A stretch of DNA of 64,000 bases, from the IMG/VR virus record IMGVR_UViG_3300043446_004967, positions 46,898 to 110,897 of that record. One strand, given 5' to 3'. The position numbers were made by a program, and so were the translations under genes. Positions within the stretch are counted from its first letter, which is position 1; each line of letters opens with the position of its first letter. Origin of the DNA: a virus. Of the stretch, positions 1-64,000 are shown piece after piece. The notes under the pieces are model-generated. The model did not search any database, was not told the origin of the DNA, and worked only from the letters and a program-made list of their open reading frames with translations.

Positions 1-40
1 CCTCTCTTTCTCGGACCTTGGAAAAGACGTAGCCGATCTG

Positions 41-223
41 ATGGAACGGCAGACGGAAAATGAGGACGAGGAGGGGGAAGAGGAAGTAATCGTAACCGTT
101 ACATTGTACCAGCTTAGACAAGTAAGGAATGAAGAGGAATACGAAGATGACGAAGATGACGAAGATGTGAGGTATAGAGTGTCCAAGATGCTGGTGTATT
201 ACAGCCCGTTCATTGTAGACTAA
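41..223 (+). CDS. small acidic hypothetical protein
   Basis: 60-aa ORF, first of a co-oriented run of four + strand ORFs. Confidence 0.45.
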   Translation: MERQTENEDEEGEEEVIVTVTLYQLRQVRNEEEYEDDEDDEDVRYRVSKMLVYYSPFIVD

Positions 224-250
224 AAAATCAGACCCCGAGGAGAAGTAAAA

Positions 251-592
251 ATGGCCGATCATTGGGTTCGTGCCGTTCCGTCACCGGAACTCTGGAGACA
301 CCCGGCGGACGACCGAGGAAAGCCGATCCCGATCAGGAGCTTCCCAAGCGCAGACCGGTTCGCTTTGACACATTACGCGGTCTACGAGTCGGCTAGAGAT
401 GAAGGGGAGATCGGGGACGAGGAGATCCCCTGCTCCCCGGTGTTCGGCACCTACCGAGACGCGATCTTCTGGTACTTAAGGGAAATCTACGTCACAAACG
501 ATAAGACAGCCCACGAGCTGTTCGACCGCTACAGGTACTTCGGGGGCTTAGTGACGGGAAGTCCGTCAGACTTCGACGACGACAATAACTAA
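251..592 (+). CDS. hypothetical protein
   Basis: 113-aa ORF with GAGGAG RBS upstream. Confidence 0.7.
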   Translation: MADHWVRAVPSPELWRHPADDRGKPIPIRSFPSADRFALTHYAVYESARDEGEIGDEEIPCSPVFGTYRDAIFWYLREIYVTNDKTAHELFDRYRYFGGLVTGSPSDFDDDNN

Positions 593-618
593 CAAACTAA
601 TACAAAAGGATAACTACG

Positions 619-1005
619 ATGGATGATGAACTGTTTATGCAGAAAGTAACGGAGGATAGCCGGTCGCTGTCGCAACTCGGGTTCCCGCTCGAAGGCGCCG
701 TGGTGTATAGGCAGGGGCGGAGAGCGGAAGCCCTCGAAAAACTGATCGACGAAGTCAAAGACGAGGTGTTCTTTATCCGCGCATCAGGTAAAAAATTACA
801 AGAATTTTATACCGCACTGAAAAAGCTCGGCGAGCCGGAAGGGACCGACCCCCGAACGCAACGGCTAAAAGAAGAAAAAACCGCCGTAATCGCCGCGCTA
901 ACCGAGCATATGAGGAAATGCGGGGTGCGGCGGCCGGAAGACGAAGATGCATTCCCCTACAATCCGGAAACTGACCCGGACGATACGGAAAGCTACCTCA
1001 GATGA
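619..1005 (+). CDS. hypothetical protein
   Basis: 128-aa ORF with AAAGGA RBS. Confidence 0.7.
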   Translation: MDDELFMQKVTEDSRSLSQLGFPLEGAVVYRQGRRAEALEKLIDEVKDEVFFIRASGKKLQEFYTALKKLGEPEGTDPRTQRLKEEKTAVIAALTEHMRKCGVRRPEDEDAFPYNPETDPDDTESYLR

Positions 1006-1102
1006 AGGGAAACAGAGTAACCCAATAACTAGCGCAAGTTTAGTGTAGTATTGTCCGGCCGTACTTTACGAGGCGGTCGGACAGATAAAAGGAGGACATA
1101 GT

Positions 1103-1462
1103 GTGACCGACGAGCCAAGACTAATACGCACGTACACTTACGATAAAGTCACGTTTACCTTACACGATACGTCAGGGCTTTTCGTGGAAATCACAGGTAA
1201 ATCTAAAGTGGAGGTGTACATCACACATAAGCTCCAATTTCGAAAAGACACGGGAATGTATAGAGTCCTTGACTCCGCTTGGGCCCTGCGGGAACAAGAC
1301 GACGACGGGTTCAGCTCCGAGCACCCTCCCATCCTGCTGTGGAGCTACGTGCCGGGACAGGCAACCGAACCCGTGAAGGAGTTCCTAAAGAGCGGGCTTC
1401 GCCTCACCAGCGCAAATTCCGGAAAACGTTCCAGAACTATGGAATACACGAAGCCATCTTAA
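1103..1462 (+). CDS. hypothetical protein
   Basis: 119-aa ORF, AGGAGG RBS, GTG start. Confidence 0.7.
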   Translation: MTDEPRLIRTYTYDKVTFTLHDTSGLFVEITGKSKVEVYITHKLQFRKDTGMYRVLDSAWALREQDDDGFSSEHPPILLWSYVPGQATEPVKEFLKSGLRLTSANSGKRSRTMEYTKPS

Positions 1463-1517
1463 GGCTCCCTCCCGGGGGTAAACCCCTAAGAAACCGACAG
1501 GGACGGTAGTGATACCG

Positions 1518-1721
1518 CTACCGCGCGCTGTCCCCGCAGAAATGGGCGCGCACCGCCGCGTCCTTAGCCTCCAAAAGCTTCCGTAACGCGACCGAACGCT
1601 CTTCGCAATCATGTACGTTGGCCGCGACCCAGTGCGCGACCTCGCAAAATTGAGCAGAAATGCGCTGCGCGGGCGTCTCCAAGTGTTTATAGACGAAAAA
1701 ACGAAGGATCTCGGTGGACAT
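1518..1721 (-). CDS. conserved small phage helical-hairpin protein (possibly Acb2/Tad1-like)
   Basis: MSTEILRFFVYKHL...ERSVALRKLLEAKDAAVRA matches a widespread phage pattern (FFxYxHL...RKLLEAKDxAVRA); start reassigned to ATG 1721 because the longer ORF runs into the tandem repeat. Confidence 0.7.
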   Translation of the reverse strand: MSTEILRFFVYKHLETPAQRISAQFCEVAHWVAANVHDCEERSVALRKLLEAKDAAVRAHFCGDSAR

Positions 1722-1770
1722 TTTGTAGCCATTTTTAGGTGAAAAATCCCGTGCGGGCGGCCTAATTATA

Positions 1771-1920
1771 GACCAAAAATCGCCAAAAATCGCCAAAAAT
1801 CGCCAAAAATCGCCAAAAATCGCCAAAAATCGCCAAAAATCGCCAAAAATCACCAAAAATCACCAAAAATCGCCAAAAATCGCCAAAAATCACCAAAAAT
1901 CGCCAAAAATCGCCAAAAAA
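1771..1920. repeat. 10-bp tandem array (C[G/A]CCAAAAAT) x15
   Basis: directly visible; A5 tracts with 10-bp period. Confidence 0.97.
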
Positions 1921-2087
1921 AACCCGTTTTCAAAAATTTTACCCAAAATTTTTAGAGGGTTAGCAGCGTAGGGGCCCCTCTCGGCCTTCCCGGTTTTTTG
2001 GGAGGAGGGGAGGGGATAGATTTGTAATTATAAAAACGTATCTGCTACTTGATAGCCATAATTCCATAGATTTAATTGTATTGGGCA

Positions 2088-2117
2088 CAAAAAAAGGCGC
2101 CGAAGCGCCGATTTTTT
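2088..2117 (-). terminator. intrinsic terminator
   Basis: GGCGC-cgaa-GCGCC hairpin with an A-run on one side and a T-run on the other, just downstream of ORF 2116..2529. Confidence 0.65.
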
Positions 2118-2529
2118 ATGATTTTTTCCGGGCGTAGGCCACCCTGCTGGTGAAGCCCGGCGGCAACACCACGGAAACGCGGGCGCCTTCCACGCCTTCC
2201 GCGTACTCCGCAAGGCGTGCCATAGCGTCAAGCACGGCGTTAGCGCTTTTATGCGCGTCGCCGGTATCTGCCGGAGCAAAACCCTTCGCGTCTAACACCG
2301 GTGTTTCTTTTGGTCCTTTGACAAGTTTTAATAAAGGCTTATCGCCTATGACTTCGCCCGGCCGCGCAATGCGAATTGCCGGAGCGAAGCGATTTTGTAA
2401 CGCTTCCTTAGCGTTTTGTTTCGCTGTTTCCTTAATCTTTTCTTTTGAATTTGTCACAATGTCAAACACATGTACCGCCATAGCGGCAACTCCGCACGCT
2501 AGGGCGGTGATTATCACTTCGCTTATCAT
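2116..2529 (-). CDS. hypothetical protein with N-terminal TM helix
   Basis: hydrophobic N-terminus, AAAGG RBS. Confidence 0.7.
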   Translation of the reverse strand: MISEVIITALACGVAAMAVHVFDIVTNSKEKIKETAKQNAKEALQNRFAPAIRIARPGEVIGDKPLLKLVKGPKETPVLDAKGFAPADTGDAHKSANAVLDAMARLAEYAEGVEGARVSVVLPPGFTSRVAYARKKS

Positions 2530-2558
2530 TTTATTTACCTTTTTTTAGTTGTTTGAGA

Positions 2559-2574
2559 TGTTTCACGTGAAACA
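2559..2574. promoter_or_regulatory. parS: parS site (ParB/Spo0J binding site)
   Basis: perfect TGTTTCACGTGAAACA, intergenic, extended palindrome 2555-2578. Confidence 0.85.
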
Positions 2575-2586
2575 TCTCTTTTTTTG

Positions 2587-3183
2587 TTAAACGGTTGCGG
2601 GCGCCCTCTTAGCGGCGGGCGCGCGCGGTCGGATGGGCTTTTTTGCTGCAACCGGCGCGGCCGGCTTAGGCGGTTGATATATTTTTAGTTCGTTTTGTGG
2701 GGATTGCTCCCACGTTTTTACATCTTCGTTAAGCTCAAATGTTAACGCATGTTGCGTCAACATAAATCGTGCGCCCGGGTTTATCGCTTCGGACGGCGTG
2801 GCTTTTTCCGGCGTAATAAATTTATGATGTATTAAATAATTTAGCACGCCTGCATCTAGGCCGAACGCGCGCTCAACAATTTTACCATTTTTTAGCGTTA
2901 CTTTAACTTCTCCGAAGCGCGGAAAGTACGCTTCGCCGAAGGCGTTCCGAAGAACGCTCAGCGCCGCTTGGTTGCGCGGCGTAAGCGTGGCGCCCGCGTG
3001 TTCCGCCGTGGCGTACTTTACCGGCGTTACGGTTCTGTTATTTTTCGAGGCGTGGGGGTTTGGCTTTGAAACTACCCCGGAATCGCCGGCGTAGCACGTC
3101 GGTATGCACGGAAGGGCGTTCCCGTTCATTTTCGCTACGCAGGCGGCGCGCGTTAAGACTTCGCGCATATTGCTTCTTTTCAT
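2587..3183 (-). CDS. hypothetical early protein
   Basis: 198-aa ORF downstream of the repeated promoter. Confidence 0.7.
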   Translation of the reverse strand: MKRSNMREVLTRAACVAKMNGNALPCIPTCYAGDSGVVSKPNPHASKNNRTVTPVKYATAEHAGATLTPRNQAALSVLRNAFGEAYFPRFGEVKVTLKNGKIVERAFGLDAGVLNYLIHHKFITPEKATPSEAINPGARFMLTQHALTFELNEDVKTWEQSPQNELKIYQPPKPAAPVAAKKPIRPRAPAAKRAPATV

Positions 3184-3222
3184 TTTCTTAGCTCTTTGGT
3201 TTGTGCTTTTCTGGTAACCCGA

Positions 3223-3350
3223 ATATATTCCCCTCTTCGTCTCTTGTCAAGAGACAAAATGCGCTAGCGTGTCGTATTATATTGTATTGTATTGTGTCGC
3301 CCGCGCCCTGCATTTTGTCTCTTGACAAGAGACGCGCCGGCGTGTATTGT
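3223..3350. promoter_or_regulatory. divergent pair of sigma70-type promoters within 25-bp inverted repeats
   Basis: minus strand TTGACA-17-TATATT; plus strand TTGACA(3322)-17-TATTGT(3345); each -35 lies in GTCTCTTGACAAGAGAC. Confidence 0.85.
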
Positions 3351-3387
3351 AGGGGAGTCAAACGAAACAAACAAAGGAGAATTTAAA

Positions 3388-3561
3388 ATGATGATAAACC
3401 AAGAGATTATTAACTCACTCGCCGCATGCGTGCAAGAATTGCACGCGGCAGGCGCCCGCGCGGCATATGATAGTATGCTAAAAATATATGAAGAAGCGTG
3501 TCGCCGGTACGCGGCGGGCGAGCCGGCCAGTGCCGACATGCTGGCGATTTTGGAAGCATAA
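3388..3561 (+). CDS. small hypothetical protein
   Basis: 57 aa, AAAGGAG RBS, follows the plus-strand promoter. Confidence 0.7.
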   Translation: MMINQEIINSLAACVQELHAAGARAAYDSMLKIYEEACRRYAAGEPASADMLAILEA

Positions 3562-4000
3562 AACAAATCTTTTTTGCAAGAAATTGCAGAAAAGGGCTTG
3601 ACCACCGTTCCCGTCTCCGGTATAACTTAGATATCAGAGACGGGAAACGGAGAGAAAAAACAAAAACCGAAAAAAAACAGGCTGACACCCGGGAAGGGCG
3701 GGGGGTAAAATAAAAATACCAAAAAAGGCGGAAGCTCGGGCTTCTCGGACAGGCTCGACGATAATCACAAACTTATGGGAAAATGGGGACGGTCGGCTCG
3801 CCCTTAGTCCGGACCTGCCAAGGGGGTACTCCGCCCGGCGCAGCAGGGGTGGGGGCTACTATACTACTAGCCGAAGCGCCGTCTACTATTTACTATTTAC
3901 TATCTACTACTAGAAAAAGTCCCGTTTACTATCCGAAACCACAATTTACTATACTATTAGGGGAATTAATAAAAGAAAAGGCCCGTTATGGGCCTACTCC

Positions 4001-4537
4001 TTAATCCGTTTGCGTTACAATGTCCAGAATCTTTAACACTTGGGCTTGCGTTAATTTCCGCAATTCTAATGCACATCCAGTGTCCGGCGTGCCGGCGTAT
4101 CCTTTAATAGTAATCTCCCTATCCTTACCCCCACGGGCGATAAATTCCCTCCCGACGGCCTCTAGGCCATACCGTGAGGCAATATCTGCCGCTATTGTGC
4201 GGAGGTATTCCGCCCTCTTTTGCTCTTCCTCATTTTTCTTTTTGGCGGCAATAAATGCCTCCGTGTATCCGTCTAATAGACGGCGTTTTAACTCCCGGGC
4301 AATTTGTGCCGAGGGTTTTGTTGAAGATATATTTATACTCTTATTATCTCTTAGTATATGTGAAATCGTAGACTCAAATATTATATGTCGCCCTCTGTCG
4401 CACGCTTCAACAATCGCGCCCTCCGCGTTCTTTATATAAAAAAGATACGCGCTCTTTGTATTTTTTTCATCTATCTCCCATCCGTCGGGAGACAATCGGT
4501 TTAAGTCTTCACATACTGATCGCAACAAAGCTCTCAT
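4001..4537 (-). CDS. hypothetical early protein (paralog of 5702..6367)
   Basis: ATG after AGGGGA RBS; shares KSIN...A.E..RRLL..Y motif with 5702..6367. Confidence 0.75.
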   Translation of the reverse strand: MRALLRSVCEDLNRLSPDGWEIDEKNTKSAYLFYIKNAEGAIVEACDRGRHIIFESTISHILRDNKSINISSTKPSAQIARELKRRLLDGYTEAFIAAKKKNEEEQKRAEYLRTIAADIASRYGLEAVGREFIARGGKDREITIKGYAGTPDTGCALELRKLTQAQVLKILDIVTQTD

Positions 4538-4568
4538 TGTCTTATCCCCTTTTTTTTCTGATACCTCG

Positions 4569-4602
4569 AATATATTCCCTTTTTCGTCTCTTGTCAAGAG
4601 AC
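4569..4602 (-). promoter_or_regulatory. early promoter, palindromic -35
   Basis: TTGACA-agagacgaaaaagggaa-TATATT. Confidence 0.85.
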
Positions 4603-4699
4603 AAAAATGGGGAATCTTGCAAAAAATTGCAGGAGTAAACTACTACAATAGGCTATAATAGGGCACAAATTACTATACTATCCATACACATGCTAAAAG

Positions 4700-4722
4700 A
4701 AAAGGCGCGTTAAGCGCCTTTC
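4700..4722 (-). terminator. intrinsic terminator
   Basis: AAAAGGCGC-gttaa-GCGCCTTT. Confidence 0.65.
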
Positions 4723-4724
4723 CC

Positions 4725-5282
4725 TTAATCCCGGAAAATCATCTCGTATCCGGGCGTTGGCTCGTTAGCTTCCTCTACCAAGCTAAACCCGTTATCAAAC
4801 ACGGCCCGAAACACTGGTTTATAAGCTATTCCCGGGTAATAACTGACGTACCCTGTATGTTCTACCCGAATGACGTGCAGAAAAGTGTTACCTTTTTTGT
4901 CAAAGATTTTATCCCCCACGCGAAAGCGTGGTTGCATCCGCTCAAGTAATAACATACTCCGGGCTAACGCGTGAAATTTTGTCCCTGTTTGTACAATACG
5001 TGCGTCTCGCTCGCTGCATTTAAGTACATGTTGCTGTATCTCGTAAACAGCGCGTTGACACTCTCCCACAGTAGCGGAAGCTACTTTAGCCATTTTCCCT
5101 ATGACAGGCTCGAAGGCGATAGCGATAAACCTATCAACGCGCCACCAAAGGCGCTTTGCTTCTTCGTATTCTTCCGCATGGGTATCTTCCGTGCGAAAAA
5201 GATGCTCCATCATTAATAATCCTTCCAAAAAAGGAGAAAGTGTCTGAAGCTCTCGTTTTATTTTTTCTCTATTGTTAGTCAT
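4725..5282 (-). CDS. hypothetical early protein
   Basis: ATG after AAGGAG RBS, follows the repeated promoter. Confidence 0.7.
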   Translation of the reverse strand: MTNNREKIKRELQTLSPFLEGLLMMEHLFRTEDTHAEEYEEAKRLWWRVDRFIAIAFEPVIGKMAKVASATVGECQRAVYEIQQHVLKCSERDARIVQTGTKFHALARSMLLLERMQPRFRVGDKIFDKKGNTFLHVIRVEHTGYVSYYPGIAYKPVFRAVFDNGFSLVEEANEPTPGYEMIFRD

Positions 5283-5313
5283 TGTCTTATCTCCTTTTTC
5301 TTTCGATACCCCG

Positions 5314-5347
5314 AATATATTCCCTATTTCGTCTCTTGTCAAGGGAC
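5314..5347 (-). promoter_or_regulatory. early promoter, palindromic -35
   Basis: TTGACA-17-TATATT; 5280-5392 is a near copy of 4535-4648. Confidence 0.85.
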
Positions 5348-5701
5348 AAAATAGGGAATCTTGCAAAAAATTGCAGGAGTAAATTACTACAAAGCACTAC
5401 ACTATACCGCCCGCCAACCACGTTAAATTTACTATACTATTCGTCACTTACGTTACTAGCCGACACTATGGCTATGTATAATTTACTATACTATCCTGCC
5501 GATTACTATACAAAAATCTACTATAAAGTAACTCAATAAACCGCCTACTATTTACTATCTACTATTCCCGTTTACTATTTACTATCTACTATTTGCTAGC
5601 TAAACCTACTATACTATTAGCCAAGCCGAAAAGAGCCAAGGAAGGCCAAGGAGCGCGTCCCCTAGCCTTCCGCTACCCGTGTAGCCTGTAGCCCCTGCGG
5701 G

Positions 5702-6367
5702 CTACGCTACGAGCCTAATATTGGCCTTAGCGGCGGCTTCCAACCTGCCCGCTCGTAAAAATTGTAACACTGCCGTCGATTCCTCAACAGTTAAGTCTGT
5801 TAGGGTTAAACTCACCTCCGCAGGGGAATCCTTATCCGCGTTAACCTCAATAGTTGCAGGTACTCCCGGGATAAAAGCCCTGCGTTCCGGGGAAGGCTTG
5901 TACCGGCAGTCCACCGCATAAGTATGAATCTTTTTCGTATAGCTATTTACGGGGTTCCCCGTTAGCGCGGTAAACTTGGCGTAAGCCTCGTTCACAACTT
6001 GCTCCCGCCGCGCGTTAGCGTCGCAGCTGGCTTTAGCTTGTTTAAACCAAGCTAAATATTCCGGTAATAACCGGCGGGAAATTTCCGACGCTACCGCCTT
6101 AGCGTCGCGATCATACCCCACGTTAATGCTTTTCGTAGGGTTGCCACCCAAATAATCTTTTGGGACACATCCGGATATCCGCCAAGGCTTCCCGAAGCGG
6201 TATGAAATAAATAGTTCCGCCCCTTCGGGACTAATCAACGTCCCCCGTAAAAGCCAGTCCACAAACGGCGTTTCACCCGGCCTCCAGCCGGACCCCAAAG
6301 CGTTGCAAACATTCTGTAATTTTGTTTTAAACTCGCAAAACGTCTCTGCGTCGAAAGAGTCTTTCAT
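5702..6367 (-). CDS. hypothetical early protein (paralog of 4001..4537)
   Basis: 221 aa, AAGGAG RBS. Confidence 0.75.
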   Translation of the reverse strand: MKDSFDAETFCEFKTKLQNVCNALGSGWRPGETPFVDWLLRGTLISPEGAELFISYRFGKPWRISGCVPKDYLGGNPTKSINVGYDRDAKAVASEISRRLLPEYLAWFKQAKASCDANARREQVVNEAYAKFTALTGNPVNSYTKKIHTYAVDCRYKPSPERRAFIPGVPATIEVNADKDSPAEVSLTLTDLTVEESTAVLQFLRAGRLEAAAKANIRLVA

Positions 6368-6399
6368 GCCGGTCTCTCCTTTGTTTGTCTGGTAATCCG

Positions 6400-6433
6400 A
6401 ATATATCCCTTTTAGTGTCTCTTGTCAAGGGAC
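6400..6433 (-). promoter_or_regulatory. early promoter, palindromic -35
   Basis: TTGACA-17-TATATT. Confidence 0.85.
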
Positions 6434-6441
6434 ACTTTGCC

Positions 6442-6921
6442 CTATTTATACCAATAATACCCGCAGTCTACGTCCGCGTCCACGACATCAGGTGCTCCCT
6501 CCGCTCCGGCGGCTTTTGCCGTCAATAGCTCATTCGCAAGGCGCACCAATTCAGCGCGGTGACTCGCCGCCTCTGCGTGTGCCCCCCACCATAGACCTAA
6601 CTTCTCCAGTTCTGCGGGCAGAACGGCCACGTAAGGGCGGATAAGCTGGAAGAACATCCAACTAAGGGTGCCACGCGCATCGCCTACGGCGCGGCTAAAT
6701 GCTACTTCAAAAGCCCACGAGATTGTCGGCATCCCAAAGCTTTTTACGTAAAAACGGTCTAAGACCCCCTCAAGCAGGGGCAGGCACGCCTTAACCATTT
6801 GGGCTATGCCGTACTCTTTCTTTACGGCAGGCGGTAAGATTCGCATTGCCAATATGCAGTGCGCGTGCAGAATAGCGCAATTCCGCGCCATATCATGGAA
6901 ATTGTCCCGAAAATCCGTCAT
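6442..6921 (-). CDS. hypothetical protein
   Basis: 159-aa ORF. Confidence 0.6.
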   Translation of the reverse strand: MTDFRDNFHDMARNCAILHAHCILAMRILPPAVKKEYGIAQMVKACLPLLEGVLDRFYVKSFGMPTISWAFEVAFSRAVGDARGTLSWMFFQLIRPYVAVLPAELEKLGLWWGAHAEAASHRAELVRLANELLTAKAAGAEGAPDVVDADVDCGYYWYK

Positions 6922-7007
6922 AAAATAACTTACCCTTTTATTAGTATTGTCACAAAGGTTCCCCCCGGAAAAATAATTTTCGAGGGAATCAAGTTAGTTT
7001 CCCGCAA

Positions 7008-7460
7008 TTATTTGCAGTAAGCGGGGAGCCGCCCGTTAATCGGGCGATACGCGTGAATTAGTTGATAAAAGAAGTCATCTTCCGCGAGGTCGAAAACCCC
7101 CCGCAGATGAGACGGGGTTTGCGCCGGATAAGGCGCGTCGTTAATTAACCGCGCCGAACGATACGGCCTAACCTTTCTACGCCCCGCCACCGGCACGAGG
7201 CCGATACGTACAGCTTCGCCGGTGAGGCTGACGCCATACCCGGCCGCCCGAATAACCTCCGCCTCCCTGCGGAAAATTTCCCGCACGATACGCGCGGGCC
7301 TTAGGGCAGGAGAACGCCCCGTTAACTCAAGATAGATACTTCCCCATACGGGGAGGCGAGCCTCCACCGCCGAAAGTCTAAAGGTGCGCTGCCGATTCAA
7401 GCAGCGCAGATATTCCCAATAGGATTTCTCCTTCTTTTCATTATCAGATGATAAAGACAT
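7008..7460 (-). CDS. hypothetical early protein
   Basis: ATG after AGGGAG RBS. Confidence 0.65.
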   Translation of the reverse strand: MSLSSDNEKKEKSYWEYLRCLNRQRTFRLSAVEARLPVWGSIYLELTGRSPALRPARIVREIFRREAEVIRAAGYGVSLTGEAVRIGLVPVAGRRKVRPYRSARLINDAPYPAQTPSHLRGVFDLAEDDFFYQLIHAYRPINGRLPAYCK

Positions 7461-7487
7461 TTTATCTCCCTTTTTTCTGATAACCCG

Positions 7488-7521
7488 AATATATTCCCTT
7501 TTTCGTCTCTTGTCAAGAGAC
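7488..7521 (-). promoter_or_regulatory. early promoter, palindromic -35
   Basis: TTGACA-17-TATATT. Confidence 0.85.
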
Positions 7522-7646
7522 AATTAGCCTACCGGAACCAGTAGGCGAGACTACCCTCTTTCTTACGTAAGGTTGTTACAGACGTCCCCCCCCCCGGAAA
7601 AATAATTTTCGAGGGAATAAGGTGCGCGCTGCAATTATTGCAGAGC

Positions 7647-8042
7647 TTACCCAATATACTCCCACCCCAGCCAAAAATGGGCGCAGTCATCCGCTAGCGG
7701 ACTCTCGGAATAATTCAACTTGATTCCGCACGCCTTAAACAGCGCCCGACGTCGGGCGTGCAAGGTGTAGTGTGACTCCGGGTATATGATCACAATGTCA
7801 TGATATGCCGGGGCGCAGTCGTCACGGTGGCACTGCGCCACCTTTGCCGTTAAGTGAAAAATAGTTACAGGGGCCTCCTGTAACGAGTCCGTGAAGTCAA
7901 ATTTGACTTCAATCCTAGGGACCAGCGAACCCGCTTGGCCCACGCTGCCGAAAGAGAGCGTGGCCGCACGCCCCCCAAAAACGGGAGTTAGGCGAAGATG
8001 CTCCTCGCCAAAAATAAACCGCCCTGCGTCGATCCCCGGCAT
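7647..8042 (-). CDS. hypothetical early protein
   Basis: ATG MPGIDAG downstream of the promoter at 8083-8116. Confidence 0.6.
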   Translation of the reverse strand: MPGIDAGRFIFGEEHLRLTPVFGGRAATLSFGSVGQAGSLVPRIEVKFDFTDSLQEAPVTIFHLTAKVAQCHRDDCAPAYHDIVIIYPESHYTLHARRRALFKACGIKLNYSESPLADDCAHFWLGWEYIG

Positions 8043-8082
8043 ATTGTACCTACCTGCTAATGTTTGTTTGTCTGGTAACCCG

Positions 8083-8116
8083 AATCTACCTTTTATCGTG
8101 TCTCCCGTCAAGAGAC
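8083..8116 (-). promoter_or_regulatory. early promoter variant
   Basis: TTGACG-17-TAGATT in an imperfect palindrome. Confidence 0.75.
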
Positions 8117-8119
8117 AAA

Positions 8120-9400
8120 ATAAAAAACCCTCAAAAAAAATGCGGGCGAAGAAACGCGAAGGGTATACTCATAGTAAGTCAGTGATAGTTGGACCCCGGA
8201 AAAATAATTTCCGCCGAAACGGCCGCCCCCGGATAAATAATTTCTACTATACTATCGTACAATACCACGTAATAAAATACCCGCCGACCCGCCGCAAGTT
8301 CTTGCAATATAACCTGCTATAAGACACCTTCGCATCCCGCAATGTAATTTACTATACTACCCCATAATGGGCGACAACCGCCCCTAACCCGATTTACTAT
8401 CTACTATCCGTAAAACCAATTTACTATCTACTATTTGAAAATCCCGTCTACTATTTGGAAATAAAATACCGTCTACTATCACGCAATCCAATTTACTATC
8501 TACTATTTGGGGCCGCAAATTCTTGCAGAAAATAGGGAAAAAGGGCTGCAATAACTTGCAAAAAATGCTTAGATAAAGGCCCGGCTAAGGTAAGATTGGC
8601 CTTTCTGCAAGAAATTGCAGGCACAAAAAAGGGCAAAAAAAGGGGCAAAACAGAGCTGCAATAACTTGCAAAAAATAGGAAAAGCGGGCAAGATGAGGCT
8701 CTGCAAATTCTTGCAGGACCGCAAAACAAGGCAAAAAGGGCCGCAATTTCTTGCAGAAAAGGGCCGCAATAACTTGCAAAAAATACCCAAAACAGCCCTT
8801 TTGATGACCTTCTCCCCGATAGGAGAATCCGCTAAACCCCCTTTTGATGACCTCCGCTCCGATAGGCGAAAACGCCCCGGTACCCCCAAAACAGGCGAAA
8901 ACAGGCCCAAAAGTGCCAAAACTAGGGCAGATTGAGCGAATCTGCTATGGTTTTGGGTCGGATTTGGGTCGAATTTACCCCCGATTTACCCCGAATATTC
9001 CGTCTAAAGATAACTTCTCTCTTAGTAGGTATCTTGGGTATCTTGGTTGTAGTTGGACCCCGGAAAAATAATTTTCGTTTTGTTGGCCCGGAAAAATTGC
9101 CGTTTATTGCCGTTTATTGCCGTTTATTGCATGTTATTGCAAGAACGCGCAGGGGATCCAAAAGGGATTGAGAAGGTATTGAGGGAGAGGGGTATAGGTA
9201 ACGTAGGGTATCTAGGGGAAGTGTGGCCCCGGAAAAATAATTTCGTAAAAGAACCCCGCAATAATATGCAGTAGTAGGTAATAACGTGAAGTACGGGAGG
9301 AGGTAACGGACGGGTATAGGTAGGGGAAGTGTGGCCCCGGAAAAATTAAACGCAAAATATTGCGGATACAAAAAAGCCCCGACACCGATCGACGATACCG
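8120..9400. repeat. repeat-rich non-coding block (possible origin, terminal-repeat junction or packaging/injection signal)
   Basis: multiple TACTAT, TGCAA-N3/4-TTGCA and CCCCGGAAAAATAATTT copies, (GCCGTTTATT)x3, two 24-27 bp direct repeats; no credible ORF. Confidence 0.75.
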
Positions 9401-9431
9401 AGGCTTTCAAAATAACGGGAACCCGGCCCCC

Positions 9432-9593
9432 CTACCTCCCCTTAGGAAACGGAGGAAATTGCAAATCATGCAGACGCGACACTTTCGCGTCAACCCGCCT
9501 TATCGCCCAAAAAAGCATTAACCAATTTAGAAAATTTAATAAATCGGCGTAATGGGTAAAGAACGCCGCTACGTCTTTTAATAAATCAGCCAT
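9432..9593 (-). CDS. small membrane protein (53 aa)
   Basis: MADLLKDVAAFFTHYADLLNFLNWLMLFWAIRR..., read by hand; closely follows the next small ORF. Confidence 0.5.
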   Translation of the reverse strand: MADLLKDVAAFFTHYADLLNFLNWLMLFWAIRRVDAKVSRLHDLQFPPFPKGR

Positions 9594-9596
9594 GCT

Positions 9597-9680
9597 TTAC
9601 AAGCCCTCAAAGTAAAAATGTAAAATATACACAGTAATGCTAATCAGCATTACCAAAATAACCCCTGCCTCCGGAGTCAT
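9597..9680 (-). CDS. 27-aa single-TM peptide
   Basis: MTPEAGVILVMLISITVYILHFYFEGL, read by hand. Confidence 0.45.
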   Translation of the reverse strand: MTPEAGVILVMLISITVYILHFYFEGL

Positions 9681-9688
9681 TAAAAACA

Positions 9689-9973
9689 TTATAACAGCAT
9701 CCCCCAAAAAAAGTCAAAGGCCACATGCCTTCGGTACATCGGACCCTTCTTTACCTCCGCCGTACCCTTGAAAAACGTGAGAAGCGGCGCCGCTTTGGTA
9801 TCCTCCCCTAAATAAACCCGAGTCTCCGAGGACTCATCCATAATCGCCGCGACCCGTGTAAAATAGGGCACCGCCTCAGACACAAATGAGCCGCGCCTAA
9901 ACACAACGCCCGTATCATGAGCCTGTCCGTTACGGTCGTAGGTGCGCCACAGGTAAGAAATATACTCTCTCAT
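9689..9973 (-). CDS. hypothetical protein
   Basis: 94-aa ORF in a tight operon. Confidence 0.6.
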   Translation of the reverse strand: MREYISYLWRTYDRNGQAHDTGVVFRRGSFVSEAVPYFTRVAAIMDESSETRVYLGEDTKAAPLLTFFKGTAEVKKGPMYRRHVAFDFFWGMLL

Positions 9974-9982
9974 ATACCCGCC

Positions 9983-10063
9983 TTAGTCCCCAGAAGACGT
10001 TATCACTAACGCGCCTAATACCAAAAACGGCACAAAAACAATCAAAATCTTTACCGTTTCCAT
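9983..10063 (-). CDS. 26-aa single-TM peptide
   Basis: METVKILIVFVPFLVLGALVITSSGD, AAGGGG RBS. Confidence 0.45.
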   Translation of the reverse strand: METVKILIVFVPFLVLGALVITSSGD

Positions 10064-10069
10064 AAAAAG

Positions 10070-10126
10070 CTACCCCTTCCATAAAATTTTAATAAACACA
10101 CATAGGAAACCTAAGAAAGGCAGCAT
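10070..10126 (-). CDS. 18-aa hydrophobic peptide
   Basis: MLPFLGFLCVFIKILWKG after AAGAGG RBS. Confidence 0.4.
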   Translation of the reverse strand: MLPFLGFLCVFIKILWKG

Positions 10127-10301
10127 TCTAACCTCTTTTATTGTTAAAAGATTAATTAAAAGACTAGGCAACCTCAGAGCACGTACCACACTGGCATAGG
10201 CCCTGCCCGTCAAAACGGAACTGGGCGAAACGCCCGCCTCTACACGGGCGCCCGCTGAGGTATACAGCACGGCAGCCTCTTTTTCGTCGGCTAATACCCC
10301 A

Positions 10302-10335
10302 AAACTACACCTTTTAGTGTCGCTTGTCGAGGGAC
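10302..10335 (-). promoter_or_regulatory. degenerate early promoter copy
   Basis: TCGACA-17-TAGTTT within GTCCCTCGACAAGCGAC. Confidence 0.55.
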
Positions 10336-10430
10336 AAAACAACGCACCCCTAAAAGAAACTGTGGTCAATCTGCTACGGTTTTTTGCCGCGAGGGGTAGC
10401 GGCCACACACATACCCGCCAAGGTGGCCGC

Positions 10431-10838
10431 TCATTTTCGCGCAATTTCTGAGGACAAGGGGTTAACTGCAACCCCTTGTCGGAGCACTTCGTAGTGAAGA
10501 TGAGGCCCCGTGGAATATCCCGTAGACCCTACGTAACCAATTATCGCCCCTCGCGTCACGGACGCCCCCGGCCTAACGCCATCAGCAAAACGGGATAAGT
10601 GCGCGTAACGAGTAGCTAAGCCCGCAGCGTGACGTAGCGTAACCATATTCCCGTAGCCGCCACGCCTTCCCGCAGACTTTACCACGCCGTCCCCCGTCGC
10701 ATATACGGGCGTCCCCAAAGGGGCGGCAAAATCCACGCCCTTATGCATACGAGAGCACTTAGCAATAGGATGACGCCGGCGTCCGAATCGAGAAGTAATC
10801 CGGGCGTGTTTAATAGGCAGCCCCAACGAAGGGCACAC
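10431..10838 (-). CDS. M23 family metallopeptidase domain
   Basis: HKGVDFAAP, GGYGN, YAHLS, STGPHLHYEV motifs; probably translated via a -1 frameshift from the upstream ORF. Confidence 0.93.
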   Translation of the reverse strand: MCPSLGLPIKHARITSRFGRRRHPIAKCSRMHKGVDFAAPLGTPVYATGDGVVKSAGRRGGYGNMVTLRHAAGLATRYAHLSRFADGVRPGASVTRGAIIGYVGSTGYSTGPHLHYEVLRQGVAVNPLSSEIARK

Positions 10839-10849
10839 GGCGCCCCCGG

Positions 10850-11473
10850 CTACGAGGCAGGCTTTTTTCCGGAAGGCTCTCCCTCTTTAGAAGGAAGGCC
10901 GTCGCCCCCAAAAAACCGATCAAGCAGACCCACGTCTGACTTAGGGGGAAGCTGTTCCCCCTCGTCCCCGGCTGGCGTATCGCCGTTGTACCTTGGGCCC
11001 GGCAAAACTCCGTCGGGGCCTGACCCCGAAGACGGCGCAATGACTTTCGTCTGCCCCTCCCCGTCGTGCTGGTCAACGAAGTCCCCCAAAGAGGACTCCT
11101 TCTCCGGGGCATACGCGACTTCCGCCCGAGCCGTTTGCCCCGAAGCAAGAAAAGACCTGCGAGCCGGGTAATAAGCATACTCGTTACCGCCCTTAACAAA
11201 AGCGACCCTCGCTCCCTTACCGTGAATCTCCGAAGCAAACCCTATTAATGCCCCCGGCCCCCCTTCCAAAATGTGCCGCTGGTAAACGGACTCGCATCCG
11301 TCAATGATTTTATCCTCAGTGTACGTATAGTCGCATACGTAGCGGGTAGCTCTTTGCGCCTCCGCCAAAGACGCCTCCAACCCTTTCAGCTGCGAGCGGG
11401 CGCTTAGTCTTCCGCTTACCGCTCCAACGACAACCGCAACTACGGCGACCGCCCCAAACAATTTTTTTGTCAT
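10850..11473 (-). CDS. membrane-anchored/secreted protein, N-terminal part of the M23 enzyme
   Basis: N-terminal hydrophobic anchor and coiled coil; ends 9 nt after an in-frame A-AAA-AAG. Confidence 0.75.
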   Translation of the reverse strand: MTKKLFGAVAVVAVVVGAVSGRLSARSQLKGLEASLAEAQRATRYVCDYTYTEDKIIDGCESVYQRHILEGGPGALIGFASEIHGKGARVAFVKGGNEYAYYPARRSFLASGQTARAEVAYAPEKESSLGDFVDQHDGEGQTKVIAPSSGSGPDGVLPGPRYNGDTPAGDEGEQLPPKSDVGLLDRFFGGDGLPSKEGEPSGKKPAS

Positions 11474-11519
11474 AATTTTTTAGTCTCCTTATTTTATAAA
11501 TTGCCCCCGGACAAGCCGT

Positions 11520-11852
11520 CTAAGGACGCAAAGGAGCAAGCAAAACGCTCGGACGAGATGCCCGCGCGGAGGGGTTCCCCTCATCGTCATCGTCATCGCC
11601 ATCTTCATGGCTGTCCCGCTCCGGAGCCGGAAGATACGACACGGGCGCCGCGCGAGGAATAGCCCGAAGATGCGGGCTAAGCGCGTGCTGGAATCCCAGC
11701 CCCAAGGAAAGCAGCGAAACGGCAATTAAGGCCGCCGCCGTTGTAATCCAAACCCCCCCACGCTCAGCGGTCTTCGCCTTGGCCCCGGCGAATAAGGCCG
11801 CAACACCGGAAATAATAGTAACGCCGAAAGCTAGTAAAATGTAATAGTCCAT
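11520..11852 (-). CDS. two-TM membrane protein
   Basis: two hydrophobic segments, acidic tail. Confidence 0.65.
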   Translation of the reverse strand: MDYYILLAFGVTIISGVAALFAGAKAKTAERGGVWITTAAALIAVSLLSLGLGFQHALSPHLRAIPRAAPVSYLPAPERDSHEDGDDDDDEGNPSARASRPSVLLAPLRP

Positions 11853-11956
11853 ATTATGTAGGCCCCTTCTTCTTTACTGATTTTCATTTTATGGGGGGCC
11901 TCAGAACGACCCCCCTAGGCATAGTACCGCAACGAAATTAAAAATGCACGGAGAAA

Positions 11957-12310
11957 TTACCACTCCTCCTTGGGCGCAGGTTCCTGCGTGCGGACCCATG
12001 CTAGTAGGGAACTGACGGCCCCGAAAAAATGAGCGGCCACAGCGTCCCCTTCGCACTTCTGCTGCATAGACGGTAACAAATCTGCAATAACTTGCGCCGC
12101 GCTTCGCGGGATCGGGCATGTAGGAGAGGTCAACACCTCAACACACTCCGCCCCCACGCCTAACGAAGCGAAAGTATGATAAGTAACGAGTAATTCGTGC
12201 AAGGTACACGCCCCCGCATTGACTACGACGGGTAACGCGTCGTTCTCCTCCTCCAGCCCCGCTAAAGCCACGCGCAGCTGCCCTAGGTTAGTAATCGTGC
12301 GCCCCCTCAT
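11957..12310 (-). CDS. hypothetical protein
   Basis: 117 aa, directly follows dut. Confidence 0.6.
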   Translation of the reverse strand: MRGRTITNLGQLRVALAGLEEENDALPVVVNAGACTLHELLVTYHTFASLGVGAECVEVLTSPTCPIPRSAAQVIADLLPSMQQKCEGDAVAAHFFGAVSSLLAWVRTQEPAPKEEW

Positions 12311-12312
12311 AA

Positions 12313-12828
12313 CTAAACGACCCCCTCGTCTTCGTAGCGTAAGCCGGTGTTGCTAAGCGTTAAACTCTTTACCGAGGCGCCTGTCTGCCCGGTGGAACCA
12401 AACCCCCCCGCACCCCGCTTGGTGTCGCCCAGCTCCTCAGCCCACGCTAAGGCGACCTTTTGCACGCGCGCAATAACCATCTGCGCCACCCGTTGCCCCG
12501 GCTCAATTAAGCACGGCTCGTCAGAAAGGTTAATTAATAAAACGCTAATCTCCCCCCGATAGTCGGAATCTACCGTTCCCGGCGCATTGGCGACAGTTAC
12601 CCCGAACTTAAGCGCAAGGCCGGAACGAGGGCGAAGCTGTGCCTCATAGCCTTCCGGCAGTTCCAACGCGATTCCGCACGGAATCAACGCGCGGCGCAAC
12701 GGTTGAAGGATCAGCGACTCGGGGATAGCGGCGTGCAGGTCCATACCTGCGCTTCCTTCCGTCGCGTAAGCGGGAAGCAGCGCCCCGCCACGCACGTCTT
12801 TAACTTTAACCCTGAGCATCAGTACCAT
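12313..12828 (-). CDS. dut: dUTP diphosphatase (trimeric)
   Basis: [36 protein letters not shown] motifs. Confidence 0.97.
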
Positions 12829-13213
12829 CTCCTTGGTTATGCACGCGCATGAGGCTCAAGGTCACGCGTGCTGCGGTAAGTCTTAGTTTAATTACGCCTT
12901 CCGACGTAACGGATATGCCGTCCGCACGAGGTATGGGATACGTTGCTACACGACCTGTCCGCATTTCCTGTAGACGAAAACTCCTCTTTACCCCCCGATA
13001 CCTCCCTAATATGCCGGAAAGTCCGTTATCCGACGGCAGCCCCCAAGGAAGTAGCTCGACCTCCGTAGGGACACAGGGGAACCCGGGCGTACCGCACTTA
13101 GACGGTACCCTCGGACTAAACGGTTCCGCCTGTAGGGTAAGGCGGCAACGAGGGGCCAACTGCAACCACCTCGTTACCTCCGAGGGGTTTTTTAACGGAA
13201 CAGCAGCCCCCAT
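12806..13213 (-). CDS. hypothetical protein
   Basis: 135-aa ORF in operon. Confidence 0.5.
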
Positions 13214-13318
13214 AAAAGCGCCCCCAAAATAATAATTATTAGGGCGTAAAAAAGCACCTTAGCCAGTGCCCCTAACGCACAGCTAAGCGCCTCTAAAAAT
13301 TCCTGCATACTCCTCCGC

Positions 13319-13537
13319 TTATACCAACGGCGGCTGCAACGTCACGAAGTGTTGCGCCACCTTTAAAATATCTTTTTTAGTTTTGGGGCAGGCGGCCCCG
13401 GCCAGCCGCTGGAACTCGCGTTTTTTGCAAGCCCCGCACACAGGCGCGATCACGGCCCCTATCGCCGCCAACAATTCTTGCAGCGTTACAAGGTCATCCT
13501 CATACTGCTCCCACTGAAAAACAGGCTTCGCCGACAC
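13319..13537 (-). CDS. hypothetical protein
   Basis: 72-aa ORF, CxxC. Confidence 0.5.
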   Translation of the reverse strand: MSAKPVFQWEQYEDDLVTLQELLAAIGAVIAPVCGACKKREFQRLAGAACPKTKKDILKVAQHFVTLQPPLV

Positions 13538-13554
13538 CGCACGCCCCCAAAAAA

Positions 13555-13971
13555 TTAAAGGTTAGCCGGAACGTCTAACAGCTCTGCAAGCGTTTGCAGA
13601 ACCTTCTTCTCCTCCTCGTTCGGCTCCTCACCGGCGACAACCCACCCGAAAGCATAAATGTCTTGCGCAATGTCCCCGGTGCCCTTCATCGCCACCACTT
13701 GACGCCGCAGCTCCAACTGGCCTTGTACATCCCCCACAAGGGACATGGCCTCGTTAAACGCCCCCCTAATCTCCTTCTCTTCAAAATAATTTCCGATTTT
13801 TTTGTGTCTTAGCAGTAACGCCAAGGTTACTTCACGCTCTGCGGGCTCCGCCTTCTTGTCTGCGTAAGCAACTAAGGCACACGCAGCAGCGGCCGCTGAC
13901 AACACCTTCTGACGCTCAACGCCTTCACCCGTAAACTTAGCGAACGTCTTACCAAAATTAAACAATCCCAT
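13555..13971 (-). CDS. TerB-family (tellurite resistance-like) protein
   Basis: AAACALVAYAD...E.E motif and C-terminal E..EK..L..LA..L typical of phage TerB. Confidence 0.8.
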   Translation of the reverse strand: MGLFNFGKTFAKFTGEGVERQKVLSAAAAACALVAYADKKAEPAEREVTLALLLRHKKIGNYFEEKEIRGAFNEAMSLVGDVQGQLELRRQVVAMKGTGDIAQDIYAFGWVVAGEEPNEEEKKVLQTLAELLDVPANL

Positions 13972-14370
13972 AGTAAACCCCTTTATAGCTTAAATTTTTT
14001 GTTAGAATTATCCCCCGCCGTAACCTCAGTCGTCCGGACGGCGGAGCTTATCCCACCAGCGAACTATTTTTACCGTACACCAGACTAACAAAACTATGCC
14101 GCCCAGCGCGAGGCCCGCGACAATCTTATTACCAGACACAAATACGTCCATTTTTTCCTCTTTTTATACAAATTCCTTAGACTCTTAGACGGTTCTAGCC
14201 CGCTTACGTGATTAGCGCAAGCGGAATCGCTCAGGGCCGATCGTTCCACAAAAACAACGCCAAAAGTGCAATACCGCAAACTAACACAACGGGGCCGTCC
14301 CCCGCCGCTCTTATCTCGTGAAACAGCGCGCCCGCAAGATGATAGAGGAGAATAAGGCCGCTGACTATAA

Positions 14371-14886
14371 TCATCCCAAGGAGGAAGTACTCGACGGGAT
14401 CCTTATTAGTATTATTAACTCCCCTCCCCTCCCCTCCGTCGGAACGGGAAGGGGGTCCGCGTTCGGCCTGCTCCGTTTTTGCGGACCCCGCTCTGCAAAA
14501 ATATCTATAAAACGTTTTCGTACGTCCTCGTTGGAAAGGGAACAACACTCGCGTTCGGCGCGTGTTATTTTGCGTAGGTGCTCCGTAAGGCGGAACTCCG
14601 TCTTGCTGACATGACGAGGATCCAATCCAAGATCTTCCATGACATCTTTAACATTGCTCCCCTCGACAAAGCGGAGCGCCGTCTCCAAGGTGCATTTAAC
14701 CTCTCGACAACGCTTTAATAGACTTCCCATACTCATGTCCACGTACCGCTCGTGGCCGAGAGGCCAACGGCACCTCGACACAACGTCGCTATGGAGACGC
14801 GCGACCTCACGGTCGGCGTGAAGCGTAACTTTGTGGTATTCGGCCACAACCGGAGGAACCCGATCAAACCTGTCCCAGTGCGTCAT
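14371..14886 (-). CDS. hypothetical protein
   Basis: 171 aa, GGGAGG RBS. Confidence 0.6.
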   Translation of the reverse strand: MTHWDRFDRVPPVVAEYHKVTLHADREVARLHSDVVSRCRWPLGHERYVDMSMGSLLKRCREVKCTLETALRFVEGSNVKDVMEDLGLDPRHVSKTEFRLTEHLRKITRAERECCSLSNEDVRKRFIDIFAERGPQKRSRPNADPLPVPTEGRGGELIILIRIPSSTSSLG

Positions 14887-14901
14887 TAAGGCGCCTCCCT
14901 T

Positions 14902-15279
14902 CTATTGGAAAATTCTTTTTATTAACTCCCGCGCCCCTTCGTCGGAAAGGGAGGGGAGTTCGCGTTCTGCCTGGGCTACCCGAGATAACCCCCAAGCGGG
15001 GCGTTCCTCCGCTAACTCTATGGTCGAGGAGCCGTAGCAAAAACTAGCCATCGCACCCTCCACGCCGCTCTCTCGCCAGAAATTTGCAGCAGCGACGAAA
15101 TCTTCTTTTATCCAGACCAGCCGCTGGGCTATCTTTTCTTTATTCATTTCCCAATATTGTTCGTGGCCCGGCGGCCAGTCATCCATTGAGGAAATATCGC
15201 TCAGGAGATTTTCTATTTCCCCTTCCGCGCTGCGCATAAGTCTGAGAAACTCTTCATAAGTTTCTAAGGGGCTGTTCAT
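14902..15279 (-). CDS. hypothetical protein
   Basis: 125 aa, GAGGGG RBS. Confidence 0.7.
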   Translation of the reverse strand: MNSPLETYEEFLRLMRSAEGEIENLLSDISSMDDWPPGHEQYWEMNKEKIAQRLVWIKEDFVAAANFWRESGVEGAMASFCYGSSTIELAEERPAWGLSRVAQAERELPSLSDEGARELIKRIFQ

Positions 15280-15298
15280 TTATATCCCCTCTACTTCT

Positions 15299-15439
15299 CT
15301 ACTTTAACTCGTTCACTTTTGGCTTTTGTTGTGCCAAAATAACATCTAAGGTGGCATTTAACTTCGTCACGGCAATGAGAAGTTTTAAAACCGCTTCGCA
15401 TGCCTCTTTTTCTTTTTTCTTTTTGTCAAATCAAAACAT
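15299..15439 (-). pseudogene. small ORF with in-frame TGA at codon 3
   Basis: AAGGAGG RBS, then ATG TTT TGA TTT GAC AAA..., open to TAG at 15299. Confidence 0.4.
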
Positions 15440-15458
15440 TAGGAAGCCTCCTTTTTTG

Positions 15459-15821
15459 TTACAAATCGTTTTCTTCTATATCCACTACTTCGTCATAAAC
15501 CATCTCTACCTCTGGATGGCGCTCAAACAAATCGTATAGTTTATCAAAAAACTCATAGTAATCGCCGTTTCCTGCGCATAGTAGATAAGGTTTTCGGTGT
15601 AGCATTATGATGTACCCCCGCGCATAGAAACTCGACATACTCAATGTTATTTCAACATTAACACGCCGATTGCCTATCATTTCCTCAAAATGTCTGTTGT
15701 AGTCCATAAAGAGAGGTATCATGAGGCGCAAAAGCTTCCCCAAATTCGGATCTTCACTAATAGCGCTCTCAATTTCTTCCTTTTGTTTATATAGGTAGAA
15801 ATTTTCTGGGTTCCAGTTCAC
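15459..15821 (-). CDS. hypothetical protein (AT-rich island)
   Basis: 120 aa, start overlaps the upstream stop. Confidence 0.7.
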   Translation of the reverse strand: MNWNPENFYLYKQKEEIESAISEDPNLGKLLRLMIPLFMDYNRHFEEMIGNRRVNVEITLSMSSFYARGYIIMLHRKPYLLCAGNGDYYEFFDKLYDLFERHPEVEMVYDEVVDIEENDL

Positions 15822-16411
15822 TACTTTCCCTCCTCCGCTCTTGACGACGCCACTCGGCTAAGATTTTGCGGTACACCCGTCGGGTTTTTTTCCGTTATTT
15901 CCAAGTCAGAACACGCACTGACTGCTTTAATAAGCTCGGCTATTATATGAAGATTGTCAAACTTATCAAATGAACCCAGTTCATAAGCCCATCCCAAATG
16001 GTTATGCTGGTACGCTTCTTTTTTTTGCTCCTCTTTATGTGAAAATTTTATGTAGTATCGGTCGTGCGGCCATACAAAATTGTTTTGGTAATTGTTTTTT
16101 TTGCTTCTGGCTTTCGCTTTTTTCCCCCACCTATCCTCCCATCTTTTGTCCCATCGACGCCCGCCCTGTCTCTGAATGCGGACGGTAAATTCGCCTGTTT
16201 GGTAGTCTTCGCCGATTTGGCCAAGGGTGACCCATAACGAGGCAGGCCCCCATTTGCGCCCCCCTTCATCATCCTTGCCTTCTCGCCTTTTTCGGCTGTC
16301 TTTAAACGTTTGTGCCACCAAGTAGGCAAACTTGGCAGCTTCATATAGCCTGCCATGATCCGGAAAGGCGTAAATACCATCTTTTGTGATGGTGCATTTT
16401 GCAATTGTCAT
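15821..16411 (-). CDS. hypothetical protein (AT-rich island)
   Basis: 196 aa, RBS. Confidence 0.7.
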   Translation of the reverse strand: MTIAKCTITKDGIYAFPDHGRLYEAAKFAYLVAQTFKDSRKRREGKDDEGGRKWGPASLWVTLGQIGEDYQTGEFTVRIQRQGGRRWDKRWEDRWGKKAKARSKKNNYQNNFVWPHDRYYIKFSHKEEQKKEAYQHNHLGWAYELGSFDKFDNLHIIAELIKAVSACSDLEITEKNPTGVPQNLSRVASSRAEEGK

Positions 16412-16427
16412 TTTTATGCCCCTTCCT

Positions 16428-17279
16428 TTAGATTAATAATAATTTCTGGGTATCGGCCTCTACGTTCCTTTTTGGGAACATTTCTTCCGACGTATTGATG
16501 TGATATTGAAGCATTCCGTTTTGCTTCGATAAGTTATATGTCGGAGTCTGCGAGTCCCATTCGCAGATCATTAATGTTCTTATTGCATCATTAATACCTA
16601 TTATTAATAAGTAATCCTGCATATTTGTTTCAAATATTTTAAACTGCAATCCCATTTTTTTAATTTCATTAAATACTTCAAATAACGCAATTTTTTTCCT
16701 CACCCTGTGCGCGAGTATATGGGGAAAGGTTCTCTCTCCGTGACCAGTTTGTGCCTCGTCGCAATAATAATCAACCTCCTCGTAATACTTTTCTTCCGCC
16801 AGCTCAATAAGTGCGGATTTGTATTGATCCTCTTTAATAACATCATTTTTAGAGTATTCGTAAAATACCTCCTTACACTCATCTTCTTGTTGGCTTATTC
16901 TTTCGCCCAAGACTAAAAACGACTCGCTTCTTCCGTAGTCCTTTGCTACATTTTCGTGTGACTTTTTTTCGCTATTGATTATTTTATTCCTCATTATTTC
17001 TTTTTGAATATCTTTATTCCATTCGTAAAAATACTCAAAATGAAGCCCGGCCATTCCCTCATCATACGTCACGTATGTTTTATATCTTTTAGTCTTTCTT
17101 GAGCGAGATTCGTAAGTTATTACGGTTCTCGTATCCAATCTTTTTAAACATATAGTGATTTCATACTTCGTAAAAGGGTAACGTACTTCGGCCTTTATAC
17201 CGTTTTTGGTTTTTTCTACTTTTGTTCCTTTTCCTTTTTCTTGGAAAAAGCGCATTAATGTTTTGTCATTAAGTGACAT
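16428..17279 (-). CDS. hypothetical protein (AT-rich island)
   Basis: 283 aa, markedly AT-rich. Confidence 0.75.
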   Translation of the reverse strand: MSLNDKTLMRFFQEKGKGTKVEKTKNGIKAEVRYPFTKYEITICLKRLDTRTVITYESRSRKTKRYKTYVTYDEGMAGLHFEYFYEWNKDIQKEIMRNKIINSEKKSHENVAKDYGRSESFLVLGERISQQEDECKEVFYEYSKNDVIKEDQYKSALIELAEEKYYEEVDYYCDEAQTGHGERTFPHILAHRVRKKIALFEVFNEIKKMGLQFKIFETNMQDYLLIIGINDAIRTLMICEWDSQTPTYNLSKQNGMLQYHINTSEEMFPKRNVEADTQKLLLI

Positions 17280-17314
17280 AAATAACTTTCCCTACTCTCT
17301 GTTACCAGGTGGAC

Positions 17315-17623
17315 TTAATCCGCTTCTCGCGGCCACATCCCAGAACGTTTAAATTCATTCCATTTTTGGAGCCAACGCAGTTCCACAATGGGACGGGTGA
17401 CAAGGTTCAGGCTTTTCCATGCGTCTGAAGCTTTAAGCTTTGCCATAAAGAAATCCGCCTTTTGAGGGCGTATGTATTCATCCCCCGTCATCAATTCGTC
17501 CGCCAGTTTCATGGCGTTTTCGATTTGCATATAATATTTATTATTATTGCAATCATATTGAGCAAAGCGCGGGCGGCCTTTGCTGTCCAAATCGACGGCG
17601 GCGTTGTTGTTGTTATTTTCCAT
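17315..17623 (-). CDS. poly-Asn hypothetical protein (paralog of 19633..20037)
   Basis: MENNNNNAAVDLDSKGRPR...SLNLVTRPIVEL shared with the paralog. Confidence 0.8.
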   Translation of the reverse strand: MENNNNNAAVDLDSKGRPRFAQYDCNNNKYYMQIENAMKLADELMTGDEYIRPQKADFFMAKLKASDAWKSLNLVTRPIVELRWLQKWNEFKRSGMWPREAD

Positions 17624-17685
17624 CTCAATTCTCCACTGATTATTCTTTGTTAATTTTTGTTCGTGTCCGAAATGGCGGCTATTCC

Positions 17686-17946
17686 CTAACAGCAGCTAAT
17701 CGGCACACCCGTTCTACGCGCCTCGTCTTCGGTAATTTCAGCGACGTATGGGCAATCGCCGGCTTTTGCGATGCGGACCTCCGATAAGCTAACCGCTGCC
17801 TGCTTGTACGGCCTTTGCTCGGGGTCGTAGGGGTCGCATCGTAAGCACCGTACCCACTCGACCAGCGCGATGCCCTCCTGTTCGTTTACCTCATCCACCC
17901 AAACATGGGTGGCAACAACGGGGACTCTCCATTTGAGCTGTTCCAT
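17686..17946 (-). CDS. hypothetical protein
   Basis: 86 aa, RBS. Confidence 0.6.
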   Translation of the reverse strand: MEQLKWRVPVVATHVWVDEVNEQEGIALVEWVRCLRCDPYDPEQRPYKQAAVSLSEVRIAKAGDCPYVAEITEDEARRTGVPISCC

Positions 17947-18013
17947 GCCATTCCCCTATTTAAATTCCCCCGCCATTTTTTAATTAACGGGCGGGGGTTG
18001 TAAGGTTTTTTGA

Positions 18014-18478
18014 CTAGGCAGCGCGCCTGGATTGCCACAGGCGTACCGCCGCTTTTCTGTTAGATATCGAAACCCCGTTTCTTTTTAATACCCGACACCC
18101 TTCAGATATTGCGGTAACTTCGCTTCCATAATAGGCCGCTTCAATCTCGCGCGCCCACTCCTCCAATTTAGCGTTGTACGCAGCGATTAACGCCGGGGCC
18201 TCGGCCTCAGCCTTTTGCTTGGCCCGCGCCTCCGCCTCGGCCTTTTCTTTTCTTTCTTTGTAAAGTTTGGGTACCAAATCCCAGCTTTGGGGGGTTTGGC
18301 CCTCGGTCACACCCTTTATGAACTCTTTAAAACTCCCCTCTTTTCCGTGTTCTATCATGAATGATAAATGAGCAAGGCTCATCTTCATTATCATTTGATT
18401 ACCTTTTTCAGACCCCGAAAAAGCTTCCATGTACATGACGGCGAAATGGGCCGTAAGAGCAAAGTCTTGGGTTCCCAT
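18014..18478 (-). CDS. hypothetical early protein
   Basis: ATG after AAGGGG RBS, behind a promoter copy. Confidence 0.7.
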   Translation of the reverse strand: MGTQDFALTAHFAVMYMEAFSGSEKGNQMIMKMSLAHLSFMIEHGKEGSFKEFIKGVTEGQTPQSWDLVPKLYKERKEKAEAEARAKQKAEAEAPALIAAYNAKLEEWAREIEAAYYGSEVTAISEGCRVLKRNGVSISNRKAAVRLWQSRRAA

Positions 18479-18506
18479 GATTTTCCCCTTTTTTGCTTCT
18501 AATTTG

Positions 18507-18674
18507 TTTTTTTCTTCTAAAACCAGCCTACCCTCTTTCTTGTCGCTCGTCAAGAGACAAATTTGGCGAACACATAAAAAAACCGCCCCGTGCCCAGAGC
18601 GGTTCCCTTGTAAAGGTTTCTTATTCCTTCCGGATGAAGCCCAGGATAAGGCCCGGCGCAGCGGAGTCGAACCC
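18507..18674 (-). repeat. 168-bp direct repeat copy 1 (coding 3' end + terminator + promoter)
   Basis: near-identical to 20596-20763; includes TTGACG-17-TAGGCT promoter and ACCGC hairpin terminator. Confidence 0.92.
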
Positions 18675-19640
18675 GTGACGCGCAGTACGAGACTTGACGG
18701 AAGTAAATTTTTTGTACCTCACTAAGAATTTAACTAAATTTTTATCTATCTCCTCCTTAGGCGGAAGGTCTATAGGAAGTAGCGCGTCTTTCTCCGCGCT
18801 GTGCCGCATTTCCTTTTTCCTCTCGAAGTCAACACAGACACTTTGGTCCGCCGCCCAAGTCAGGCGGGCGCCCTCACGGGTTTTGCCGCGTCGGCCCAGA
18901 CGGCCGATCTTTTGGGCGATTTCCAAACCACCGTCCAGATCGTTCACTGCGAGGATAAGATTCTCGCACGGAAGGTTCACGCCCTGCTGGGCGATGTTGG
19001 ACGTAATCAGCGTATTAAGTTTTCCCCTTCTAAATTGCAAAAACTTAGTGAATATGTCGTATTCACTTCGCCGCCGGTCCGCGACGGCAAATTTTTCACC
19101 CATCTTAGATAAAACGCCCTGCCAGTAATCCACGTCTCGCCATGACGTGCACAAAATTAAGGTCGGCACCTGACCGATCCGCTCGGTCGCCTCAGTCAAG
19201 TCGATTTGCTCCTTTTGCGCCATCGGCGGGGCCGGCAACTCAACAACTCTATCCTCCTTTGGAATTTCAAACGGAACAGTTGCTGAAAGGCAGGTTACTT
19301 TTGTCTCGCCTTTCCGGCACGCCGCCATCAATGCGCGTAGGTGGACGCGCTGGCCCAAATACTCCCCGTCGACCCAATGCGCCTCGTCGATTATGACGGT
19401 TTTGTATTTTTTTACCGCCGCTAGACTGAGCGCCTGATAGGTGGCAAAAAGATTTCTAGTTCCCTCAATATGAGCCACACCCGTCTTGAGGGCGTCCCCT
19501 TCTCGCCCATAGTCAAGCCACGCCTCCATGGCCAAGAGTCGCGTCGGGGCCAGAAAGGCGAAAGGGGCTTGCGCCTCGCTAATCGCCTTGTAAGTTTTAC
19601 CAGACCCTGTAGGCCCGGTAATCCATGTGATTTTACTCAT
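18621..19640 (-). CDS. Suv3-like SF2 helicase ending in a Ro60-derived C-terminal peptide
   Basis: GPTGSGKT, APTRLLA, IIDEAH, SAT, SNIAQQGVNLP, QKIGRLGR; likely start ATG 19640 overlaps the upstream stop. Confidence 0.85.
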   Translation of the reverse strand: MSKITWITGPTGSGKTYKAISEAQAPFAFLAPTRLLAMEAWLDYGREGDALKTGVAHIEGTRNLFATYQALSLAAVKKYKTVIIDEAHWVDGEYLGQRVHLRALMAACRKGETKVTCLSATVPFEIPKEDRVVELPAPPMAQKEQIDLTEATERIGQVPTLILCTSWRDVDYWQGVLSKMGEKFAVADRRRSEYDIFTKFLQFRRGKLNTLITSNIAQQGVNLPCENLILAVNDLDGGLEIAQKIGRLGRRGKTREGARLTWAADQSVCVDFERKKEMRHSAEKDALLPIDLPPKEEIDKNLVKFLVRYKKFTSVKSRTARHGFDSAAPGLILGFIRKE

Positions 19641-20037
19641 CCTCATCCCCCGCCCTCGTTCGGAAGTCATCCCCGAGCCATTCGACGACTCGGTTAAATT
19701 CCAGCCCCTCCGCCTCCCTAGGCCATTCGACATGATCGGCTCTTCGGAAGAGGTTCCATTTTCGGAGTAAACAAAGCTCCACAATTGGCCTCGTCACTAA
19801 ATTGAGCGAGGCCCAGCAAGACGATTTCTTTAGGGTATCAATCAATTCTTGTCCCGATCTAGGGCGAACATGAGGATCGCCGTCCATTATTTCGTCGGCT
19901 ATATTCAATGCTGTATTGATTTGCCTATAATATTCATTATTATCGCAATCATATTTACAAAGGCGCGGGCGGCCTTTGCTGTCCAAATCGACGGCGGCGT
20001 TGTTGTTGTTGTTGTTGTTGTTGTTGTTATTTTCCAT
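19633..20037 (-). CDS. poly-Asn hypothetical protein (paralog of 17315..17623)
   Basis: MENNNNNNNNNNNAAVDLDSKGRPR; (AAC)n microsatellite. Confidence 0.8.
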   Translation of the reverse strand: MENNNNNNNNNNNAAVDLDSKGRPRLCKYDCDNNEYYRQINTALNIADEIMDGDPHVRPRSGQELIDTLKKSSCWASLNLVTRPIVELCLLRKWNLFRRADHVEWPREAEGLEFNRVVEWLGDDFRTRAGDEDE

Positions 20038-20050
20038 TTCGCTTCCCCTT

Positions 20051-20314
20051 TTATGGATTTTTGTCAAATTTGGTGTATTTTTTTGCCGCAGCAGCAAAAT
20101 CGGCTGCCTTTTCGGCGTAAAGCGGGTCAAAGTTAGCCGCCTCCGCCATCTTCACCGCCGCTTCCCGGAAGCGGTATTGCGTGAACAAAGCCAGCGCAAA
20201 GAGGGCCTTGGCTTGCGCTGCCCGCTGGACCGCGCGCCGCGCCTCCTCCATTGCCTCCTGCTCTAACTCCAGCATCCCCCCCGCACCTCTCGCGGAACCC
20301 TCCACAGGCATCAC
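20051..20314 (-). CDS. small helical (TPR-like) protein
   Basis: A...A..Y.F.EA...M..A...DP pattern. Confidence 0.55.
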   Translation of the reverse strand: MMPVEGSARGAGGMLELEQEAMEEARRAVQRAAQAKALFALALFTQYRFREAAVKMAEAANFDPLYAEKAADFAAAAKKYTKFDKNP

Positions 20315-20326
20315 CTTTCCCCCGCG

Positions 20327-20575
20327 TCAGTTACTTTTTAGTCGTTGATCGTACTCATCAACGAACTTTTGAAAGTATGGCGCGAGTGACCCCGCGTTAG
20401 CCATACATTGCCGCGCCTTACTCAGATCACCCCGCTGTTCGTGCGTTCGCGCCAGCCAGTATTCGGCAGCGCAGCTCGCGGCCACTGAGCGCTGAAAACA
20501 TTCGTCAGCGCTCATCGCCGGCGTAAATGCCAGCTCCGCGTAAGGCCACCTCTTTCTACGGAATAATGAAAACAC
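20327..20575 (-). CDS. small helical (TPR-like) protein
   Basis: AEYWLARTHEQRGDLSKARQCMANAGSLAP resembles one TPR unit. Confidence 0.6.
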   Translation of the reverse strand: MFSLFRRKRWPYAELAFTPAMSADECFQRSVAASCAAEYWLARTHEQRGDLSKARQCMANAGSLAPYFQKFVDEYDQRLKSN

Positions 20576-20595
20576 TTACCTGTAACCCCTTTTTC

Positions 20596-20763
20596 TTTTT
20601 TTCTTCTAAAACCAGCCTACCCTCTTTCGTGTCGCTCGTCAAGAGACAAATTTGGCGAACACATAAAAAAACCGCCCCGTGCTCAGGGCGGTTCCCTTGT
20701 AAAACCCCCTTATTCCTTCCGGATGAAGCCCATGATAAGGCCCGGCGCAGCGGAGTCGAACCC
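20596..20763 (-). repeat. 168-bp direct repeat copy 2
   Basis: offset 2089 bp from copy 1. Confidence 0.92.
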
Positions 20764-21411
20764 AGATACCCCGAAGGACAACGGGTCTTTCGGGTCCGCT
20801 ACGGATCCCCTGTTCGCGGCAGCCGCAAGAACCACCAGCTTGGCCTTCGGGTGGCTCATGCGCAGAAGATCCCGCAAGGTCCACTCGTTGCGATTGTAGT
20901 ATTTAAGTGCCTGCCAAACTAACGCCTCGCCGGACTTCTCAGTAAACCAACGGGCGACCGCATCCCGCAAACCGCGACCCCATCCCCGCAACTTGTCCGA
21001 AAAACTTACAAACATTAGAATGTCGGTGCCCGTGCGGGCGACCGAGGGCAAGGCAGCTAAGGCCAGCCCCTTCGCCTCCGGCGTGGAGCACGACGCGACC
21101 AACGCTAAGGCAAAGATAACAGTATCCCGCTTCGCCGCCCTGCCGGCCATGCTGATCTCTACGATACGCGCGATAACGCGCACTGCGTCCCGCTCACACA
21201 ATGTGAGCAGGATTATCGCGTTCTCTTTAGTCAATGCCTCCGGACGCACGTAATACGTGCCGTTTTGCGATCCCGTTGTTAAAAAACGGTCCAACTGCTC
21301 CCACGGGTCCACCTCGTAGTAGGCGCCCCCGGCATTATTGGGGACTTGCCCCGGCAGAGGCTTTTTCGTAGAAAGCCCGCTCCCGCGCAAAATATCGCCA
21401 TACTTCGTCAT
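20710..21411 (-). CDS. rsr: Ro60/Rsr (TROVE) homolog with a large internal deletion
   Basis: QVPNNAGG, LDRFL..GS..GTYY, GWGRGLRDAV..W, KY.NR.EWT.RDLLR.SHPK joined directly to the vWA C-terminus AKLVV...SVADPKD...GFDSAAP. Confidence 0.9.
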   Translation of the reverse strand: MTKYGDILRGSGLSTKKPLPGQVPNNAGGAYYEVDPWEQLDRFLTTGSQNGTYYVRPEALTKENAIILLTLCERDAVRVIARIVEISMAGRAAKRDTVIFALALVASCSTPEAKGLALAALPSVARTGTDILMFVSFSDKLRGWGRGLRDAVARWFTEKSGEALVWQALKYYNRNEWTLRDLLRMSHPKAKLVVLAAAANRGSVADPKDPLSFGVSGFDSAAPGLIMGFIRKE

Positions 21412-21534
21412 TTTTTACGTCCTCTTTTCTCTTGTGTGCAGGCGTAACCCTGCACTGCCGCACGCTCAGCCGTCAACTACGGGAACCGCGAATAAGGCAA
21501 AATGAAAAAAACGAGGGGGGTGGAGAAGAAAAGG

Positions 21535-21636
21535 CGCGGGGCACGCTCAGCAGAAAAGCGATTAATAGCAGACGGCAATGCTGCTAATAAAACTGCGACT
21601 GTCACACAGTGGCTTGCTGCTGGTCTGGTGCCCCGC
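21535..21636 (-). ncRNA. structured RNA element between the Y-RNA-like array and the Ro60 gene
   Basis: closing stem GCGGGGCAC/GTGCCCCGC, CAGCAG/CTGCTG and two internal hairpins. Confidence 0.5.
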
Positions 21637-21646
21637 ATAAAAGTAA

Positions 21647-21731
21647 CTCTAAACGAATTAGACATGCTTGTCGCACAGGAGCATATGATTACAAGTCATA
21701 ACCTATGCGCTACGGCCCAACCCGTTTAGAG
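21647..21731 (-). ncRNA. Y-RNA-like RNA 1 (loop CU-UGU-AA)
   Basis: terminal stem, GGGCCG...ATGTCT bulged helix, GGTTAT motif; G-U pairs indicate the minus strand. Confidence 0.75.
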
Positions 21732-21739
21732 ATACGGTA

Positions 21740-21820
21740 TAAACAAACTGGACATTAGTTGCCCACAGGAGGGTATGTATTTCAAGGACATAACCTGCGA
21801 GCATCGGCCCAGTTTGTTTA
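21740..21820 (-). ncRNA. Y-RNA-like RNA 2 (loop CU-UGA-AA)
   Basis: 12-bp terminal stem TAAACAAACTGG/CCAGTTTGTTTA, GGGCCGA...ATGTCC, GGTTAT. Confidence 0.75.
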
Positions 21821-21822
21821 AG

Positions 21823-21905
21823 TATCGGGCATAAATCACCAGCCGGAGAGGGCGCAAGGCCCCATTTAGTATCTTGAATGATAACCAGCCGGTAGCGGCT
21901 CGATA
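21823..21905 (-). ncRNA. Y-RNA-like RNA 3
   Basis: TATCGAGCCG...ATGCCCGATA, GGTTATC, extra hairpin; begins at the predicted +1. Confidence 0.7.
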
Positions 21906-21911
21906 AAAAGA

Positions 21912-21940
21912 ACTCTATCGCAAAGCCCCGAACGACGCAA
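21912..21940 (-). promoter_or_regulatory. promoter for the RNA array
   Basis: TTGCGT-17-TAGAGT with AT-rich upstream element, ~7 nt before RNA 3. Confidence 0.6.
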
Positions 21941-22158
21941 GCTTTTTTTGAAAAAAATCAGCCGAACGCCAGTGCAATTTTTACTATACTATAGTCTAAT
22001 AGGTATGTATCTAATTGAGGTTACTCTCGCCTAAGCGAGAGTAACCTACGTGGCGTGGCCTTACGGTCGAGAAATATACCACAATTACGGCGCCGCCCGA
22101 GGCGACGCGCTTAAATTCCCATTTACTATCTACTATTTGCCGGAAGGGAGACGGCCCG

Positions 22159-22641
22159 TTAACGGATAAGCCCCGTTCGCACGTATAAATGCAAATCCTC
22201 CGGAAGCTCCTGTACCTCCCGGCTCTCCATAAAATAACGGTAAGCCGCCTTTCCCGCCGCTTCAACCTTCTCTCTCTTATCCCAGGAAAAATCCTCTGGG
22301 CTATGCCATGAGGACCAGCCAATGGAGACAATGTAAACTGGCCGTGCCTTGCACGTAAACGAAGAAAACTCCGAACTCGCCCCGTTCTCCTTCAAAAATG
22401 GCAGACAGTAACGTTTAGCCTCGTCGCGTAGTAGCAGCGCGGGAGATACAAAAGCGTCAATGTAGTGCCCGTGGCCCGGAAACTCCGTCGTCAAAGACAC
22501 TAAAGCCGTCTGAGCCGCGTTATATACGGCTGAGTATGCCTTATTAAAATCGGACTCCCCTTTCTCGGAGAGGAAGCGGCAAGAGAACCTGTCTAACCGT
22601 AATAATCCGTCGACCTTATCGGAGGAAATGAACACCGGCAT
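22159..22641 (-). CDS. hypothetical protein
   Basis: 160 aa, AAGGG RBS. Confidence 0.65.
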   Translation of the reverse strand: MPVFISSDKVDGLLRLDRFSCRFLSEKGESDFNKAYSAVYNAAQTALVSLTTEFPGHGHYIDAFVSPALLLRDEAKRYCLPFLKENGASSEFSSFTCKARPVYIVSIGWSSWHSPEDFSWDKREKVEAAGKAAYRYFMESREVQELPEDLHLYVRTGLIR

Positions 22642-22671
22642 ATGCCTATTACCCTTTTTTGAAACTAAAAA

Positions 22672-23736
22672 CTAAGTTAAAAACATACGTAGCACATTTA
22701 ACGCTACGTAATACGCTAGATTGCAGGGCACTGCGTTACCTATTAATCGAAACGCAGCGGAATTACCGCAGTCTATGGCAAAGTCGTGCGGAAAGGTCTG
22801 TAGGGCCAAGGCTTCGTCCACCGTTAACCTACGCAAGTCCGGAGGAATCTGCGACGCCGCATAGGGCGCCCCGCCCCGCACTAAGTGCGAATGGTAGGAG
22901 GAGACCCAGTCCTCGGCGTCGGGGTCGGCTAGCCTCCGCCCGTCGATGATCGGTGTCTTGTTGCCACCCAACGACGCGCATAACGTCGGAGCGTAGCCTT
23001 CAAGATTGATAGGGCGGCCGGCCCCGTTAAACAGCATTCCCGCATAAGGAGACCGGCGAATAATCGGGTTGCGCGCGGGCGTAATCACCGCGTTGCACGT
23101 CCGCAAATTATTACCCTCCCCCGCAGGGGCTAAGTGTGCCAACGCCTGCCTGACCGTAGGCCCTTCCTCACGTAAGGGCCAAAAAAGCCCGGAAGATGCA
23201 TAAGGGGCACGCAGCCTTCCGCCGCATCCTTCGGCTATATCAGAGCTGACCCCCACTAAAAAACAACGAGCCCTAGTCTGAGGCACGCCAAAATGAGACG
23301 CGCATAATACGTCCCAATGTACGTAATACCCTAGAGCGTTAAAAGCACGGCTCAGGAGTTCCCGCAACGAACGCCACTTACGTAAGTGGTAGAGCGCCGC
23401 GACGTTCTCCATGACGAACGCCCTAGGGCGAACGGTGCGTACCGCCGCTACAAACGCCCACACAAGTGCGCTCCTGACGTCCTCCGGGTCCATTTTACCC
23501 GCTACGGAAAACCCCTGACAAGGAGGCCCCCCAAAAACTAAGTCAACCTCCCTATACGCAGCTAACGCGGGCAAAAATGCACGAACATCGCCGCAAGCGA
23601 TGTTCCCTAGTCCGTTCTCCTCGTACACTCGACAGGCAACGGGGTCTACGTCATTAGACCACACAACGCCAACGCCCGCCCGCCTGACCCCTAAGTCCAT
23701 GCCTCCTGCACCGGAGAAAAGTGACACCGCGTACAT
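22672..23736 (-). CDS. DNA (cytosine-5)-methyltransferase
   Basis: LFSGAGG, GGPPCQGFS, ENV, QTRAR, LQTFP, GNAVP motifs all present. Confidence 0.96.
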   Translation of the reverse strand: MYAVSLFSGAGGMDLGVRRAGVGVVWSNDVDPVACRVYEENGLGNIACGDVRAFLPALAAYREVDLVFGGPPCQGFSVAGKMDPEDVRSALVWAFVAAVRTVRPRAFVMENVAALYHLRKWRSLRELLSRAFNALGYYVHWDVLCASHFGVPQTRARCFLVGVSSDIAEGCGGRLRAPYASSGLFWPLREEGPTVRQALAHLAPAGEGNNLRTCNAVITPARNPIIRRSPYAGMLFNGAGRPINLEGYAPTLCASLGGNKTPIIDGRRLADPDAEDWVSSYHSHLVRGGAPYAASQIPPDLRRLTVDEALALQTFPHDFAIDCGNSAAFRLIGNAVPCNLAYYVALNVLRMFLT

Positions 23737-23965
23737 ATGACATGGCCCCTTACGCCGCATACTGTAGAAAAGAGAACGCCCTAGTAACCGTCCTCCTCAT
23801 CGTCCCTCCTCTCGTGCACACAATCACGGCAGTTACAGCACGGCGAAGGCTCTTTACAAACCCACGCCACCGCCCAAATCACCGCCGCACCCAACGCGCA
23901 AAATGCAGTAAACATACCTATTCCTTCTCTAAGAATTTAATAACCTAACCCTAGCCCCCAGCGAG

Positions 23966-24244
23966 CTACCCCTCCACCAGACGCCCCGCTAACGTAACCA
24001 AGTCCGTTACCGTCCGACACTCCGTGACGGCGTCGAGGATCCCCTCCCCGTTACCTACATCCACCTCGCTCAGCTCCTCAACCCCTATAGTCGTAAACTC
24101 TTGTAAGAAGGCCCGCCCAAACTCAGCCTGCGCCTCCTCATCGTGGCCCCACAAATCACATAGCGAGTCGTCAGAAGCAATCTCGTCTTCGTCAATATCC
24201 AAAACCTCGCCCAATAGGGCCATCACTCTGTCTTCTATTTCCAT
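23966..24244 (-). CDS. acyl-carrier-protein-like acidic protein lacking the phosphopantetheine serine
   Basis: IEDRV..LL.EVL.I.EDEI...SL.DL.GHDEE...F.QEF...TV.DLV aligns to ACP; GADSL is replaced by GHDEE. Confidence 0.7.
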   Translation of the reverse strand: MEIEDRVMALLGEVLDIDEDEIASDDSLCDLWGHDEEAQAEFGRAFLQEFTTIGVEELSEVDVGNGEGILDAVTECRTVTDLVTLAGRLVEG

Positions 24245-24264
24245 ACCTTTTTACTTATATAGTG

Positions 24265-25590
24265 TTAATAAAATAATTTTATTGTAGTTTTCTGTAGCCA
24301 TTCGGGCCATCGCACGAGTCCCCACGGACACCGTATAGATTCGCCCTGCTTAGCGGCAAGGTGGCGCCAAGCGACCCCATAGTAGGCCCCGCAATAGCGG
24401 AAGTCAAGGTGACACTGATCCGCCCCGGGCGCGAGTTCCCCGGCAAAGCGCGACATCAAAGACTTCCCGTGCGCCGTATGGTTGTCATGTGCATACAAGG
24501 GAATGCGCTTATACGCACCGGAAGGCAACCGATAATCCTCCGCCGTGAGGATGTAGGCTTTACGGCGTTCGGATACGGGCGGCCCGGCCTCAGGGTTTTC
24601 GCCCATCAGCGCGTCCGCGAAAGCGTTGATCTCGTGATAGCCTATGGACTTCACTAATCCATGCCTGCGCTTGATAGCCGCCTGAACAGACTCGACGTAG
24701 CGCGCGTCATAGGAGAAAGCATTTGACCCCGATCCCCCGAAAAAAATCATGCCGAGAAGATCAAACAGCGCAAGAATATGCGCGGCGTGATCGGGAAGGC
24801 CCTTCTTCGGCTGGGACTTCAACAACCCTTTTAGGCCGTACTGTACCTTAACCGCGTCACCCTCTTTAAACCCCTCTAAAAGGGCTTCCTTGAGGCCCGC
24901 ATACGCCGTGGGGGGCAAAACATCCCGCGCCTGACTAACTTTATACGAAAAGTCTTTCGCCAAAGCAGCATAACCCCGCATCTCTGCGCAGAAAATAGCG
25001 TAGCGCTGCGGCTGATCCCACTTTTTAACGCTTCCGCAAAAAAGAAGAACGCACTCGTATAGTAGACGGTAATCCTCCTCCGGAGACCGCACTTTCCCGG
25101 AAAGCTGAACAAGCGAATCCAGTAAAAAACGTAGTAGAGAAACATCCCTAGTCTCCTCGAATAGGACGTTTATCATGTAACGCACGGGCGAGGCAAACCC
25201 CCGAAAGCGCGTAAGTAAAAGCGCCCAAAAATACGCCGCCGCTACATCGCCTCTCCGTAACTCCTTGTGGAAAGCGCTCGCCACCTCCCAATACAAAGGG
25301 TATCGCGTGCTCAACGCCTTTAGATAGTCCGCCAGCAGCGGAAGCTGGCCGTGACGCTGCGTAATGTCCCATAGCGCCTGCAATTTATGGCTGCAATAGG
25401 GCCGGAGAACACGCTCCCCCTCCGCGCCATTGCCTATAGGGCTGCCCGCCGCGCACGTACAAGTACCCTCCGCTAAGTTAACGCGGAAAGCCGCGCCTCC
25501 TGAACGAGAACTGCCTTTGACCGTGCAGACCCCCGTAAATAAAGGATTTATAGGCGTAAATATATCTGACATAATTTTCAGGTTTCCCAC
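24265..25590 (-). CDS. SWIM zinc finger + MgsA/RarA C-terminal-like protein
   Basis: CTC...CSH SWIM finger; SAFHKELRRGD; P.YAHD.HT..GK. Confidence 0.65.
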   Translation of the reverse strand: MGNLKIMSDIFTPINPLFTGVCTVKGSSRSGGAAFRVNLAEGTCTCAAGSPIGNGAEGERVLRPYCSHKLQALWDITQRHGQLPLLADYLKALSTRYPLYWEVASAFHKELRRGDVAAAYFWALLLTRFRGFASPVRYMINVLFEETRDVSLLRFLLDSLVQLSGKVRSPEEDYRLLYECVLLFCGSVKKWDQPQRYAIFCAEMRGYAALAKDFSYKVSQARDVLPPTAYAGLKEALLEGFKEGDAVKVQYGLKGLLKSQPKKGLPDHAAHILALFDLLGMIFFGGSGSNAFSYDARYVESVQAAIKRRHGLVKSIGYHEINAFADALMGENPEAGPPVSERRKAYILTAEDYRLPSGAYKRIPLYAHDNHTAHGKSLMSRFAGELAPGADQCHLDFRYCGAYYGVAWRHLAAKQGESIRCPWGLVRWPEWLQKTTIKLFY

Positions 25591-26120
25591 TGTATATCCG
25601 GCGTTCCTTCTTTTATCCCGCCCGCATAACGACGAGCTAACTGCCGCTTTAGCTGCACCAAAGCAACCTCAGAGCCCGCGTGAATGAACTTTAGCACGTC
25701 CTTATGGGCCACGCTATGTATAGCGGTCGCTCCCTGCGCGTACAAGTAATTAAACACCGTCACAACGGCACGTACCTGCCCTGCGGCCCACACACGCGAA
25801 ACCCTACCGGAGAAAGTTGTCGTGGTGGTGAACGGTTCAGGGAGAATACCTGCCTCCTCCCACCTAACAACAGTCGCTCGTGACACGCCGAAAACACGAG
25901 TCAGCGCGGCGCCGTCAAGGTATGCCACCTTCATGCCGCCAATACGCATCGTCTTGGCATGGGTGGCAACCCTTTGCTCAGGAATCATCAACGCCGTGCC
26001 CGCATCCGCCTGAGCCTTCCCGCCACGACGGCGCACACCCGCAGCACCAAGAGTAGGGCGGAACCATGAAGGAAGGCCCCGGATAATGGCGTCTTCCTTC
26101 GTAAACCTCCGTAAATCCAT
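25578..26120 (-). CDS. MerR-like HTH DNA-binding protein
   Basis: L..VFGVSRATVVRWEEAGILPEP. Confidence 0.7.
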   Translation of the reverse strand: MDLRRFTKEDAIIRGLPSWFRPTLGAAGVRRRGGKAQADAGTALMIPEQRVATHAKTMRIGGMKVAYLDGAALTRVFGVSRATVVRWEEAGILPEPFTTTTTFSGRVSRVWAAGQVRAVVTVFNYLYAQGATAIHSVAHKDVLKFIHAGSEVALVQLKRQLARRYAGGIKEGTPDIQWET

Positions 26121-26200
26121 ATACAGCTCTTTATCATGAAAAAGCGCGCCCCCCTATGAGAGAGGCGCGCCGCGCGTTACCCTTGGCAGCTCTTGCTTGC

Positions 26201-27301
26201 CTACAGTTGACGGGACTGCCACCACTCCAGCACAATCCGCTGAAACAGCTTGCTGTCCTCCGTCTCTTGATAAAGCTCCTTCGCCTTGTTAAAAATAGTC
26301 TTAATCTCCTCCCCCTCGGCCTCGTAAAGAGTGTGAGTAAACCGGAACTTTTTAACCGTGCCTAGTTTACCAACCTTCGCGCCTGTAGGCGTCAGCCCGT
26401 CCTTCGAGTATTCTTCAACCAACGCCTGCTCAAATTGGTCAGTCGTCTTGCCTTCCGCCAGAGCAACCAAGTCCTGATAATTTGACGCTGTCACATACTT
26501 GGACAGGGCCAAAGCTTTCATAATCCCAAGATAATCCAGCACCTTAACATCGAACCCCGGCACACGCGCGCAAGACATGTACACTTCAATATAATAGAGA
26601 ACCTTCCGTTCGCCGTAAGGCTTGCCGCCCCCGTACAGACGAGGATCCTCGCAAAACTCTCTAAAGGATTTGTGTGTCGCTTTCCACAGACCCTTATGGA
26701 ACGCATGAGCAAACATGCCGCCCATATAGAATAAGCCTCTGTTCTGGGAAAGAGCAAGGTCGGCGATAGACTCTATAATGGTAGCGCCTTTTGCAAGAAG
26801 CGCCCCAAGCTCGCCCACGATTGGAACGGAACCGCTCGGTAGCACAGCAAGCTCAGTACGAGGGCGACCGCGTTTACGCGGGGCATTAACCTCCGAGGAA
26901 GGACTATATATGGCAATGTCCGTCACCCCCGCGTTAGGGGCGGACGCCGGCGAAAACTCGCCGTCCAGCAACCCTTGCGACACCGTTTCTCCGCCTGCAA
27001 GGTGTACCTCTTTTTGGTCAGCGGGTATGCACGTATAATACAAGTACGGCGTAGGGGGACTGTCGTTCGTCAGCTCCTCAGTTACTTGCGTAACGTATAA
27101 CAGCTGCCCCGGCTCAAAGACCTGCTCCTCGCCCCCTAACGGCTCTTGGTAATCTTCAAAGGTCGCATAACCCCCGACCTGTACGGTAGGGATCAGCTTT
27201 TTCTGCTTCTTAACAGGAGCAGCGGACACCTTATTTTTTTGTAATGTTAAGGTTCCTTTAGGCGAGGCTAAAACGCCTTGCCCCTGCGTAAGCTTCTTCA
27301 T
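26201..27301 (-). CDS. hypothetical protein with AT-hook
   Basis: 366 aa, RKRGRPR. Confidence 0.7.
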   Translation of the reverse strand: MKKLTQGQGVLASPKGTLTLQKNKVSAAPVKKQKKLIPTVQVGGYATFEDYQEPLGGEEQVFEPGQLLYVTQVTEELTNDSPPTPYLYYTCIPADQKEVHLAGGETVSQGLLDGEFSPASAPNAGVTDIAIYSPSSEVNAPRKRGRPRTELAVLPSGSVPIVGELGALLAKGATIIESIADLALSQNRGLFYMGGMFAHAFHKGLWKATHKSFREFCEDPRLYGGGKPYGERKVLYYIEVYMSCARVPGFDVKVLDYLGIMKALALSKYVTASNYQDLVALAEGKTTDQFEQALVEEYSKDGLTPTGAKVGKLGTVKKFRFTHTLYEAEGEEIKTIFNKAKELYQETEDSKLFQRIVLEWWQSRQL

Positions 27302-27363
27302 GATATTTCCTTAGAAAATGTTATAGGTCTAGTGTATTTTGCGCTATACTATAATCCCTTTTA

Positions 27364-28086
27364 TTAATTGTCAATCCGCCCCGAAGCCCGTAGCCGCGCC
27401 GACCCGTAGGCAAATAACCTTCGCAAGCCTTCGTTGGGTTCCGGAGGACTCTGCATGTCCGCGCACAGAGCATCCCAGCCCTTCTTTGTTAATGTAATCG
27501 AAGGAGCCGACCCAAGCGCATAGGACGGGTCGTCCCCGTCCTTATACTCCTCACAGGCGGAACACACCTGCGCCACACCCGTGAAGGGAGCGGCGGACGC
27601 CAAATAGCCCTCCCCCAAACAAGTCAAGCAAAACGCGTCCACAATGTCGTCTTGCTTTGCGCGGCTCGCTGAGTATGAGAACCCCCAGCGGGCAATGGCG
27701 GCCTCCCGCATCTCCTCCTTCGAGGCATTACCCTTGCCGGAGATATAACGTTTCAGCGTGGAAATCCCCGCCGTGTATACGGCACACCCCGCCTCCGCCG
27801 CGCACACTTTCAGGATACCGACAAGCTCCGCACGAGTGAACGCCTTCCCTGTAAACGAGGAAAAAGCATAGTCCTCAAAAAACACATGCTTCTCGTAATC
27901 CGCGAGCCCCAAAAAGATATCGGAAACCCGCGCAAGAATTAACCGCTGACGCTGCAAATCAGTAGACGCCGCCTTCTTTGGCATCGTCAACGCCGTTACT
28001 CGGACTCCCGCACCGTCAGACAGTCGGACTGCAACCCCCGTCGATACGAGGGAGACATCTAACCCGATCACTGCTATTTTCTTCAC
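27364..28086 (-). CDS. RuvC-like Holliday junction resolvase with a DUF1778-like C-terminal tail
   Basis: IGLDVSLVSTG, FEDY, LKRYISGKGNASKEEM, DDIVDAF. Confidence 0.85.
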   Translation of the reverse strand: MKKIAVIGLDVSLVSTGVAVRLSDGAGVRVTALTMPKKAASTDLQRQRLILARVSDIFLGLADYEKHVFFEDYAFSSFTGKAFTRAELVGILKVCAAEAGCAVYTAGISTLKRYISGKGNASKEEMREAAIARWGFSYSASRAKQDDIVDAFCLTCLGEGYLASAAPFTGVAQVCSACEEYKDGDDPSYALGSAPSITLTKKGWDALCADMQSPPEPNEGLRRLFAYGSARLRASGRIDN

Positions 28087-28096
28087 GGATAACCCC

Positions 28097-28948
28097 CTAC
28101 ACGGAGAAACAGGAAACCACCCTGTCGCAATTTTTTGCGCGCGAGCATCCGGAACTCTCACAAATGCGCGGCGGAAGCGTGCCCTCGTTCAAATGGCCTA
28201 CACACTCCCTAGCCTTTAATATGAACGGTTTAACCCGATCCCACCCCGCCACGTCCCGGACAAATTCTTTGTAGACGCGACCCCGGAAAAGTTTCGCAGG
28301 GTCACGGTCCACGTAGATGTAACGGAGCTTAGGATGGACGCGGTGCCCTAAAGCGCGTCCTAAATAGTAATACATCGACGCTTGTAGGACGTGGTCTCCT
28401 AACGGGGAGTCCAGCTCGTCGAACACTAAATCCTTACGGCTGATCGACTTTATCTCGTAAAGATGAAGGTAGCCCCCCCACTTCACCAAAAAGTCAGGAT
28501 GGCCCGTTACCCCCCACGATTTTACGTGAAAAGTGGCCTCCTCATAAATAGTGAGAGGCTGGCGACAGGCTGAACACCTGCGGCGGGCCGCGCTTGCGCG
28601 TGTCCCTTGAACCTGCAACTTTCCGCAGGCACACCGCCAAACCCCCCACGCCAAATCCGCACGGGAGCTATGATCCAGCCATACACGCCTCACCTGTTCG
28701 TGTATGGCGTGACCCATACTGAACAGCAGCTCTTGTGCCGGTGTTACAGTACGTGTTATGTTACGGCACGGGTCCGCGTGCGATATCACAAAGTGCCGGG
28801 GGCAGAACATGCGCGACGGCTCACACTTAATCAGGTCCGAAACGTGGATGCGTATCTCCGGTCCCGCGTAATGCCTGTTAAACGCTGACGTGGACTCGTT
28901 CAGCATTCCCACGAATGCGTCTAAAGGGCTAATGGTACTCCCCGTCAT
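28097..28948 (-). CDS. PD-(D/E)XK exonuclease (Cas4/RecB-like)
   Basis: GHAIHE, GHPDF, YEIKS, Q...Y, one N-terminal and three C-terminal Cys. Confidence 0.8.
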   Translation of the reverse strand: MTGSTISPLDAFVGMLNESTSAFNRHYAGPEIRIHVSDLIKCEPSRMFCPRHFVISHADPCRNITRTVTPAQELLFSMGHAIHEQVRRVWLDHSSRADLAWGVWRCACGKLQVQGTRASAARRRCSACRQPLTIYEEATFHVKSWGVTGHPDFLVKWGGYLHLYEIKSISRKDLVFDELDSPLGDHVLQASMYYYLGRALGHRVHPKLRYIYVDRDPAKLFRGRVYKEFVRDVAGWDRVKPFILKARECVGHLNEGTLPPRICESSGCSRAKNCDRVVSCFSV

Positions 28949-29349
28949 GACGCCCCTCTGTCCCTGCACAGGGATAGTAAATGTTCCAGCCACTTTACCG
29001 AGATCACCGCAACTTCCCGCCCGCAAGTCTCCCCGTCCTCCATAAACTCCACGATAACCGCCGGAACCTCGTCGCACGCCATCGCCGCGTACTCGATTTT
29101 ATCCAGCATGTCTTGCGTAATGGAAAACGATTTCTTCTGCGTGGCCTTGCACTCGATCCGCGCAACACCCGGCACTCGCACGTCGCCCTTTACAAAACCG
29201 CTGCCCGACGCCAACGTCCTGTACCCGCCTAGCCTCTGCGCCGTCCTGCGCTCCTGCTTCGGCGCACGATGATAAGCCGGGGACTGCACTTCGGTCTCTC
29301 TTCGCAGACGACGCATATACGCGCTGTCATTTGTCATTCCAACCTCCAC
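28945..29349 (-). CDS. PD-(D/E)XK endonuclease (Hjc-like resolvase)
   Basis: E, SGSG..KGDV, IECKAT. Confidence 0.75.
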   Translation of the reverse strand: MEVGMTNDSAYMRRLRRETEVQSPAYHRAPKQERRTAQRLGGYRTLASGSGFVKGDVRVPGVARIECKATQKKSFSITQDMLDKIEYAAMACDEVPAVIVEFMEDGETCGREVAVISVKWLEHLLSLCRDRGAS

Positions 29350-30521
29350 TTACGCCGGAAATACTGCAAAATCCCGTCCGTATACGCCAGCATAACATCA
29401 GGGTTCTCTTGGAAATACTGCCCTATCTCATCATGCGAGCTGAAACGACGATCAATGCCCGTCAGCGTATGATGAGATCCCGCGCCCGTGTACAATCCTG
29501 CTTGGCGGGCATTAGCCAGAATCGTCTTTGTCTGATCGATGTGCCCTACAGGATACCCCGCCGACTCGTCCCGAATCAACTTAAACCTGCCCGTGCCCAT
29601 GCGGCCTCCGGTCTTATCTTTCGTAACCTGCACCCCGTGCTCGTTAAACAAGATAAGACCCGCGTCGTCCCCTTTCTCCGCTCGGTGCTCCTTAGACGTT
29701 AACGCAAGCTGATGACTTGTCGAATACTCAAGAGCGCGGCCCCCGGGAAGGACGCGGTTATCCCCGAACATGACCCCGATGTTTGTCCTGTACTGGTTAA
29801 TGTGCAGCAGCGCCCTACGGCTGCCCTGGTTATACGCCTTAATAAGCGTGGAGTTCATCACCCGCACAAACCGGCCGATAAGTCTCGCCTGCTCCGCCAC
29901 TAGGCTGTCGCCCAACCCTTTCTCCAACTCCCGCCCCGGAGTAATAGCGGCCAAAGAGTCAACGATCAGCAAACACGTGCAGTCCTCGCTTAGTAAGGCA
30001 ACGGCTAACTCTAGGACAGTTTCGCCGATGTTATGCGAAACTACCATTAACCTCTCAAGGTCTACGCCTAACGTCTCCGCCCACTGGGTATCTAACGTGC
30101 CCTCCACGTCAAGATAAACGACGATCTTATCAGGATTCGCGCGCTGCGCGCCCGCCGCCGCCAATAACGCCAACGTAGACTTGCCGCCGGATTTGTTCCC
30201 GTAAAGCATGGAGACCCTGTTGTACAGGAAGCCTCCGGCCAAACAAAGGTCTACCGCCAGCACGCCGGTTCTAAACCGCTCGGGCCGTACCACCTCGGAG
30301 GCGAACCGCAATACGCTGGCCCCTTCCCGCTTTCGTACATCCGAAATAATCCCCCTGAGCGCGTCATTAGGGACGAACCGCTTACCCTCGCCCGAGGACG
30401 GCACAACCGGTTCTTGCGTTTTTTTACTATCCGCCGCTACAGCCGAAGAAAAAGGCGGGGGATTCCCGCCTTTCGCTACAGGCGTGCGGACTTTCTTTCC
30501 GCCGGCCATTTCGCTCTCCAA
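29334..30521 (-). CDS. recA: RecA/UvsX-like recombinase
   Basis: TG..AVD..LAGG, GNKSGGKST, DVEGTLD, IVDSLAA, INQYR, GVMFGD..VLPGGRAL. Confidence 0.92.
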   Translation of the reverse strand: MESEMAGGKKVRTPVAKGGNPPPFSSAVAADSKKTQEPVVPSSGEGKRFVPNDALRGIISDVRKREGASVLRFASEVVRPERFRTGVLAVDLCLAGGFLYNRVSMLYGNKSGGKSTLALLAAAGAQRANPDKIVVYLDVEGTLDTQWAETLGVDLERLMVVSHNIGETVLELAVALLSEDCTCLLIVDSLAAITPGRELEKGLGDSLVAEQARLIGRFVRVMNSTLIKAYNQGSRRALLHINQYRTNIGVMFGDNRVLPGGRALEYSTSHQLALTSKEHRAEKGDDAGLILFNEHGVQVTKDKTGGRMGTGRFKLIRDESAGYPVGHIDQTKTILANARQAGLYTGAGSHHTLTGIDRRFSSHDEIGQYFQENPDVMLAYTDGILQYFRRKWRLE

Positions 30522-30527
30522 AAAAAC

Positions 30528-31430
30528 TTATGCGTCCTCGTCGTCTCCCGCCTGCTCCGCCAGAATAGCCGATACCAGCGCCGCTTTACGCTGCTTAGGC
30601 GTATAGGTTTTGGGGACGTGGACACCCTCCTTAGGCAGACACTTTTTTGCTACCACGGGGAGGTCAAATTCTTCTTGAAGAATCTCGGTAAGCTCCTCCA
30701 CGGTCTTCCCCTGAAGTTCTGCCTCAGAATAACCGCCGGCCTCCGCTTCCTCAGCGTCGTCTTCCTCTCCGCCTTCGGCTTCTTCCGAAGGCTGCGCCGC
30801 CTCAAGCCAATCAATGACATCGGCGCGTAATTTCTCCGTGTCCTTATTCTTGAGAGGCTTCCCCCGCTCATCCGTCATCCCAAAAGAGGCCACCAACTCC
30901 TCTAACTCCTCGCGTGAAGCCGCCTCCGCCTGCGCAAGCAGATCCTCCACAGACTCCTCGGCCGGTCCGGCGTCCTCATCCTCCTCGACATCCGTACCTT
31001 CCTCAGCATCATCGTCCTCAGCCGACGTACCTTGGGCGTCGATCGGAAAATCCCCCGCCAACTCCTCCATCAGTTCCTTCAGAGCAGCCACAGAAAGATC
31101 TTTTACCTGCCCGTAAACCTCCGCGACCTCTTGCGGCACGCAAGGCACGGTTATAGAAACCCGCCCGTTAACGTTCCCATAAGGAACGGTAGGCCGCTTT
31201 TCCTCTAAGGAAACCGACACCGTCGCAGGCGTTACGCCCTGCGGAAGCACAGCAACACGCAAAGACTTGCGTTCCGTCTCGGAAACGAGCACCACCCCGT
31301 CAGGGTCTACCACGGTCGATTCTACCTCCACATAAGAGACCGACCCGACTTCCTCTTTCTTGGACAACGGCTCGCTGGTCTTAGGCGATCCCTTGGCAGC
31401 CAATCCTGCGGGTTTTTTTACAATAGCCAT
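30528..31430 (-). CDS. acidic hypothetical protein
   Basis: 300 aa, very E/D-rich. Confidence 0.7.
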   Translation of the reverse strand: MAIVKKPAGLAAKGSPKTSEPLSKKEEVGSVSYVEVESTVVDPDGVVLVSETERKSLRVAVLPQGVTPATVSVSLEEKRPTVPYGNVNGRVSITVPCVPQEVAEVYGQVKDLSVAALKELMEELAGDFPIDAQGTSAEDDDAEEGTDVEEDEDAGPAEESVEDLLAQAEAASREELEELVASFGMTDERGKPLKNKDTEKLRADVIDWLEAAQPSEEAEGGEEDDAEEAEAGGYSEAELQGKTVEELTEILQEEFDLPVVAKKCLPKEGVHVPKTYTPKQRKAALVSAILAEQAGDDEDA

Positions 31431-31460
31431 GAATAGAATCCTTGTTAAATAGATTAGGGC

Positions 31461-31925
31461 CTAGGCCCCTATTTGAGAGCGGACTTTTGTAAGCGCCGCA
31501 AGCACTGTTGCTTGCGTAGCGGCGTGGTCAGCCCTGTAATAGGCGAAATACTGTAGGTGCTCCCCTATCACGTCCGCGAGGGCGTGAACTTCTTCCACAA
31601 GGTAGACGGAAAAAGTTCTCCCTTCAACCCTAAAAATAGGAGCCGGCACTAACCCACGGGATAACCACCGCTTAAACGTGGTGAGGTCCACCTCCAAGAT
31701 ATAGGCCACCCGGGACAGCTTCATCCCCTTACAAACCCTCACGCCGGAAGGCAGCGCAATCGGGTAGTCCACTGCCAGCGTGGCAATGCTGTGCTTATTA
31801 CGGTTTCCCGCAAAACGCTCAAACGCCACACGCTTTCTATAGCGACGGCGCATCCGGACCTTAATTAACTCCCGATGCGCCGCATCCGTGGCGTACCGTG
31901 AGGGGCGCTTCCCTTCTTCAGCCAT
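31461..31925 (-). CDS. MerR-like HTH protein
   Basis: VAYILEVDLTTFKRWLSRGLVPAP. Confidence 0.65.
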   Translation of the reverse strand: MAEEGKRPSRYATDAAHRELIKVRMRRRYRKRVAFERFAGNRNKHSIATLAVDYPIALPSGVRVCKGMKLSRVAYILEVDLTTFKRWLSRGLVPAPIFRVEGRTFSVYLVEEVHALADVIGEHLQYFAYYRADHAATQATVLAALTKVRSQIGA

Positions 31926-33402
31926 AGCTCGCGGACACCTCCTTTATCGTAGCTCCGGCCTGTACGAAACATTTCCTCCGGGAAGCCGCCCTACGCAACA
32001 GGAAGGCGTACCTCGCCGCATCCGGCGTGCCTTGCGCCAAAACATCCGTGATACTGTACCACTCCGGAACGGGCTTACCCGGGTAAAACCGGACAATCCG
32101 TCCTATCGCCTGCGTTAAATTCGTGCGCGGCGCCGCCTCCACGCCCATGTCTAGGCGAGGCACATCTACGCCCGTATCAAATATCCCGTAGGTAGCCAGT
32201 AAAATGCTGCAACACTTTGCCATCTCCTTATATTCAGCTTCTTTAACTTTAATCTTTTTATCCAAAAAGTTACCCTGCTCGTCCCTCTGATAAACCTGCC
32301 CGACGTACAAACCTACCTCCTCAGAAGGAACCCCCTTTGCTACCAGCAAGTCTTTGAGCAGCTGAAGCTGCTTAACATTGTCAGCGAACACCACAGGATT
32401 ACGCTTCCGAAGATAACCGCGCGTGTACACGGTCTCCGCAAGCCACGCGTTTCTGCTCCCCCACAAGGCTAACGCAGGAAGCACCTTACTTTCATGGTAT
32501 ACCTTAAACGGAGGTCTGCCGGAAACCCGGCAAATATACACAATAGGCTTAAGCACCTCTTGGGAAGACGTGACTTTTGGCGTGCCTAAATGTAGATCAC
32601 AGACCCGCCCCAGAACCCCGGCTTTGTTTGTAGCGGTGTAGCCTACGCGAATCCTTGCAGGAAACAGAGAAAGCACCTTCGACATGAGAGGCGCCGCCAC
32701 CTTGTGCACTTCGTCAATAGTGATCTTGCCAAAGTAGGAGTAAAAAGCCTCGGGATACCGCCGCATCACAAGTGATTGCAGCATGGCGACTACGAAATAT
32801 TTTCCTTCATAGTCGCACACATCCTGCTGGACGAACCCGACATGCTTTCGGACAAACTCATCTCCGAAGAAAAAAGCCATGCCGTTCTTCTCCTGCCTGC
32901 TCCCCGCCCACTGAAGTTTAAGCGTGTTACGGGGAACAATAATCAGGGTAGGAACCCCGATATTAGCTGAGACAAACAGGTCAGTGACGGTCTTCCCTGA
33001 CCCTGTCTTGGCGTTCGCCACGATGTCTATCGGTCCTTTTGGCGCGCAAGCCTTTAACACGGCGTCCATGAAGGCTTTTTGCTGAGAGTCACGCGGGGTT
33101 ATAGCCCCGCGAAACTCTCTCAACCCACAAGTATCCCCTCTTGCGGTAAGGTCTTTATACCTCACCGCAGGGAATCGCTCAAGCCCGAACGCACGAGGGA
33201 CACCGAAGTAACCTGAGTAGGTGCTGTCGTCATAACAGCAGACTTCCGTATAGGACACCTTGGCGCCGCCCGGCGAATACACCGGCTCCCTTAGCGTCAG
33301 TTCACTACGCAACGAGGACAGATCGCCAACTGTTCGCACGGGCAAGTAAAGCATCGATGAAAGAAAAGCCGTTCCCTGCGGCACGGGCGCACTTAATCCC
33401 AT
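31918..33402 (-). CDS. SF2 DNA helicase (UvsW/SSL2-like)
   Basis: AKTGSGKT, IDEVH, TAT, GVDVPRLD, QAIGR. Confidence 0.9.
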   Translation of the reverse strand: MGLSAPVPQGTAFLSSMLYLPVRTVGDLSSLRSELTLREPVYSPGGAKVSYTEVCCYDDSTYSGYFGVPRAFGLERFPAVRYKDLTARGDTCGLREFRGAITPRDSQQKAFMDAVLKACAPKGPIDIVANAKTGSGKTVTDLFVSANIGVPTLIIVPRNTLKLQWAGSRQEKNGMAFFFGDEFVRKHVGFVQQDVCDYEGKYFVVAMLQSLVMRRYPEAFYSYFGKITIDEVHKVAAPLMSKVLSLFPARIRVGYTATNKAGVLGRVCDLHLGTPKVTSSQEVLKPIVYICRVSGRPPFKVYHESKVLPALALWGSRNAWLAETVYTRGYLRKRNPVVFADNVKQLQLLKDLLVAKGVPSEEVGLYVGQVYQRDEQGNFLDKKIKVKEAEYKEMAKCCSILLATYGIFDTGVDVPRLDMGVEAAPRTNLTQAIGRIVRFYPGKPVPEWYSITDVLAQGTPDAARYAFLLRRAASRRKCFVQAGATIKEVSASYG

Positions 33403-34244
33403 TCCGGAGCCTCGCCCGACGCACCAGAAAATTCTTCGTCCCCGAACGCCGCACCCGCCGCAAATAACGACCGAAGTTCGTCTTCCGAGGGCGTCTTAAA
33501 CACGGAAAAGTAATCCGTCGGCGTAACGTCTTTATACTTAGATAACTGTGCTTCCGTTAGTCGGTTCACAGTTTCTATTTTTTTCGTCACAGGATTTCTG
33601 AGCTTTACCCCGGGGATCATACTGAACGGAGCTTTCGGCATGTCCTTATGCAAGGTGAACGCCATACCTCTCACAGAAGCCCCGGACTTCCACCCAGTTA
33701 CCCGCACAAACGCCTCAAGCTGACTAGGTTTAAGCACCAGCAACTTCTTTGAGTAGGGAACGGTCTCACCCGCCTTCGTGACGTAGGGCGTCAAAACAAG
33801 GACCGTTAAAAACAATCCATTATACGAACGGGCGTCCGGCAGGGCAAGGCACGCCGGGCAAATCCCATGCTCTTGCCGGCAGCCGACCGTGTGCCCCCAT
33901 CGCCCGTCAGGCCCTTTGTACGAATGCTCCCAAAACCGGAAAAAACCCTCCCGGCCTTGATCTAAAATAACCACCTCACGGCTTTCTCCGCGCTTAAAAT
34001 AGAGACGGTTATTCTGCGCGCGCTTGGCGGCGTACATCTCGCTCCGCTGCTTGTCTTCCCTGATCGCAACGTCGAGCGCCACGAAACGGCCACTTACGGT
34101 GCCCGCCGAAGGCTTAACCCCCCCTAACTTACGGGTGGAGTTTAACGCAGAGCCCCCAGCCTGACGCGCGGGAAGCTGTCGCGTGGGAAGCTGACGCGCG
34201 GGAGAGCTAACCCCCTGTCCGCCACGTCTTGTTAATTTTGTCAT
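33393..34244 (-). CDS. putative single-stranded DNA-binding protein
   Basis: gp32-like H...C...CPAC, acidic C-terminus ending EWD, position between primase and helicase. Confidence 0.6.
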   Translation of the reverse strand: MTKLTRRGGQGVSSPARQLPTRQLPARQAGGSALNSTRKLGGVKPSAGTVSGRFVALDVAIREDKQRSEMYAAKRAQNNRLYFKRGESREVVILDQGREGFFRFWEHSYKGPDGRWGHTVGCRQEHGICPACLALPDARSYNGLFLTVLVLTPYVTKAGETVPYSKKLLVLKPSQLEAFVRVTGWKSGASVRGMAFTLHKDMPKAPFSMIPGVKLRNPVTKKIETVNRLTEAQLSKYKDVTPTDYFSVFKTPSEDELRSLFAAGAAFGDEEFSGASGEAPEWD

Positions 34245-34264
34245 CTGAATAATCCTTAATTGTA

Positions 34265-35299
34265 CTACCCGAGATAGCACTTAGCCCGTCCAATCATTTG
34301 ACGAATCTGGGAAGCCGTGCACTCTCCGGGATCTTTTAAACAGCGCCGCCCGCTTTCCGGGTAAGACGCTACGTACTGCGGGAAACACCCGTCAAACTCC
34401 GCCAACACCCCTCTAGAACGTTTAGCCCCTCCGGGGGCCTCGGCGCCCCATAAAACCTTATCGCCTGCGGCGTCTCGGTCCACCATCCAAATAACCGACG
34501 CCCCGAACCGCCGAAGTTTGTCCTTCTTGGCTTGCGTCAGCTCCGTCCCTAAAATAGCAAAGACGGAACGATCTGCCGTGATAGCGCCCGACCCCAATAC
34601 CGCCGCATAGTCGAACAGGCCCTCCACGATAATAATCGTATGAGGCCGTGCAACCCCACAGCGATTTATCAAATGCTCTCCCAAGAAAACCTTAGCCTTC
34701 GGAAGTCCGGAATAGTCGCGTACTCTAGGGCCGGCCTCCGAGTCTCGCACCGTTCTTCCGGAAAACCCCAGAAAAACTCCGCGATAGTCGTATACGGGAA
34801 ACAACACTCTACCGGAAGTTCCGTCCCACCGTAAGCGCATTCGCAGCGCAGTGCGCCAAGAAATTCCCCGCCGTGTAAGGTAGGGGTGAGTTAAAAGGGG
34901 AGGGTAATCCGCCTCCCCCTGCGCGGCGCCTAACGCCTTTTCATAGGAAAAGCGACCCTCCTTCTCCTTAAACCGCCATGACGGACTCCCGGACAGGACA
35001 GCGGACTCCGCAAGTTCTACGCGCCTGACAGTGTCCGACAAGTCTTCATCCCGTAAATAACCGAGAAGCGATACCGCCTGCGCGAAAGTTCCCTTCTGCC
35101 CGCAGGTAAAACACTTGAAGTATGACGGACCTGACCCGCCTACGCGAATACCGAACGAGGGATGGTTATCCGCCCCGCTGCCATGCGTGGCGAACGCAAA
35201 CGGACAACTGCCCGAAAGCCAACCTTCCGTCACACCGTTCCCGCCGCCAAGGCGAATGCCCAGCTCCTCGCAGAAAGCCCGAGCTTCATGCACCTGCAT
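34265..35299 (-). CDS. DNA primase (Zn-finger + TOPRIM)
   Basis: CPF..H..D.HPSF...CFTCG, YLTRRGI, FSGR, VEGLFD, DRDAAG. Confidence 0.9.
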   Translation of the reverse strand: MQVHEARAFCEELGIRLGGGNGVTEGWLSGSCPFAFATHGSGADNHPSFGIRVGGSGPSYFKCFTCGQKGTFAQAVSLLGYLRDEDLSDTVRRVELAESAVLSGSPSWRFKEKEGRFSYEKALGAAQGEADYPPLLTHPYLTRRGISWRTALRMRLRWDGTSGRVLFPVYDYRGVFLGFSGRTVRDSEAGPRVRDYSGLPKAKVFLGEHLINRCGVARPHTIIIVEGLFDYAAVLGSGAITADRSVFAILGTELTQAKKDKLRRFGASVIWMVDRDAAGDKVLWGAEAPGGAKRSRGVLAEFDGCFPQYVASYPESGRRCLKDPGECTASQIRQMIGRAKCYLG

Positions 35300-35768
35300 C
35301 AGAAAACAGCGCCTCGCCTTGGACGATCACCCCGCCTTTACGTAGGTCCAACTTATGCGAGTAACAGTTTAGACGGCTACGAATGCTCGCCCAAACGCCG
35401 TAAAAATCTACGAAAAGCGTTGCCAAAGCTCCGCTCAACTCCTCCGCCATCGGACGATCCAGCCAATAGGCGAAATCGGCAGGGCCGTGTAACCCGAACC
35501 CAACGACGGGGGGCTTAAACCCACCGTCGCTATGGCATAGCTGTCGTATCCCCGCTTCTGTCGCAGCATCAGCACGAAGGGCTAAGACCTCTCGGCCAAT
35601 GTCCCATATAGACGCAAAGGAAGAAATAAGGCGGGCAAACACCGCACGCTCATCTTCCGTCAATTCCCCCAACGGAATATCCTCGGCCTCCGAAAACGGG
35701 GGCAACCAAGTATCTAGCCCAGACTCCTCCCCGACTCTACATGGAAAATGTATCACTGTTGCGTTCAT
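35286..35768 (-). CDS. hypothetical protein
   Basis: 160 aa, in operon. Confidence 0.65.
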   Translation of the reverse strand: MNATVIHFPCRVGEESGLDTWLPPFSEAEDIPLGELTEDERAVFARLISSFASIWDIGREVLALRADAATEAGIRQLCHSDGGFKPPVVGFGLHGPADFAYWLDRPMAEELSGALATLFVDFYGVWASIRSRLNCYSHKLDLRKGGVIVQGEALFSDAGA

Positions 35769-35785
35769 TGTGGGCCACCTCCCAA

Positions 35786-36334
35786 CTATTTTGAGGGCAA
35801 CCGACGCACGGGACGCTTAGCGGACGCGCGCGCCTTCTCCCCCCGCAATATGACGGCAGAACTTTTTTTTGCCGAGTCCGCAGGGGCCGTAACGATTTCG
35901 TGCCCGGGCGCATCTATCTCCCACTCCGCCGCGTCCGGGGATGCCTCGGCGGGCGCCCATTTAGGGTCCGTCCCTTTCGTAGGCCGAGAAACCTCTAACA
36001 CAGAAACCACGTCTTGCCCCGCCGAACTTCGAGCTGCCTCCTTCCCGACGCTCAGCGCCTCTAAGAACTGCGCCTCAGTTAACCGCCCCTCGCGGAACAA
36101 CCGCAACCAGCCGGCAGGGTCTATGACCGACGTAGACCCCGGGATATACCCGTATTTTCGCCCCTTATAACGAATGGTAGTCTCGGGCGGGAACCCGCTC
36201 GCCCGAAGGTAAGCCCCAAACGTGTTTTTTAGTAAAGTCGCCTGTTTGTTTTTTTTACTTTCGGCTTCCTTAGCCGCCGTCTCTAACTCAAGGTACGCTA
36301 GCGCGAGCGTCTTAAACTCCGCAAGGGTAGACAT
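35786..36334 (-). CDS. hypothetical protein
   Basis: 182 aa, in operon. Confidence 0.7.
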   Translation of the reverse strand: MSTLAEFKTLALAYLELETAAKEAESKKNKQATLLKNTFGAYLRASGFPPETTIRYKGRKYGYIPGSTSVIDPAGWLRLFREGRLTEAQFLEALSVGKEAARSSAGQDVVSVLEVSRPTKGTDPKWAPAEASPDAAEWEIDAPGHEIVTAPADSAKKSSAVILRGEKARASAKRPVRRLPSK

Positions 36335-36335
36335 G

Positions 36336-38975
36336 CTAGACTCTCCTTAATAATTTCCTCGGTTTTATGTTTCGGCGTAAAACGTGAACTTTACGTCGTG
36401 CACGTTCTTTACGTACTTCGACGGGCCCGCAGGTAACGTACCGAATGATGTCGTCCGCCGTCTTAACTGCGGTATCCGCAACTAACGCCTCCCACTTAGG
36501 GGAGAGTTCGTGCATCTCGGAAAGGTTATACCCTATTGAAACATCGGCCTCAATAGGAATCGGGAGCTTGAGGCCAAACCACTCCTCAAGAGGGTTCGTC
36601 TCCATGTAGTGTTTTATGGTTTTGCACGCCCACATGGCGTCTTCTTGCTTAACCAGCGAAATAATGGCGTCGTGTACGAACCCGCAAACACGCACCTTAT
36701 CCTTCGGCACTTCCGCGTTAATGCGCGTCATCGCCATCAAGCCCAAGTCGTTAGCGAAAGACTGTACAGGGGAATTTATAGCCTGGCGTTCCGCCTGCTT
36801 ACGCACGCCTTCGTCCTCGCTGAACACCGTAGGCAGGTGTCGTACCCTGCCGTTTAGCGATCTCACGTAGCCGTTCTTCTTGACAAACGCAATAACCTGC
36901 TCATGCCATCTGGATAAGTTAGCATAGGTTTTAAAGAAAAGAACCCGAACCTGCTCGGCCTCTTTATCCGTAAAATCTACGCCATAGTCGGTCTTAGCAT
37001 ACGTTTTGAATTTCTTCCACCACATCCCGTAGATGAACCCGAAATTTACCGCCTTAGCCTTCGTGCGGGCGTCTTTCCGCACTTCCGTCGTAAGCTCCTG
37101 AAACGCCTTAAGGCTAAGGCCCATCAACCGCGCCGCCGTGGCGGAGTGGATGTCCCCTCGCTCTTTGTAAATCTTGAGCATAGTGGGGTCATTCGCCATG
37201 ATAGCGACGACTCTAAGCTCAATCTGAGACAGGTCGGACTCAACAAACACATAGCCCGGCGGGGCACGAAAGATCTTGCGGTAAGCCTTCGCTAACGCCC
37301 CCCTCTTCGGGAAGTTCTGCCCGTTTGGGTCGCGCGACGCCGTCCGTCCTGTTGAGGTAGCGTGCAGCAGATAAGTAGGAAACACACGCCCGTCATGGAT
37401 ATATTTTGTGAATCCGTTAACATACGTATTCAACAACTTGTCCACTTTGTTGTAGTCCATCAACCGCGCGACAAGCGGATGTTCCGCGAAGTAGGATAAA
37501 TGATCCTTAGCCGAGGTGCTGGCAACGGGAGCCTCTTTTGGGCTGGTTTTTGTAAACACCTTCGGCGAAAGACAAAGACCCGCCGGATGGGAGAACAGCC
37601 ACGCACGTATAAGGTCCGCTCGGTTAAACTTGATGCCTACCCCCGTGGACGCGAACTCCTCGCGTATATGCCTCGGCAATAACCGGTTAAGTTCTGCCCT
37701 ATTCGCGGCCTGCCTTTCCTCAAGGAACGCTTTAAAATTCGCAAACTCCTCTGGGTCAATACATAGCCCCGGACGCTCCGCGTCGCAGAACATCCGCATA
37801 GCGGGCTGCGTAACTCGACGGTAAGAGTTGTAGGCGCGCGCGTCTTTTCTCAGCATCGGGGAAAGCACATGAAACAAACGTAAACAAGCGTCCACGTCAC
37901 CGGCGCCGTAAGGGAGCATCTTCTCCGGGCGGAACAAGTCCATCCTCGACTTTCCTTGATGCTCTGGGTCAGTGTTGTAGGCGTCATTGTACCCGGCCAT
38001 CTCCGGCACGTACAACCTGACGCACTCATCCAAACTTTTAGAGATCTGGTTCTCGTCCAAGCCGTGCGTCAACAGGATAGTGTCCCCGTAGTAGTTGGCG
38101 ACGTTAATCCCTAGCTTTTCTCGTAAAAAATGGACGTCAAATTTAAAATTATGGCCGATGACCTTGACCTTCGGGTTTTCCAACAACAACTTCAACTGGC
38201 GCACCACTCGCGCACGCGAGTAAGTCGAGTCAGTAGGGGCTAACGCATAGTCAATCGGTATGGCCACGGCCTCCCCCGGCGTTCGGCAAAGCTGAACCGT
38301 AAGAATCTTGGTGTCCGACGCGTACCACTTTAACCCCGTGGTTTCCGTGTCCACGCACAAAAGCTCCGGAGGGTTTCTTAACCACTCTCGCAAGTCCCAA
38401 CACCACCTGTACCGCTTCCCTGCGCCGGAAGCCCCTTCAGCGGAAAGAGCGTACCCCGCCGTTTTTAGCGCGGCTAACCTCCGCATGTCAGTCTCGTAAG
38501 TGTGCTGTAAGTTCGGCACCCGACGAATGTGCGTCAAGCTCAACGTCGGGAGGATCACGACGCCCTCGCGTTTTTCGTCCGGAACGGGAACCCCGCGCGC
38601 GACCGTAATCTTAACGGCGCGCCCGAAAACCTGCCGCGCCGCGCACTTTCCGGAGGCCACAATCACGCGCGGGGCCAAGCGAGCGACCTCCGCGTCAAAC
38701 GCCTCCTTATACGCCTTCAGATGCTCCGCCGTCTGCTTTTCGCTCTTGTACGCCTCCGGGGTTAAGGGAGGCGCGGCGGCCAAGATCAACGCCGTCTCCC
38801 CCGTGTAACCCATCGCTTTCAGGTCCGTAATAATCTTTTCGGTGTCCTTAGCGTTAACCCCAGGATGCCCCGGGATTAAATGAGAAGGCGCCACCGCAGG
38901 TTCTACAACAAACAATATTTCAGGGCGACGCGCACGGCCCACACGAGGCAGCGCCGCCGCAACCGAATTAGTCAT
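36336..38975 (-). CDS. family A DNA polymerase with N-terminal UDG-like domain
   Basis: DTETTG exo I, HNFKFD, DLSQIELR, KAVNFGFIYG, VHDA; N-terminus ILFVVEP...PRVIVASG..A resembles family-4 UDG fold. Confidence 0.95.
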   Translation of the reverse strand: MTNSVAAALPRVGRARRPEILFVVEPAVAPSHLIPGHPGVNAKDTEKIITDLKAMGYTGETALILAAAPPLTPEAYKSEKQTAEHLKAYKEAFDAEVARLAPRVIVASGKCAARQVFGRAVKITVARGVPVPDEKREGVVILPTLSLTHIRRVPNLQHTYETDMRRLAALKTAGYALSAEGASGAGKRYRWCWDLREWLRNPPELLCVDTETTGLKWYASDTKILTVQLCRTPGEAVAIPIDYALAPTDSTYSRARVVRQLKLLLENPKVKVIGHNFKFDVHFLREKLGINVANYYGDTILLTHGLDENQISKSLDECVRLYVPEMAGYNDAYNTDPEHQGKSRMDLFRPEKMLPYGAGDVDACLRLFHVLSPMLRKDARAYNSYRRVTQPAMRMFCDAERPGLCIDPEEFANFKAFLEERQAANRAELNRLLPRHIREEFASTGVGIKFNRADLIRAWLFSHPAGLCLSPKVFTKTSPKEAPVASTSAKDHLSYFAEHPLVARLMDYNKVDKLLNTYVNGFTKYIHDGRVFPTYLLHATSTGRTASRDPNGQNFPKRGALAKAYRKIFRAPPGYVFVESDLSQIELRVVAIMANDPTMLKIYKERGDIHSATAARLMGLSLKAFQELTTEVRKDARTKAKAVNFGFIYGMWWKKFKTYAKTDYGVDFTDKEAEQVRVLFFKTYANLSRWHEQVIAFVKKNGYVRSLNGRVRHLPTVFSEDEGVRKQAERQAINSPVQSFANDLGLMAMTRINAEVPKDKVRVCGFVHDAIISLVKQEDAMWACKTIKHYMETNPLEEWFGLKLPIPIEADVSIGYNLSEMHELSPKWEALVADTAVKTADDIIRYVTCGPVEVRKERARRKVHVLRRNIKPRKLLRRV

Positions 38976-38986
38976 GGCTTACCTCT

Positions 38987-40297
38987 TTAAAAATCTAAGA
39001 TGATCGGGGCGGTGCCAGCAGCCGCAGGCGCGTCCTGTGTTACGACGGAAAAGTTAGGCACAGGGGTAAAGCTATAGTTGAGCAACCATTGCCCTTGCTC
39101 ACCCTCACGTCCTTTTAATAGGCCGAGCCATCGCCGATCCGCTTGATGCGGCGGGTCCGCCGCCGCAAGTCCGAACACCAACGAAGAAACCTGCCCGACA
39201 ACGTCGGTCTCCGCAATCTTCTCCAAACCGAGATGAGAGAGAGGGTGCACGTCTTCCGCGTTAGCCCCGGTGCGCGCGGGCTGCCTGACGGCCTGCCGGT
39301 TAAACTGCACGGTCACGAGTACGGGACGGTTAAAATCCTTAGCGAGCGCCCCCAGCTCCTCAATGACATCGGACACGGTCTCCCTCCTGCCGCTCTGGCC
39401 GTGTCTCTTCTTCTCCGGGGTCAAAAGGTACGCCGCGTCCACGCAAATAACATCAGGGAGGCTGTCCATACAGATCGCCCGGACGGTCTCCACCGACTTC
39501 TTGAAGTTGCCCGCAACGAAATTAAACGGAATCCCGGAAGCCGCCATCGTAACCGCCGAGGCTTTCACGTAATCGAACGCGCCCGTCGATAAACCTCGAC
39601 GAAACATGCGGGGGTTAATGCCCGTGTGCATGGCTTGGACGCGACGGATAACCTGTAAGACCGTCATTTCCATCGACACAAACAACACGCTGCGACCGGC
39701 GGACCATGCCGAGTAGGCGCTGTGCAATAGAACCCATGATTTCCCTTGTCCGGGACGGCCCACAAACGTAATGAGATCCCCTTGCTGCCATCCGTCAGTC
39801 ACCGCGTCGATTGCCGCCCAGCCCGTAGCGACCCCCCGTAACCCCGAAATCCACTGCGTCAGCTCCTGGTCGTCAATGGACGACCGCAGCGCGGACTCCA
39901 GCGTAACGACGCCTCCTTCACCGAGCGATAAAGACCGCTCAACGCGTAGAACCTCGCGCGCTACCTCCACAGCCGCCGAAGCGTCCTGGCCTCTCAGCGC
40001 CTCTGAAAACGCCTGCAAATGAGGAAAAACCCCGAGGTATAACGCGCGCTCCCTTGCGCGCGCTACATAGTACGAAACCGGCTCGGGGACACGGACCAGC
40101 TCAACCCCCGTTTCCCGCAAAAAAGTGCGCGGAGCAGGAAACGCCCTATGGGTATGTACATATTCGCACAGCCAAACAAAAGCTTCGCGTTCTTCGCCTT
40201 GTAAAAAAAAAGCGGCAGGAACTTCCCTCAGCGCAGACGCGGAGCCCTCTCTGCGTAAGGCGGAAAGAAGCTCTATTCCTTCCGATCTAGGCGGCAC
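38987..40297 (-). CDS. dnaB: DnaB-like replicative helicase
   Basis: GRPGQGKSW, SMEM, VDAAY, QFNR, KGREG. Confidence 0.92.
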   Translation of the reverse strand: MPPRSEGIELLSALRREGSASALREVPAAFFLQGEEREAFVWLCEYVHTHRAFPAPRTFLRETGVELVRVPEPVSYYVARARERALYLGVFPHLQAFSEALRGQDASAAVEVAREVLRVERSLSLGEGGVVTLESALRSSIDDQELTQWISGLRGVATGWAAIDAVTDGWQQGDLITFVGRPGQGKSWVLLHSAYSAWSAGRSVLFVSMEMTVLQVIRRVQAMHTGINPRMFRRGLSTGAFDYVKASAVTMAASGIPFNFVAGNFKKSVETVRAICMDSLPDVICVDAAYLLTPEKKRHGQSGRRETVSDVIEELGALAKDFNRPVLVTVQFNRQAVRQPARTGANAEDVHPLSHLGLEKIAETDVVGQVSSLVFGLAAADPPHQADRRWLGLLKGREGEQGQWLLNYSFTPVPNFSVVTQDAPAAAGTAPIILDF

Positions 40298-40928
40298 ACA
40301 TAACCTCCCGGACTTGCTGGTCTATCTCCGCCCGGAGATCGCCGGGCCACCAGTGCATCCCTTGAACGCCGGAGGACGAACTGAGATACAGCCGGGTGCC
40401 TTTTGCTAATTTTTTATGCAAAAAGTCCGCCACATGGCTTAGCTCCGCCGCCGTATATGGACACTCCGTCGTCCCGTCATAAAAAGACGAAATGAATAAG
40501 GCCCCGCAACGCTCAATCAAGGATATGACTTCCGCATCCACCTCGGAAAGACCGGACTTTGTGACAAGCGTCGTCAACCATCGTAGGGAGATAAAATAGG
40601 ACGTTGTCTTACCTCCGAACAATTGGTGTTGCGTGTACAACAACTCCTTCGTTAACGCTTTAAACACGGGCAACCGAACGGCGGCTTCTCCGGAAACAAG
40701 AATCCCTTTCCCCGCAACGCAATCCTCGCGGAAAGACGTTCCGGAGCCTTCCATATCCGTCAAATACCGGCGGAGCATTAACCCCGTGCGGCCGGTGCTC
40801 AACAAGCTATGCTCGATAAACGACTGCGGCACGTTACAACCTTTGAGGACCGCCGCGCAGATCTCCTTATGGGAAGGGGCCTCCGGCGGCCCGTTTACGT
40901 CGTTAGCTAAGCGGGGGGTCTCAAACAC
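40287..40928 (-). CDS. DnaC-like helicase loader, degenerate P-loop
   Basis: position between initiator and DnaB; GKGILVSG without GKT. Confidence 0.55.
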   Translation of the reverse strand: MFETPRLANDVNGPPEAPSHKEICAAVLKGCNVPQSFIEHSLLSTGRTGLMLRRYLTDMEGSGTSFREDCVAGKGILVSGEAAVRLPVFKALTKELLYTQHQLFGGKTTSYFISLRWLTTLVTKSGLSEVDAEVISLIERCGALFISSFYDGTTECPYTAAELSHVADFLHKKLAKGTRLYLSSSSGVQGMHWWPGDLRAEIDQQVREVMCAA

Positions 40929-42727
40929 TACTCGTTCCCCTCCTCGCCCTTAGCCTCACGAGCCTCACGAGCCTCACGCGCGTCTCTCGCAGCCAAAAAG
41001 GCGGCGAGTCCGCCATGAGCAAGCCCTGCCGGCGGGACGCCGCCACGAGTAGCCGCCGCACCGTCGTAGCTTACGGCAGCGCGAGGCCCATGAGCAGCGA
41101 AACTCGTGCGCAACGTCTGGAGCATTTGCTGGAGTTCGGTAACGCGTGTTTCCAGTTCGGAAATGCGTTGGTCCTTTTCGGCAAGCTGCGCCTGCGCTTG
41201 GGACAAGCCCGCCTGTGCCGCCGTTACCTCCGTGCGCAAGCGCACGCTGCCCGAACCCTTCGGCGCGAGCGGGTCAACGCAGCGCTTATACGCAGGTAAA
41301 AATTTGTTAATATGTTTTACCAAGAACAGCAAGTTCGGAGTTCTCGGACAGTTCGCGGCATACTTTACGCCGACACACTCCTCCAAGATTGTGGCCCAGT
41401 TACGAATAACCGTGGAGAAGAAATCCGCAGGATCTATGTCCTCAGGAAAAGCTTTTTCTACCAGCCGCGCCATTTGCGCTTTTTCCGCAACGGTCCATAG
41501 GTGGGGCGGAAGCGCAGGAAAAGCCTGTTCCACCGCGTTATCCCACGCGATGCGTGCTGCGCGAGCCGCCGAACCTTTTGTCCGCATAGCGCCCCGCTCA
41601 GCTAACCGATTCGTTACCGCTGTTTTGACGTTTTCAGATATGTTAAATAGTATCTCCTTCTGCTCCGCAGAAGAACGGGCAGGAACAGGTTTTTGCCGTG
41701 AGGGTGAGAGATCCTTTTTCGAGGTGGAATCCCGCGAAGAATTGTTATCTGAGTTATTTTTCATTTCTACAACTTTAAACTTATTAATTTTACGTAACAA
41801 TCTACCCCGGCTACAAGTAGCCGGTTCTAGGCTAGCGCTGTCGCAGGTTGGAATCAACTCCTCCGTTGGGTTTCCTGGAAAAACAGACTGAGAGGTTGAA
41901 GGACACTTTTGCAGTGGGGTATCGACCTGCCCTTCCTTTTTCGGTCCTCGTTTTTTTCCTTTATCTTCCGTCGAGCCGGTTCCGGCGAGACGGATCGGGA
42001 GGATAACTTCTTCGTTTAACTTCTTCTTCTTTTTACTTCTTATATTAAAGGTTCTGGCAAGTGTGACATCTCCCCCTATCGCACTTTCGCCGTCACCCCC
42101 TATCGCAAGCGTGGCACCACCCCCATTGCCACTTGGGGCCGTATTTTCGGAGGTAATCGAGGGGCCAGCGGCTCTCGTTTCGGCGCTCTTTTTCGCTTTC
42201 TTTTTGGGCTTTTTCGGGCAGGTTATCGGAGTAGGCTCTTTTCCTGCGGGGACATACAAGTGGAAATCATCCTGAAACGGGCGAATATCTTCCGGTCTCC
42301 ACGCGAAGTTTAACCCCATTAGCTTACGGGATTCCATCAAACTTACATTGTAATCCTCCTCCGGTCTCTCTTTTTTTGGGCAACCTCCAGGATGGCCTAC
42401 TGTTATTATACCTTTTTCAGTGAGACTTTTTACCGCGCGTAATACTTGTCTTTTGCTTTTTCCTGTACCTTGAGTGACCATTACACGTTTATTGGTCTCA
42501 GGATCAGTGACAAATACACCATGTGTTAGTTGGCTAGTGCTTATCCGTTCCTGTGTTTTTTTAAATTGTAATGTTCTTAAAGCAATAAACAGCATCACTT
42601 TCAGTTCGGCTCCGTCGAGATGGGGAGCGAAAAGTTCAAGCGCATCCTTCACAGTAGGGAGCACATCTTGCCTCTTTTGATCAAAGTTCTTAAGTCTTAG
42701 ATTGACTTTCAGCGCATTAGCGGCCAT
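40928..42727 (-). CDS. putative replication initiator (N-terminal winged HTH, C-terminal coiled coil)
   Basis: LDGAELKVMLFIALRT...IS.SQL....TGKSKRQV.RAVKSL.EKGII, O-protein-like. Confidence 0.7.
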   Translation of the reverse strand: MAANALKVNLRLKNFDQKRQDVLPTVKDALELFAPHLDGAELKVMLFIALRTLQFKKTQERISTSQLTHGVFVTDPETNKRVMVTQGTGKSKRQVLRAVKSLTEKGIITVGHPGGCPKKERPEEDYNVSLMESRKLMGLNFAWRPEDIRPFQDDFHLYVPAGKEPTPITCPKKPKKKAKKSAETRAAGPSITSENTAPSGNGGGATLAIGGDGESAIGGDVTLARTFNIRSKKKKKLNEEVILPIRLAGTGSTEDKGKKRGPKKEGQVDTPLQKCPSTSQSVFPGNPTEELIPTCDSASLEPATCSRGRLLRKINKFKVVEMKNNSDNNSSRDSTSKKDLSPSRQKPVPARSSAEQKEILFNISENVKTAVTNRLAERGAMRTKGSAARAARIAWDNAVEQAFPALPPHLWTVAEKAQMARLVEKAFPEDIDPADFFSTVIRNWATILEECVGVKYAANCPRTPNLLFLVKHINKFLPAYKRCVDPLAPKGSGSVRLRTEVTAAQAGLSQAQAQLAEKDQRISELETRVTELQQMLQTLRTSFAAHGPRAAVSYDGAAATRGGVPPAGLAHGGLAAFLAARDAREAREAREAKGEEGNE

Positions 42728-42940
42728 AATCCTCTCCGGGGAATAAGCTCCATGAAAACCCCACAGAAGCCCATGATAGGGAGCCGCTGAGGGGGGCTAA
42801 GCGGTAAGTCTTAGCCGCCGAGCGGCTTCCTGTCAAGGGTGCCCCCCTCTAGCGCGGAGAAAAAAGAACGTGGTGTTTTCTCCTTTTTGCACCGTCGTTG
42901 GTTACGTTTCTTTTCTCTCCGCGCGTTGAGTAATCCTGCC

Positions 42941-43851
42941 ATGCCCTCCCCTTTTACATTCATTGACCTGTGCGCCGGCATAGGCGGTATGCGCATTCCT
43001 TTTGGCGCACTTGGCGGGGAATGTGTTTTTTCTTCCGAGATAGACCCGCATTGTCAACGGGTGTATGCGGCGAACTTTGGGGAGTCCCCCTTTGGCGACA
43101 TTACCTCCTTGTCGCCTGACGCCGTGCCGGACCATGACCTTTTATTGGCCGGGTTTCCTTGCCAAGCTTTCAGCGTTATTGGACGGCAGTTAGGGTTTTC
43201 CGATACGCGCGGGACGCTCTTTTTTAGTATTGCGCAGATTCTCCAAGCCAAACGACCACGCGCCTTTCTGTTAGAGAACGTTAAACAGCTCCGGACACAC
43301 GATGAGGGCCGCACTTTTTTGACGATCCTCCGCACGTTGGAAGGCTTAGGTTACGTGGTGTATCACACCGTGCTCAATTCTCTGGATTTCGGGGTTCCCC
43401 AGAAAAGAGAACGCACCTACATTGTGGGGCTTTTGGGCGGCGGCGCCTTTTCCTTTCCGTCGAAAAAAACGGACTACGATCTGTCGTCCGTGCTGGAACC
43501 CGAGAACGGCGTAGGTTCAAAGTATTTCGCCTCTGAGCATATTCGAGTTAGCCGACGTGAGCGGGTAGGTTTCGTGCCTTCCGGCCCCTCCGTCTGGCAT
43601 GAGAATAAGAGCGGAAACGTGTCAGCCCTGCCCTGCCCTATTCTTGCGCGCTGCGGGCGTATGCGTCTTATAATTATCTGTTGGTCAACGGGGAGCGCAG
43701 GTTCACCGAAAGGGAGCTGCTTCGCTTACAGGGGTTCCCCGAGCACTTTGAGGCCCCCGTAAGCTATGGTCATGTACGAAGGCAAACCGGCAATGCCGTT
43801 ACGGTGACGGTAATTCAGGCGATTGCCGGCCCTCTGGTCGCCGCTCTTTAG
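42941..43851 (+). pseudogene. frameshifted DNA (cytosine-5)-methyltransferase
   Basis: DLCAGIGG, GFPCQAFS, ENV, QKRER in one frame; RELLRLQGFP and GNAV continue in another frame after (GCCCT)3 at 43625-43639. Confidence 0.88.
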
Positions 43852-44402
43852 TAGGAAGGTCGGCGCCGAGTGTTGAACTTTCCTCGTGACCGTAAGGAAA
43901 GCTGTTCGCTTTCCCACGGATAGTAAAGATTAATACCCAGACGTATTGCTTTGTTCGGGTACTCGGGGTCTTCTGCCCCCCACAGTTTTCCCAGTTCCAT
44001 CAAATCCTTGATGGTCGGAATCACTTTGTTAACGTGAGTAAGCATCCCTGGCATATACGGAGGCTCTTCGTCGAAAAGCCCGTTCCGCATCCCATTGATA
44101 AACATCTGATAGCCGAAATAGTGGGAAACCCTGCCTTTTGCTAAGGTCTCCATATATATGTAGGTCATGATAGCTATTTCGGCGAACGTAGAGCTATGTG
44201 TTATGATGGGCCATACGGATTCCAGCGGAATACCATGCTCCGGGTCTATGGGGTCAGGTTCCCTTAAGCTCTCGACGGTGGGGAAGCCGAAGTCTCGATA
44301 ATCCGTTTTTGGCGGAGGAGGGGGGGTTTCTTTTTTAGGGTGGGGCAGGTACGCCCTTTGTTGAGGAAAGGCTACAAAAATAACGTTCTCTTTTTCTGTC
44401 AT
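43848..44402 (-). CDS. winged-HTH protein, paralog of the initiator N-terminus
   Basis: AEIAIMTYIYMETL / IKDLMELGKL / LGIN aligns with AELKVMLFIALRTL / VKSLTEKGII / MGLN. Confidence 0.6.
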   Translation of the reverse strand: MTEKENVIFVAFPQQRAYLPHPKKETPPPPPKTDYRDFGFPTVESLREPDPIDPEHGIPLESVWPIITHSSTFAEIAIMTYIYMETLAKGRVSHYFGYQMFINGMRNGLFDEEPPYMPGMLTHVNKVIPTIKDLMELGKLWGAEDPEYPNKAIRLGINLYYPWESEQLSLRSRGKFNTRRRPSY

Positions 44403-44531
44403 GATTTTATTGTTTCTAGGGTTATACCCCTATGTGTATGGCACGGCTCCTCCTTTCTTGCAAGCGTTCTATCTTTGTCGTACTCTACGGGAGTAGCCGG
44501 TCTTAGCTTTGCCCTCTTTACCGGCTACTTC

Positions 44532-45377
44532 TCAGCTTTTCGCGTTTTGGGGAAAATTAAACCCTGAGCTTCGCCAGATTTCGCTGACCGGGCGGTTTCC
44601 GTTATAATCTTCCATCACCCTCGGCAAGTCGCTTATCTTGCGCACGATAGCAAAGGGTTTTCCTTCGCTGTACTCCCGTCTAAAGAAGACTACTTCCTCC
44701 GGTTCCGCGTAGAACAAAGAGTCAGGTTGGTATATCGTGGCGATCTTCTGCACCTCTCGGTCCGCCTGCACTTCCGCGTGTAACGTTTCCCTTAGACAAA
44801 TCTGATCGGCAGGGTAAACCCCTCGTTCGATGTTCTCCGTCATCTGCAAGGCGCCGCCGCTAGGCAACAGGAACCGCAACGCCGCATACGATTCTTCGTC
44901 CGTGTCTCGCAGGCGTGTCGCTAGAGGTACGTCCTTTTCACTTATGCTTAGGGTTTTCGCGCGTGGTTGCGGGCGCTCCGTAGACGAAACGATCTCCGAT
45001 AGGGTCTCCTCCACCACAAAAGTTCCCCCCTCCCACACAATCTTTATGAGATAGATGTGTTTCTTCCGTTGAGGGAGGGCAGGATCATACGGGTCGAGCG
45101 TTTCTAGTATCAGAGAAATATGCGTGCTCCGCGCGCGGCGCGTCTCGCCAAATCCTCTTAAGTTGGCGAAGGACACCATGCCGGCTTCGCCTCCTCGTTC
45201 TTTTACAAGCTCTACCGCAGATCGCCCGGAGGCCAAACTTTGTGCAAACTTGATCGCGTCGAGCAAGGTGGACTTGCCTGTGCCCGTGTCCCCGACTAAG
45301 AAGATCAGCCTAGGAAGGTGCTGCAATGAGGTATTCGCGTGAAGCCTGTAGTTGTACAGGCCGAGGGAAACTATCAT
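44532..45377 (-). CDS. degenerate AAA_21/SMC-like ABC ATPase
   Basis: NYR, GDTGTGKSTLLDAI, ERGG; Walker B and H-loop eroded (ENIERGVYP, TIYQP). Confidence 0.7.
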   Translation of the reverse strand: MIVSLGLYNYRLHANTSLQHLPRLIFLVGDTGTGKSTLLDAIKFAQSLASGRSAVELVKERGGEAGMVSFANLRGFGETRRARSTHISLILETLDPYDPALPQRKKHIYLIKIVWEGGTFVVEETLSEIVSSTERPQPRAKTLSISEKDVPLATRLRDTDEESYAALRFLLPSGGALQMTENIERGVYPADQICLRETLHAEVQADREVQKIATIYQPDSLFYAEPEEVVFFRREYSEGKPFAIVRKISDLPRVMEDYNGNRPVSEIWRSSGFNFPQNAKS

Positions 45378-45844
45378 AACCCGTGCTCTACCTCGTTAAC
45401 GTAAATGTTTGCTTCTAAAAAAAGTTCTATAGCTTTCTGTTGGCTGTCCGCCCATGTACTTGCCTTGTCCCTCTGTGGGAATGTGACGTAGCGCATGCCC
45501 GAGGCTATAATGACTCCAGCGCAGCGTACACACGGCGGTTTTGTCACATAAAGCACACGCGGACGATGGTTCGACCGTAGGCAGCTGAGAATGGCGGAGA
45601 TCTCCGCATGGATCACGATTTGGTTTTTTACCTCCTTGTCGTGCCACCGGTCGTCATCCGCTATTCCGTTTGGAAACCGGTTTACACCATAAAAAGAGTT
45701 TCCCGTCGCCGTCTGCACCACGGCGCCTACTTTATCTCTGGGGTCATGGCTATGGGACTGCGCATAAGAAAAGGCCCCCCGAAGGGGGCCTTCCACGCTG
45801 CGAAAGTGTTCGCTTCCTTTTTTTATAAAGGTGTATCTCTCCAT
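45374..45844 (-). CDS. dCMP deaminase
   Basis: DP..KVGAV, HAE, PCVRC. Confidence 0.92.
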   Translation of the reverse strand: MERYTFIKKGSEHFRSVEGPLRGAFSYAQSHSHDPRDKVGAVVQTATGNSFYGVNRFPNGIADDDRWHDKEVKNQIVIHAEISAILSCLRSNHRPRVLYVTKPPCVRCAGVIIASGMRYVTFPQRDKASTWADSQQKAIELFLEANIYVNEVEHGL

Positions 45845-45848
45845 TAAT

Positions 45849-46163
45849 TTATCTCCACAGTGATATACCTTGTATTTTTTGCTGTTGGATTACAGTGATT
45901 TCTTTATCTACCGCGTCTTCATAGGACATAAAGTACGCGGTTTTTCCGTTTTCAGTGTAGACACCGTTGGGCCATAGAGCCTTCAGCTTATCGTCCTGAA
46001 ACTGGATATAGAATTTTTGTGCCTGTTGACAAAAGAGTATTTCGCTTACTCTTTTGACGTTCCTTGTTCCATGCACCGGCGGTTTAAAGAACCCGTCCTT
46101 TAAGAGGTGCTCGCAATCACCTCCGGGAAGGATACGTAAAACCATTCGTTTCACGACGCGCAT
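45849..46163 (-). CDS. hypothetical protein
   Basis: follows DUF2997 gene; RVSEI motif. Confidence 0.65.
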   Translation of the reverse strand: MRVVKRMVLRILPGGDCEHLLKDGFFKPPVHGTRNVKRVSEILFCQQAQKFYIQFQDDKLKALWPNGVYTENGKTAYFMSYEDAVDKEITVIQQQKIQGISLWR

Positions 46164-46363
46164 CCCGCCTTTACGGTTTCCGTGGAGGTCTGGGTCTGGT
46201 ACATCTCCGGTTTTTCCTGCGCGTCTGTTTGTGCCCCTGAAACATATTTTAGCGCGGCTTCCGTCGCAGCCTTGCAGCCTACCCCTTGGAAGTTTTGTGC
46301 GTCCACTTGGACGTGTTGCCCGTTCGGGCTGACTGTGATTACCAATCTCTTTCCTGCGGTCAT
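46151..46363 (-). CDS. DUF2997-like protein
   Basis: I.VSPNG..V.V....FQG.GC..AT...KPEMY. Confidence 0.8.
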   Translation of the reverse strand: MTAGKRLVITVSPNGQHVQVDAQNFQGVGCKAATEAALKYVSGAQTDAQEKPEMYQTQTSTETVKAGCAS

Positions 46364-46402
46364 TTTATTTTATTACCTTTTTTTATAAGTTAAGCTTTTT
46401 TT

Positions 46403-46478
46403 TGGTTCTCCGGACAGGATTTGAACCTATGACCCGGGCGTTATGAGCGCCTTGCTCTAACCTCTGAGCTACCGGAGA
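46403..46478 (-). tRNA. tRNA with CAU anticodon (probably Ile2, possibly elongator Met)
   Basis: 76-nt cloverleaf TCTCCGG...CTCATAA...GGTTCAAATCC...CCGGAGA-A-CCA; C4-G69/C5-G68 favour Ile2. Confidence 0.92.
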
Positions 46479-46558
46479 GTATAAAGGCGGGGCCGCCGCT
46501 AATCACACTGTTGGCCCCGACTCTTGCCCTCGTCGTCAGACCTCGGGCATCCCCGACT

Positions 46559-48577
46559 TTAGCGGGTTTTGTCGCCCGCGTCAACCGGCGCGGGCTTCGG
46601 CGTTTCAGTTTTGCCTAGCCCTGCGGCGATGCGCTCCATCTCTAAAAAAGCATGGTAGGCGACGTTATCGCTAAACGGGGCGGTCAGCTCATCAAGCTCG
46701 GCGCTAAGCCTCGCTTTTTCCTCCTCCGAGGCGTCTTTTCCTTGTTTTAGAATCTCATAATATTGTTGGGCCGCTTCCTTCATCGCTTGGCGGCGTTTGC
46801 TCATTTGCGGCAGTCCCACACCCATCACGTCTTCGAGGATGTCTTCGATGGGTTTATCCCAGTATTCGCCTCCTGTAGGGTACGGGTAGGCGCAGCCTGT
46901 CTCGATGTGGCGCCCCTCGCAGGTACGATTGTCCTCATGATTGACCTCCTCGTCCCACTTTCTTTTAGCAAGGTCCGACTGCCCGCGCAGTTCATGGGCC
47001 GCATAGACGGCAGCTTGATGGCTAAGCTGGAGCGCGCGCGCCTCCAGCTCCGTGCGCATCTGATGTCGTTCGGCCTCCGACGCAAATCCTCCGTGGTCTA
47101 AGCGGCGGTAGTATTCCTCCGAAACGTCGGCTAGTTTTTGCCGAAGCGCGCTTACTTTCGGCGTCGGTACACCCATAACTTCTTCCGCGATAGCCTCGAT
47201 AGACTCGTCGGCATACACACCGCCGGAAGGTTGAGGGTAGGCAATGCCTTTTCTACAGGAGTAAGGCACGTCCGGATCGTCGTCCTCGTGCTCCCGCTCC
47301 TCAAAATTTTCCTCGGAAGTGGGTTGCGGTTCTTCTTCTCTCGCGTCAGGAATCCCCGCAGCGTATCTTTTCATTTTGAGGAAGGCTATCTCTCCCGGGT
47401 AATCTTTGAACGAGGCGCACAGCCTATCCAGCTCCGCTCCGACGGCCATTTTTTCCTCCTCCGAGAGGGGTTTAACCTTTTCCGCAAGTGTTAGGTACTG
47501 AAGCGCGGTTGCCCTTAGCTTCACTTGCCGCGCGCTTACTTGCGGCAGCCCTATCCCCATGAAGTCTTCGACGATATCCTCTATGGAATACGCGGAAGGG
47601 TCTTCTTCGCGTCTTTCCAGTCGCGTCACGTCGATTGCTTGGCCCGCCGTAAGGGATTGCAGGATAAACGGCGAGTGCCCCGTCGCAATAAATTGAACAG
47701 CGGGGAAAGCTTCTTGCAGCGCGCTCACAATGGTGCGCTGCTCTAAAGGGTGCAGCGAGGTCTCTAGGTCTTCGATCAGAACTACGCCCGGCGTAATCTC
47801 TACAGCTCGTGCGCCCGCGTGGGGGTTTAACCACGCCGCGCGACAAGCTAGGTCTAGCGCTATGGTTAAAACGCTCCTTAACCCTCCCCCTAGCCTGCTA
47901 AGAGGGAACCAGCCCGACGCTTTAAGCTTTACGATAATTTCGGGCGTACCCTCTCGGATCTCCATCACGCGAAGGTCTTCGCACTCCGGCACGCATTGCC
48001 TGACTGCCGTTAATGCGGCGCCCCATGCCGCCGCTATGTCCGGGTAGGCGGAGCTAGGCATTCCCTGTAGGAGGGAGAGTAAAAGGGCCACGGTGGTCTT
48101 CTTTTTATGGAACGGTAAACAGCCGTCGTATGCCTTAGTATAGGGAGGTACCCCCGGCCTTCCCAGTTTTTTTCGCTTGGGCAAAGTGAACGTACCCGGA
48201 GCCGTCCGATAGGTTCCGTACCATGCAATAACAGGCCGGGTTTCCCGCCTGTCGTCCGTCGGCGCGGCTGCGACTAGCGCAGAGGACGGCGCCAAGGATA
48301 AATCCCAACGAAGACGTTGTCCCTTTACGTAGACGCGCGCCTTCATAGCCGTGTGGGGGTCCGTCGGCACGGTATAGCGGGTCTCCCCCGCGCATCCGCA
48401 CAGGTCGGCAAGCAAATAGGATACGGCGTCGAGGACGGAGGTCTTCCCCGCGCCGTTACCCCCGATCAAGTAGTTAAACTGCGGGTGAAATACGATATCC
48501 GCTAAGGCTAATTGCCTAAACGAACGTAGCGATAACCGCTCTATTCTGAACTGATTTTTTGCGTCAGCCGTGCTCAT
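46559..48577 (-). CDS. PtuA/AriA-like ABC ATPase with triplicated C-terminal domain
   Basis: GGNGAGKTSVLDA, LGGG, LIEDLETSLHP, ATGHSP; three (S/P)IE.I.E..MG...P..S units. Confidence 0.85.
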   Translation of the reverse strand: MSTADAKNQFRIERLSLRSFRQLALADIVFHPQFNYLIGGNGAGKTSVLDAVSYLLADLCGCAGETRYTVPTDPHTAMKARVYVKGQRLRWDLSLAPSSALVAAAPTDDRRETRPVIAWYGTYRTAPGTFTLPKRKKLGRPGVPPYTKAYDGCLPFHKKKTTVALLLSLLQGMPSSAYPDIAAAWGAALTAVRQCVPECEDLRVMEIREGTPEIIVKLKASGWFPLSRLGGGLRSVLTIALDLACRAAWLNPHAGARAVEITPGVVLIEDLETSLHPLEQRTIVSALQEAFPAVQFIATGHSPFILQSLTAGQAIDVTRLERREEDPSAYSIEDIVEDFMGIGLPQVSARQVKLRATALQYLTLAEKVKPLSEEEKMAVGAELDRLCASFKDYPGEIAFLKMKRYAAGIPDAREEEPQPTSEENFEEREHEDDDPDVPYSCRKGIAYPQPSGGVYADESIEAIAEEVMGVPTPKVSALRQKLADVSEEYYRRLDHGGFASEAERHQMRTELEARALQLSHQAAVYAAHELRGQSDLAKRKWDEEVNHEDNRTCEGRHIETGCAYPYPTGGEYWDKPIEDILEDVMGVGLPQMSKRRQAMKEAAQQYYEILKQGKDASEEEKARLSAELDELTAPFSDNVAYHAFLEMERIAAGLGKTETPKPAPVDAGDKTR

Positions 48578-48617
48578 ACACAGTATTCCTTATTCTGAAA
48601 AGGAGTTTTCTTATAGA

Positions 48618-48645
48618 AAAAGGCCGCTTTAGGGGCGGCCTTTTC
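48618..48645. terminator. bidirectional intrinsic terminator
   Basis: AAAAGGCCGC-tttaggg-GCGGCCTTTT. Confidence 0.75.
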
Positions 48646-48672
48646 GTTAGTATGTCAGGAAAGACGGGCGGG

Positions 48673-49119
48673 CTAATACCCCGTTTCCGCGTCGATGACA
48701 AGTTGGGTTACACCGTACTCGTCTACGAGACGGTCTAGTACGGTGTAGCCTTTTTCCTGTGCGCCCCGTATCGCGGCTTGCACCGTGTACTCCTGCATCA
48801 AGGGGTCCAACGGAGCCAAGCCTTTTGGGGTGCCTAGCGCCTTCTGGATAATACCGTCCCACGTATCTATGACGGGTACGTAGTAATCCAGCCCGTTTTC
48901 GTCCGTTTCCTTGTCCAGTGCAATGTTATATTTGCACCCCTCGATGTCAATTACATAGGGGCATTGCCTAGACTGACTCGCGTAGTAGGCACGATAAGTG
49001 CCGTTTTCCGTCAACGAGAGGGGGGCAGCCCCTTGGCGTTGGCTCAGCTGGGCAAGCGCTGACCGGAGGTCATTAATGTCAGTAATCTTGACACCGGTTA
49101 CTTTCACGTCGTGGCTCAT
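48673..49119 (-). CDS. DUF1257-like protein
   Basis: MSH...VKITD...L..AL, Y...D.W, L.QEY...A....A...GY. Confidence 0.78.
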   Translation of the reverse strand: MSHDVKVTGVKITDINDLRSALAQLSQRQGAAPLSLTENGTYRAYYASQSRQCPYVIDIEGCKYNIALDKETDENGLDYYVPVIDTWDGIIQKALGTPKGLAPLDPLMQEYTVQAAIRGAQEKGYTVLDRLVDEYGVTQLVIDAETGY

Positions 49120-49164
49120 GTCCGTTCTCGTTCTGTTAGTTTTTCTATAGGTTTGACTGTTTAT

Positions 49165-49842
49165 TTAAAGACGACGGCGCGGCGTAGTGTAGGTGACGGT
49201 TGCCGCGCCCGGGCGTCGCGCTCGCAGTATGCCTTGGGTCGTCGCTTTCCGCAAGGACTTCTCTACGTCGACCACAGTGAACATGCGGTCCCCGAGGAGG
49301 CAAGCCTCGGGGACTAGATCAGGCATGAGCCTGCGGCTGTCCCGCGACAGGGGGAATTGGTCGGCGAATAGCCCGAAGCAGTCCCGCTCTCGGGCAATCT
49401 CCGCTTCGCTTAATAAGGAAAATTTACCCTCAAAGTGGATCGAGTTTCGTGCCGCTTTAGCGTGCCCTGTCGTGCCGCAAACAATACGGCGTAGAGGTGC
49501 GGTTTCCGAAGGCCGCATGACCAGTAGTTTTCTTACGACCTTCGCCTCTTCGCCGAAGTTATTCGCTGCGCCACGGCGGAGTGAAATCACTAATAACGCG
49601 GTGCTCGGGAGATCCAGAGCGATGTGCGCCCAGCTGCCGTGGTGAGCGTTGTACTCGCAGGCCAACGTGTGCAGGCATTTTACCACGGGGAAATGCAGAC
49701 AGTCCTTCTCCACGGATCGGCCCGTTCCTAAGAACGCCCACCTTTTTTTATCCGTATTGTACAGATAGCACAAGATTTCCGCGCGAAAAAACAGGGTAGG
49801 GTCCGTGAAAGACTCTGACCCCTGCATGAACTCAATTAACAT
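49165..49842 (-). CDS. hypothetical protein
   Basis: 225 aa, start overlaps the AAA gene end. Confidence 0.6.
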   Translation of the reverse strand: MLIEFMQGSESFTDPTLFFRAEILCYLYNTDKKRWAFLGTGRSVEKDCLHFPVVKCLHTLACEYNAHHGSWAHIALDLPSTALLVISLRRGAANNFGEEAKVVRKLLVMRPSETAPLRRIVCGTTGHAKAARNSIHFEGKFSLLSEAEIARERDCFGLFADQFPLSRDSRRLMPDLVPEACLLGDRMFTVVDVEKSLRKATTQGILRARRPGAATVTYTTPRRRL

Positions 49843-51757
49843 GTCGTCTTACCTTTGTCGAGAGGGTTCGGGGAGACAGAAGGCGTTTACTCTGCGCGAC
49901 AGGGGCAGGGGATGGCGCGGCTTCTTCAGGCTCCGAGGCGCGCCGCGCGTGCCGGGAGGCCCAGTTCCGCATCTCGGCAATCCGCTCGGGGAAAGCTTGT
50001 GATTGAGGCGTCATCTGCGCCGCTTGGCGCAAAACGTGTTCCTTCGTCACGGAGGGGCTTTTTGCGTAGAAGGCTTCCTTTATCGCTTCCTTTAGCACGC
50101 CTTCGAGTTCCGCGCCGGAGAAACCCTCGGTCGCCGCCGCAATTTCCTCGTAGTCTTTGTCAGATAACCTGTGCTCCCCTTCGGTTTTCTCTAGGTGGAC
50201 CCGCAAAATACTGCGGCGTTCCGCCGAGGTGGGATAGTCCACCGACCAGCACCCGTCCAGCCGTCCGGGCCTAAGCAGTTCCGGCGGCAGCCCGTCCACG
50301 CGGTTGGCGGACATGACGACGAAGACGGGCGACCTTTCTACATCCCGCTCTTGCAGCCAGGTGAGCAAGGTGCCGAAGACGCGAGAGGAGGTTCCGCCGT
50401 CGCGTTCCCCGCCCTGTTGTCCGAAGCCCTTGTCCACTTCGTCTAAGAGCAGCACGCAGGGGGCCATAGCCTCCACGGTTTTAAGCGCGGCTCTGATGTT
50501 TTGTTCGGATTGCCCGACCAAAGAACCATAGGTTTTCCCTATGTCTAGTTTTACGCAAGTAAAACCCAGTTCTCCCGCCGTCGCTTTGGCGATTAAGCTC
50601 TTTCCCGTCCCCGGAGGGCCGCAGACGAGAATCCCCCTAGGTCGAGCAATGCCGTAGGCTTTCGCGGCTTCCGTATACGCCTCTTTCTGTTGCCGCAGCC
50701 ACAGTTTTAGGCGTTCTAGCCCTCCCACAGCCTCAATGGCGACAGGCGGCATGAGTTCCAGCAGCCCGCTTTTTTTTAAGACCTGCGTCTTGTAGCTGAC
50801 GACGTCTTGCGCCAGTTTCTCCGCACTAAAGGACGCCCCTTCGCAGAGGTTGTCGAGTGTGAGTCTTAACGCCCACGCGAAAGCGGTCTCCGCCTCGGTA
50901 AAGGTCAACCCGAGGGCGCTACCTATTAGCCGCTCTAGCGGCAGTCCCGTCAGCCCTGCCGCCGGGTTCTCGGTCGTACCGGAAGCGTCGGTTACTTCCG
51001 CCTGTTCTGCCAGCGGCAACCAGCTATGTAGGTATAGCTCTTTCCCGCACGGGAGCGGGGCATCTAAGATATATACGTTCTCGGACAACCCTTCTGGGAT
51101 GACGTATTCCCTAGGCAGCAGAAGGACCATAGTTTTGCCCTTCCCGGGGTCGTATTCCATGAAGTTAATGCTACAGTTTTTAATGAACTGTCGGATGACC
51201 GGCTGGTCTAGGAAGGGGTACATCCCCTCCAAGATGTACAGGAACCCTGCGGGAACATGCGGGGATGCCCCTACCCCCGGGGCCGTCGTCGGCGCCCCGA
51301 GTTCGATAACCCTTCCTTGCCCGTTCTCACTGCGTTGGGGCTGTGCAGGCGACGCCGCAGACACAGGCCTTGAGAGGTCATAAGGAGGCGTATTGCCCTC
51401 CGCCGCCAGCGCGGCCAAAATAGCTTCCGGGCCTTTTTTTGTGCCGTCGTAGGGGCCGACTCCTTGTATAATTTTTTCCGTCTTGTCTGCGCCGCAAATG
51501 TAGTTAACTCTCGCACAGCCTCGCGCAATGTCCCAGACGCAGGTGCAGAGGTCGCTTTGCACGCCCGCCAGCGAGACTTGGTGGCGTAGCCTCCCCGGTT
51601 CCGCCGTTCGCACACCGATAACGGGAATGTTGGCCCGCATCGCTCGGCCTAAAGCGTCTAAGAACTCCTCCGTCGCCGTAGCACCGTCTAAAAATGGGTT
51701 CACCCATTCAGGTTCCCTTGGGCGCCGTCCTCCGGCCCCCCGATTCGTGCTGCTCAT
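49832..51757 (-). CDS. Ycf46-like AAA+ ATPase
   Basis: VGGLERLK.WL, GPPGTGKSLIAKA, LLDEVDKG, LPPELLRPGRLD, MRNWA..AR.AS. Confidence 0.92.
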   Translation of the reverse strand: MSSTNRGAGGRRPREPEWVNPFLDGATATEEFLDALGRAMRANIPVIGVRTAEPGRLRHQVSLAGVQSDLCTCVWDIARGCARVNYICGADKTEKIIQGVGPYDGTKKGPEAILAALAAEGNTPPYDLSRPVSAASPAQPQRSENGQGRVIELGAPTTAPGVGASPHVPAGFLYILEGMYPFLDQPVIRQFIKNCSINFMEYDPGKGKTMVLLLPREYVIPEGLSENVYILDAPLPCGKELYLHSWLPLAEQAEVTDASGTTENPAAGLTGLPLERLIGSALGLTFTEAETAFAWALRLTLDNLCEGASFSAEKLAQDVVSYKTQVLKKSGLLELMPPVAIEAVGGLERLKLWLRQQKEAYTEAAKAYGIARPRGILVCGPPGTGKSLIAKATAGELGFTCVKLDIGKTYGSLVGQSEQNIRAALKTVEAMAPCVLLLDEVDKGFGQQGGERDGGTSSRVFGTLLTWLQERDVERSPVFVVMSANRVDGLPPELLRPGRLDGCWSVDYPTSAERRSILRVHLEKTEGEHRLSDKDYEEIAAATEGFSGAELEGVLKEAIKEAFYAKSPSVTKEHVLRQAAQMTPQSQAFPERIAEMRNWASRHARRASEPEEAAPSPAPVAQSKRLLSPRTLSTKVRRHVN

Positions 51758-51803
51758 TTGTTTCTCTTTTTTTTATCTATTTTTTCTTAAAGTGTAGGAG
51801 CCA

Positions 51804-51835
51804 AAAAGAAAGCGCACCCGTTGTCGGGTGCGCCC
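51804..51835 (-). terminator. intrinsic terminator ending the late operon
   Basis: GCGCACCCG-ttgt-CGGGTGCGC with U-run on the minus strand. Confidence 0.7.
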
Positions 51836-51914
51836 CCTGTGCTATAGTCTTGTGGCCCCAGTATACCCTAGCGAATAGCGGGGAACTTGTCAACGGCAAA
51901 ACCGGTGCAGATTT

Positions 51915-53282
51915 TTACAGCCCTGCGACCACCGTCAACGGACGGGTATTGTTGAAGTCGTCTAGCGCACTGACCCTTGCAGCAATTGTAGCCATATTAT
52001 CCTTCACGACGGCTAAGGCTACGTTAAGGACGGTGTTTTGCACGCCGGTCGCGGCGGACGTGTTGTCCACGCCTGCCCCGGAAACGCCGACGGCAGCAAG
52101 AGTGCCTGTCGCTGAGGCGGTCCCTGTCGTGTTGTCTACCAAGGCGGGTAGACCGTACACGGCAGAGAGTAGGTTCACCTTTGCAGCGAGGGTGGCAAAA
52201 GTGTTGGCGAAGATAGTAAATATTGCGTCGGCGGAAGTTTTACTCAGCGCGGTGGAGCCTGCCCCCGAAACCGCCGTCAAGGTAGACGATATGACCTGAA
52301 GGGTCAAATCCCCCGTGCCTCCGGAGTTATCGGTTAACAGCCCTAGGGTTATGTCCTGATAGCGCACAAGGTCGTTTATCTTACCCGCCAAGTCCGCGAA
52401 GTTGTTGGCAATCTTCGGGCATTCGGTGTCAAACGCGGCTTTAGGCGCCGAAGATGTGGTGACATCCGTGTAGCCCGTGAAGACCTTAGTGACGGCGGTC
52501 AGGGTAGGGGGCAACGTAGCGGAGGCCGTACCGCCCGAGTTGTCCGTAAGGTTAGTTGCAGGCAACGGATCAAGGTAGAAATTCAGCCAGTATAGGAGCG
52601 TAGCGTACCCGTCGGCTAAGGCGGTTAGCGTCGTCCCCGTAGCGGTGTTAGCCAACGATTTTGCGGTCCCAGTGCCTGTCACACCCGCAGCGGTCGCTGC
52701 GGAGTTCGCCAAGGTTAACGTAGAGGTGTAGGCCGTGCCGCCCGAGTTGTCCGTTAGTCGTGCGTTGCCTAGGGCCGCCAGTACTTGGTTCGCCGCGTGA
52801 ATCAAAGTGGAAAGGTTATTTTCCGCAATAACAATCTGCTGGGCGCCCGTCACGGCGTCCACCGCGTTAGAGGAGGTGCCATCCACGCCCGTCAGGGTTT
52901 TATCTAGCGCGGGGGCGGCGGCAGTGACCGTACCGGTGTTCCGCCCGACTAAAGGCAACCCGAACGCGCTACGGTAACGGTTTAGGTAGACGGCGACGCT
53001 CGCCGCTACGTTGCTCAGCTTACCTATCGCCGTGTCGAAACCTGCCTTCGGAGCAAGGTCGTTACCCGATACGCGCAAGTAGGGTGCCGGAGTGGGGGTA
53101 GCGGGCAGGGTCAACGTGCTTTTCAACGCCGTACCGGTGGTACTGTCCGTCATTTTTGTAGCGGTTCCCGGAGGAAACTTAGCCCTAGCATTATCACGCG
53201 CGAGGGCTACCAGCACCGTGAACAGGTCCGCCTGTGCTATTGCGTGGCGGTCTTGTCCATTGATTACATAGGCGGGGGGCAT
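51915..53282 (-). CDS. T/A-rich repetitive virion protein (fibre or decoration)
   Basis: repeated LTDNSGGT and VSGAG units, late region. Confidence 0.65.
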   Translation of the reverse strand: MPPAYVINGQDRHAIAQADLFTVLVALARDNARAKFPPGTATKMTDSTTGTALKSTLTLPATPTPAPYLRVSGNDLAPKAGFDTAIGKLSNVAASVAVYLNRYRSAFGLPLVGRNTGTVTAAAPALDKTLTGVDGTSSNAVDAVTGAQQIVIAENNLSTLIHAANQVLAALGNARLTDNSGGTAYTSTLTLANSAATAAGVTGTGTAKSLANTATGTTLTALADGYATLLYWLNFYLDPLPATNLTDNSGGTASATLPPTLTAVTKVFTGYTDVTTSSAPKAAFDTECPKIANNFADLAGKINDLVRYQDITLGLLTDNSGGTGDLTLQVISSTLTAVSGAGSTALSKTSADAIFTIFANTFATLAAKVNLLSAVYGLPALVDNTTGTASATGTLAAVGVSGAGVDNTSAATGVQNTVLNVALAVVKDNMATIAARVSALDDFNNTRPLTVVAGL

Positions 53283-53306
53283 ACAGATTTCTCCGAAAGG
53301 AAGGGG

Positions 53307-53924
53307 TTATACAAAATAGTAATCGGCGGCGTCCGTGCCGGAGAAGCCGCGAATCGTGATCGCTTCGGGGGCGGGGCAGGTCCAAGAGCTTCCCGCTCCC
53401 GACAAAGCCCAACTGCCGTCACCGGAAGTAACGCTTACGGAAGGAACGGCTACGAGGGAGTCCATCCCGTCAATGGTGTGCGTGCCCGTGCCGGCGTCGC
53501 TTAACGTAACGTTAACCCCGGCGATTGCGTTTGCTTTGCTGGACGCAAGTTTAAACGTTCCCGTAGTTGTGTTAGCCGCCGTGATCCAATAGTCCGTACC
53601 GGCGGACAATCCCGAAGGTAGCGTCGTGCTTGAGCCGACTCTGTACGGCCCGTCTCCCGTCTGAAACTGATGCCCCACACCAGTGCTGAGCGTTCCCGTG
53701 GCAAACGCGGCAGCGGTAAATGTTCTGGCAGAGAAGTCGCCTAGTTTGACCCGGAACGATCCTTGTAGGACTTGTATGCGTAGAAAGCGCGCGGGGCCGT
53801 AGGCTAGCGTCGGGCGTGTTAAAAGGGTGGAGGTGGCGCCCACATAATGATTAAGGGCCTTCCCTAGAGGAATTACCCCGGCGTCTTCCACACTTATCCG
53901 CGATTGTCCTTCCACGCCTGCCAT
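53307..53924 (-). CDS. putative virion protein
   Basis: GHQFQTGD...LPSGL.AGTDYW...FKLA.S..NA..G repeat seen in phage tail proteins. Confidence 0.65.
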   Translation of the reverse strand: MAGVEGQSRISVEDAGVIPLGKALNHYVGATSTLLTRPTLAYGPARFLRIQVLQGSFRVKLGDFSARTFTAAAFATGTLSTGVGHQFQTGDGPYRVGSSTTLPSGLSAGTDYWITAANTTTGTFKLASSKANAIAGVNVTLSDAGTGTHTIDGMDSLVAVPSVSVTSGDGSWALSGAGSSWTCPAPEAITIRGFSGTDAADYYFV

Positions 53925-53978
53925 TACACGTCTCCCTTAACTGACATAACTTATACACAAGTTCTTACGGTTTTACAA

Positions 53979-54485
53979 TTAAATATCCTTGACAAACGCC
54001 GATCCACGGTTAACCCACCCCGGAAGGTCGTCCCCGTATTTTTGCGGATTGGCTCGGGCAAGACTTGCCCAGAAACGGAAACGGCGTTGCAATAAAGCGT
54101 AGTACACTGTCCGTTCCCCCTTAGCCTTAACCGCAGCAAGCGTGGCGGGACCAAGTTTGCCGTCACCTACGGCCCCCACAATGCTTTGCAGCTCTTTGAC
54201 GGCCCGGGATTCCCCTGCGTTAACGCAGAAGTCAAACAGCAGGTCGGCAAGGTCGGCGTTGTCTATTCCCGATAATCCAACGCGGTCAAAATACAGCGCG
54301 TATACTTGCACTGCCTCCTGCGCCGGTAACACCCTTAGCTGCGCCGCCGTCAGGCTTTTTCCGGTCAAGTCCTTGTAAAACGGCAGCGTTATGCCCCAAT
54401 TCGTCGGGCCGCCCTGATCTACGGTATACCCGCCTTCTCTCTCCAGCACTTTGGCTATGGCGGCGTCTCGCGAGGCATTGCTCAT
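53979..54485 (-). CDS. endolysin, glycoside hydrolase family 108 + PG-binding domain
   Basis: EGGY..D.GG.TNWGIT, FD..VNAG, DG.LGP.TL, GWVNR. Confidence 0.92.
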   Translation of the reverse strand: MSNASRDAAIAKVLEREGGYTVDQGGPTNWGITLPFYKDLTGKSLTAAQLRVLPAQEAVQVYALYFDRVGLSGIDNADLADLLFDFCVNAGESRAVKELQSIVGAVGDGKLGPATLAAVKAKGERTVYYALLQRRFRFWASLARANPQKYGDDLPGWVNRGSAFVKDI

Positions 54486-54509
54486 ACGGAGGATTCCTTC
54501 TTTAACGGA

Positions 54510-54779
54510 TTAAGCCGGGTCTGCCGGCCAGAGTACGGTGATAAGCGCCGAGGCCGTGGCCTCGCCGAACAACTCTGCCATTATTGCGTCTCGGTTTGCG
54601 GAGTTACGGTCCAAAGAAACGCGCCAAAGTTCTTTGGTGTCCGTGGTGTCCCCGTCATCGTCCGTCACACGGATAATGCGCTGCCGCGCGACACTGATGG
54701 TGCGTGTGGCCCAGTTTACGGTAAATTCTTCCACGGGTTTCCATTTTATAATGGTAAATTCGCCTGCGTCCGTTGGCAT
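54510..54779 (-). CDS. hypothetical protein (possible fibre chaperone)
   Basis: follows the tail fibre gene. Confidence 0.55.
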   Translation of the reverse strand: MPTDAGEFTIIKWKPVEEFTVNWATRTISVARQRIIRVTDDDGDTTDTKELWRVSLDRNSANRDAIMAELFGEATASALITVLWPADPA

Positions 54780-54799
54780 ATTTTCCTGTTAATAGAAGG

Positions 54800-56017
54800 T
54801 TAGGTACGATAGATTAGGAACCCACGAAAATGGAAACTATCCGTTATGCTGGTTTCCGTGAGTGAAGCGGTCCCCGTAGTGTTCCCTGATCCATAGAGTT
54901 CCATTGTTGACGTGCCGATCACGGATCTCCATGACGGCGCGACTCCTGCGGTCACTGACACGCCAGTAATGAGACCTAGGATAGCCCCCCCTACATGGTT
55001 TGTCGCAGAGGATGAGGCGAAAGGCAGCCCTGCCAGTTGAACCGTCCCGGTTAACCCGCCGCGTGCGCTAATGTTCATCCGCAGAAAGCATGTGACGTGG
55101 CTGCCGACCTTTCTATAAGTTCCCGCGTTGTAGGTATATGTAGGGGTTCCGGGGGTGGTAGCCCCCTGCAAAAGCGGGGTCCATGTACCTACCTCGACTT
55201 TCTCATACGTTGTCCCTCCGTCAAACGAAAGGCCGCCCGAGGCTATGCGGAAAACCTCGCTTCCTCCGACGCTGAAACCTAAAATATTCCCGGCCACTTG
55301 GTACATACCGGAATCGGTATCCCCGTTTGGGAAGATAGCGGGCGCGGACGCGGAGCCTTGAGGAATTTCAAACGGCTGCCCCGCTTTACAGGCCCCGGTA
55401 GCGCGCGCTACGGTCAGAGCGGTATTCCACGTAATGTCATCCGCGCTTACTCTTAGGGTAAAATCGTCGTTGCCGATCAGGCCCATTTGCGCGCGCCGGG
55501 AAAGCCCTACGCTGTACTGTGTTTGCGCGTTGTTCCCCGTCGCTGCCTTGTCAATAAGGTAGCCTGTCGATCCTCCTACGTTTGTTTGGACCGCCGAGGA
55601 GGTTGCAAGATAAAATTTGTCCGTGCTGTTTGCAGTAGCGTTAATCCCCACCATCGGGACGTTCTGCAACGACTGTCCCGAGGACAGCGTAACCCACGCT
55701 GTGCCGTTGTATACGTAGACGACGTCCTCGTCCATTACCCAGAAGCATACGCCTTCTTTTGGGGGAATGTAAACCCATACACCTCCCGTGTATACGGCTA
55801 ATTGCTTTGCCCGCCCTGCCCAAGCACCGGTAGGAGACGGGCCTATAATGTAAAGGTCGGACTCGACCGGACTCCCCGGAGGGGTGTTTAAGTCCTTGTC
55901 CTTGACCCCTATATTCGATACGGCGTCAAGGATACGCAACGCCGCGTTCACCGTGACTTCTTTTTGAGACTGCCCTAACGAGAGTAGAGTCATCCCAAGG
56001 TTAGCGGTGGAGGGCAT
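54800..56017 (-). CDS. DUF2793-containing tail fibre protein
   Basis: QSQKEVTVNAALRILD, PPGSP..D.YI..PTGAWAG, GTWTP C-terminal module. Confidence 0.88.
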   Translation of the reverse strand: MPSTANLGMTLLSLGQSQKEVTVNAALRILDAVSNIGVKDKDLNTPPGSPVESDLYIIGPSPTGAWAGRAKQLAVYTGGVWVYIPPKEGVCFWVMDEDVVYVYNGTAWVTLSSGQSLQNVPMVGINATANSTDKFYLATSSAVQTNVGGSTGYLIDKAATGNNAQTQYSVGLSRRAQMGLIGNDDFTLRVSADDITWNTALTVARATGACKAGQPFEIPQGSASAPAIFPNGDTDSGMYQVAGNILGFSVGGSEVFRIASGGLSFDGGTTYEKVEVGTWTPLLQGATTPGTPTYTYNAGTYRKVGSHVTCFLRMNISARGGLTGTVQLAGLPFASSSATNHVGGAILGLITGVSVTAGVAPSWRSVIGTSTMELYGSGNTTGTASLTETSITDSFHFRGFLIYRT

Positions 56018-56034
56018 AATGACGCGCTTGCTCC

Positions 56035-56415
56035 TTACTCGCGAACTAGCGGGTATGCGGGCTTCCGTGTGCTTACCGGGGGAAGGGCTTCCCCGGCTAA
56101 CGGCATCCCTTTTCTCGGTGAAAACGCGCAGTTTTGTGCGGCCTGTGTCAATAGACCCATCTGCGTCGCCAACGCGGCCAGTCGTTCTTCTACGCCGGCT
56201 AACTTAGCCGTCTGGTGACGTTCCTCAAGGAGCGTCTGGTCCCCTTTCTCAATCAGACGGTCTTCCCTCGAAAGTTGCTTCGTTGCAAAGTCTTGTAGAC
56301 CCCCTAGAAATTGCAAAAGAAAATAAATCACCAGAGCAAGCGCGGCGATGCCCGCAGTCTGCCCCGAAAAGGCTTGCGCTAGGGTGAGAGGCGACTTTGG
56401 TTTAGCGGGGGTCAT
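56035..56415 (-). CDS. membrane protein with coiled coil (holin/spanin-like)
   Basis: single TM helix followed by a coiled coil, near the lysis gene. Confidence 0.5.
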   Translation of the reverse strand: MTPAKPKSPLTLAQAFSGQTAGIAALALVIYFLLQFLGGLQDFATKQLSREDRLIEKGDQTLLEERHQTAKLAGVEERLAALATQMGLLTQAAQNCAFSPRKGMPLAGEALPPVSTRKPAYPLVRE

Positions 56416-56442
56416 CTTGGGTCTCCGTTTCTAGGGTTCGTG

Positions 56443-56802
56443 TCAACCGACGACGCGGACAAGTACACGTTTAAGTAATTTTCTGCCTGCTTGGGTGGTT
56501 ATGCGGTTCTCCATCGTGTACGACCTTCCCGCCGAGCCACCCTTTACAAAGATCTTGGCCGTGTTTGTAGTAAACGACGTTCCGCCTAAACTAAATACAG
56601 GAGAGGGCGACGCCGCGCTAAAGTCAGGGACTATATTATCGCTTAACGTAATCTTCGTATTTGACACGTTATCTACCGTGTCGCTAGGGACAATCCACAC
56701 GGACGTCACGATACTGTCCGTGTCATAGAAAAGGCTTTCCGCCCACGAGACGCGGCAGTCCAGTTCTTCCGCGCTTCCCTTTGTTATCGTTAGGCGTTCC
56801 AT
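56443..56802 (-). CDS. phage tail-fibre adaptor-like protein
   Basis: K...E.LD...W....DSI..S.W, GG.AG.SY...NRITT..GR. Confidence 0.7.
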   Translation of the reverse strand: MERLTITKGSAEELDCRVSWAESLFYDTDSIVTSVWIVPSDTVDNVSNTKITLSDNIVPDFSAASPSPVFSLGGTSFTTNTAKIFVKGGSAGRSYTMENRITTQAGRKLLKRVLVRVVG

Positions 56803-56856
56803 AGACTACACGCTTCCGTTTTGTACTTCTAAAGTTTTACTGACATATTAGCCGCA

Positions 56857-59800
56857 TTATGCCACAAGAGTAGCGGATATTAAAGCTTTTCCCGCATACC
56901 CCCTCCCGATTGCAGCAGATATTTGATATACGGCGAAGTTTATGCTGGCCTGCGTGGCCCCGAAGTCCGTAATTTGGTCCGCCTGCGAGTAGGTGACATA
57001 CGGCGTCGTCACTTCGATTGTCCGCAAGACGGAGGTTCCCGCGAGATTGAGCACGTCCACTTCGTAAGCTTCCGTCGCTTCGTTCAATGGAACATCCCTT
57101 TTATCTTGCCATTGACCGCCGAAGCGGGTGCGGCGCTGCCACGCAAGGAATAGCGCTCCCGTGCTGATCGATTTGGTCGCCGTTAAGTTTACCGGGGACC
57201 ACGGGGTCAGCGATACGCCGGTGTAGGTAAAGGCTGTTTCCGTCGTATCGGCTAAGGTTTTCCCTACGGTTACATTTTTGTAAAAGGCAGGCGCATTTAT
57301 CGCGTCCAAAGAAACGGGGTTAGCCTGAACGGAGCTGTCCAGCAGAATAAAACGTTCCCCCGCGACATGCGTGCCTACGTACTGCTCCGTACCTTGTCGC
57401 CCTCTTAGTAGCCCAGACAAACGATAAGTATTTGAGGTTGTCTGAAGCACGGCGCTCTTGAACTGTATAAGCTCGTCTCCTAAAAGAGCCAAGTTAGCCC
57501 CGTTGAGTACGGATAGTTCTTCTTTACTTGCCAACGTTAGCGTCGAGGAGGGCAGTACGACGTCTACCGAGTTGGCGTTATCCCATGTATCCGTGATGCC
57601 TACGCCTAGGACGGTTATGGCTTGCCCAATGGTGCTATCGGTCCCGTTCGCTCCGTAGCGTGTAAACGTGCCCGACGCGGCGTCCCCCCCGTCCAGCGAA
57701 CGGTAAAGTACGCTCCCCGCCCATCCGCGCCCGGCCCCGCGTGCGGCGACACGCAAGACCCCGTTTGCGCTTGAGTCAAGAGGCAACGCCGGAATGTCGA
57801 GCAAATGAAATACGGTCTCCGTAGTCAGGGCGTAGGAAGACGTGCGGGACACCCCGCTCGCGCCGCTGTAGTAAGACTCGTAGACGGTCGGGTCTTCGGA
57901 AACTGCTTGGATTTCTTGTGCGTTCTTGGTGACGGTTGTAGATATAATTTTTGCGGGCAGCAGCCTTCCGTCTAAGTCAAGCATAACGGGGTCAGCCGGC
58001 CGCAGCCACATGTAGCTTTTAGGCAAGGTAAAGGTGTAGGTGTGACGGTTCGCCCACATAGCATACAGTAACGTATCCGCAATAGCGCGCGCTTTATCGG
58101 CGCTTAGCGTCACGGGAACTTCGACCTCAAAGGTATCCGTGGAAGACGTGGCCTGCCGGGAGGCAAGTTGCGTATTGTTTTCGTACTCCGAGTCACGGTC
58201 TACATATGTTAATGAGACGGTTTTCGGCAAGTCCAGCTCTTGTTTTCGGACGGAGGACACGGTTTTTTTTACGTCTTCCGTGAGGTCGCACACGATATCC
58301 GCCTTGGGAATGGTTACGACGGGGTCGCCGCCACGGCGGATAAACGTCAGCTTTCCGTCGGACTCCACAAGATCGAACATGTAAGTAAATTGCAACTGCG
58401 CAAGGGCGCTTCGGATGGTAGACGTATTATTTATGATAATACCGTCAATTTGCAGGTTATCGATGCCCGCCGTATCGAAGTCCTGGGAGTCATAGCCGCA
58501 CGTCGCCAGCAGGCTGTTCACTACGGTGGATAGATTAGAAAGTTCTACCTTTCCTTGTATCGCGTACCCCTTCGTATAATTTCCTGTGTCCGGCCACGTC
58601 GTCGTAAGTGTAGGCCATTGCGGGTACGGGCGAACGTCCCATTCTTGGACATAGGCTTTTGGAACAAGGTTAGAGTTTCCGGAAAGCGCATTTCGCTCTT
58701 GAAGATAGGTCAAACTCGCCCCTAAGGCGACCGTTTGTATTTCGTTGTTCGTCTTTTTTTTAGACTTGCGCGGGTACGCGCTGTCGATTGACGAGATCAA
58801 CGGCACGGCGTCCGGTTGATTCGTGGCCGCATCTACGGACGGGAATCCCAAATTCGTGAACCATATGGGTTTTTGCCGGGCGGTCCATGCGGTGGTTACG
58901 CCGGTGCGCTGACATTTCCCTCCGTATAGCCACGCACCTGACGAGCCGTCCCCCGTGTAACTTGTTGACGTGCCGTCGTGCAGGGTACATGTTAGCCCGA
59001 CGGCGGAGCCGCTTCCCGATGAGTTCGGGACTCCCTGTACTGTGATCGTGTAGAACCCGTTACCGGCTACGGCCACGGACGAAGCCGTAGAGAAGACCCC
59101 GTTACCCCCGGCGCCCGACGAAACGATACTGCCGGTCCCCGTTAAGAGGGCTTCCACGTACACGTTATTACTTGTCGCGCTGTTATCGTCAATTTTTACG
59201 ATGACGCGTGTCCGTCCCGCAGGTTTTATTTGCAGAACAAAGGTATGTTCCGCGTTTACAGGTGTGGTGATGACCTGCTGGAGCAGGTGCAGCCCTGTCG
59301 TGGCCGACTCCAAGAAAAGTTCTGCGCGTGCCCCCCCGTTGGGGTCCGCCCCATTAACCGCCGTGATAGACCCTCTTGTTTTGGTCCATGCAGCGTTGTC
59401 GAACGCGCTTACTTGCGCCGTAAGATTAGGGCCGTACCCTGGGTGTGTGTTCTCGTACCAGTATTCATGGTTTTTCCATGCATAGGTGGGAGTCGTGTAG
59501 TTTGTTTTTACAGTTCTGTTTGCGTTCCAGTAATAAGTGAACCCTTCCCCCGATTCCCAACCGGCTTTTATTTTGTCATATGTAATGTCTTTTTGCGCGA
59601 GGTCTTCCGTTAGAGGGAAGTGCGCGTTGATCCCTACAATATCTACGTTTGCGTCCGTCCATAGCGGGTCAAGGTAGAAGTCGCCGTTAAGAGAATGATA
59701 GCCGTCCCAGTCCGCCGCGCAGATGACTTTTACTGCTGGGTAAGCGGCAAGATCCGTGCCTTTAACTAAGGCGGCTAATGCTTTTAACTGTGTAACGGCA

Positions 59801-61161
59801 GGGTAAGTCCCTTCACAGAAATCTTGCCTAAGCAGCCCGTCTAGCCCGTAGCCGAGAACGATCCCGTCTATTTTATTTTTTACGCCTGTAAGGCCCGCGT
59901 AATAGCGTATAAAAGCGTTATACCCGCTCGTTCCGGTGAAGAAGGTAGCCGCGTCCGTCGGGTTTTTTGCGGTAATTCTTCTACTGTCCGGTCGTGTAGA
60001 AGCGTCAACCACGACACGCGGAAATAAGGTAACTTTTAGGTTTACGTTATTAGCGTTTTTGAGCGATTTTATATAGGTGATCGCTTCTAGTAGAGAAGTA
60101 TCCGACGGCGTACCCCCGAAAATAGCCTTTCCTCCTTCCTGAGTTAGGAGTCGTGCGGTCGAGCGAGTAAAACTACCAACCCCCCATACTTGCGGCGAGG
60201 TAGTCAGGGTTCCGATTAGACCGTACCCGCTGTCGCCGGGAAATTCGACTCCGGGCGTAATCAGTAAACTACCTGCGTCTGTCCCCGAAGCAAACCATGT
60301 TACGGGGAGTCCAATGGTGTCTATGTTGGGGAATACTGTAAGCGCTTGCCTCAACGACACCACAATATCCGCTTCTCCTCCGGGCGTATGAACGTTCAGC
60401 GTATAAGTTTCCGAGCTGGGGACCGAAAGGCCAAGTACAGTGCGAAGAACGGGCTGTGCTTTCTGGATTGTAGTGCTATAGGCGAACTCCCCATATCCCG
60501 GGGAGAGTAGTATCTGCTTTATTTTAGAATGAACCGGGTCGGTCCCGTACAGTCCGTTCTGTACCTCAAACGTAAAATTTGGGATACGGTTGCCGTAGTC
60601 CGCTAACGGGAAATTCTGCACCACGACATAGGCTAGCCCGCGAAAAGCCGGGACGTTTCCTGCGCCCTCAAAGGACTCTATGATAGGGTCCGGCAATTGA
60701 GACTCGGTTCCGAGGTAGTAGTTATAATTATCCGAAGACGTATTGAGGGTATCGGCGGTTAAAAGCTTACTGTCCGCCCATACTCGTTTAATAGCGGAAA
60801 TCGGCCCTGCGCATATAGCGATGGCGAACGTGCCGTAGTATTCGTAGGAGTCCCCTTGTGCCCCGCCGCCGAAACCTTTTCCTCCCCCTCCGGCTTTCCT
60901 TTTGTCAATGTCCCGCGCCCATATTACGTTTCCCGCAAGGCGGCCCATTCCGTACACTCTTGGAATAGGCGCCCCGTAGGAAGATATTTGGACGGTGAGG
61001 TCTTCCTTACTTGTAGGGTTTCGGTTTTTCCCCATGATGGCGTTATCGACTAGCCCACCGAGGAAACCCCCCACCATGCCGGCTATCGCTACCCCCACTT
61101 GCGGGGCACCGAAATACGTAGCGATTCCGATAGCCGCTACGCTAAAAATTGCGCGTGCCAT
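56857..61161 (-). CDS. GTA-type baseplate megatron/central tail protein
   Basis: SSYGAPIPRVYG..R.AGNVIW, PAFRGLAYVV, GNRIPNFTFEV, GTA TIM-like domain (KPIWFT..GFPSVD..TNQP), RLSGLLRGRQGTE. Confidence 0.93.
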   Translation of the reverse strand: MARAIFSVAAIGIATYFGAPQVGVAIAGMVGGFLGGLVDNAIMGKNRNPTSKEDLTVQISSYGAPIPRVYGMGRLAGNVIWARDIDKRKAGGGGKGFGGGAQGDSYEYYGTFAIAICAGPISAIKRVWADSKLLTADTLNTSSDNYNYYLGTESQLPDPIIESFEGAGNVPAFRGLAYVVVQNFPLADYGNRIPNFTFEVQNGLYGTDPVHSKIKQILLSPGYGEFAYSTTIQKAQPVLRTVLGLSVPSSETYTLNVHTPGGEADIVVSLRQALTVFPNIDTIGLPVTWFASGTDAGSLLITPGVEFPGDSGYGLIGTLTTSPQVWGVGSFTRSTARLLTQEGGKAIFGGTPSDTSLLEAITYIKSLKNANNVNLKVTLFPRVVVDASTRPDSRRITAKNPTDAATFFTGTSGYNAFIRYYAGLTGVKNKIDGIVLGYGLDGLLRQDFCEGTYPAVTQLKALAALVKGTDLAAYPAVKVICAADWDGYHSLNGDFYLDPLWTDANVDIVGINAHFPLTEDLAQKDITYDKIKAGWESGEGFTYYWNANRTVKTNYTTPTYAWKNHEYWYENTHPGYGPNLTAQVSAFDNAAWTKTRGSITAVNGADPNGGARAELFLESATTGLHLLQQVITTPVNAEHTFVLQIKPAGRTRVIVKIDDNSATSNNVYVEALLTGTGSIVSSGAGGNGVFSTASSVAVAGNGFYTITVQGVPNSSGSGSAVGLTCTLHDGTSTSYTGDGSSGAWLYGGKCQRTGVTTAWTARQKPIWFTNLGFPSVDAATNQPDAVPLISSIDSAYPRKSKKKTNNEIQTVALGASLTYLQERNALSGNSNLVPKAYVQEWDVRPYPQWPTLTTTWPDTGNYTKGYAIQGKVELSNLSTVVNSLLATCGYDSQDFDTAGIDNLQIDGIIINNTSTIRSALAQLQFTYMFDLVESDGKLTFIRRGGDPVVTIPKADIVCDLTEDVKKTVSSVRKQELDLPKTVSLTYVDRDSEYENNTQLASRQATSSTDTFEVEVPVTLSADKARAIADTLLYAMWANRHTYTFTLPKSYMWLRPADPVMLDLDGRLLPAKIISTTVTKNAQEIQAVSEDPTVYESYYSGASGVSRTSSYALTTETVFHLLDIPALPLDSSANGVLRVAARGAGRGWAGSVLYRSLDGGDAASGTFTRYGANGTDSTIGQAITVLGVGITDTWDNANSVDVVLPSSTLTLASKEELSVLNGANLALLGDELIQFKSAVLQTTSNTYRLSGLLRGRQGTEQYVGTHVAGERFILLDSSVQANPVSLDAINAPAFYKNVTVGKTLADTTETAFTYTGVSLTPWSPVNLTATKSISTGALFLAWQRRTRFGGQWQDKRDVPLNEATEAYEVDVLNLAGTSVLRTIEVTTPYVTYSQADQITDFGATQASINFAVYQISAAIGRGYAGKALISATLVA

Positions 61162-61162
61162 G

Positions 61163-61660
61163 TCAGTACGTCTCCCAGTGGCAAGGTTTAAAGCGGTACA
61201 CCGCGTCTATTTTGGCGCGCCATGATTCGTCTAAGGTATGCTCCGCAACTCGTCCCGATCTACCGTGGCAATGAAGCATGTGTAGGCTATGCGGTCCGTC
61301 CGCGATAAGGGCGACATGCTGGGGATTATCTTGAATGAGAAATAGGGCTATGTCGCCTATACTCAACGCGTCTTTAGGGACTTCCTTAAGATGCTCCGTG
61401 ATTTTCTGCTTAAACAAACTGCCGTTGGGACGCTCCCCGTAGACGGCGTGGTCGAACAAGTAAAGCGGAATACGTTCTCCTTGTGCGTCAACGACGTCGC
61501 TTAACATCCGAAGTTCGCGGACTACACCGATTAAAAGCCCAAGGCAGTCGCACCCCCCGAGATTATGCTCGTTGCGCTTAACCCTTCCTTGATGGACATA
61601 GCGCGTCCCTATCCACGAACGCGCTTCTCTTAGGAAGTCTCCGGAAGTGACGGCGGGCAT
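61163..61660 (-). CDS. NlpC/P60 tail peptidase
   Basis: ARSWIGTRY.HQGR...GCDCLGL, H. Confidence 0.92.
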   Translation of the reverse strand: MPAVTSGDFLREARSWIGTRYVHQGRVKRNEHNLGGCDCLGLLIGVVRELRMLSDVVDAQGERIPLYLFDHAVYGERPNGSLFKQKITEHLKEVPKDALSIGDIALFLIQDNPQHVALIADGPHSLHMLHCHGRSGRVAEHTLDESWRAKIDAVYRFKPCHWETY

Positions 61661-61662
61661 GG

Positions 61663-62535
61663 TTACGCCTCCGTGTCCGGCGTTGTTCCGCCCGTCTGGA
61701 ACGCTTTAGACGGCCCCGGGATGAACGGCTCGCCACGAAACCTTAGCAAGTTATTGAACACCGCTTTACAGGTCTTGCTCGTTTTATCGCAGCCGGCAAT
61801 AAAGGTTCCCGTGTCTCCCGCGCTAAGTACGTTGGGTAGCGGTAACGCCAATAAAAAGAACCCTTCTTTAAAGTATTTTATCTCGGCTTTTATCCCGTTA
61901 TTTGCGCCGGCGGTGAACGTCACGACTCCGTTTAAAAAATAGTTTTCCGGATAAGTGGTCGTATTGCTAAAGGAGTCCACGTAAAACTCTTGCGGCGAAG
62001 TTACGGAAGTCAGCGTCGCCGTAAAGGTAAAAGGCGCAAGGTTTACGCCGCATTTTGTGTCGCCCAGCTGCGCCCGGCATGACGGTGTGTACACCGCCCC
62101 AATATTTTGGCTTAATTTTTGCGTGAGCGAGCGGAACTCCATCTCGAACTCGCCTTCGGAGAATCTTACCTCGCCCATCCAGCCGCGTTTTATCAGTATG
62201 TCGCCTTGCGTTAGGTCCGTGTAGTTCACGATCCGAATTTCTATCTGCGCAAGGTCATACTTCCCTCCCAGCAGATCGCTGTCGCTGAGCTGGGCGGAAT
62301 CGAAATACCCTGTCACTTCCATATTGTCCACGGACATGTCAGATTTTTCTTCCAGCGTTGTCGCGGTAAAACCGGACTCCGCCTCGTAAGTAACGCCGTC
62401 GTACACAATGTCTCGGTCATGGTCGGTGAAACCCTTTACCACGCCGTCCGCTCGGATTATTTTAAAGAGGAACGCAAGGTACGCGCATTCTCCGCTCAAA
62501 TGTGCCTTTAAGGCAGCCCCAACAGTGCGCGGCAT
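61663..62535 (-). CDS. DUF2163 baseplate hub protein
   Basis: GFTDHDRD, CRAQLGD..C.V, GCDK....C...FNN...FRGEP.IPG. Confidence 0.93.
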   Translation of the reverse strand: MPRTVGAALKAHLSGECAYLAFLFKIIRADGVVKGFTDHDRDIVYDGVTYEAESGFTATTLEEKSDMSVDNMEVTGYFDSAQLSDSDLLGGKYDLAQIEIRIVNYTDLTQGDILIKRGWMGEVRFSEGEFEMEFRSLTQKLSQNIGAVYTPSCRAQLGDTKCGVNLAPFTFTATLTSVTSPQEFYVDSFSNTTTYPENYFLNGVVTFTAGANNGIKAEIKYFKEGFFLLALPLPNVLSAGDTGTFIAGCDKTSKTCKAVFNNLLRFRGEPFIPGPSKAFQTGGTTPDTEA

Positions 62536-63140
62536 TAGATCTTCAACTCCACAAGAGGAAGGTTAGTGATATTCATATTATTATAGCTATCCATCGTTAT
62601 ATCAAGCTCATCCGTATCGAAGCGGACAGGCGTATCGAACTCAAATGTTGCGGTAACGGTCTGCCCTAGCGCAGGGATATTGCCGGAGGTGAACGTGATA
62701 ATGCCTGTAGTATAATCAATATTGTAGTGCGTACCTTTTGTTTTCAGCGTACCGTTTACGTATACGGCCCACGCTGCGTTATTGACCGGCTTCTTGATAT
62801 CCTTAGCCGTAGCGCCGTACCATTTAGTGAGCTGAAACGTCGTTTTCGCGCCGGTTCCGGTCCCTTGCGCTTCGCCTACCCCTATAAAGTTTAGCCAGTC
62901 TTTAAACCGGAACCCCGTCGCCTTTCCTTTAACTTTATGGAAAAAGTTCTGCATGTCCGTGGCTTCCGCGCGAGTCAGTACGGTTTGGCGAACATTCCAT
63001 TTTCCCCGGGATTGAGACCAGTTGGAGACTCGGCTCTCTTTCCCCGAGTCTGAGGTTAGTACATCCGTAGAGAATTGCGGTCCCCCGGAAGACCCGTAAG
63101 AGATGTCTACGGGCATGTATTCTTCGATAAAATCGGGCAT
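62535..63140 (-). CDS. DUF2460 distal tail protein
   Basis: SYGSSGGP.FST....SG.E.R...W, GFRFKD, FEFDTPVRFDTD. Confidence 0.93.
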   Translation of the reverse strand: MPDFIEEYMPVDISYGSSGGPQFSTDVLTSDSGKESRVSNWSQSRGKWNVRQTVLTRAEATDMQNFFHKVKGKATGFRFKDWLNFIGVGEAQGTGTGAKTTFQLTKWYGATAKDIKKPVNNAAWAVYVNGTLKTKGTHYNIDYTTGIITFTSGNIPALGQTVTATFEFDTPVRFDTDELDITMDSYNNMNITNLPLVELKI

Positions 63141-63142
63141 GG

Positions 63143-64000
63143 CTACGCATTCCTTTTTGCGGAGGCAATTTTAGAGGCCACTTGAGTAAAGATTTGGTTG
63201 GAACTTCTGTTGAATCCGGAAACATCCGGGGAGGAGATGTTAAAGATATACGTGTCTCCCCCGGCCGTTCCTCCGTAGGACATCCTGCCTCCCCCCGCTA
63301 GAGCCGGCACGCCTGCCGCGTTTCCTTCTCCAAGGAGAGCGGATACCCCGGCTTCGGCAATGCTGCCGAGCATTCCCCCCATCATACTGCCCCCGCCGGA
63401 TTTCCACGGCATGGCGTCTCCGAGGTCAATCTCTCCTCCCCATTTCCACGGCATCGCCGTGCCAAGGTCCGCGCCCCCGCCTCCTTCGAACAGACTGCCG
63501 AATATGCCGCCTAACCCGAATTGTTTGTCCGGCACGATGCCTAGTCGTCCGCTTGGCAGACGCGTAACGGGAAAAAGCTTACCGTTGACCGCTTCTATCG
63601 CAAGTCTGTTCCCGTCTTTACGTAAGGGCATGATCGCTTCAGGACCGGCTTCGCCTAAAACACCCAATCCGCCTTCCTTCATAGAGAAAGCCGTCGGACG
63701 CTCTATGATGCCTTTTCCGCTTTCTTTCAGTGCGCTAATGGCACCTAGGTCAAAGGCTGCGCCCTTAGCGAACCGGCGTATATCCGGCATTCCTCGGGAA
63801 AACGTTGCCCCTTTAGCAAATCCGAAGAAGCTCATGGCGGAGCCGAAAGCCCCGGAAAGCATGTCTATGAGGTCCCCGCCGGATTTCCACGGCATGGCGT
63901 CTCCGAGGTCAATCTCTCCTCCCCATTTCCACGGCATCGCCGTGCCAAGGTCCGCGCCCCCGCCTCCTTCGAACAGACTGCCGAATATGCCGCCTAACCC
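63143..64000 (-). CDS. tape measure protein, C-terminal part (runs off the window)
   Basis: FAKGA.F, PT.F....GLG.LGEAGPEAIMPL, NISSPD..GF.RS..QI. Confidence 0.88.
   Translation of the reverse strand, partial: GLGGIFGSLFEGGGGADLGTAMPWKWGGEIDLGDAMPWKSGGDLIDMLSGAFGSAMSFFGFAKGATFSRGMPDIRRFAKGAAFDLGAISALKESGKGIIERPTAFSMKEGGLGVLGEAGPEAIMPLRKDGNRLAIEAVNGKLFPVTRLPSGRLGIVPDKQFGLGGIFGSLFEGGGGADLGTAMPWKWGGEIDLGDAMPWKSGGGSMMGGMLGSIAEAGVSALLGEGNAAGVPALAGGGRMSYGGTAGGDTYIFNISSPDVSGFNRSSNQIFTQVASKIASAKRNA
63391..64000. repeat. exact in-frame direct repeat of at least 127 bp (63391-63517 = 63874-64000)
   Basis: offset 483 bp = 161 codons. Confidence 0.9.

Follow-up and report, generated by a model that had tools for sequence, protein, structure and literature searches.

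In the orfA-orfB arrangement of IS3/IS911, a heptamer of the A_AAA_AAG type near the end of a short open reading frame (ORF) fuses this frame to a downstream catalytic domain that has no efficient start of its own. An upstream Shine-Dalgarno (SD)-like stimulator and a nearby 0-frame stop accompany the heptamer, and the shift yields the longer, active protein. The E. coli dnaX gene has an AAAAAAG shift site with an internal SD sequence 10 nt on its 5' side and a stem-loop on its 3' side (PMC5009743, PMC4344849), and the tail assembly chaperone genes G/GT of dsDNA phages carry a conserved -1 frameshift that sets a fixed ratio of the short product to the C-terminally extended one (PRFect, PMC10885494). 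Neither a recoding review nor the PRFect paper (PMC10885494) mentions a case of frameshifting in a peptidase or M23 gene, and no report of an M23 peptidase joined by a frameshift was found in the literature.

The locus analysed here lies in a window of 64,000 nt, positions 46,898-110,897 of the 110,897-bp IMG/VR record IMGVR_UViG_3300043446_004967, which carries direct terminal repeats and comes from an uncultured phage of a freshwater metagenome. Among GenBank phages, no DNA match to this region was found. On the minus strand of the window, a gene for a protein with a predicted membrane anchor (ORF-A) is followed, also on the minus strand and in the -1 frame, by an M23 peptidase domain (Table 1). 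On the comparisons described below, a conserved -1 programmed ribosomal frameshift probably joins ORF-A to the M23 domain, the conservation being seen at the protein level.

Table 1. Features of the ORF-A/M23 locus and of the separate lysozyme gene, in window coordinates.
Feature	Coordinates	Strand	Properties
SD sequence AAGGAG of ORF-A	11485..11490	-	11 nt before ATG; anti-SD duplex -9.3 kcal/mol
ORF-A, 0-frame gene	10850..11473	-	207 aa, 21.6 kDa; ATG start at 11473
N-terminal hydrophobic segment, residues 5-23	11405..11461	-	mean Kyte-Doolittle value 2.13
Acidic ORF-A tail, residues 120-207	10853..11116	-	Gly/Pro/Ser/Asp/Glu-rich, pI 4.35, no predicted secondary structure
-1 frame, stop to stop	10431..10886	-	151 codons; after the shift read from GCC 10862
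SD-like AGGGAG	10879..10884	-	within the K196/G198 codons of ORF-A; anti-SD duplex -8.5 kcal/mol
Slippery heptamer A_AAA_AAG	10862..10868	-	X_XXY_YYZ phase in ORF-A; codes K203 and K204; candidate -1 shift site
Hairpin 3' of the heptamer	10820..10858	-	-21 kcal/mol; z = -0.4 against dinucleotide shuffles
ORF-A stop TAG	10850..10852	-	9 nt after the heptamer (12 nt including the stop)
GTG, alternative start in the M23 frame	10836..10838	-	9 nt after the ORF-A stop; GGGGG 4 nt upstream, anti-SD -8.6 kcal/mol
Peptidase_M23 core, PF01551	10458..10751	-	E = 1.2e-35, 122 bits, full profile 1-96
ATG of the automatic gene call	10746..10748	-	105 aa; no SD (-0.8 kcal/mol)
GH108 lysozyme	53979-54485		43 kb from the M23 locus

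At the junction, the minus strand reads ...GGC CTT CCT TCT AAA GAG GGA GAG CCT TCC GGA AAA AAG CCT GCC TCG TAG. The initial annotation had proposed a dnaX-type -1 frameshift at this point, and its layout, coordinates and junction peptide proved correct base for base on the minus-strand sequence; the in-frame A_AAA_AAG at 10868-10862 and the AGGGAG at 10884-10879 are both read directly, with a spacer of exactly 10 nt (10878-10869) between them. The dnaX-like arrangement of AAAAAAG, an SD sequence 10 nt 5' and a 3' stem-loop also agrees with the literature description (PMC5009743, PMC4344849). The 0 and -1 frames overlap over no more than 37 nt, a stretch that contains the heptamer.

Counting both strands, the genome contains 69 copies of AAAAAAG, nine of which stand in the slippery phase inside ORFs. 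Following the heptamer examined here, the -1 frame stays open for 145 codons, whereas it does so for 4-29 codons after the other eight in-phase heptamers. An SD-like tetramer is located 6-18 nt upstream in 6 of the 69 occurrences, and the AGGGAG hexamer in this one only. Because coincidental cassettes of such a kind are expected across the many windows scanned, the sequence layout alone is no proof of frameshifting.

The anti-SD duplex energies in the genome have a median of -5.7 kcal/mol at ORF starts, compared with -2.8 kcal/mol at random positions, indicating that the genes of this phage use SD sequences. A_AAA_AAG is most shifty in hosts without tRNA-Lys(CUU).

On the 3' side of the heptamer, the lower stem of a hairpin begins after 3 nt, and its G/C-rich upper stem of 8 bp (10847-10829) starts after 14 nt, against the ~5-9 nt expected of a structure at the mRNA entrance in dnaX/IS3-type cassettes. 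The annotation had noted potential for a GC-rich hairpin or pseudoknot here. The hairpin is indeed present, whereas its stability is no better than that of shuffled G/C-rich sequence, a longer downstream fold likewise gives z = +0.4 against shuffles, and no pseudoknot emerged. Rfam covariance models gave no match to a frameshift element at the locus; the only hit of this kind, to blv_FSE elsewhere in the stretch (14 bits, E = 7), is at chance level.

The -1 frame is bounded by TAA at 10889-10887 and TGA at 10433-10431, and the M23 domain that it encodes contains the HxxxD motif, the catalytic His and the HxH motif. The residues D52, H96, H129, and H131 are invariant in all five aligned M23 sequences, and H48 is found in the window as well as in three of four called relatives, since call P0131 begins downstream of this residue. 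The conserved M23 fold starts near residue 21-24 of the -1 frame (~10820), ~13-16 residues past the shift site. Solved M23 relatives match at E = 1e-37, with 3SLU, 6MUK, ShyA, and Csd3 as the best. Judged by its predicted catalytic residues, the M23 domain is complete and of the active type. Its nearest homologues are alphaproteobacterial. Just upstream of the shift site, the -1 frame reads like a conserved MepM pre-domain motif.

The annotation had placed the peptidase outside the lysis cassette. The separate GH108 lysozyme, far from the M23 locus (Table 1), is available as the endolysin and supports the view that the M23 protein is not the main one. Searches of the phage for the T4-type lysozyme, SLT, amidase_2, M15_4, and GH25 families found none.

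The hydrophobic segment at the N-terminus of ORF-A, which is kept in the full-length relatives, is predicted to be either a membrane anchor or an uncleaved signal. It is followed by a region predicted, with low confidence, to be helical and then by the acidic tail, in which in-frame indels occur between relatives. In these predictions the tail is linker-like, with ~85 unstructured residues that end with nothing attached. ORF-A belongs to no Pfam or PHROG family, and a profile search against 1.84 billion representatives found only its own family. An AlphaFold2 model built from a 5-sequence alignment reached a pLDDT of 42 and was unusable for a fold search, and the ESM Atlas gave no usable look-alike. 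Profile-profile comparison (hhalign) of ORF-A with 30 MepM proteins gave a probability of 0.4%, and Pfam detected no Csd3_N2 domain in ORF-A. On these profile comparisons, ORF-A is not homologous to the N-terminal domains of MepM, and it appears that the phage attached a captured M23 domain to one of its own proteins. Between ORF-A and the M23 ORF, a promoter and terminator scan found nothing, and GC3 by frame across the junction was uninformative.

The phage-clade-specific ORF-A family comprises nine proteins from four lineages with 57-65% identity, cluster members included; a word-indexed search gave four ORF-A homologues (55-62% identity over the aligned part) that are 202-209 aa long or partial. 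All nine family members end in KKPAS, followed by the stop. The residues K196 and G198, whose codons bear the SD-like element in the window, are invariant in the family, and the gap from this Gly to the KK is 4 codons throughout, variable in sequence and constant in number despite the indels upstream in the tail. Since ~40% of the positions of the ORF-A tail are invariant, the conservation of KKPAS is suggestive rather than decisive.

A separate M23 call accompanies ORF-A on four contigs (14,352, 9,987, 4,647, and 12,808 bp). These calls, of 101-106 aa, are 72-82% identical to the M23 domain of the window. They start at an internal Met (M47) of the sequence MHKGVDF, except for one that starts at V51 and thereby loses the histidine of HxxxD; from their sequences, such internal-start calls cannot represent the functional protein. 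The fused form of ORF-A and M23 was found neither among proteins of 113-363 aa, a range that includes the ~347-aa fusion, nor among those of 266-2000 aa, where the matches were bacterial MepM-type enzymes with 59-69% identity to the M23 domain. Scans of viral, metagenome, and genome contig collections returned only distant M23 homologues (<=65% identity) or nothing. A continuous ORF in relatives would have contradicted the annotation; instead, every ORF-A homologue stops after KKPAS, with M23 called separately on the same contigs.

The M23 domain is more conserved among these relatives than ORF-A (72-82% versus 57-65% identity). This higher conservation, together with the retention of the catalytic residues, suggests from the sequences that M23 is expressed. 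On this protein-level comparison, the split between ORF-A and M23 is ancestral to a diverged clade and has been kept under selection. A split that is ancestral and maintained would rule out a recent pseudogene and independent assembly errors.

A different account of the locus is that it consists of two separate cistrons, in which re-initiation or de novo ribosome binding at GTG 10838 would give a free M23 protein of 135 aa, and the heptamer and AGGGAG would be coincidental or would yield a minor by-product. We regard this account as possible, though unlikely. The initial annotation had held that the M23 domain has no good start of its own, which is true of ATG 10748, where no SD sequence is found and where initiation would remove the conserved strand before HxxxD. 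It holds less well for GTG 10838, which follows the ORF-A stop after 9 nt, is preceded by a GGGGG able to pair with the anti-SD (-8.6 kcal/mol), and sits right at the boundary of the M23 domain. In addition, two genes are annotated in the relatives, and the homologue loci and PHROG matches include phage M23 proteins beginning at the domain boundary, some of them with an ATG and an SD sequence; such loci, in which M23 starts near the boundary and has no long N-terminal extension, make up 7 of 160 on viral and metagenome contigs. Most of the 38 viral M23 loci inspected encode a membrane-anchored protein or form part of a much larger one. Against a start at GTG 10838, the -21 kcal/mol hairpin buries both this codon and its G-run, the spacer of 4 nt is short, and the gene caller on this contig passed over the GTG (call P0006). 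The product (14.3 kDa) would carry no export signal (maximum Kyte-Doolittle value 1.18), in a phage that already has a separate GH108 lysozyme. Re-initiation also leaves three features unexplained: the pairing, found nowhere else in the genome, of an in-phase heptamer and an SD hexamer 10 nt away; the linker-like ORF-A tail that ends at the junction; and the invariant KK and stop position. Even with re-initiation, some fusion protein would be expected from the heptamer and the SD sequence at 10 nt.

Three further accounts are improbable even when taken together. An assembly or sequencing error, with a true run of A7 and a continuous gene, is the least credible of them. Indel errors typically arise at homopolymers, and the record was assembled from a metagenome. 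Logan contigs, which are independent assemblies rather than raw reads, from two runs of the probable source sample (9.7 and 10.1 kb, word depth 67 and 50) nevertheless span 10300-11600 without a single difference or gap. Another study, of an aquatic sample (2021), contributes a 151-nt piece over 10738-10888 that agrees at every base, A6 and AGGGAG among them. The A6 on which the annotation depended is thereby confirmed without an indel in both runs and in the other study, and the JGI, ENA, and Logan assemblies of four diverged lineages all have the stop at one and the same position. Transcriptional slippage, in which RNA polymerase would add an A to A6 so that a fraction of A7 mRNA codes the fusion in one frame, would use the homopolymer at the junction, where one added A puts the frames in register. 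However, the run has only 6 A, and known bacterial sites of this kind are runs of at least ~8-9. The phasing of the heptamer and an SD-like element 10 nt from it belong to ribosomal rather than polymerase slippage, and we consider the transcriptional route very improbable. Equally improbable is that only ORF-A functions and that M23 is what remains of a host mepM gene taken up by the phage, in decay or no longer translated. The lack of a canonical start, nearest homologues that are bacterial and of the MepM type (59-69% identity), and a -1 frame that begins right at the MepM-like motif, suggesting a capture breakpoint, would fit such a remnant. Against it, at least four lineages keep a complete, uninterrupted M23 frame at an identity above that of ORF-A and with invariant zinc and catalytic residues, a signature of purifying selection on a translated protein.

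According to the favoured reading, in which the ribosome shifts frame, ORF-A and the M23 domain would constitute one recoded gene. Translation would begin at ATG 11473 and proceed through the anchor and a small domain into the long acidic linker. On reaching GGA AAA AAG, the P-site and A-site tRNA-Lys could both re-pair one base back, on AAA AAA; base pairing between the 16S anti-SD and the AGGGAG 10 nt 5' of the site would help, as would the G/C-rich hairpin facing the mRNA entrance. Without a slip, translation would end three codons on and yield the 207-aa anchor-only protein, whereas ribosomes that slip would continue through ...SGKK/ACLV... into M23. The resulting protein would have a computed length of 347 aa (204 + 143 residues) and a mass of ~36 kDa for a tandem slip, and its N-terminal anchor would put a zinc peptidoglycan endopeptidase outside the inner membrane. 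The fusion may serve in local wall remodelling or as a lysis accessory, apart from the GH108 lysozyme. Frameshifting at this site, how efficient it would be, the topology of the product, and what it does for the phage are all inferred. As a whole, the reading of the initial annotation stands in the A6 run, the split in relatives, and the dnaX-like layout, and is weaker in the downstream structure and in the lack of a start for M23.

A more specific proposal is that the signal is shared by a whole clade of freshwater phages and sets a fixed ratio of the anchor-only form to the anchor-M23 form, with the short form tempering or positioning the long one, and that the cassette was exapted from the codons of a captured mepM; we hold this to be doubtful. 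A short form that tempers or positions the long one would work similarly to the tau/gamma and holin/antiholin pairs. With respect to exaptation, the Gly-Arg and Arg-Lys-Lys codons of the -1 frame supply the SD-like hexamer and the slippery run.

Like dnaX, the locus has a candidate AAAAAAG shift site that would be read by two tRNA-Lys and, as proposed here, two products with a common N-terminus. In dnaX, however, the shifted frame stops almost at once and gives the shorter product, whereas here the shift would add a catalytic domain of 143 residues. The hairpin in the present locus also begins nearer the site and does not stand out statistically, and the locus is homologous to the dnaX element in neither sequence nor structure (no Rfam match), so that the likeness is one of layout and not of descent. 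In that the shift would add a domain rather than truncate the product, the locus resembles IS3/IS911, but the latter unite a DNA-binding domain with a DDE transposase in a mobile element, whereas a membrane anchor and a peptidoglycan peptidase are concerned here, in a lytic-type phage genome. The shift of the tail chaperones G/GT likewise adds a domain, in structural-assembly genes as opposed to a cell-wall peptidase. With the MepM/ShyA/Csd3-type enzymes, the locus shares an M23 domain that is 59-69% identical to the alphaproteobacterial MepM type and has all the catalytic motifs, and the fusion would copy their architecture of an anchor, a spacer, and a C-terminal M23 domain. It differs from them in that the N-terminal part is not homologous and the two parts lie in different reading frames; no Csd3_N2/OapA-type N-terminal domain precedes M23 in the same polypeptide.

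The proposed frameshift is thus of a type already known, in a gene context that is new. Automatic calls in five independent assemblies shorten the M23 gene to a fragment of 101-106 aa, in one case with the loss of a zinc ligand, and the real product is consequently missing from protein databases. The ORF-A/M23 family provides four natural variants for comparison. If the frameshift is real, programmed frameshifting in phages would include a cell-wall enzyme as well as polymerases and structural genes, and a phage could graft a captured host peptidase onto a membrane anchor of its own without an in-frame fusion, the ratio of tethered enzyme to bare anchor being fixed by the shift.

In the -1 frame, which contains the Peptidase_M23 domain (the M23 gene), the reading from the first codon after the stop gives the segment RGRAFRKK (10863-10886, minus strand). 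Bacterial homologues of the MepM type, a membrane-anchored M23 endopeptidase, have, ahead of their M23 domain, the motif G-[RK]-S-[LIV]-R-K, which is strongly conserved; BLAST aligned RGRAFRKK with this motif across a gap of 9-11 residues, in a short match that is statistically borderline. Because RGRAFRKK is located 5' of the shift site, it would be absent from the proposed fusion protein, in which the -1 slip would join the membrane anchor encoded by ORF-A to M23. In addition, the SD-like hexamer AGGGAG and the slippery run A_AAA_AAG coincide with the Gly-Arg and the Arg-Lys-Lys codons of RGRAFRKK, respectively. RGRAFRKK may indicate the breakpoint at which the 3' part of a host mepM gene was captured.

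The M23 gene calls, in this phage (10431-10748, minus strand) and in relatives whose contigs also carry ORF-A homologues (P0007, P0008, P0130, and P0131), were shortened to 101-106 aa by automatic calling, as found in public protein collections, and begin within or past the HxxxD motif. These shortened calls are a systematic annotation error across the clade.

Genes of note around the M23 module and elsewhere in the window are listed below. A single tRNA-Met (CAT) gene is present, and no tRNA-Lys gene is encoded by the phage within the window; the slipping tRNAs would therefore be those of the host.

Genes in the surroundings of the M23 gene and related features of the window
Feature	Position	Strand	Pfam match	Remark
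110-aa protein	11520-11852	-		immediately upstream of ORF-A
dUTPase	12313-12828	-	PF00692, E=4e-27	
TerB-like protein	13555-13971	-	PF05099, E=7e-8	
tRNA-Met (CAT)	46403-46478	-		single gene
GH108-type lysozyme, 168 aa	53979-54485	-	PF05838, E=6e-17	
Membrane and coiled-coil protein, 126 aa	56035-56415			near the lysozyme

Just downstream of the M23 gene lies an ORF-poor, A/T-richer stretch of ~1.6 kb (8500-10070). This stretch contains at least seven copies, direct and inverted, of a palindromic 15-mer (consensus CYGCAA-N3-CTTGCA), a 26-nt repeat that occurs twice unchanged, at a distance of 108 nt, and twice more in degenerate form (65-73% identical), and three copies of the 10-nt tandem ATTGCCGTTT. 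It resembles a cluster of sites for protein binding, such as would be expected of an origin or of a regulatory region.

Apart from M23 and the GH108-type lysozyme, no peptidoglycan hydrolase was recognised in the record. It lies ~43 kb from the M23 gene among Gly/Thr/Ser-rich, tail-fibre-like genes, and is either the probable endolysin or a virion-associated lysin. The dUTPase and TerB-like genes are situated just upstream of the M23 module, which is therefore placed among nucleotide-metabolism and auxiliary genes, not structural genes. The 110-aa protein, for which no Pfam or PHROG match was obtained, has two hydrophobic helices followed by an Asp-rich, highly acidic C-terminal tail, a topology that is holin-like. 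Together with ORF-A and M23, its gene could form a small envelope-acting module.

What the first reader, a model, noticed from the sequence alone, without database searches (positions are those of the whole stretch)
21535..21940. Tandem array of Y-RNA-like RNAs with anticodon-like loops upstream of a phage Ro60
Seen: three ~81-85 nt units (21823-21905, 21740-21820, 21647-21731) follow a TTGCGT-17-TAGAGT promoter. Their sequences differ but their fold is shared: a terminal stem, a G(G/A)GCCG...ATG(T/C)C helix with a bulged C, an inner stem, GGTTAT, then a short hairpin. G-U pairs fix the minus strand. In units 1 and 2 the hairpin is a 5-bp stem with a 7-nt loop, CU-UGU-AA and CU-UGA-AA (unit 2 has one extra mismatch pair). 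That is anticodon-arm geometry, reading Thr(UGU) and Ser(UGA). Known: bacterial Ro60 genes sit beside Y RNAs, which are bound through a bulged-C helix; the YrlA class mimics tRNA D/T/acceptor arms. Inference: these are Ro60-stabilised RNAs presenting variable anticodon loops, possibly decoys or sensors for anticodon nucleases or tRNA-modifying enzymes in anti-phage defence.
Basis: partly seen in the sequence, partly recalled or inferred. Interest (0 to 1): 0.92.

Follow-up and report, generated by a model that had tools for sequence, protein, structure and literature searches.

The report
Short Y RNAs beside truncated Ro60
Three small hairpin RNA genes upstream of a phage Ro60 gene are short Y RNAs, the known partner RNAs of Ro60. 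Two of them end in a hairpin shaped like a tRNA anticodon arm, which I also find in about a quarter of such RNAs in phages and bacteria, and the Ro60 gene here has lost its middle 300 codons.

Summary
Three tandem units lie on the minus strand: unit 1 at 21905-21823, unit 2 at 21820-21740 and unit 3 at 21731-21647. They fill the intergenic region upstream of a TROVE/Ro60 gene in a 110.9-kb freshwater phage.

- **Homology.** Units 2 and 3 are clear paralogs. Of 27 shared base pairs, 4 changed on both sides and none is broken.
- **Independent model.** A covariance model built only from 32 short Y RNAs of other phages ranks units 2 and 3 first and second in the window. Unit 1 is divergent and the model does not find it.
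- **Rfam.** No family (YrlA, Y_RNA, tRNA) matches.
- **Apical hairpin.** It follows the conserved GGUUAY junction and sits where YrlA has its "V" stem-loop.
- **Survey.** Across 279 Y-like elements, 65 have a stem of at least 4 bp and a 7-nt loop. These loops show an anticodon-loop pattern, C32 U33 NNN A37 A38, with free NNN.

The anticodon likeness is therefore a family trait. The decoy function remains untested.

The adjacent Ro60 is only 233 aa because of a lineage-specific in-frame deletion.

Tandem Y RNAs upstream of phage Ro60 are already published. This scan has also noted anticodon-arm RNAs beside Ro60-like genes on other DNA.

The parts
21912..21940 (-). Promoter-like TTGCGT-17-TAGAGT. 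It ends 6 nt before unit 1 and is a weak match to the consensus.
   Evidence: Read from the sequence. The sigma-70 scan did not call it.
21823..21905 (-). Unit 1: a divergent Y-like RNA. It has GAGCCG with an A-C mismatch in the Ro helix, GGUUAUC, a 4-bp stem with a 6-nt loop (21883-21870), and an extra 5-bp hairpin that makes a three-way junction.
   Evidence: Fold -27.8 kcal/mol, z -2.0. Model R1 gives 15.1 bits, E 0.39. Model R2 does not find it.
21740..21820 (-). Unit 2: a short Y RNA. It has a 14-bp terminal and Ro-binding stem with a bulged C, a 10-bp upper stem and GGUUAU. The apical hairpin is 21792-21774, with loop core CUUGAAA at 21786-21780.
   Evidence: Fold -33.8 kcal/mol, z -6.5. 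Best hit in the window for the independent model R2: 22.4 bits, E 0.0026.
21647..21731 (-). Unit 3: a short Y RNA and paralog of unit 2. Its apical hairpin has a 5-bp stem and the 7-nt loop CUUGUAA (21700-21684).
   Evidence: Fold -35.0 kcal/mol, z -5.4. R1 gives 51.8 bits and R2 gives 18.8 bits, E 0.021. Of 27 pairs shared with unit 2, 4 changed on both sides and 0 are broken.
21533..21640 (-). Fourth structured element. A 9-bp G+C-rich stem closes a branched interior and is followed by a U-rich tract. It is either the terminator of the array or a further RNA, and it has no Y motifs.
   Evidence: Fold -46.0 kcal/mol, z -4.7. Terminator-like site at 21546-21534. No match with R2 or by BLAST to the other loci.
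20710..21411 (-). Internally deleted Ro60 (TROVE) gene of 233 aa. Residues 20-191 align to X. laevis Ro60 13-191 and residues 189-229 align to 493-533. The junction is near 20836-20845.
   Evidence: Pfam hits to TROVE positions 2-175 of 442 and vWA_Ro60 positions 121-165 of 165. Alignment with 535-aa relatives. PDB 1yvp. Two Logan contigs of about 42.8 kb cover 20653-22100 with no differences.

Best explanation
**What it is**
The three units are genes for short Y RNAs, the non-coding partner RNAs of Ro60/Rsr. They belong to the hairpin class (like YrlB and Yrn2), not the tRNA-like YrlA class.

**Anatomy of each unit**
- The 5' and 3' ends pair into a terminal stem.
- This stem runs into the Ro60-binding helix, G(G/A)GCCG against UG(U/C)C, with a bulged C and a G-U pair.
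- An internal loop follows, then an 8-10 bp upper stem.
- Next come the conserved GGUUAY junction and an apical hairpin.
- That hairpin is the counterpart of the 'V' stem-loop of YrlA. By its place in tRNA-like relatives it is a former tRNA anticodon arm.
- In units 2 and 3 it keeps the anticodon-loop frame, C-U-NNN-A-A.

**How it most likely works (inferred)**
- The array is transcribed as one precursor, alone or together with the Ro60 gene, and is cut into hairpins of about 65-85 nt.
- The stem docks on the outer face of Ro60.
- The apical hairpin is the effector-facing module. It recruits or occupies a protein that recognises the shape of an anticodon loop rather than one particular anticodon.

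**The complication in this phage**
The partner gene has lost the rest of the ring and the vWA domain. The RNAs would therefore have to work with the 233-aa remnant, which keeps the residues aligned to the Y-RNA-binding K170 and R174, or with a host Ro60. Otherwise the system is on its way out.
For: **Shown here**
- **Location.** The units lie upstream of a TROVE gene on the same strand. That is where 22 of 26 other phage Ro60 loci carry 1-5 elements with the same motifs.
- **Independent model.** R2, built from 32 short Y RNAs of other phages, has strong covariation. 85% of cells are paired against 68% when shuffled, and 129 cells changed on both sides against 50, with 0 of 500 shuffles as high. 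Its two best hits in 128 kb searched are units 2 and 3, at 22.4 and 18.8 bits. The next best hit scores 11.1 bits.
- **Structure kept after duplication.** Between units 2 and 3, 18 pairs are the same, 5 changed on one side, 4 changed on both sides and 0 are broken.
- **Strand.** Folding favours the minus strand.
- **Apical hairpin, phage set.** 36% of hairpins after GGUUA have 7-nt loops, against 11% in controls. 20 of 33 such loops have U at position 2 and A at position 6, against 7% in controls (p 2e-15).
- **Apical hairpin, bacterial set.** The same holds for 30 of 46 loops.
- **Loop pattern.** Information content is high at positions 32, 33, 37 and 38 and near zero at 34-36.
- **Place in tRNA-like relatives.** In the 28 tRNA-like elements whose hairpin precedes a confirmed T stem, the commonest layout (12 cases) is a 4-bp hairpin, then a 6-nt (G/C)(A/U)GGUC linker, then a 5-bp T stem with a UUCGAGU-type loop.

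**From papers**
- GNCGAA motif, the conserved YUAY that begins the V loop, hairpin-class Y RNAs, and processing of two Y RNAs from one precursor upstream of rsr (PMC4201824).
- Thermus phage phiLo Ro60 binds two upstream Y-like RNAs through residues 137-193 (PMC12135203).
Against: - There are no transcript, end-mapping or binding data. No RNA run holds this sequence.
- No Rfam family matches at E up to 10: not YrlA RF02553, not Y_RNA RF00019, not tRNA.
- The R2 scores are modest. An equal 18.8-bit hit lies inside a coding region elsewhere in the phage, so a single hit would not be convincing on its own.
- Unit 1 fails R2 and has an A-C mismatch in the Ro helix.
- All three units depart from the CGAA core (CGCU, CGAU, CGUA in units 1-3). 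In phiLo, single changes there cost 3-4 fold in affinity.
- The Ro60 partner is truncated.
- No close relative of the units was found in the viral or metagenome collections.
Confidence: 0.75

Rival explanations
1. One reading: the RNAs are baits, decoys or sensors. Ro60 or its remnant holds the stem, and the apical hairpin presents an anticodon-arm mimic. The mimic would soak up or report anticodon nucleases, or occupy tRNA repair or modification enzymes, in the phage-host conflict over tRNA. This extends the best explanation and does not exclude it.
For: - The anticodon-loop frame is under constraint while NNN is free. This holds even among close orthologs with identical stems: CCGU/ACGG stems carry GCU, GCA and GUA, and CAGA/UCUG stems carry GUA, GUG and UUG.
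- Hughes et al. 2020 propose that YrlA may act as a competitive inhibitor of an anticodon nuclease (PMC7790460).
- Phage TROVE genes are grouped with RNA-repair systems (PMC7824862).
- Earlier notes of this scan describe anticodon-arm RNAs beside Ro60-like DUF2828 genes in other phages. These notes are unchecked.
Against: - No nuclease, ligase or defence gene was found next to this array.
- About three quarters of Y-like elements lack such a hairpin.
- Many stems are only 3-4 bp.
- A37 is kept even where real tRNAs would carry G37.
- The loop frame could simply be what gives a stable U-turn loop.
- Nothing here shows binding or cleavage.
Confidence: 0.15
2. A decaying locus. The Ro60 deletion inactivated the particle, and the RNAs are leftovers that have not yet degraded. 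The anticodon-like loops would then be inherited from tRNA-derived ancestors and have no present role in this phage.
For: - The Ro60 gene lacks about 300 internal residues.
- No other protein of this architecture and size exists in 5.8 billion sequences apart from the phage's own.
- Unit 1 is degenerate.
- The region is scarred by a segmental duplication that copied the Ro60 3' end onto a helicase gene.
Against: - Units 2 and 3 have no broken pair and carry four two-sided compensatory changes.
- The deletion is in frame, and the start codon and ribosome-binding site are intact.
- The remnant keeps the residues aligned with K170, R174 and H187 of X. laevis Ro60.
Confidence: 0.25
3. A cis-acting leader. 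The hairpins are not released. They are part of the 5' untranslated region of the Ro60 mRNA, where Ro60 binding would feed back on its own expression.
For: - The array lies between a promoter-like site and the Ro60 start on the same strand.
Against: - A strong stem followed by a U-rich tract (21640-21533) separates the array from the gene.
- In M. smegmatis, Y RNAs upstream of rsr are processed out of a precursor (PMC4201824).
- In other phages the arrays also occur downstream of Ro60.
Confidence: 0.1
4. Not RNA genes at all. The units would be DNA palindromes, terminators or chance hairpins.
For: - The terminator scan flags two small sites inside units 1 and 2.
- Rfam finds nothing.
Against: - Folding is strand-asymmetric.
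- The conserved unpaired motifs GGCCG and GGUUAU are shared with dozens of Ro60 loci.
- Model R2 hits units 2 and 3.
- Pairs are kept by compensatory changes.
Confidence: 0.04

Closest known systems
Hairpin-class bacterial Y RNAs: S. Typhimurium and M. smegmatis YrlB, D. radiodurans Yrn2 (Chen et al. 2014, PMC4201824)
   Same: - Encoded next to rsr/Ro60.
- One long hairpin formed by the 5' and 3' ends.
- A Ro60-binding motif near the 5' end.
- Several Y RNAs per locus, made from one precursor upstream of rsr in M. smegmatis.
   Different: - The published examples are described as ending in a small pyrimidine-rich loop. Here the apex is a discrete 5-bp hairpin with an anticodon-type 7-nt loop.
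- The motif core is CGAU, CGUA or CGCU instead of CGAA.
- Binding has not been tested.
YrlA (Rfam RF02553; Chen et al. 2014; structure in Wang et al. 2018, bioRxiv 10.1101/312249)
   Same: - The same Ro-binding stem.
- The same conserved YUAY (here GGUUAY) at the top of the stem.
- The units' apical hairpin is in the place of YrlA's 'V' stem-loop.
   Different: - The units have no T arm, D arm or acceptor-like stem.
- The RF02553 model finds nothing in the phage at E up to 10.
- The papers treat the Y stem as the anticodon-stem equivalent and say that YrlA lacks an anticodon loop. My survey places the V hairpin at the anticodon-arm position.
Thermus phage phiLo Ro60 with Yrl1 and Yrl2 (NAR 2025, PMC12135203)
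   Same: - A phage-encoded Ro60 with tandem Y-like RNAs just upstream.
- A stem-bulge-stem handle carrying the CGAA-type motif.
- Binding mapped to helices 8 and 10 (residues 137-193), a region that the remnant here retains by alignment.
   Different: - phiLo Ro60 is a full ring, binds its RNAs and recruits host PNPase. Here the ring is deleted.
- No anticodon-like hairpin is described for Yrl1 or Yrl2.
Eukaryotic Y RNAs and nematode stem-bulge RNAs (Rfam RF00019, RF01656)
   Same: - A bulged-C helix, an upper stem, a UUAU-type motif at the loop entry and a pyrimidine-rich return strand.
- A short Y RNA of another phage (L014 2886-2949) scores above the gathering cut-off of RF01656.
- The likeness to human Y4 and Y5 around GGGUUAU is from my memory only.
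   Different: - The window's units match neither family at E up to 10.
- Eukaryotic Y RNAs have large internal loops, not an anticodon-type hairpin.
Handle-tagged anticodon-arm RNAs beside Ro60-like DUF2828 genes in phages
   Same: Arrays of small RNAs next to a Ro60-shaped protein gene, each with a shared handle and a tRNA anticodon-arm-like hairpin.
   Different: - Those have a different protein family (DUF2828) and a different handle (a stem followed by ACAGCAA).
- Here the protein is a canonical TROVE Ro60 and the handle is the canonical Y-RNA helix.

Membership tests
Y RNA (Ro60 partner RNA, working definition of Chen et al. 2014) | Encoded within about 2 kb of a Ro60/TROVE gene | tested here: met
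   The array ends 236 nt upstream of the TROVE ORF start on the same strand. The same layout occurs in 22 of 26 phage Ro60 loci.
Y RNA (Ro60 partner RNA, working definition of Chen et al. 2014) | The 5' and 3' ends pair into a stem that carries the conserved Ro-binding helix: GNCGAA-type motif, bulged C and a G-U pair | tested here: met
   Units 2 and 3 have GGGC[C]G against UGUC(C/U), with the bulged C and the G-U pair. Unit 3 restores the next pair by a two-sided change. The motif cores CGAU, CGUA and CGCU also occur in other loci. Unit 1 has an A-C mismatch, so it meets this feature only in part.
Y RNA (Ro60 partner RNA, working definition of Chen et al. 2014) | Bound by Ro60 and dependent on it for accumulation | not testable with these tools
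   This needs pull-down or EMSA and a knockout. No RNA run holds the sequence.
   Unit 2 scores 22.4 bits (E 0.0026) and unit 3 scores 18.8 bits (E 0.021). They rank first and second in the window. Unit 1 is not found at E up to 10. One equal-scoring hit, probably by chance, lies in a coding region elsewhere in the phage.
YrlA (Rfam RF02553) | tRNA-like domain with T arm, D arm and closed acceptor-like stem, and a match to the family model | tested here: not met
   There is no T-loop or D-loop motif in the units. RF02553 finds nothing in the whole phage at E up to 10.
Y_RNA (Rfam RF00019) and other Rfam families | Match to the family model | tested here: not met
   No match at E up to 10 in 21300-22100 or in 21640-21910. 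RF00019 finds nothing in the phage.
tRNA | Cloverleaf recognised by ARAGORN or Rfam RF00005 | tested here: not met
   The only tRNA in the window is tRNA-Met at 46403-46478.
tRNA anticodon-arm mimic | 5-bp stem and 7-nt loop with pyrimidine 32, U33, purine 37 | tested here: met
   Unit 3 has UAUGA / CUUGUAA / UCAUA. Unit 2 has CUUGAAA closed by a C-U mismatch on a 5-bp stem. Unit 1 is not met (4 bp, 6-nt AUUCAA). At family level the loop pattern is C32 U33 NNN A37 A38.
Ro60 / Rsr protein (the partner gene) | Complete HEAT-repeat ring (TROVE) plus a vWA domain with MIDAS | tested here: not met
   Only TROVE positions 2-175 of 442 and vWA_Ro60 positions 121-165 of 165 are present. Residues equivalent to X. 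laevis 192-492 are missing.

The most novel reading that the evidence does not exclude
Ro60 particles of bacteria and phages may commonly display an interchangeable anticodon-arm mimic. About a quarter of Ro60-linked Y RNAs, including two of the three here, carry a hairpin that selection holds in the C32-U33 ... A37-A38 frame of a tRNA anticodon loop. The three 'anticodon' positions change freely, even between close orthologs with identical stems. If that display is functional, Y RNAs would act as baits, competitive inhibitors or guides for enzymes that act on anticodon loops (anticodon nucleases, repair ligases, modification enzymes). The minimal units of this phage, a handle plus an anticodon arm, would be the simplest form of that device. 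They might be usable with only the Y-RNA-binding third of Ro60.
Probability: 0.2. Interest if true: 0.8.

Novelty: new variant of a known kind. Interest (0 to 1): 0.5.

Why it matters
**What is ordinary**
Y RNAs next to Ro60, in phages too, are established. As a locus this is another member of that kind.

**What is new: the module these RNAs present**
- The published view is that bacterial Y RNAs mimic the tRNA elbow, and that YrlA lacks an anticodon loop.
- The survey prompted by this finding shows a hairpin with the anticodon-loop pattern in many phage and bacterial Y RNAs. In tRNA-like members it sits at the anticodon-arm position.
- That fits the proposal that YrlA arose from a tRNA dimer.
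- It also gives a concrete, testable handle on an open question: what the effector side of bacterial Y RNAs binds.

**Why this phage is useful**
It offers a natural minimal pair to test, consisting of 81-85-nt RNAs that are only a handle plus a hairpin, and a 233-aa Ro60 remnant.

Tried and rejected
- **Genomic context of close Ro60 relatives.** I could not read the context of the closest Ro60 relative, P0001 (74% identity).
- **Search for close relatives of the protein or the units.**
  - BLAST of the region against phage records: no match.
  - Protein-pattern scans with the 233-aa protein in viral contigs and with a two-sequence alignment in metagenome contigs: nothing.
  - A DNA pattern shared by units 2 and 3 gave one chance hit inside a gene in viral contigs.
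  - A related pattern gave 20 hits in metagenome contigs, none of which looks like a Y RNA.
- **Expression.** No RNA holder is listed for the stretch. Only two DNA runs of one freshwater sample hold it, and that sample is probably the source.
- **Rfam.** Nothing at gathering or at E up to 10, and nothing for RF02553 or RF00019 in the whole phage.
- **Automatic alignment.** The MAFFT alignment of the three units misplaced the 3' halves. I used a single-sequence model instead.
- **Weak R2 hits at 8575-8994.** These lie in a repeat-rich non-coding region and are not Y RNAs.
- **R2 hit at L157 15381-15439.** It lies in a coding region and lacks the GGGCCG motif, so I take it as chance.
- **Fourth element and leader.** Neither has a counterpart in any fetched locus.
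- **Neighbouring ORFs.** Neighbouring ORFs have no informative Pfam or PHROG match, apart from a helicase. No nuclease or ligase is adjacent.
- **Papers.** Two reviews on bacterial Y RNAs are not held.
- **Not attempted.** I did not fold the mini-Ro60, because a confident model would not show that it is stable or binds RNA.
Full report
**Setting**

The window is part of an IMG/VR virus record of 110,897 bp with direct terminal repeats. The only runs that hold the stretch come from one freshwater metagenome sample. The finding lies in a 750-nt intergenic region on the minus strand. It sits between an ORF of unknown function (22641-22159) and a TROVE-domain ORF (21411-20710).

**The observation**

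Read on the minus strand, three units follow one another with 2- and 8-nt spacers:
- unit 1 at 21905-21823
- unit 2 at 21820-21740
- unit 3 at 21731-21647

Each folds into one long rod. The parts, in order, are:
- a terminal stem
- G(G/A)GCCG paired with UG(U/C)C around a bulged C
- an internal loop
- an 8-10 bp upper stem ending in GG
- UUAU
- an apical hairpin
- a short pyrimidine-rich return

Units 2 and 3 fold far better than shuffles (z -6.5 and -5.4), and about 10 kcal/mol better than their complements. Unit 1 folds only marginally better than shuffles (z -2.0).

A covariance model of unit 2 alone finds unit 3 at 51.8 bits (E 4e-10). It finds unit 1 at 15.1 bits (E 0.39). Between units 2 and 3, 27 homologous pairs can be compared. 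Eighteen are identical, five changed on one side through G-U, four changed on both sides, and none is broken. The structure has therefore been maintained since the duplication.

- The two anticodon-like loops are in units 2 and 3, that is, the second and third units in the order of transcription.
- Unit 1 has a 4-bp stem with a 6-nt loop, plus an extra hairpin.
- The promoter-like hexamers are present and well placed but weak. The scan does not call them.
- The Ro60 gene is truncated.

**What the units are**

Rfam gives nothing, even at E up to 10. The YrlA and Y_RNA models find nothing anywhere in the phage. I therefore compared the units with other Ro60 loci.

Thirty-three viral contigs with full-length Ro60 genes were fetched. 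A simple motif, the 5' G(G/A)(G/U)(C/U)CG followed within 8-30 nt by GGUUA, marks 1-5 elements just upstream of Ro60 on the same strand in 22 of 26 distinct loci. These elements fall into two kinds:
- short rods of 58-72 nt
- longer RNAs that carry T, D and acceptor-like arms, which Rfam calls tRNA of 98-131 nt

Thirty-two short rods from other phages align well, and their common structure has strong covariation. 85% of cells are paired against 68% in shuffles, and 129 cells changed on both sides against 50. None of 500 shuffles reaches these values, and slid controls give 38-52% paired.

Model R2, built from these sequences and not from the window, ranks unit 2 (22.4 bits, E 0.0026) and unit 3 (18.8 bits, E 0.021) first and second in the whole window. 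The next hit scores 11.1 bits.

The scores are modest. One equal-scoring hit, probably by chance, lies in a coding region elsewhere in the phage. What carries the weight is that the two top hits are adjacent, on the same strand, and in the one place where Y RNAs are expected. Unit 1 is not found by R2. I count it as a divergent or decaying third copy.

**Comparison with the literature**

- Chen et al. [quoted passage not shown] They found Y RNAs in 22 phages.
- For Thermus phage phiLo, two Y-like RNAs upstream of the phage Ro60 gene were shown to bind the protein through residues 137-193. Together with host PNPase they form ternary complexes.

Tandem Y RNAs upstream of a phage Ro60 are therefore a known arrangement. 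The units here are new members of the hairpin class.

**The anticodon-like hairpin**

I tested this on sequences that exclude the window.

*Phage set* (139 distinct elements from the Ro60 loci and from a motif scan of viral contigs):
- 36% of the hairpins that follow GGUUA have 7-nt loops, against 11% at random positions of the same loci.
- After setting T loops aside, 20 of 33 such loops have U at the second position and A at the sixth. The control rate is 7% (p 2e-15).
- 16 of the 33 fit pyrimidine-U-NNN-purine (p 1e-10).

*Bacterial set* (80 Ro60 loci):
- The figure is 30 of 46.

*Stricter definition* (stem of at least 4 bp, loop of exactly 7 nt):
- 65 of 279 elements qualify.
- Both sets give the same pattern: C32, U33, A37 and A38 carry 0.5-0.9 bits each, and positions 34-36 carry 0.06-0.34 bits.
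- Orthologs with identical stems differ precisely in the triplet. CCGU/ACGG stems carry GCU, GCA and GUA. CAGA/UCUG stems carry GUA, GUG and UUG.

*Position in tRNA-like elements.* In 28 tRNA-like elements the hairpin precedes a confirmed T stem. The commonest layout (12 cases) is a 4-bp hairpin, then a 6-nt linker of the form (G/C)(A/U)GGUC, then a 5-bp T stem with a UUCGAGU-type loop. That is the spacing and sequence of an anticodon stem's end plus a normal 5-nt variable loop.

The 'V' stem-loop is therefore best read as a former anticodon arm, with the Y stem attached just 5' of it. This fits the tRNA-dimer origin discussed by Wang et al.. It differs from the published description, in which the Y stem replaces the anticodon stem and YrlA lacks an anticodon loop.

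The window's units 2 and 3 are the minimal version: a handle plus this hairpin, and nothing else. The closest look-alikes are L149 1720-1786 and the element in L021 whose 5' motif starts at 2314. Both read AGGUUAUCA-CUGUUAA-UGAUG.

**What this does and does not show**

It shows that the loop frame is under constraint in many lineages and that the triplet is not. It does not show what the hairpin binds.

- About three quarters of Y-like elements have no such hairpin.
- Many stems are short.
- A is kept at position 37 regardless of the triplet.

A stable U-turn loop recognised by shape is enough to explain the pattern. The decoy idea has a published relative: Hughes et al. suggest that YrlA might competitively inhibit an anticodon nuclease. 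Phage TROVE genes have also been grouped with RNA repair. But no nuclease, ligase or defence gene lies next to this array, and nothing here speaks to binding or cleavage.

Earlier notes of this scan report arrays of anticodon-arm RNAs beside Ro60-like DUF2828 genes in other phages, with a different handle. I did not test those notes. They suggest the theme recurs.

**The partner gene**

The ORF downstream encodes 233 aa.
- Pfam matches TROVE positions 2-175 of 442 and the last 45 positions of the Ro60 vWA domain.
- Against 535-aa relatives (best 74% identity) the alignment shows one clean in-frame gap after SHPKAK.
- Against X. laevis Ro60, residues 20-191 align to 13-191 and residues 189-229 align to 493-533.
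- The remnant keeps the K and R aligned with K170 and R174, and the H aligned with H187. From memory, these are the residues used in Y-RNA-binding and cavity mutants of vertebrate Ro60.
- By alignment it also covers the region equivalent to phiLo residues 137-193.
- It cannot form the ring.

A search of 5.8 billion proteins of similar length finds no other protein with this architecture and size except the phage's own. The deletion is therefore specific to this lineage. The junction is not an artefact of one assembly, because two Logan contigs of about 42.8 kb from the same sample cover 20653-22100 without a difference. This is the same sample, so it is not independent biological support.

Either the remnant still holds the RNAs, or a host Ro60 does, or the system is decaying. 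I cannot decide between these. The intact pairing of units 2 and 3 and the preserved frame argue mildly against pure decay.

**Verdict**

- The Y-RNA reading is supported for units 2 and 3 and is plausible for unit 1.
- The anticodon-arm likeness is real and turns out to be a family trait.
- The proposed function is untested.

As a locus this is a new member of a known kind. The minimal handle-plus-anticodon-arm form, and the family-wide loop pattern, make it a new variant worth a modest follow-up.

Noticed in passing
window 20710-21411 (-), junction near 20836-20845: The Ro60 gene carries a clean in-frame deletion of about 300 codons (X. laevis residues 192-492). The junction falls in a short shared AK(L) sequence. 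The start codon, ribosome-binding site and last 45 residues are kept. No other protein of this architecture and size exists in the large protein database.
   Followed up: partly
window 18503-18674 and 20592-20763; also 17358-17660 and 19754-20074: A 172-nt direct repeat (94% identical) holds the last 18 codons of Ro60 plus 118 nt downstream. The second copy supplies the C-terminus (…GFDSAAPGLILGFIRKE) of a DEAD/DEAH helicase ORF (19784-18621). A second, older repeat pair duplicates an ORF with a poly-Asn N-terminus. Together they look like a segmental duplication or recombination scar.
   Followed up: partly
window minus strand at 22140, 8510, 8438, 8411, 5596, 5569, 3914; non-coding region 8400-9150: A 17-20 nt motif (AATAGTAGATAGTAAAT and variants) recurs, always on the minus strand and mostly between genes. 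One copy lies about 215 nt upstream of the Y RNA array. The 8400-9150 region is packed with this and other short repeats. It may be a phage promoter or operator motif, or an origin or iteron region.
   Followed up: partly
window 21533-21640 (-): A 108-nt element with a 9-bp G+C stem that closes a branched interior (z -4.7), followed by a U-rich tract. An 11-mer, GCTGAGCGTGC, recurs 80 nt downstream. It could be a terminator or attenuator between the array and Ro60, or a fourth RNA. No counterpart was found elsewhere.
   Followed up: partly
window 20042-20625: In one of the two runs of the source sample, the contig that covers this repeat-flanked segment has a depth of about 10. The flanking contigs have 37-41. 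The other run shows no dip. This may reflect population heterogeneity at the repeats, or it may be an artefact of contig depth.
   Followed up: no
L004 4949-5089, L004 5368-5516 and many others: Phage Y RNAs embed tRNA bodies in more than one topology. One is a circularly permuted form: hairpin, (G/C)(A/U)GGUC linker, T arm, closed acceptor stem, D arm. At least one other (L004 4949-5089) has an apparently unpermuted tRNA body inside a Y stem.
   Followed up: partly
L014 2886-2949: A 64-nt short Y RNA just upstream of a phage Ro60 gene scores 44.6 bits against the nematode stem-bulge RNA family RF01656 (cut-off 38). Stem-bulge RNAs are the nematode Y RNA homologs.
   Followed up: no
L157 15381-15439 (-), outside the window: An R2 hit of 18.8 bits lies inside a coding region (G+C 71%) and lacks the GGGCCG motif. 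It is probably chance, and it is a caution about the model's E-values.
   Followed up: partly
window 46403-46478 (-) and L158 3391-3481 (-): The phage carries two tRNA genes, Met(CAU) and Ser(GCU). Neither matches the triplets shown by units 2 and 3 (UGA, UGU).
   Followed up: no

What the first reader, a model, noticed from the sequence alone, without database searches (positions are those of the whole stretch)
46559..48577. Orphan Septu/PtuA-like ATPase with altered Walker B and three copies of the C-terminal domain
Seen: Walker B reads LIEDLETSLHP instead of LIDE.D.HLHP. The C-terminal unit (S/P)IE.I.E..MG...P..S.R.......Y is repeated three times (about 47590-47355, 47207-46990, 46855-46615), and two copies are preceded by AYP.P.GG.Y. 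No HNH or TOPRIM partner gene is adjacent. Known: PtuA-type ATPases partner a nuclease in defence systems, with the C-terminal region implicated in partner binding. Inference: a captured defence subunit turned into a multivalent decoy that sequesters the host nuclease.
Basis: partly seen in the sequence, partly recalled or inferred. Interest (0 to 1): 0.72.

Follow-up and report, generated by a model that had tools for sequence, protein, structure and literature searches.

The report
Phage PtuA with three nuclease-docking modules
A 111-kb lytic-type phage carries a lone, rewired copy of the ATPase half (PtuA) of the bacterial Septu anti-phage system, with its nuclease-docking tail present three times and no nuclease gene of its own. 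That makes it a strong but untested candidate for a decoy that traps the host's Septu nuclease.

Summary
ORF 46559-48577 (-) encodes a 672-aa PtuA homologue (PADLOC PtuA E 1e-86; best structural matches are solved PtuA chains).

- **Altered ATP site.** Walker B reads I-E-D-L-E-T-S, against D-E-x-D-x-H, which is invariant in 56 cellular homologues. The signature LSDG has become LGGG. Walker A and the H-loop are intact.
- **Tripled tail.** The C-terminal extension (CTE) occurs three times, joined by disordered acidic linkers. Published structures show this module docks the PtuB nuclease. Each copy matches a profile built only from cellular CTEs (E 7e-21, 5e-15, 2e-37).
- **Uneven divergence.** The last copy is as cellular-like as cellular CTEs are to each other. 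The ATPase sits on a very long branch.
- **No partner.** Every cellular homologue with room downstream has ptuB next to it. The complete phage genome has none, even by an unfiltered profile search.
- **Insertion.** The gene plus a tRNA(CAU) sits between two genes that are adjacent in a related phage.
- **Rarity.** Only six distinct relatives exist among 15 billion proteins; two of them also have three CTEs.

Most likely (about 45%) it is an anti-Septu subunit mimic that captures host PtuB. No binding or inhibition was tested. This scan has noted other orphan phage PtuAs on other DNA, none described with a multiplied CTE.

The parts
46559..48577 (-). ptuA-like ORF, 672 aa (the public gene call P0002 covers only aa 284-672)
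   Evidence: full length supported by P0001 and P0078
47627..48577 (-). ABC-type ATPase domain, aa 1-317
   Evidence: Pfam AAA_15/AAA_21; AF2 pLDDT mostly above 85; Foldseek top hits are PtuA chains
48437..48463 (-). Walker A G-G-N-G-A-G-K-T-S, intact
   Evidence: G39, N41, G42, G44, K45, T46 as in cellular PtuA
47876..47893 (-). degenerate ABC signature, L-G-G-G-L-R in place of L-S-D-G-x-R
47747..47785 (-). altered Walker B / D-loop, V-V-L-I-E-D-L-E-T-S-L-H-P
47666..47683 (-). H-loop T-G-H-S-P-F, intact
47345..47593 (-). CTE copy R1 (aa 329-411), fused directly to the ATPase; keeps 23 of 33 conserved CTE positions
47210..47344 (-). linker 1 (aa 412-456), disordered, 29% Asp+Glu, ends in the A-Y-P-Q-P-S-G-G motif
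46985..47209 (-). CTE copy R2 (aa 457-531), most diverged; keeps 17 of 33 positions and has lost the last-helix signature
46859..46984 (-). linker 2 (aa 532-573), disordered, ends in the A-Y-P-Y-P-T-G-G motif
46604..46858 (-). CTE copy R3 (aa 574-658), ancestral-like; keeps 30 of 33 positions; up to 68% identical to cellular CTEs
48615..48640 (-). intrinsic-terminator-like hairpin (GGCCGC-7 nt-GCGGCC then a T run) between the DUF1257-like gene and ptuA; read by eye, not listed by the scan
   Evidence: sequence; one search did not list it
48587..48590 (-). AGGA ribosome-binding site, 9 nt before the ATG
46403..46478 (-). tRNA(CAU) immediately downstream, part of the same inserted segment; one of only two tRNAs in the genome
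48673..49119 (-). DUF1257-like gene, upstream border of the insertion
46151..46363 (-). DUF2997-like gene, downstream border of the insertion

Best explanation
The gene is a PtuA captured from a cellular Septu (PtuA-PtuB) system and kept by a small group of phages as an anti-Septu subunit mimic.

**Shown**
- It is a full PtuA fold with intact ATP-binding motifs.
- Its Walker B / D-loop and signature motifs are rewritten.
- It carries three copies of the C-terminal extension on flexible linkers.
- The phage has no PtuB.
- The gene is an insertion in the phage genome.

**Inferred**
- During infection the protein binds ATP but hydrolyses it poorly.
- Its CTE modules dock the helical C-terminal domain of the host's PtuB nuclease.
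- PtuB is thereby pulled away from, or recaptured after release by, the host's own PtuA sensor complex.
- PtuB is then held in the ATP-bound, nuclease-off state.
- Three docking modules per chain raise capacity or avidity. Because the copies have diverged, they may also widen the range of PtuB variants covered.
For: 1. **The repeated unit is the PtuB-binding module.** A pair of PtuA CTEs sandwiches the PtuB C-terminal domain in a nine-helix bundle, and the CTE is needed for toxicity (PMC12819146). Interface mutants abolish PtuAB toxicity (PMC13376987).
2. **ATP binding is reported to inhibit PtuAB nuclease across Septu systems** (PMC12640716). Here Walker A and the H-loop are kept, while five positions around Walker B that are 100% invariant in cellular PtuA, plus the signature Ser, are changed in all clade members.
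3. **The domains have diverged unevenly.** R3 is 57.6% (median) identical to 119 cellular CTEs; cellular CTEs are 53.1% identical to each other. The ATPase is 35.8% identical, against 42.8% between cellular ATPases. Only 13 of 544 cellular pairs reach this CTE/ATPase ratio. The clade stem is 2.73 substitutions per site, against a median cellular pair distance of 2.22.
4. **All three copies are recognisable CTEs** (68, 49 and 121 bits against a cellular-only HMM). Orthologous copies are conserved at 62-75% in P0001 and P0078, against 45% in the linker.
5. **The partner is missing only in the phage.** Every cellular locus with 700 nt or more downstream has PtuB (PDLC00315, HNH) directly after ptuA. 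The complete phage genome (127-bp terminal repeat) has no PtuB, HNH, HNH_4 or OLD-TOPRIM; the best unfiltered HMM hit has E 0.25.
6. **It sits where accessory genes sit.** It lies between DUF1257-like and DUF2997-like genes, which are adjacent (overlapping by 1 nt) in Aeromonas phage HJ05.
7. **The phage invests in counter-defence and looks lytic.** It has a HAD-Prs-Nampt-Macro operon and no tyrosine integrase.
8. **The modules look independent.** The CTE-only AF2 model has pTM 0.33 with confident individual helical units, which fits beads on a string.
Against: - No binding, co-fold or inhibition data were obtained.
- The host is unknown, so a Septu system of this subtype in the host is not shown.
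- PtuB needs PtuA to be active, so a PtuA-like binder could in principle support rather than block it.
- R1 and R2 keep only 23 and 17 of 33 conserved CTE positions, and R2 has lost the last-helix signature. They may no longer bind PtuB.
- Relatives P0003, P0004, P0080 and P0082 have a single CTE, so triplication is not essential to the clade.
- A Glu-Asp Walker B might still support some hydrolysis.
- The stand-alone E. coli Septu PtuAB is reported to lack ATPase activity anyway.
Confidence: 0.45

Rival explanations
1. Poison subunit. The phage protein co-assembles with the host's PtuA through the ATPase heads or through CTE-CTE pairing. This yields mixed oligomers that cannot sense infection or release active PtuB.
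For: PtuA drives assembly into dimers, tetramers or hexamers, and ATP binding at the dimer interface is needed for this. The changed motifs (signature, D-loop) lie at the ABC dimer interface (placement from general ABC-ATPase knowledge).
Against: The ATPase domain is the most diverged part (stem 2.73 substitutions per site; about 36% identity), which argues against it fitting a host PtuA head. This reading does not explain why the CTE was multiplied.
Confidence: 0.12
2. Phage-side weapon. The protein is the ATPase of a phage-borne exclusion or defence system. It uses a non-HNH effector encoded elsewhere, or borrows a resident PtuB, to block competing phages.
For: Phages and prophages do carry AAA_15/21 ATPases and whole Septu pairs (viral loci L001, L002, L004 carry PtuA plus PtuB). 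A second degenerate AAA_15/21-like ORF lies 1.2 kb downstream.
Against: There is no nuclease partner in the genome. PtuA alone is non-toxic and inactive in published assays. The catalytic motifs are altered. No tyrosine integrase was found, so the phage is probably lytic.
Confidence: 0.12
3. Re-purposed scaffold. The ATPase and its helical modules now serve a phage process unrelated to Septu, such as replication or repair, or recruitment of phage proteins.
For: The gene sits at the head of the replication module (AAA ATPase, DnaB-like helicase, DNA polymerase). The ATPase has diverged greatly.
Against: R3 has stayed as similar to cellular CTEs as they are to each other. That is hard to explain if its ligand were no longer a cellular-type PtuB. 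The gene is absent from this position in the one related phage whose module could be compared (HJ05).
Confidence: 0.2
4. Decaying remnant of a captured Septu operon with no current function.
For: The partner is lost and the motifs are altered.
Against: The frame of 672 codons is intact. The same changes and the same three-copy layout are kept in proteins only 73% identical. Domains are conserved above linkers (82%, 64%, 62% and 75% against 45%). DNA similarity between copies is low, so the duplications are old and have been maintained.
Confidence: 0.05

Closest known systems
PtuA of stand-alone Septu, PADLOC subtype PDLC00278 paired with PtuB PDLC00315 (e.g. Hafnia paralvei ATCC 29927, locus L054); solved E. 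coli PtuA 8EE4/8EEA
   Same: Same fold and domain order (ABC ATPase head, then helical C-terminal extension). Walker A, H-loop and the CTE sequence signature are conserved.
   Different: Phage-borne and partnerless. Walker B is D-E to E-D, with D-loop, His and Trp changes, and the signature LSDG is LGGG. There are three CTEs instead of one, with long acidic disordered linkers. The ATPase lies on a very long branch.
Retron type I-A PtuA (Ec78/Eco7, Ec83/Eco4; e.g. 9NNB, 9KJX)
   Same: Top Foldseek matches. The same PtuB docking by C-terminal helices is described in these structures.
   Different: No N-terminal extension or helical flap, and no retron RT or ncRNA. About 20% identity.
Phage orphan antitoxin-like counter-defence (DarG-like enzymes against DarTG1, PMC11825919)
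   Same: The concept matches: a phage keeps only the non-toxic half of a two-gene defence module and uses it against the toxic half (title and abstract).
   Different: A different family and chemistry. That case is shown by experiment; this one is not.
Known anti-Septu strategies: phage tRNA-Tyr supply, SegB-driven tRNA amplification, Anhur and Svarog proteins
   Same: The same presumed target system. A phage tRNA gene lies right next to this gene.
   Different: Neither review read here (PMC13728456; EVADES preprint) describes a PtuA homologue as a Septu inhibitor, and Anhur and Svarog have no reported direct interaction with Septu proteins. The adjacent tRNA here is CAU, not Tyr.

Membership tests
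PtuA protein family (by descent) | Full-length match to PtuA profiles and to solved PtuA structures | tested here: met
   PDLC00278 E 1e-86 over profile 1-51 and 136-432; phmmer 8EE4 E 8e-25; Foldseek top hits are all PtuA, E 1e-18
PtuA protein family (by descent) | ABC-type Walker A and H-loop | tested here: met
   G39, N41, G42, G44, K45, T46 and H301, S302, P303, F304 identical to the cellular consensus
PtuA protein family (by descent) | Canonical Walker B D-E, D-loop Asp and L-S-D-G signature | tested here: not met
   E269, D270, E272, S274 and G230, G231, where 56 cellular homologues are 98-100% D, E, D, H and S (D231 not scored); ED is found only in this clade among 306 sequences
PtuA protein family (by descent) | C-terminal helical extension (PtuB-docking module) | tested here: met
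   Present three times; 68, 49 and 121 bits against the cellular CTE HMM
Septu defence system (PtuA + PtuB) | ptuB (HNH nuclease) directly downstream of ptuA | tested here: not met
   A tRNA and a DUF2997-like gene follow. No PF01844, PF13395 or PDLC00315 hit in the whole genome at E up to 10, and my own PtuB HMM with filters off gives a best E of 0.25. The cellular comparison set has PtuB in every locus with room
Septu defence system (PtuA + PtuB) | Confers defence or abortive infection | not testable with these tools
   Needs plating assays
Phage anti-defence protein (subunit mimic / decoy) | Phage-encoded, in a variable accessory position | tested here: met
   Complete 110,897-bp phage genome with tail, DNA polymerase and helicase genes; inserted between genes that are adjacent in phage HJ05
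Phage anti-defence protein (subunit mimic / decoy) | Binds its defence target (PtuB) and inhibits the system | not testable with these tools
   No multimer prediction or wet assay is available here

The most novel reading that the evidence does not exclude
This would be the first protein inhibitor of Septu with a defined mechanism. It would be a catalytically locked PtuA mimic that displays three diverged PtuB-docking modules on flexible acidic linkers, acting as a multivalent and possibly multi-specific trap for the host nuclease. It would be delivered as one cassette with a tRNA gene. It would also be one example of a wider, unrecognised class of phage-borne orphan PtuAs, some with a dead ATPase and a kept CTE, others with a live ATPase and no CTE.
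Probability: 0.4. Interest if true: 0.8.

Novelty: new variant of a known kind. Interest (0 to 1): 0.7.

Why it matters
- **Septu has no known direct inhibitor mechanism.** Septu and the retron-linked PtuAB modules are widespread. The known phage escapes are indirect (tRNA supply), or are proteins with no known mode of action.
- **A useful tool.** A natural PtuA that keeps and multiplies only the nuclease-docking module would give a ready-made probe of how PtuB is held and released.
- **A search rule.** It suggests looking for counter-defence genes among orphan halves of two-gene defence systems in phages that have a degraded catalytic site but a conserved partner interface.
- **A worked example.** It shows domain multiplication as a route to a multivalent inhibitor.

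Tried and rejected
- **Genomic context of the close relatives (P0001, P0003, P0004, P0078, P0080).** Both metagenome scans and two viral scans found none of them. So there is no synteny or dN/dS for the clade.
- **A hidden PtuB or PtuB C-terminal-domain mimic in the phage.** The only marginal hit (genome 12756-12983, E 0.058) is an Arg/Lys-rich stretch of an out-of-frame segment with no start codon. I rejected it.
- **Mapping published PtuB-contact residues onto the repeats.** The CTE alone finds no solved PtuA by sequence, so residue-level mapping was not possible.
- **An intramolecular nine-helix bundle made of the three CTEs.** AF2 gives no confident packing (pTM 0.33), so this is neither supported nor excluded.
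- **Host inference from the nearest cellular CTEs.** The best hits scatter across Endozoicomonas, ANME archaea and others, so they say nothing about the host.
- **Recent duplication.** Rejected, because the copies share only short 72-77% DNA patches and the three-copy layout is shared by proteins 73% identical.
- **Foreign base composition.** Not seen. The gene's GC3 of 0.62 lies within the range of its neighbours.

Full report
**What is there**

The window is the last 64 kb of a 110,897-bp virus record with an exact 127-bp terminal repeat, so the genome is probably complete. It is a tailed phage:
- It has tail and tail-fibre proteins, a DNA polymerase, a DnaB-like helicase and a methyltransferase.
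- It has no tyrosine integrase.
- It is only distantly related, through its AAA ATPase gene, to 79-110-kb phages of Agrobacterium, Rhizobium, Rhodobacter, Aeromonas and Pseudomonas.

ORF 46559-48577 (-) is one open frame of 672 codons. It has an AGGA 9 nt before the ATG and follows a terminator-like hairpin. The public gene call for this record (P0002, 389 aa) starts at Val284. Homologues P0001 (632 aa) and P0078 (676 aa) align from residue 1, so the long reading is right.

**Family**

- The protein matches PADLOC PtuA models at E 1e-86, covering the N-terminal head, the core and the C-terminal part. It also matches Pfam AAA_21, AAA_15 and SMC_N.
- The best solved relatives by sequence and by fold are PtuA of E. 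coli Septu (8EE4/8EEA) and of retrons Ec78 and Ec83.
- The AF2 model (pLDDT 75.7) shows a confident ABC ATPase head followed by three helical units. These are separated by disordered segments at 415-458 and 549-575.

**The altered ATP site**

I aligned the protein with 56 cellular homologues. The motif after the Walker B strand is D-E-x-D-x-H-L-H-P-x-W-Q in the cellular proteins, and D, E, D, H and W are each 100% conserved.
- The window protein and its three close relatives in that alignment have E-D-x-E-x-(S/C)-L-H-P-x-(E/R/A)-Q.
- The signature Ser (98% conserved) is Gly.
- Walker A and the H-loop are unchanged.
- Among 306 PtuA-family sequences gathered here, 278 have D-E, and E-D is found only in this clade.
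- From general ABC-ATPase knowledge, this pattern predicts that nucleotide binding is kept and that hydrolysis or head-to-head closure is impaired. That prediction is an inference.

**The triplication**

| Copy | Residues | Bits vs cellular CTE profile | E-value | Conserved positions kept (of 33) |
|---|---|---|---|---|
| R1 | 329-411 | 68 | 7e-21 | 23 |
| R2 | 457-531 | 49 | 5e-15 | 17 |
| R3 | 574-658 | 121 | 2e-37 | 30 |

- The profile was built only from 125 cellular C-terminal extensions. The 33 positions are those conserved in at least 70% of cellular copies.
- Pairwise similarity is significant: R1/R3 50% identity (E 2e-23) and R2/R3 40% (E 3e-20).
- R2 has lost the signature of the last helix.
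- The AYPxPxGG motif before R2 and R3 is the ancestral A-x-P-G-P-G motif that precedes the single cellular copy.
- Of 228 PtuA-like proteins examined, 206 have exactly one copy. Only the window protein, P0078 and P0001 have three.
- DNA similarity between the copies is limited to short 72-77% patches, and the layout is shared by proteins only 73% identical. The duplications are therefore old and have been maintained.
- Between the window protein and P0001, identity is 82% in the ATPase, 64% in R1, 62% in R2 and 75% in R3, but 45% in linker 1.
- A model of the C-terminal 355 residues alone has confident helices but pTM 0.33. There is no fixed packing of the three units.

**What the repeated unit does in known systems**

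[quoted passage not shown] A pair of CTEs from one PtuA dimer sandwiches one PtuB in a nine-helix bundle, and the CTE is critical for toxicity (PMC12819146).
- Mutating the predicted interface abolishes PtuAB toxicity. Neither protein alone is toxic or active (PMC13376987).
- ATP binding is reported to inhibit the PtuAB nuclease across Septu systems (PMC12640716).

**Partner and context**

- In 80 cellular loci holding homologues of this subtype, every locus with at least 700 nt downstream encodes a protein of about 235 aa directly after ptuA. That protein is PtuB (PDLC00315, E about 1e-78; Pfam HNH).
- The phage genome has no match to PF01844, PF13395, PDLC00315 (E up to 10) or OLD-type TOPRIM. 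A profile I built from 65 of those PtuBs, run with all filters off on the six-frame translation, gives nothing better than E 0.25. A marginal hit to the PtuB C-terminal part is a basic out-of-frame stretch.
- Downstream of the gene lie a tRNA(CAU), one of only two tRNAs in the genome, and a DUF2997-like gene. Upstream lies a DUF1257-like gene.
- In Aeromonas phage HJ05 the homologous AAA-ATPase module has its DUF1257-like and DUF2997-like genes overlapping by one base. The ptuA-like gene and the tRNA are therefore an insertion into a conserved module.
- Elsewhere the phage carries a HAD-Prs-Nampt-Macro operon of the NAD-reconstitution type, so it invests in counter-defence.

**Evolution**

- Searches of 5.8 billion clusters and 1.84 billion representatives find only six distinct relatives of the window protein. 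After them, scores fall from 689 to 227 bits.
- On a tree of the ATPase domain the clade is monophyletic (support 100). Its stem is 2.73 substitutions per site, longer than the median path between two cellular PtuAs (2.22).
- In contrast, R3 is 57.6% (median) identical to cellular CTEs, and these are 53.1% identical to each other. The ATPase is 35.8% identical, against 42.8% between cellular ATPases. Only 13 of 544 cellular pairs show as high a CTE/ATPase ratio.
- The module that binds PtuB has thus been held close to the cellular form while the enzyme drifted.
- The single-CTE relatives (P0003, P0004, P0080, P0082) keep a vestige of the first R1 helix (S-L-E-D-A-T) directly after the ATPase, followed by the acidic linker. 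This suggests they arose by deletion from a multi-copy form. Copy number is therefore dynamic.

**Interpretation**

The best reading, at about 45%, is an anti-Septu subunit mimic. It would bind ATP, hydrolyse it poorly, and use its CTE modules to capture host PtuB in an inactive state.

Rivals:
- a poison subunit that co-assembles with host PtuA (12%);
- a phage-side exclusion ATPase with an unknown effector (12%);
- a scaffold re-used for phage biology (20%);
- a decaying remnant (5%).

Main weaknesses:
- There is no binding or inhibition evidence.
- The host is unknown.
- R1 and R2 have diverged.
- Single-copy relatives exist.
- PtuB needs PtuA for activity, so a binder is not automatically an inhibitor.

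**Comparison with the known**

- By descent this is a PtuA. It is not part of a Septu system, because the partner test fails, and it lacks the canonical Walker B and signature motifs.
- The closest concept is the orphan antitoxin-like counter-defence of T4-like phages against DarTG1 (PMC11825919).
- Reviews of anti-defence list only tRNA-based escape, and two proteins without a known mechanism, for Septu.
- Notes from this scan report other orphan phage PtuAs on other genomes. These are unchecked leads. I did see one such case myself: L003 has intact motifs but no CTE and no PtuB.
- I also saw two further lineages, P0186 and P0194, with dead-looking ATPase motifs and a well-kept single CTE.
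- None of these has a multiplied CTE.

**Limits**

Noticed in passing
window 44532-45377 (-): A 281-aa ORF 1.2 kb downstream. The AAA_15/21 ATPase fold spans its whole length (Atlas TM about 0.8 to 390-400-aa ATPases), but only the Walker A head is detectable by sequence, with no Walker B or signature. It is a second degenerate defence-type ABC ATPase.
   Followed up: partly
genome 39169-39939 (+) = L097:9170-9940: A 256-aa ORF whose N-terminus looks like an ABC-ATPase head without a Walker A. It has no Pfam hit and lies just after the NAD-reconstitution-like operon.
   Followed up: partly
L097:5243-8524 (genome 35242-38523): A four-gene operon, HAD phosphatase - Prs-like - Nampt-like - Macro domain, of the NARP1-type NAD+ reconstitution (counter-defence) kind.
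   Followed up: partly
L097:14475-15380 (genome 44474-45379): A 301-aa pentapeptide-repeat protein (Pfam E 1e-66). Proteins of this kind can mimic DNA, so it may be another counter-defence gene.
   Followed up: no
window 46403-46478 (-): tRNA(CAU) directly after the ptuA-like gene, encoding its own CCA end. Its anticodon stem lacks the three G-C pairs of initiator tRNA. Whether it is elongator Met or Ile2 was not resolved. Septu and PtuAB are known to cleave tRNA-Tyr, so the juxtaposition may or may not be meaningful.
   Followed up: partly
L003:9995-11077 (IMG/VR contig of 100.6 kb): Another phage-borne orphan PtuA-like ATPase. It has intact Walker A, LSDG, Walker B and H-loop but ends right after the H-loop, with no CTE and no PtuB. 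This is the mirror image of the present case.
   Followed up: partly
proteins P0186 (365 aa) and P0194 (409 aa): Two other PtuA lineages with dead-looking ATPase motifs: Walker B I-E-E-L-E or I-D-Y-L-E, H-loop His replaced by Tyr or Gln, and the signature lost. Each keeps a well-conserved single CTE (95-98 bits). Their genomic context is unknown.
   Followed up: partly
window 46151-51757 (-): A conserved phage module, AAA ATPase (phrog_8638) - about 210-aa protein - DUF1257-like - DUF2997-like, shared with Aeromonas phage HJ05. Its function is unknown.
   Followed up: partly
window 45374-45844 (-): A dCMP/cytidine deaminase gene whose stop overlaps the start of the 281-aa degenerate ATPase ORF by 4 nt.
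   Followed up: no
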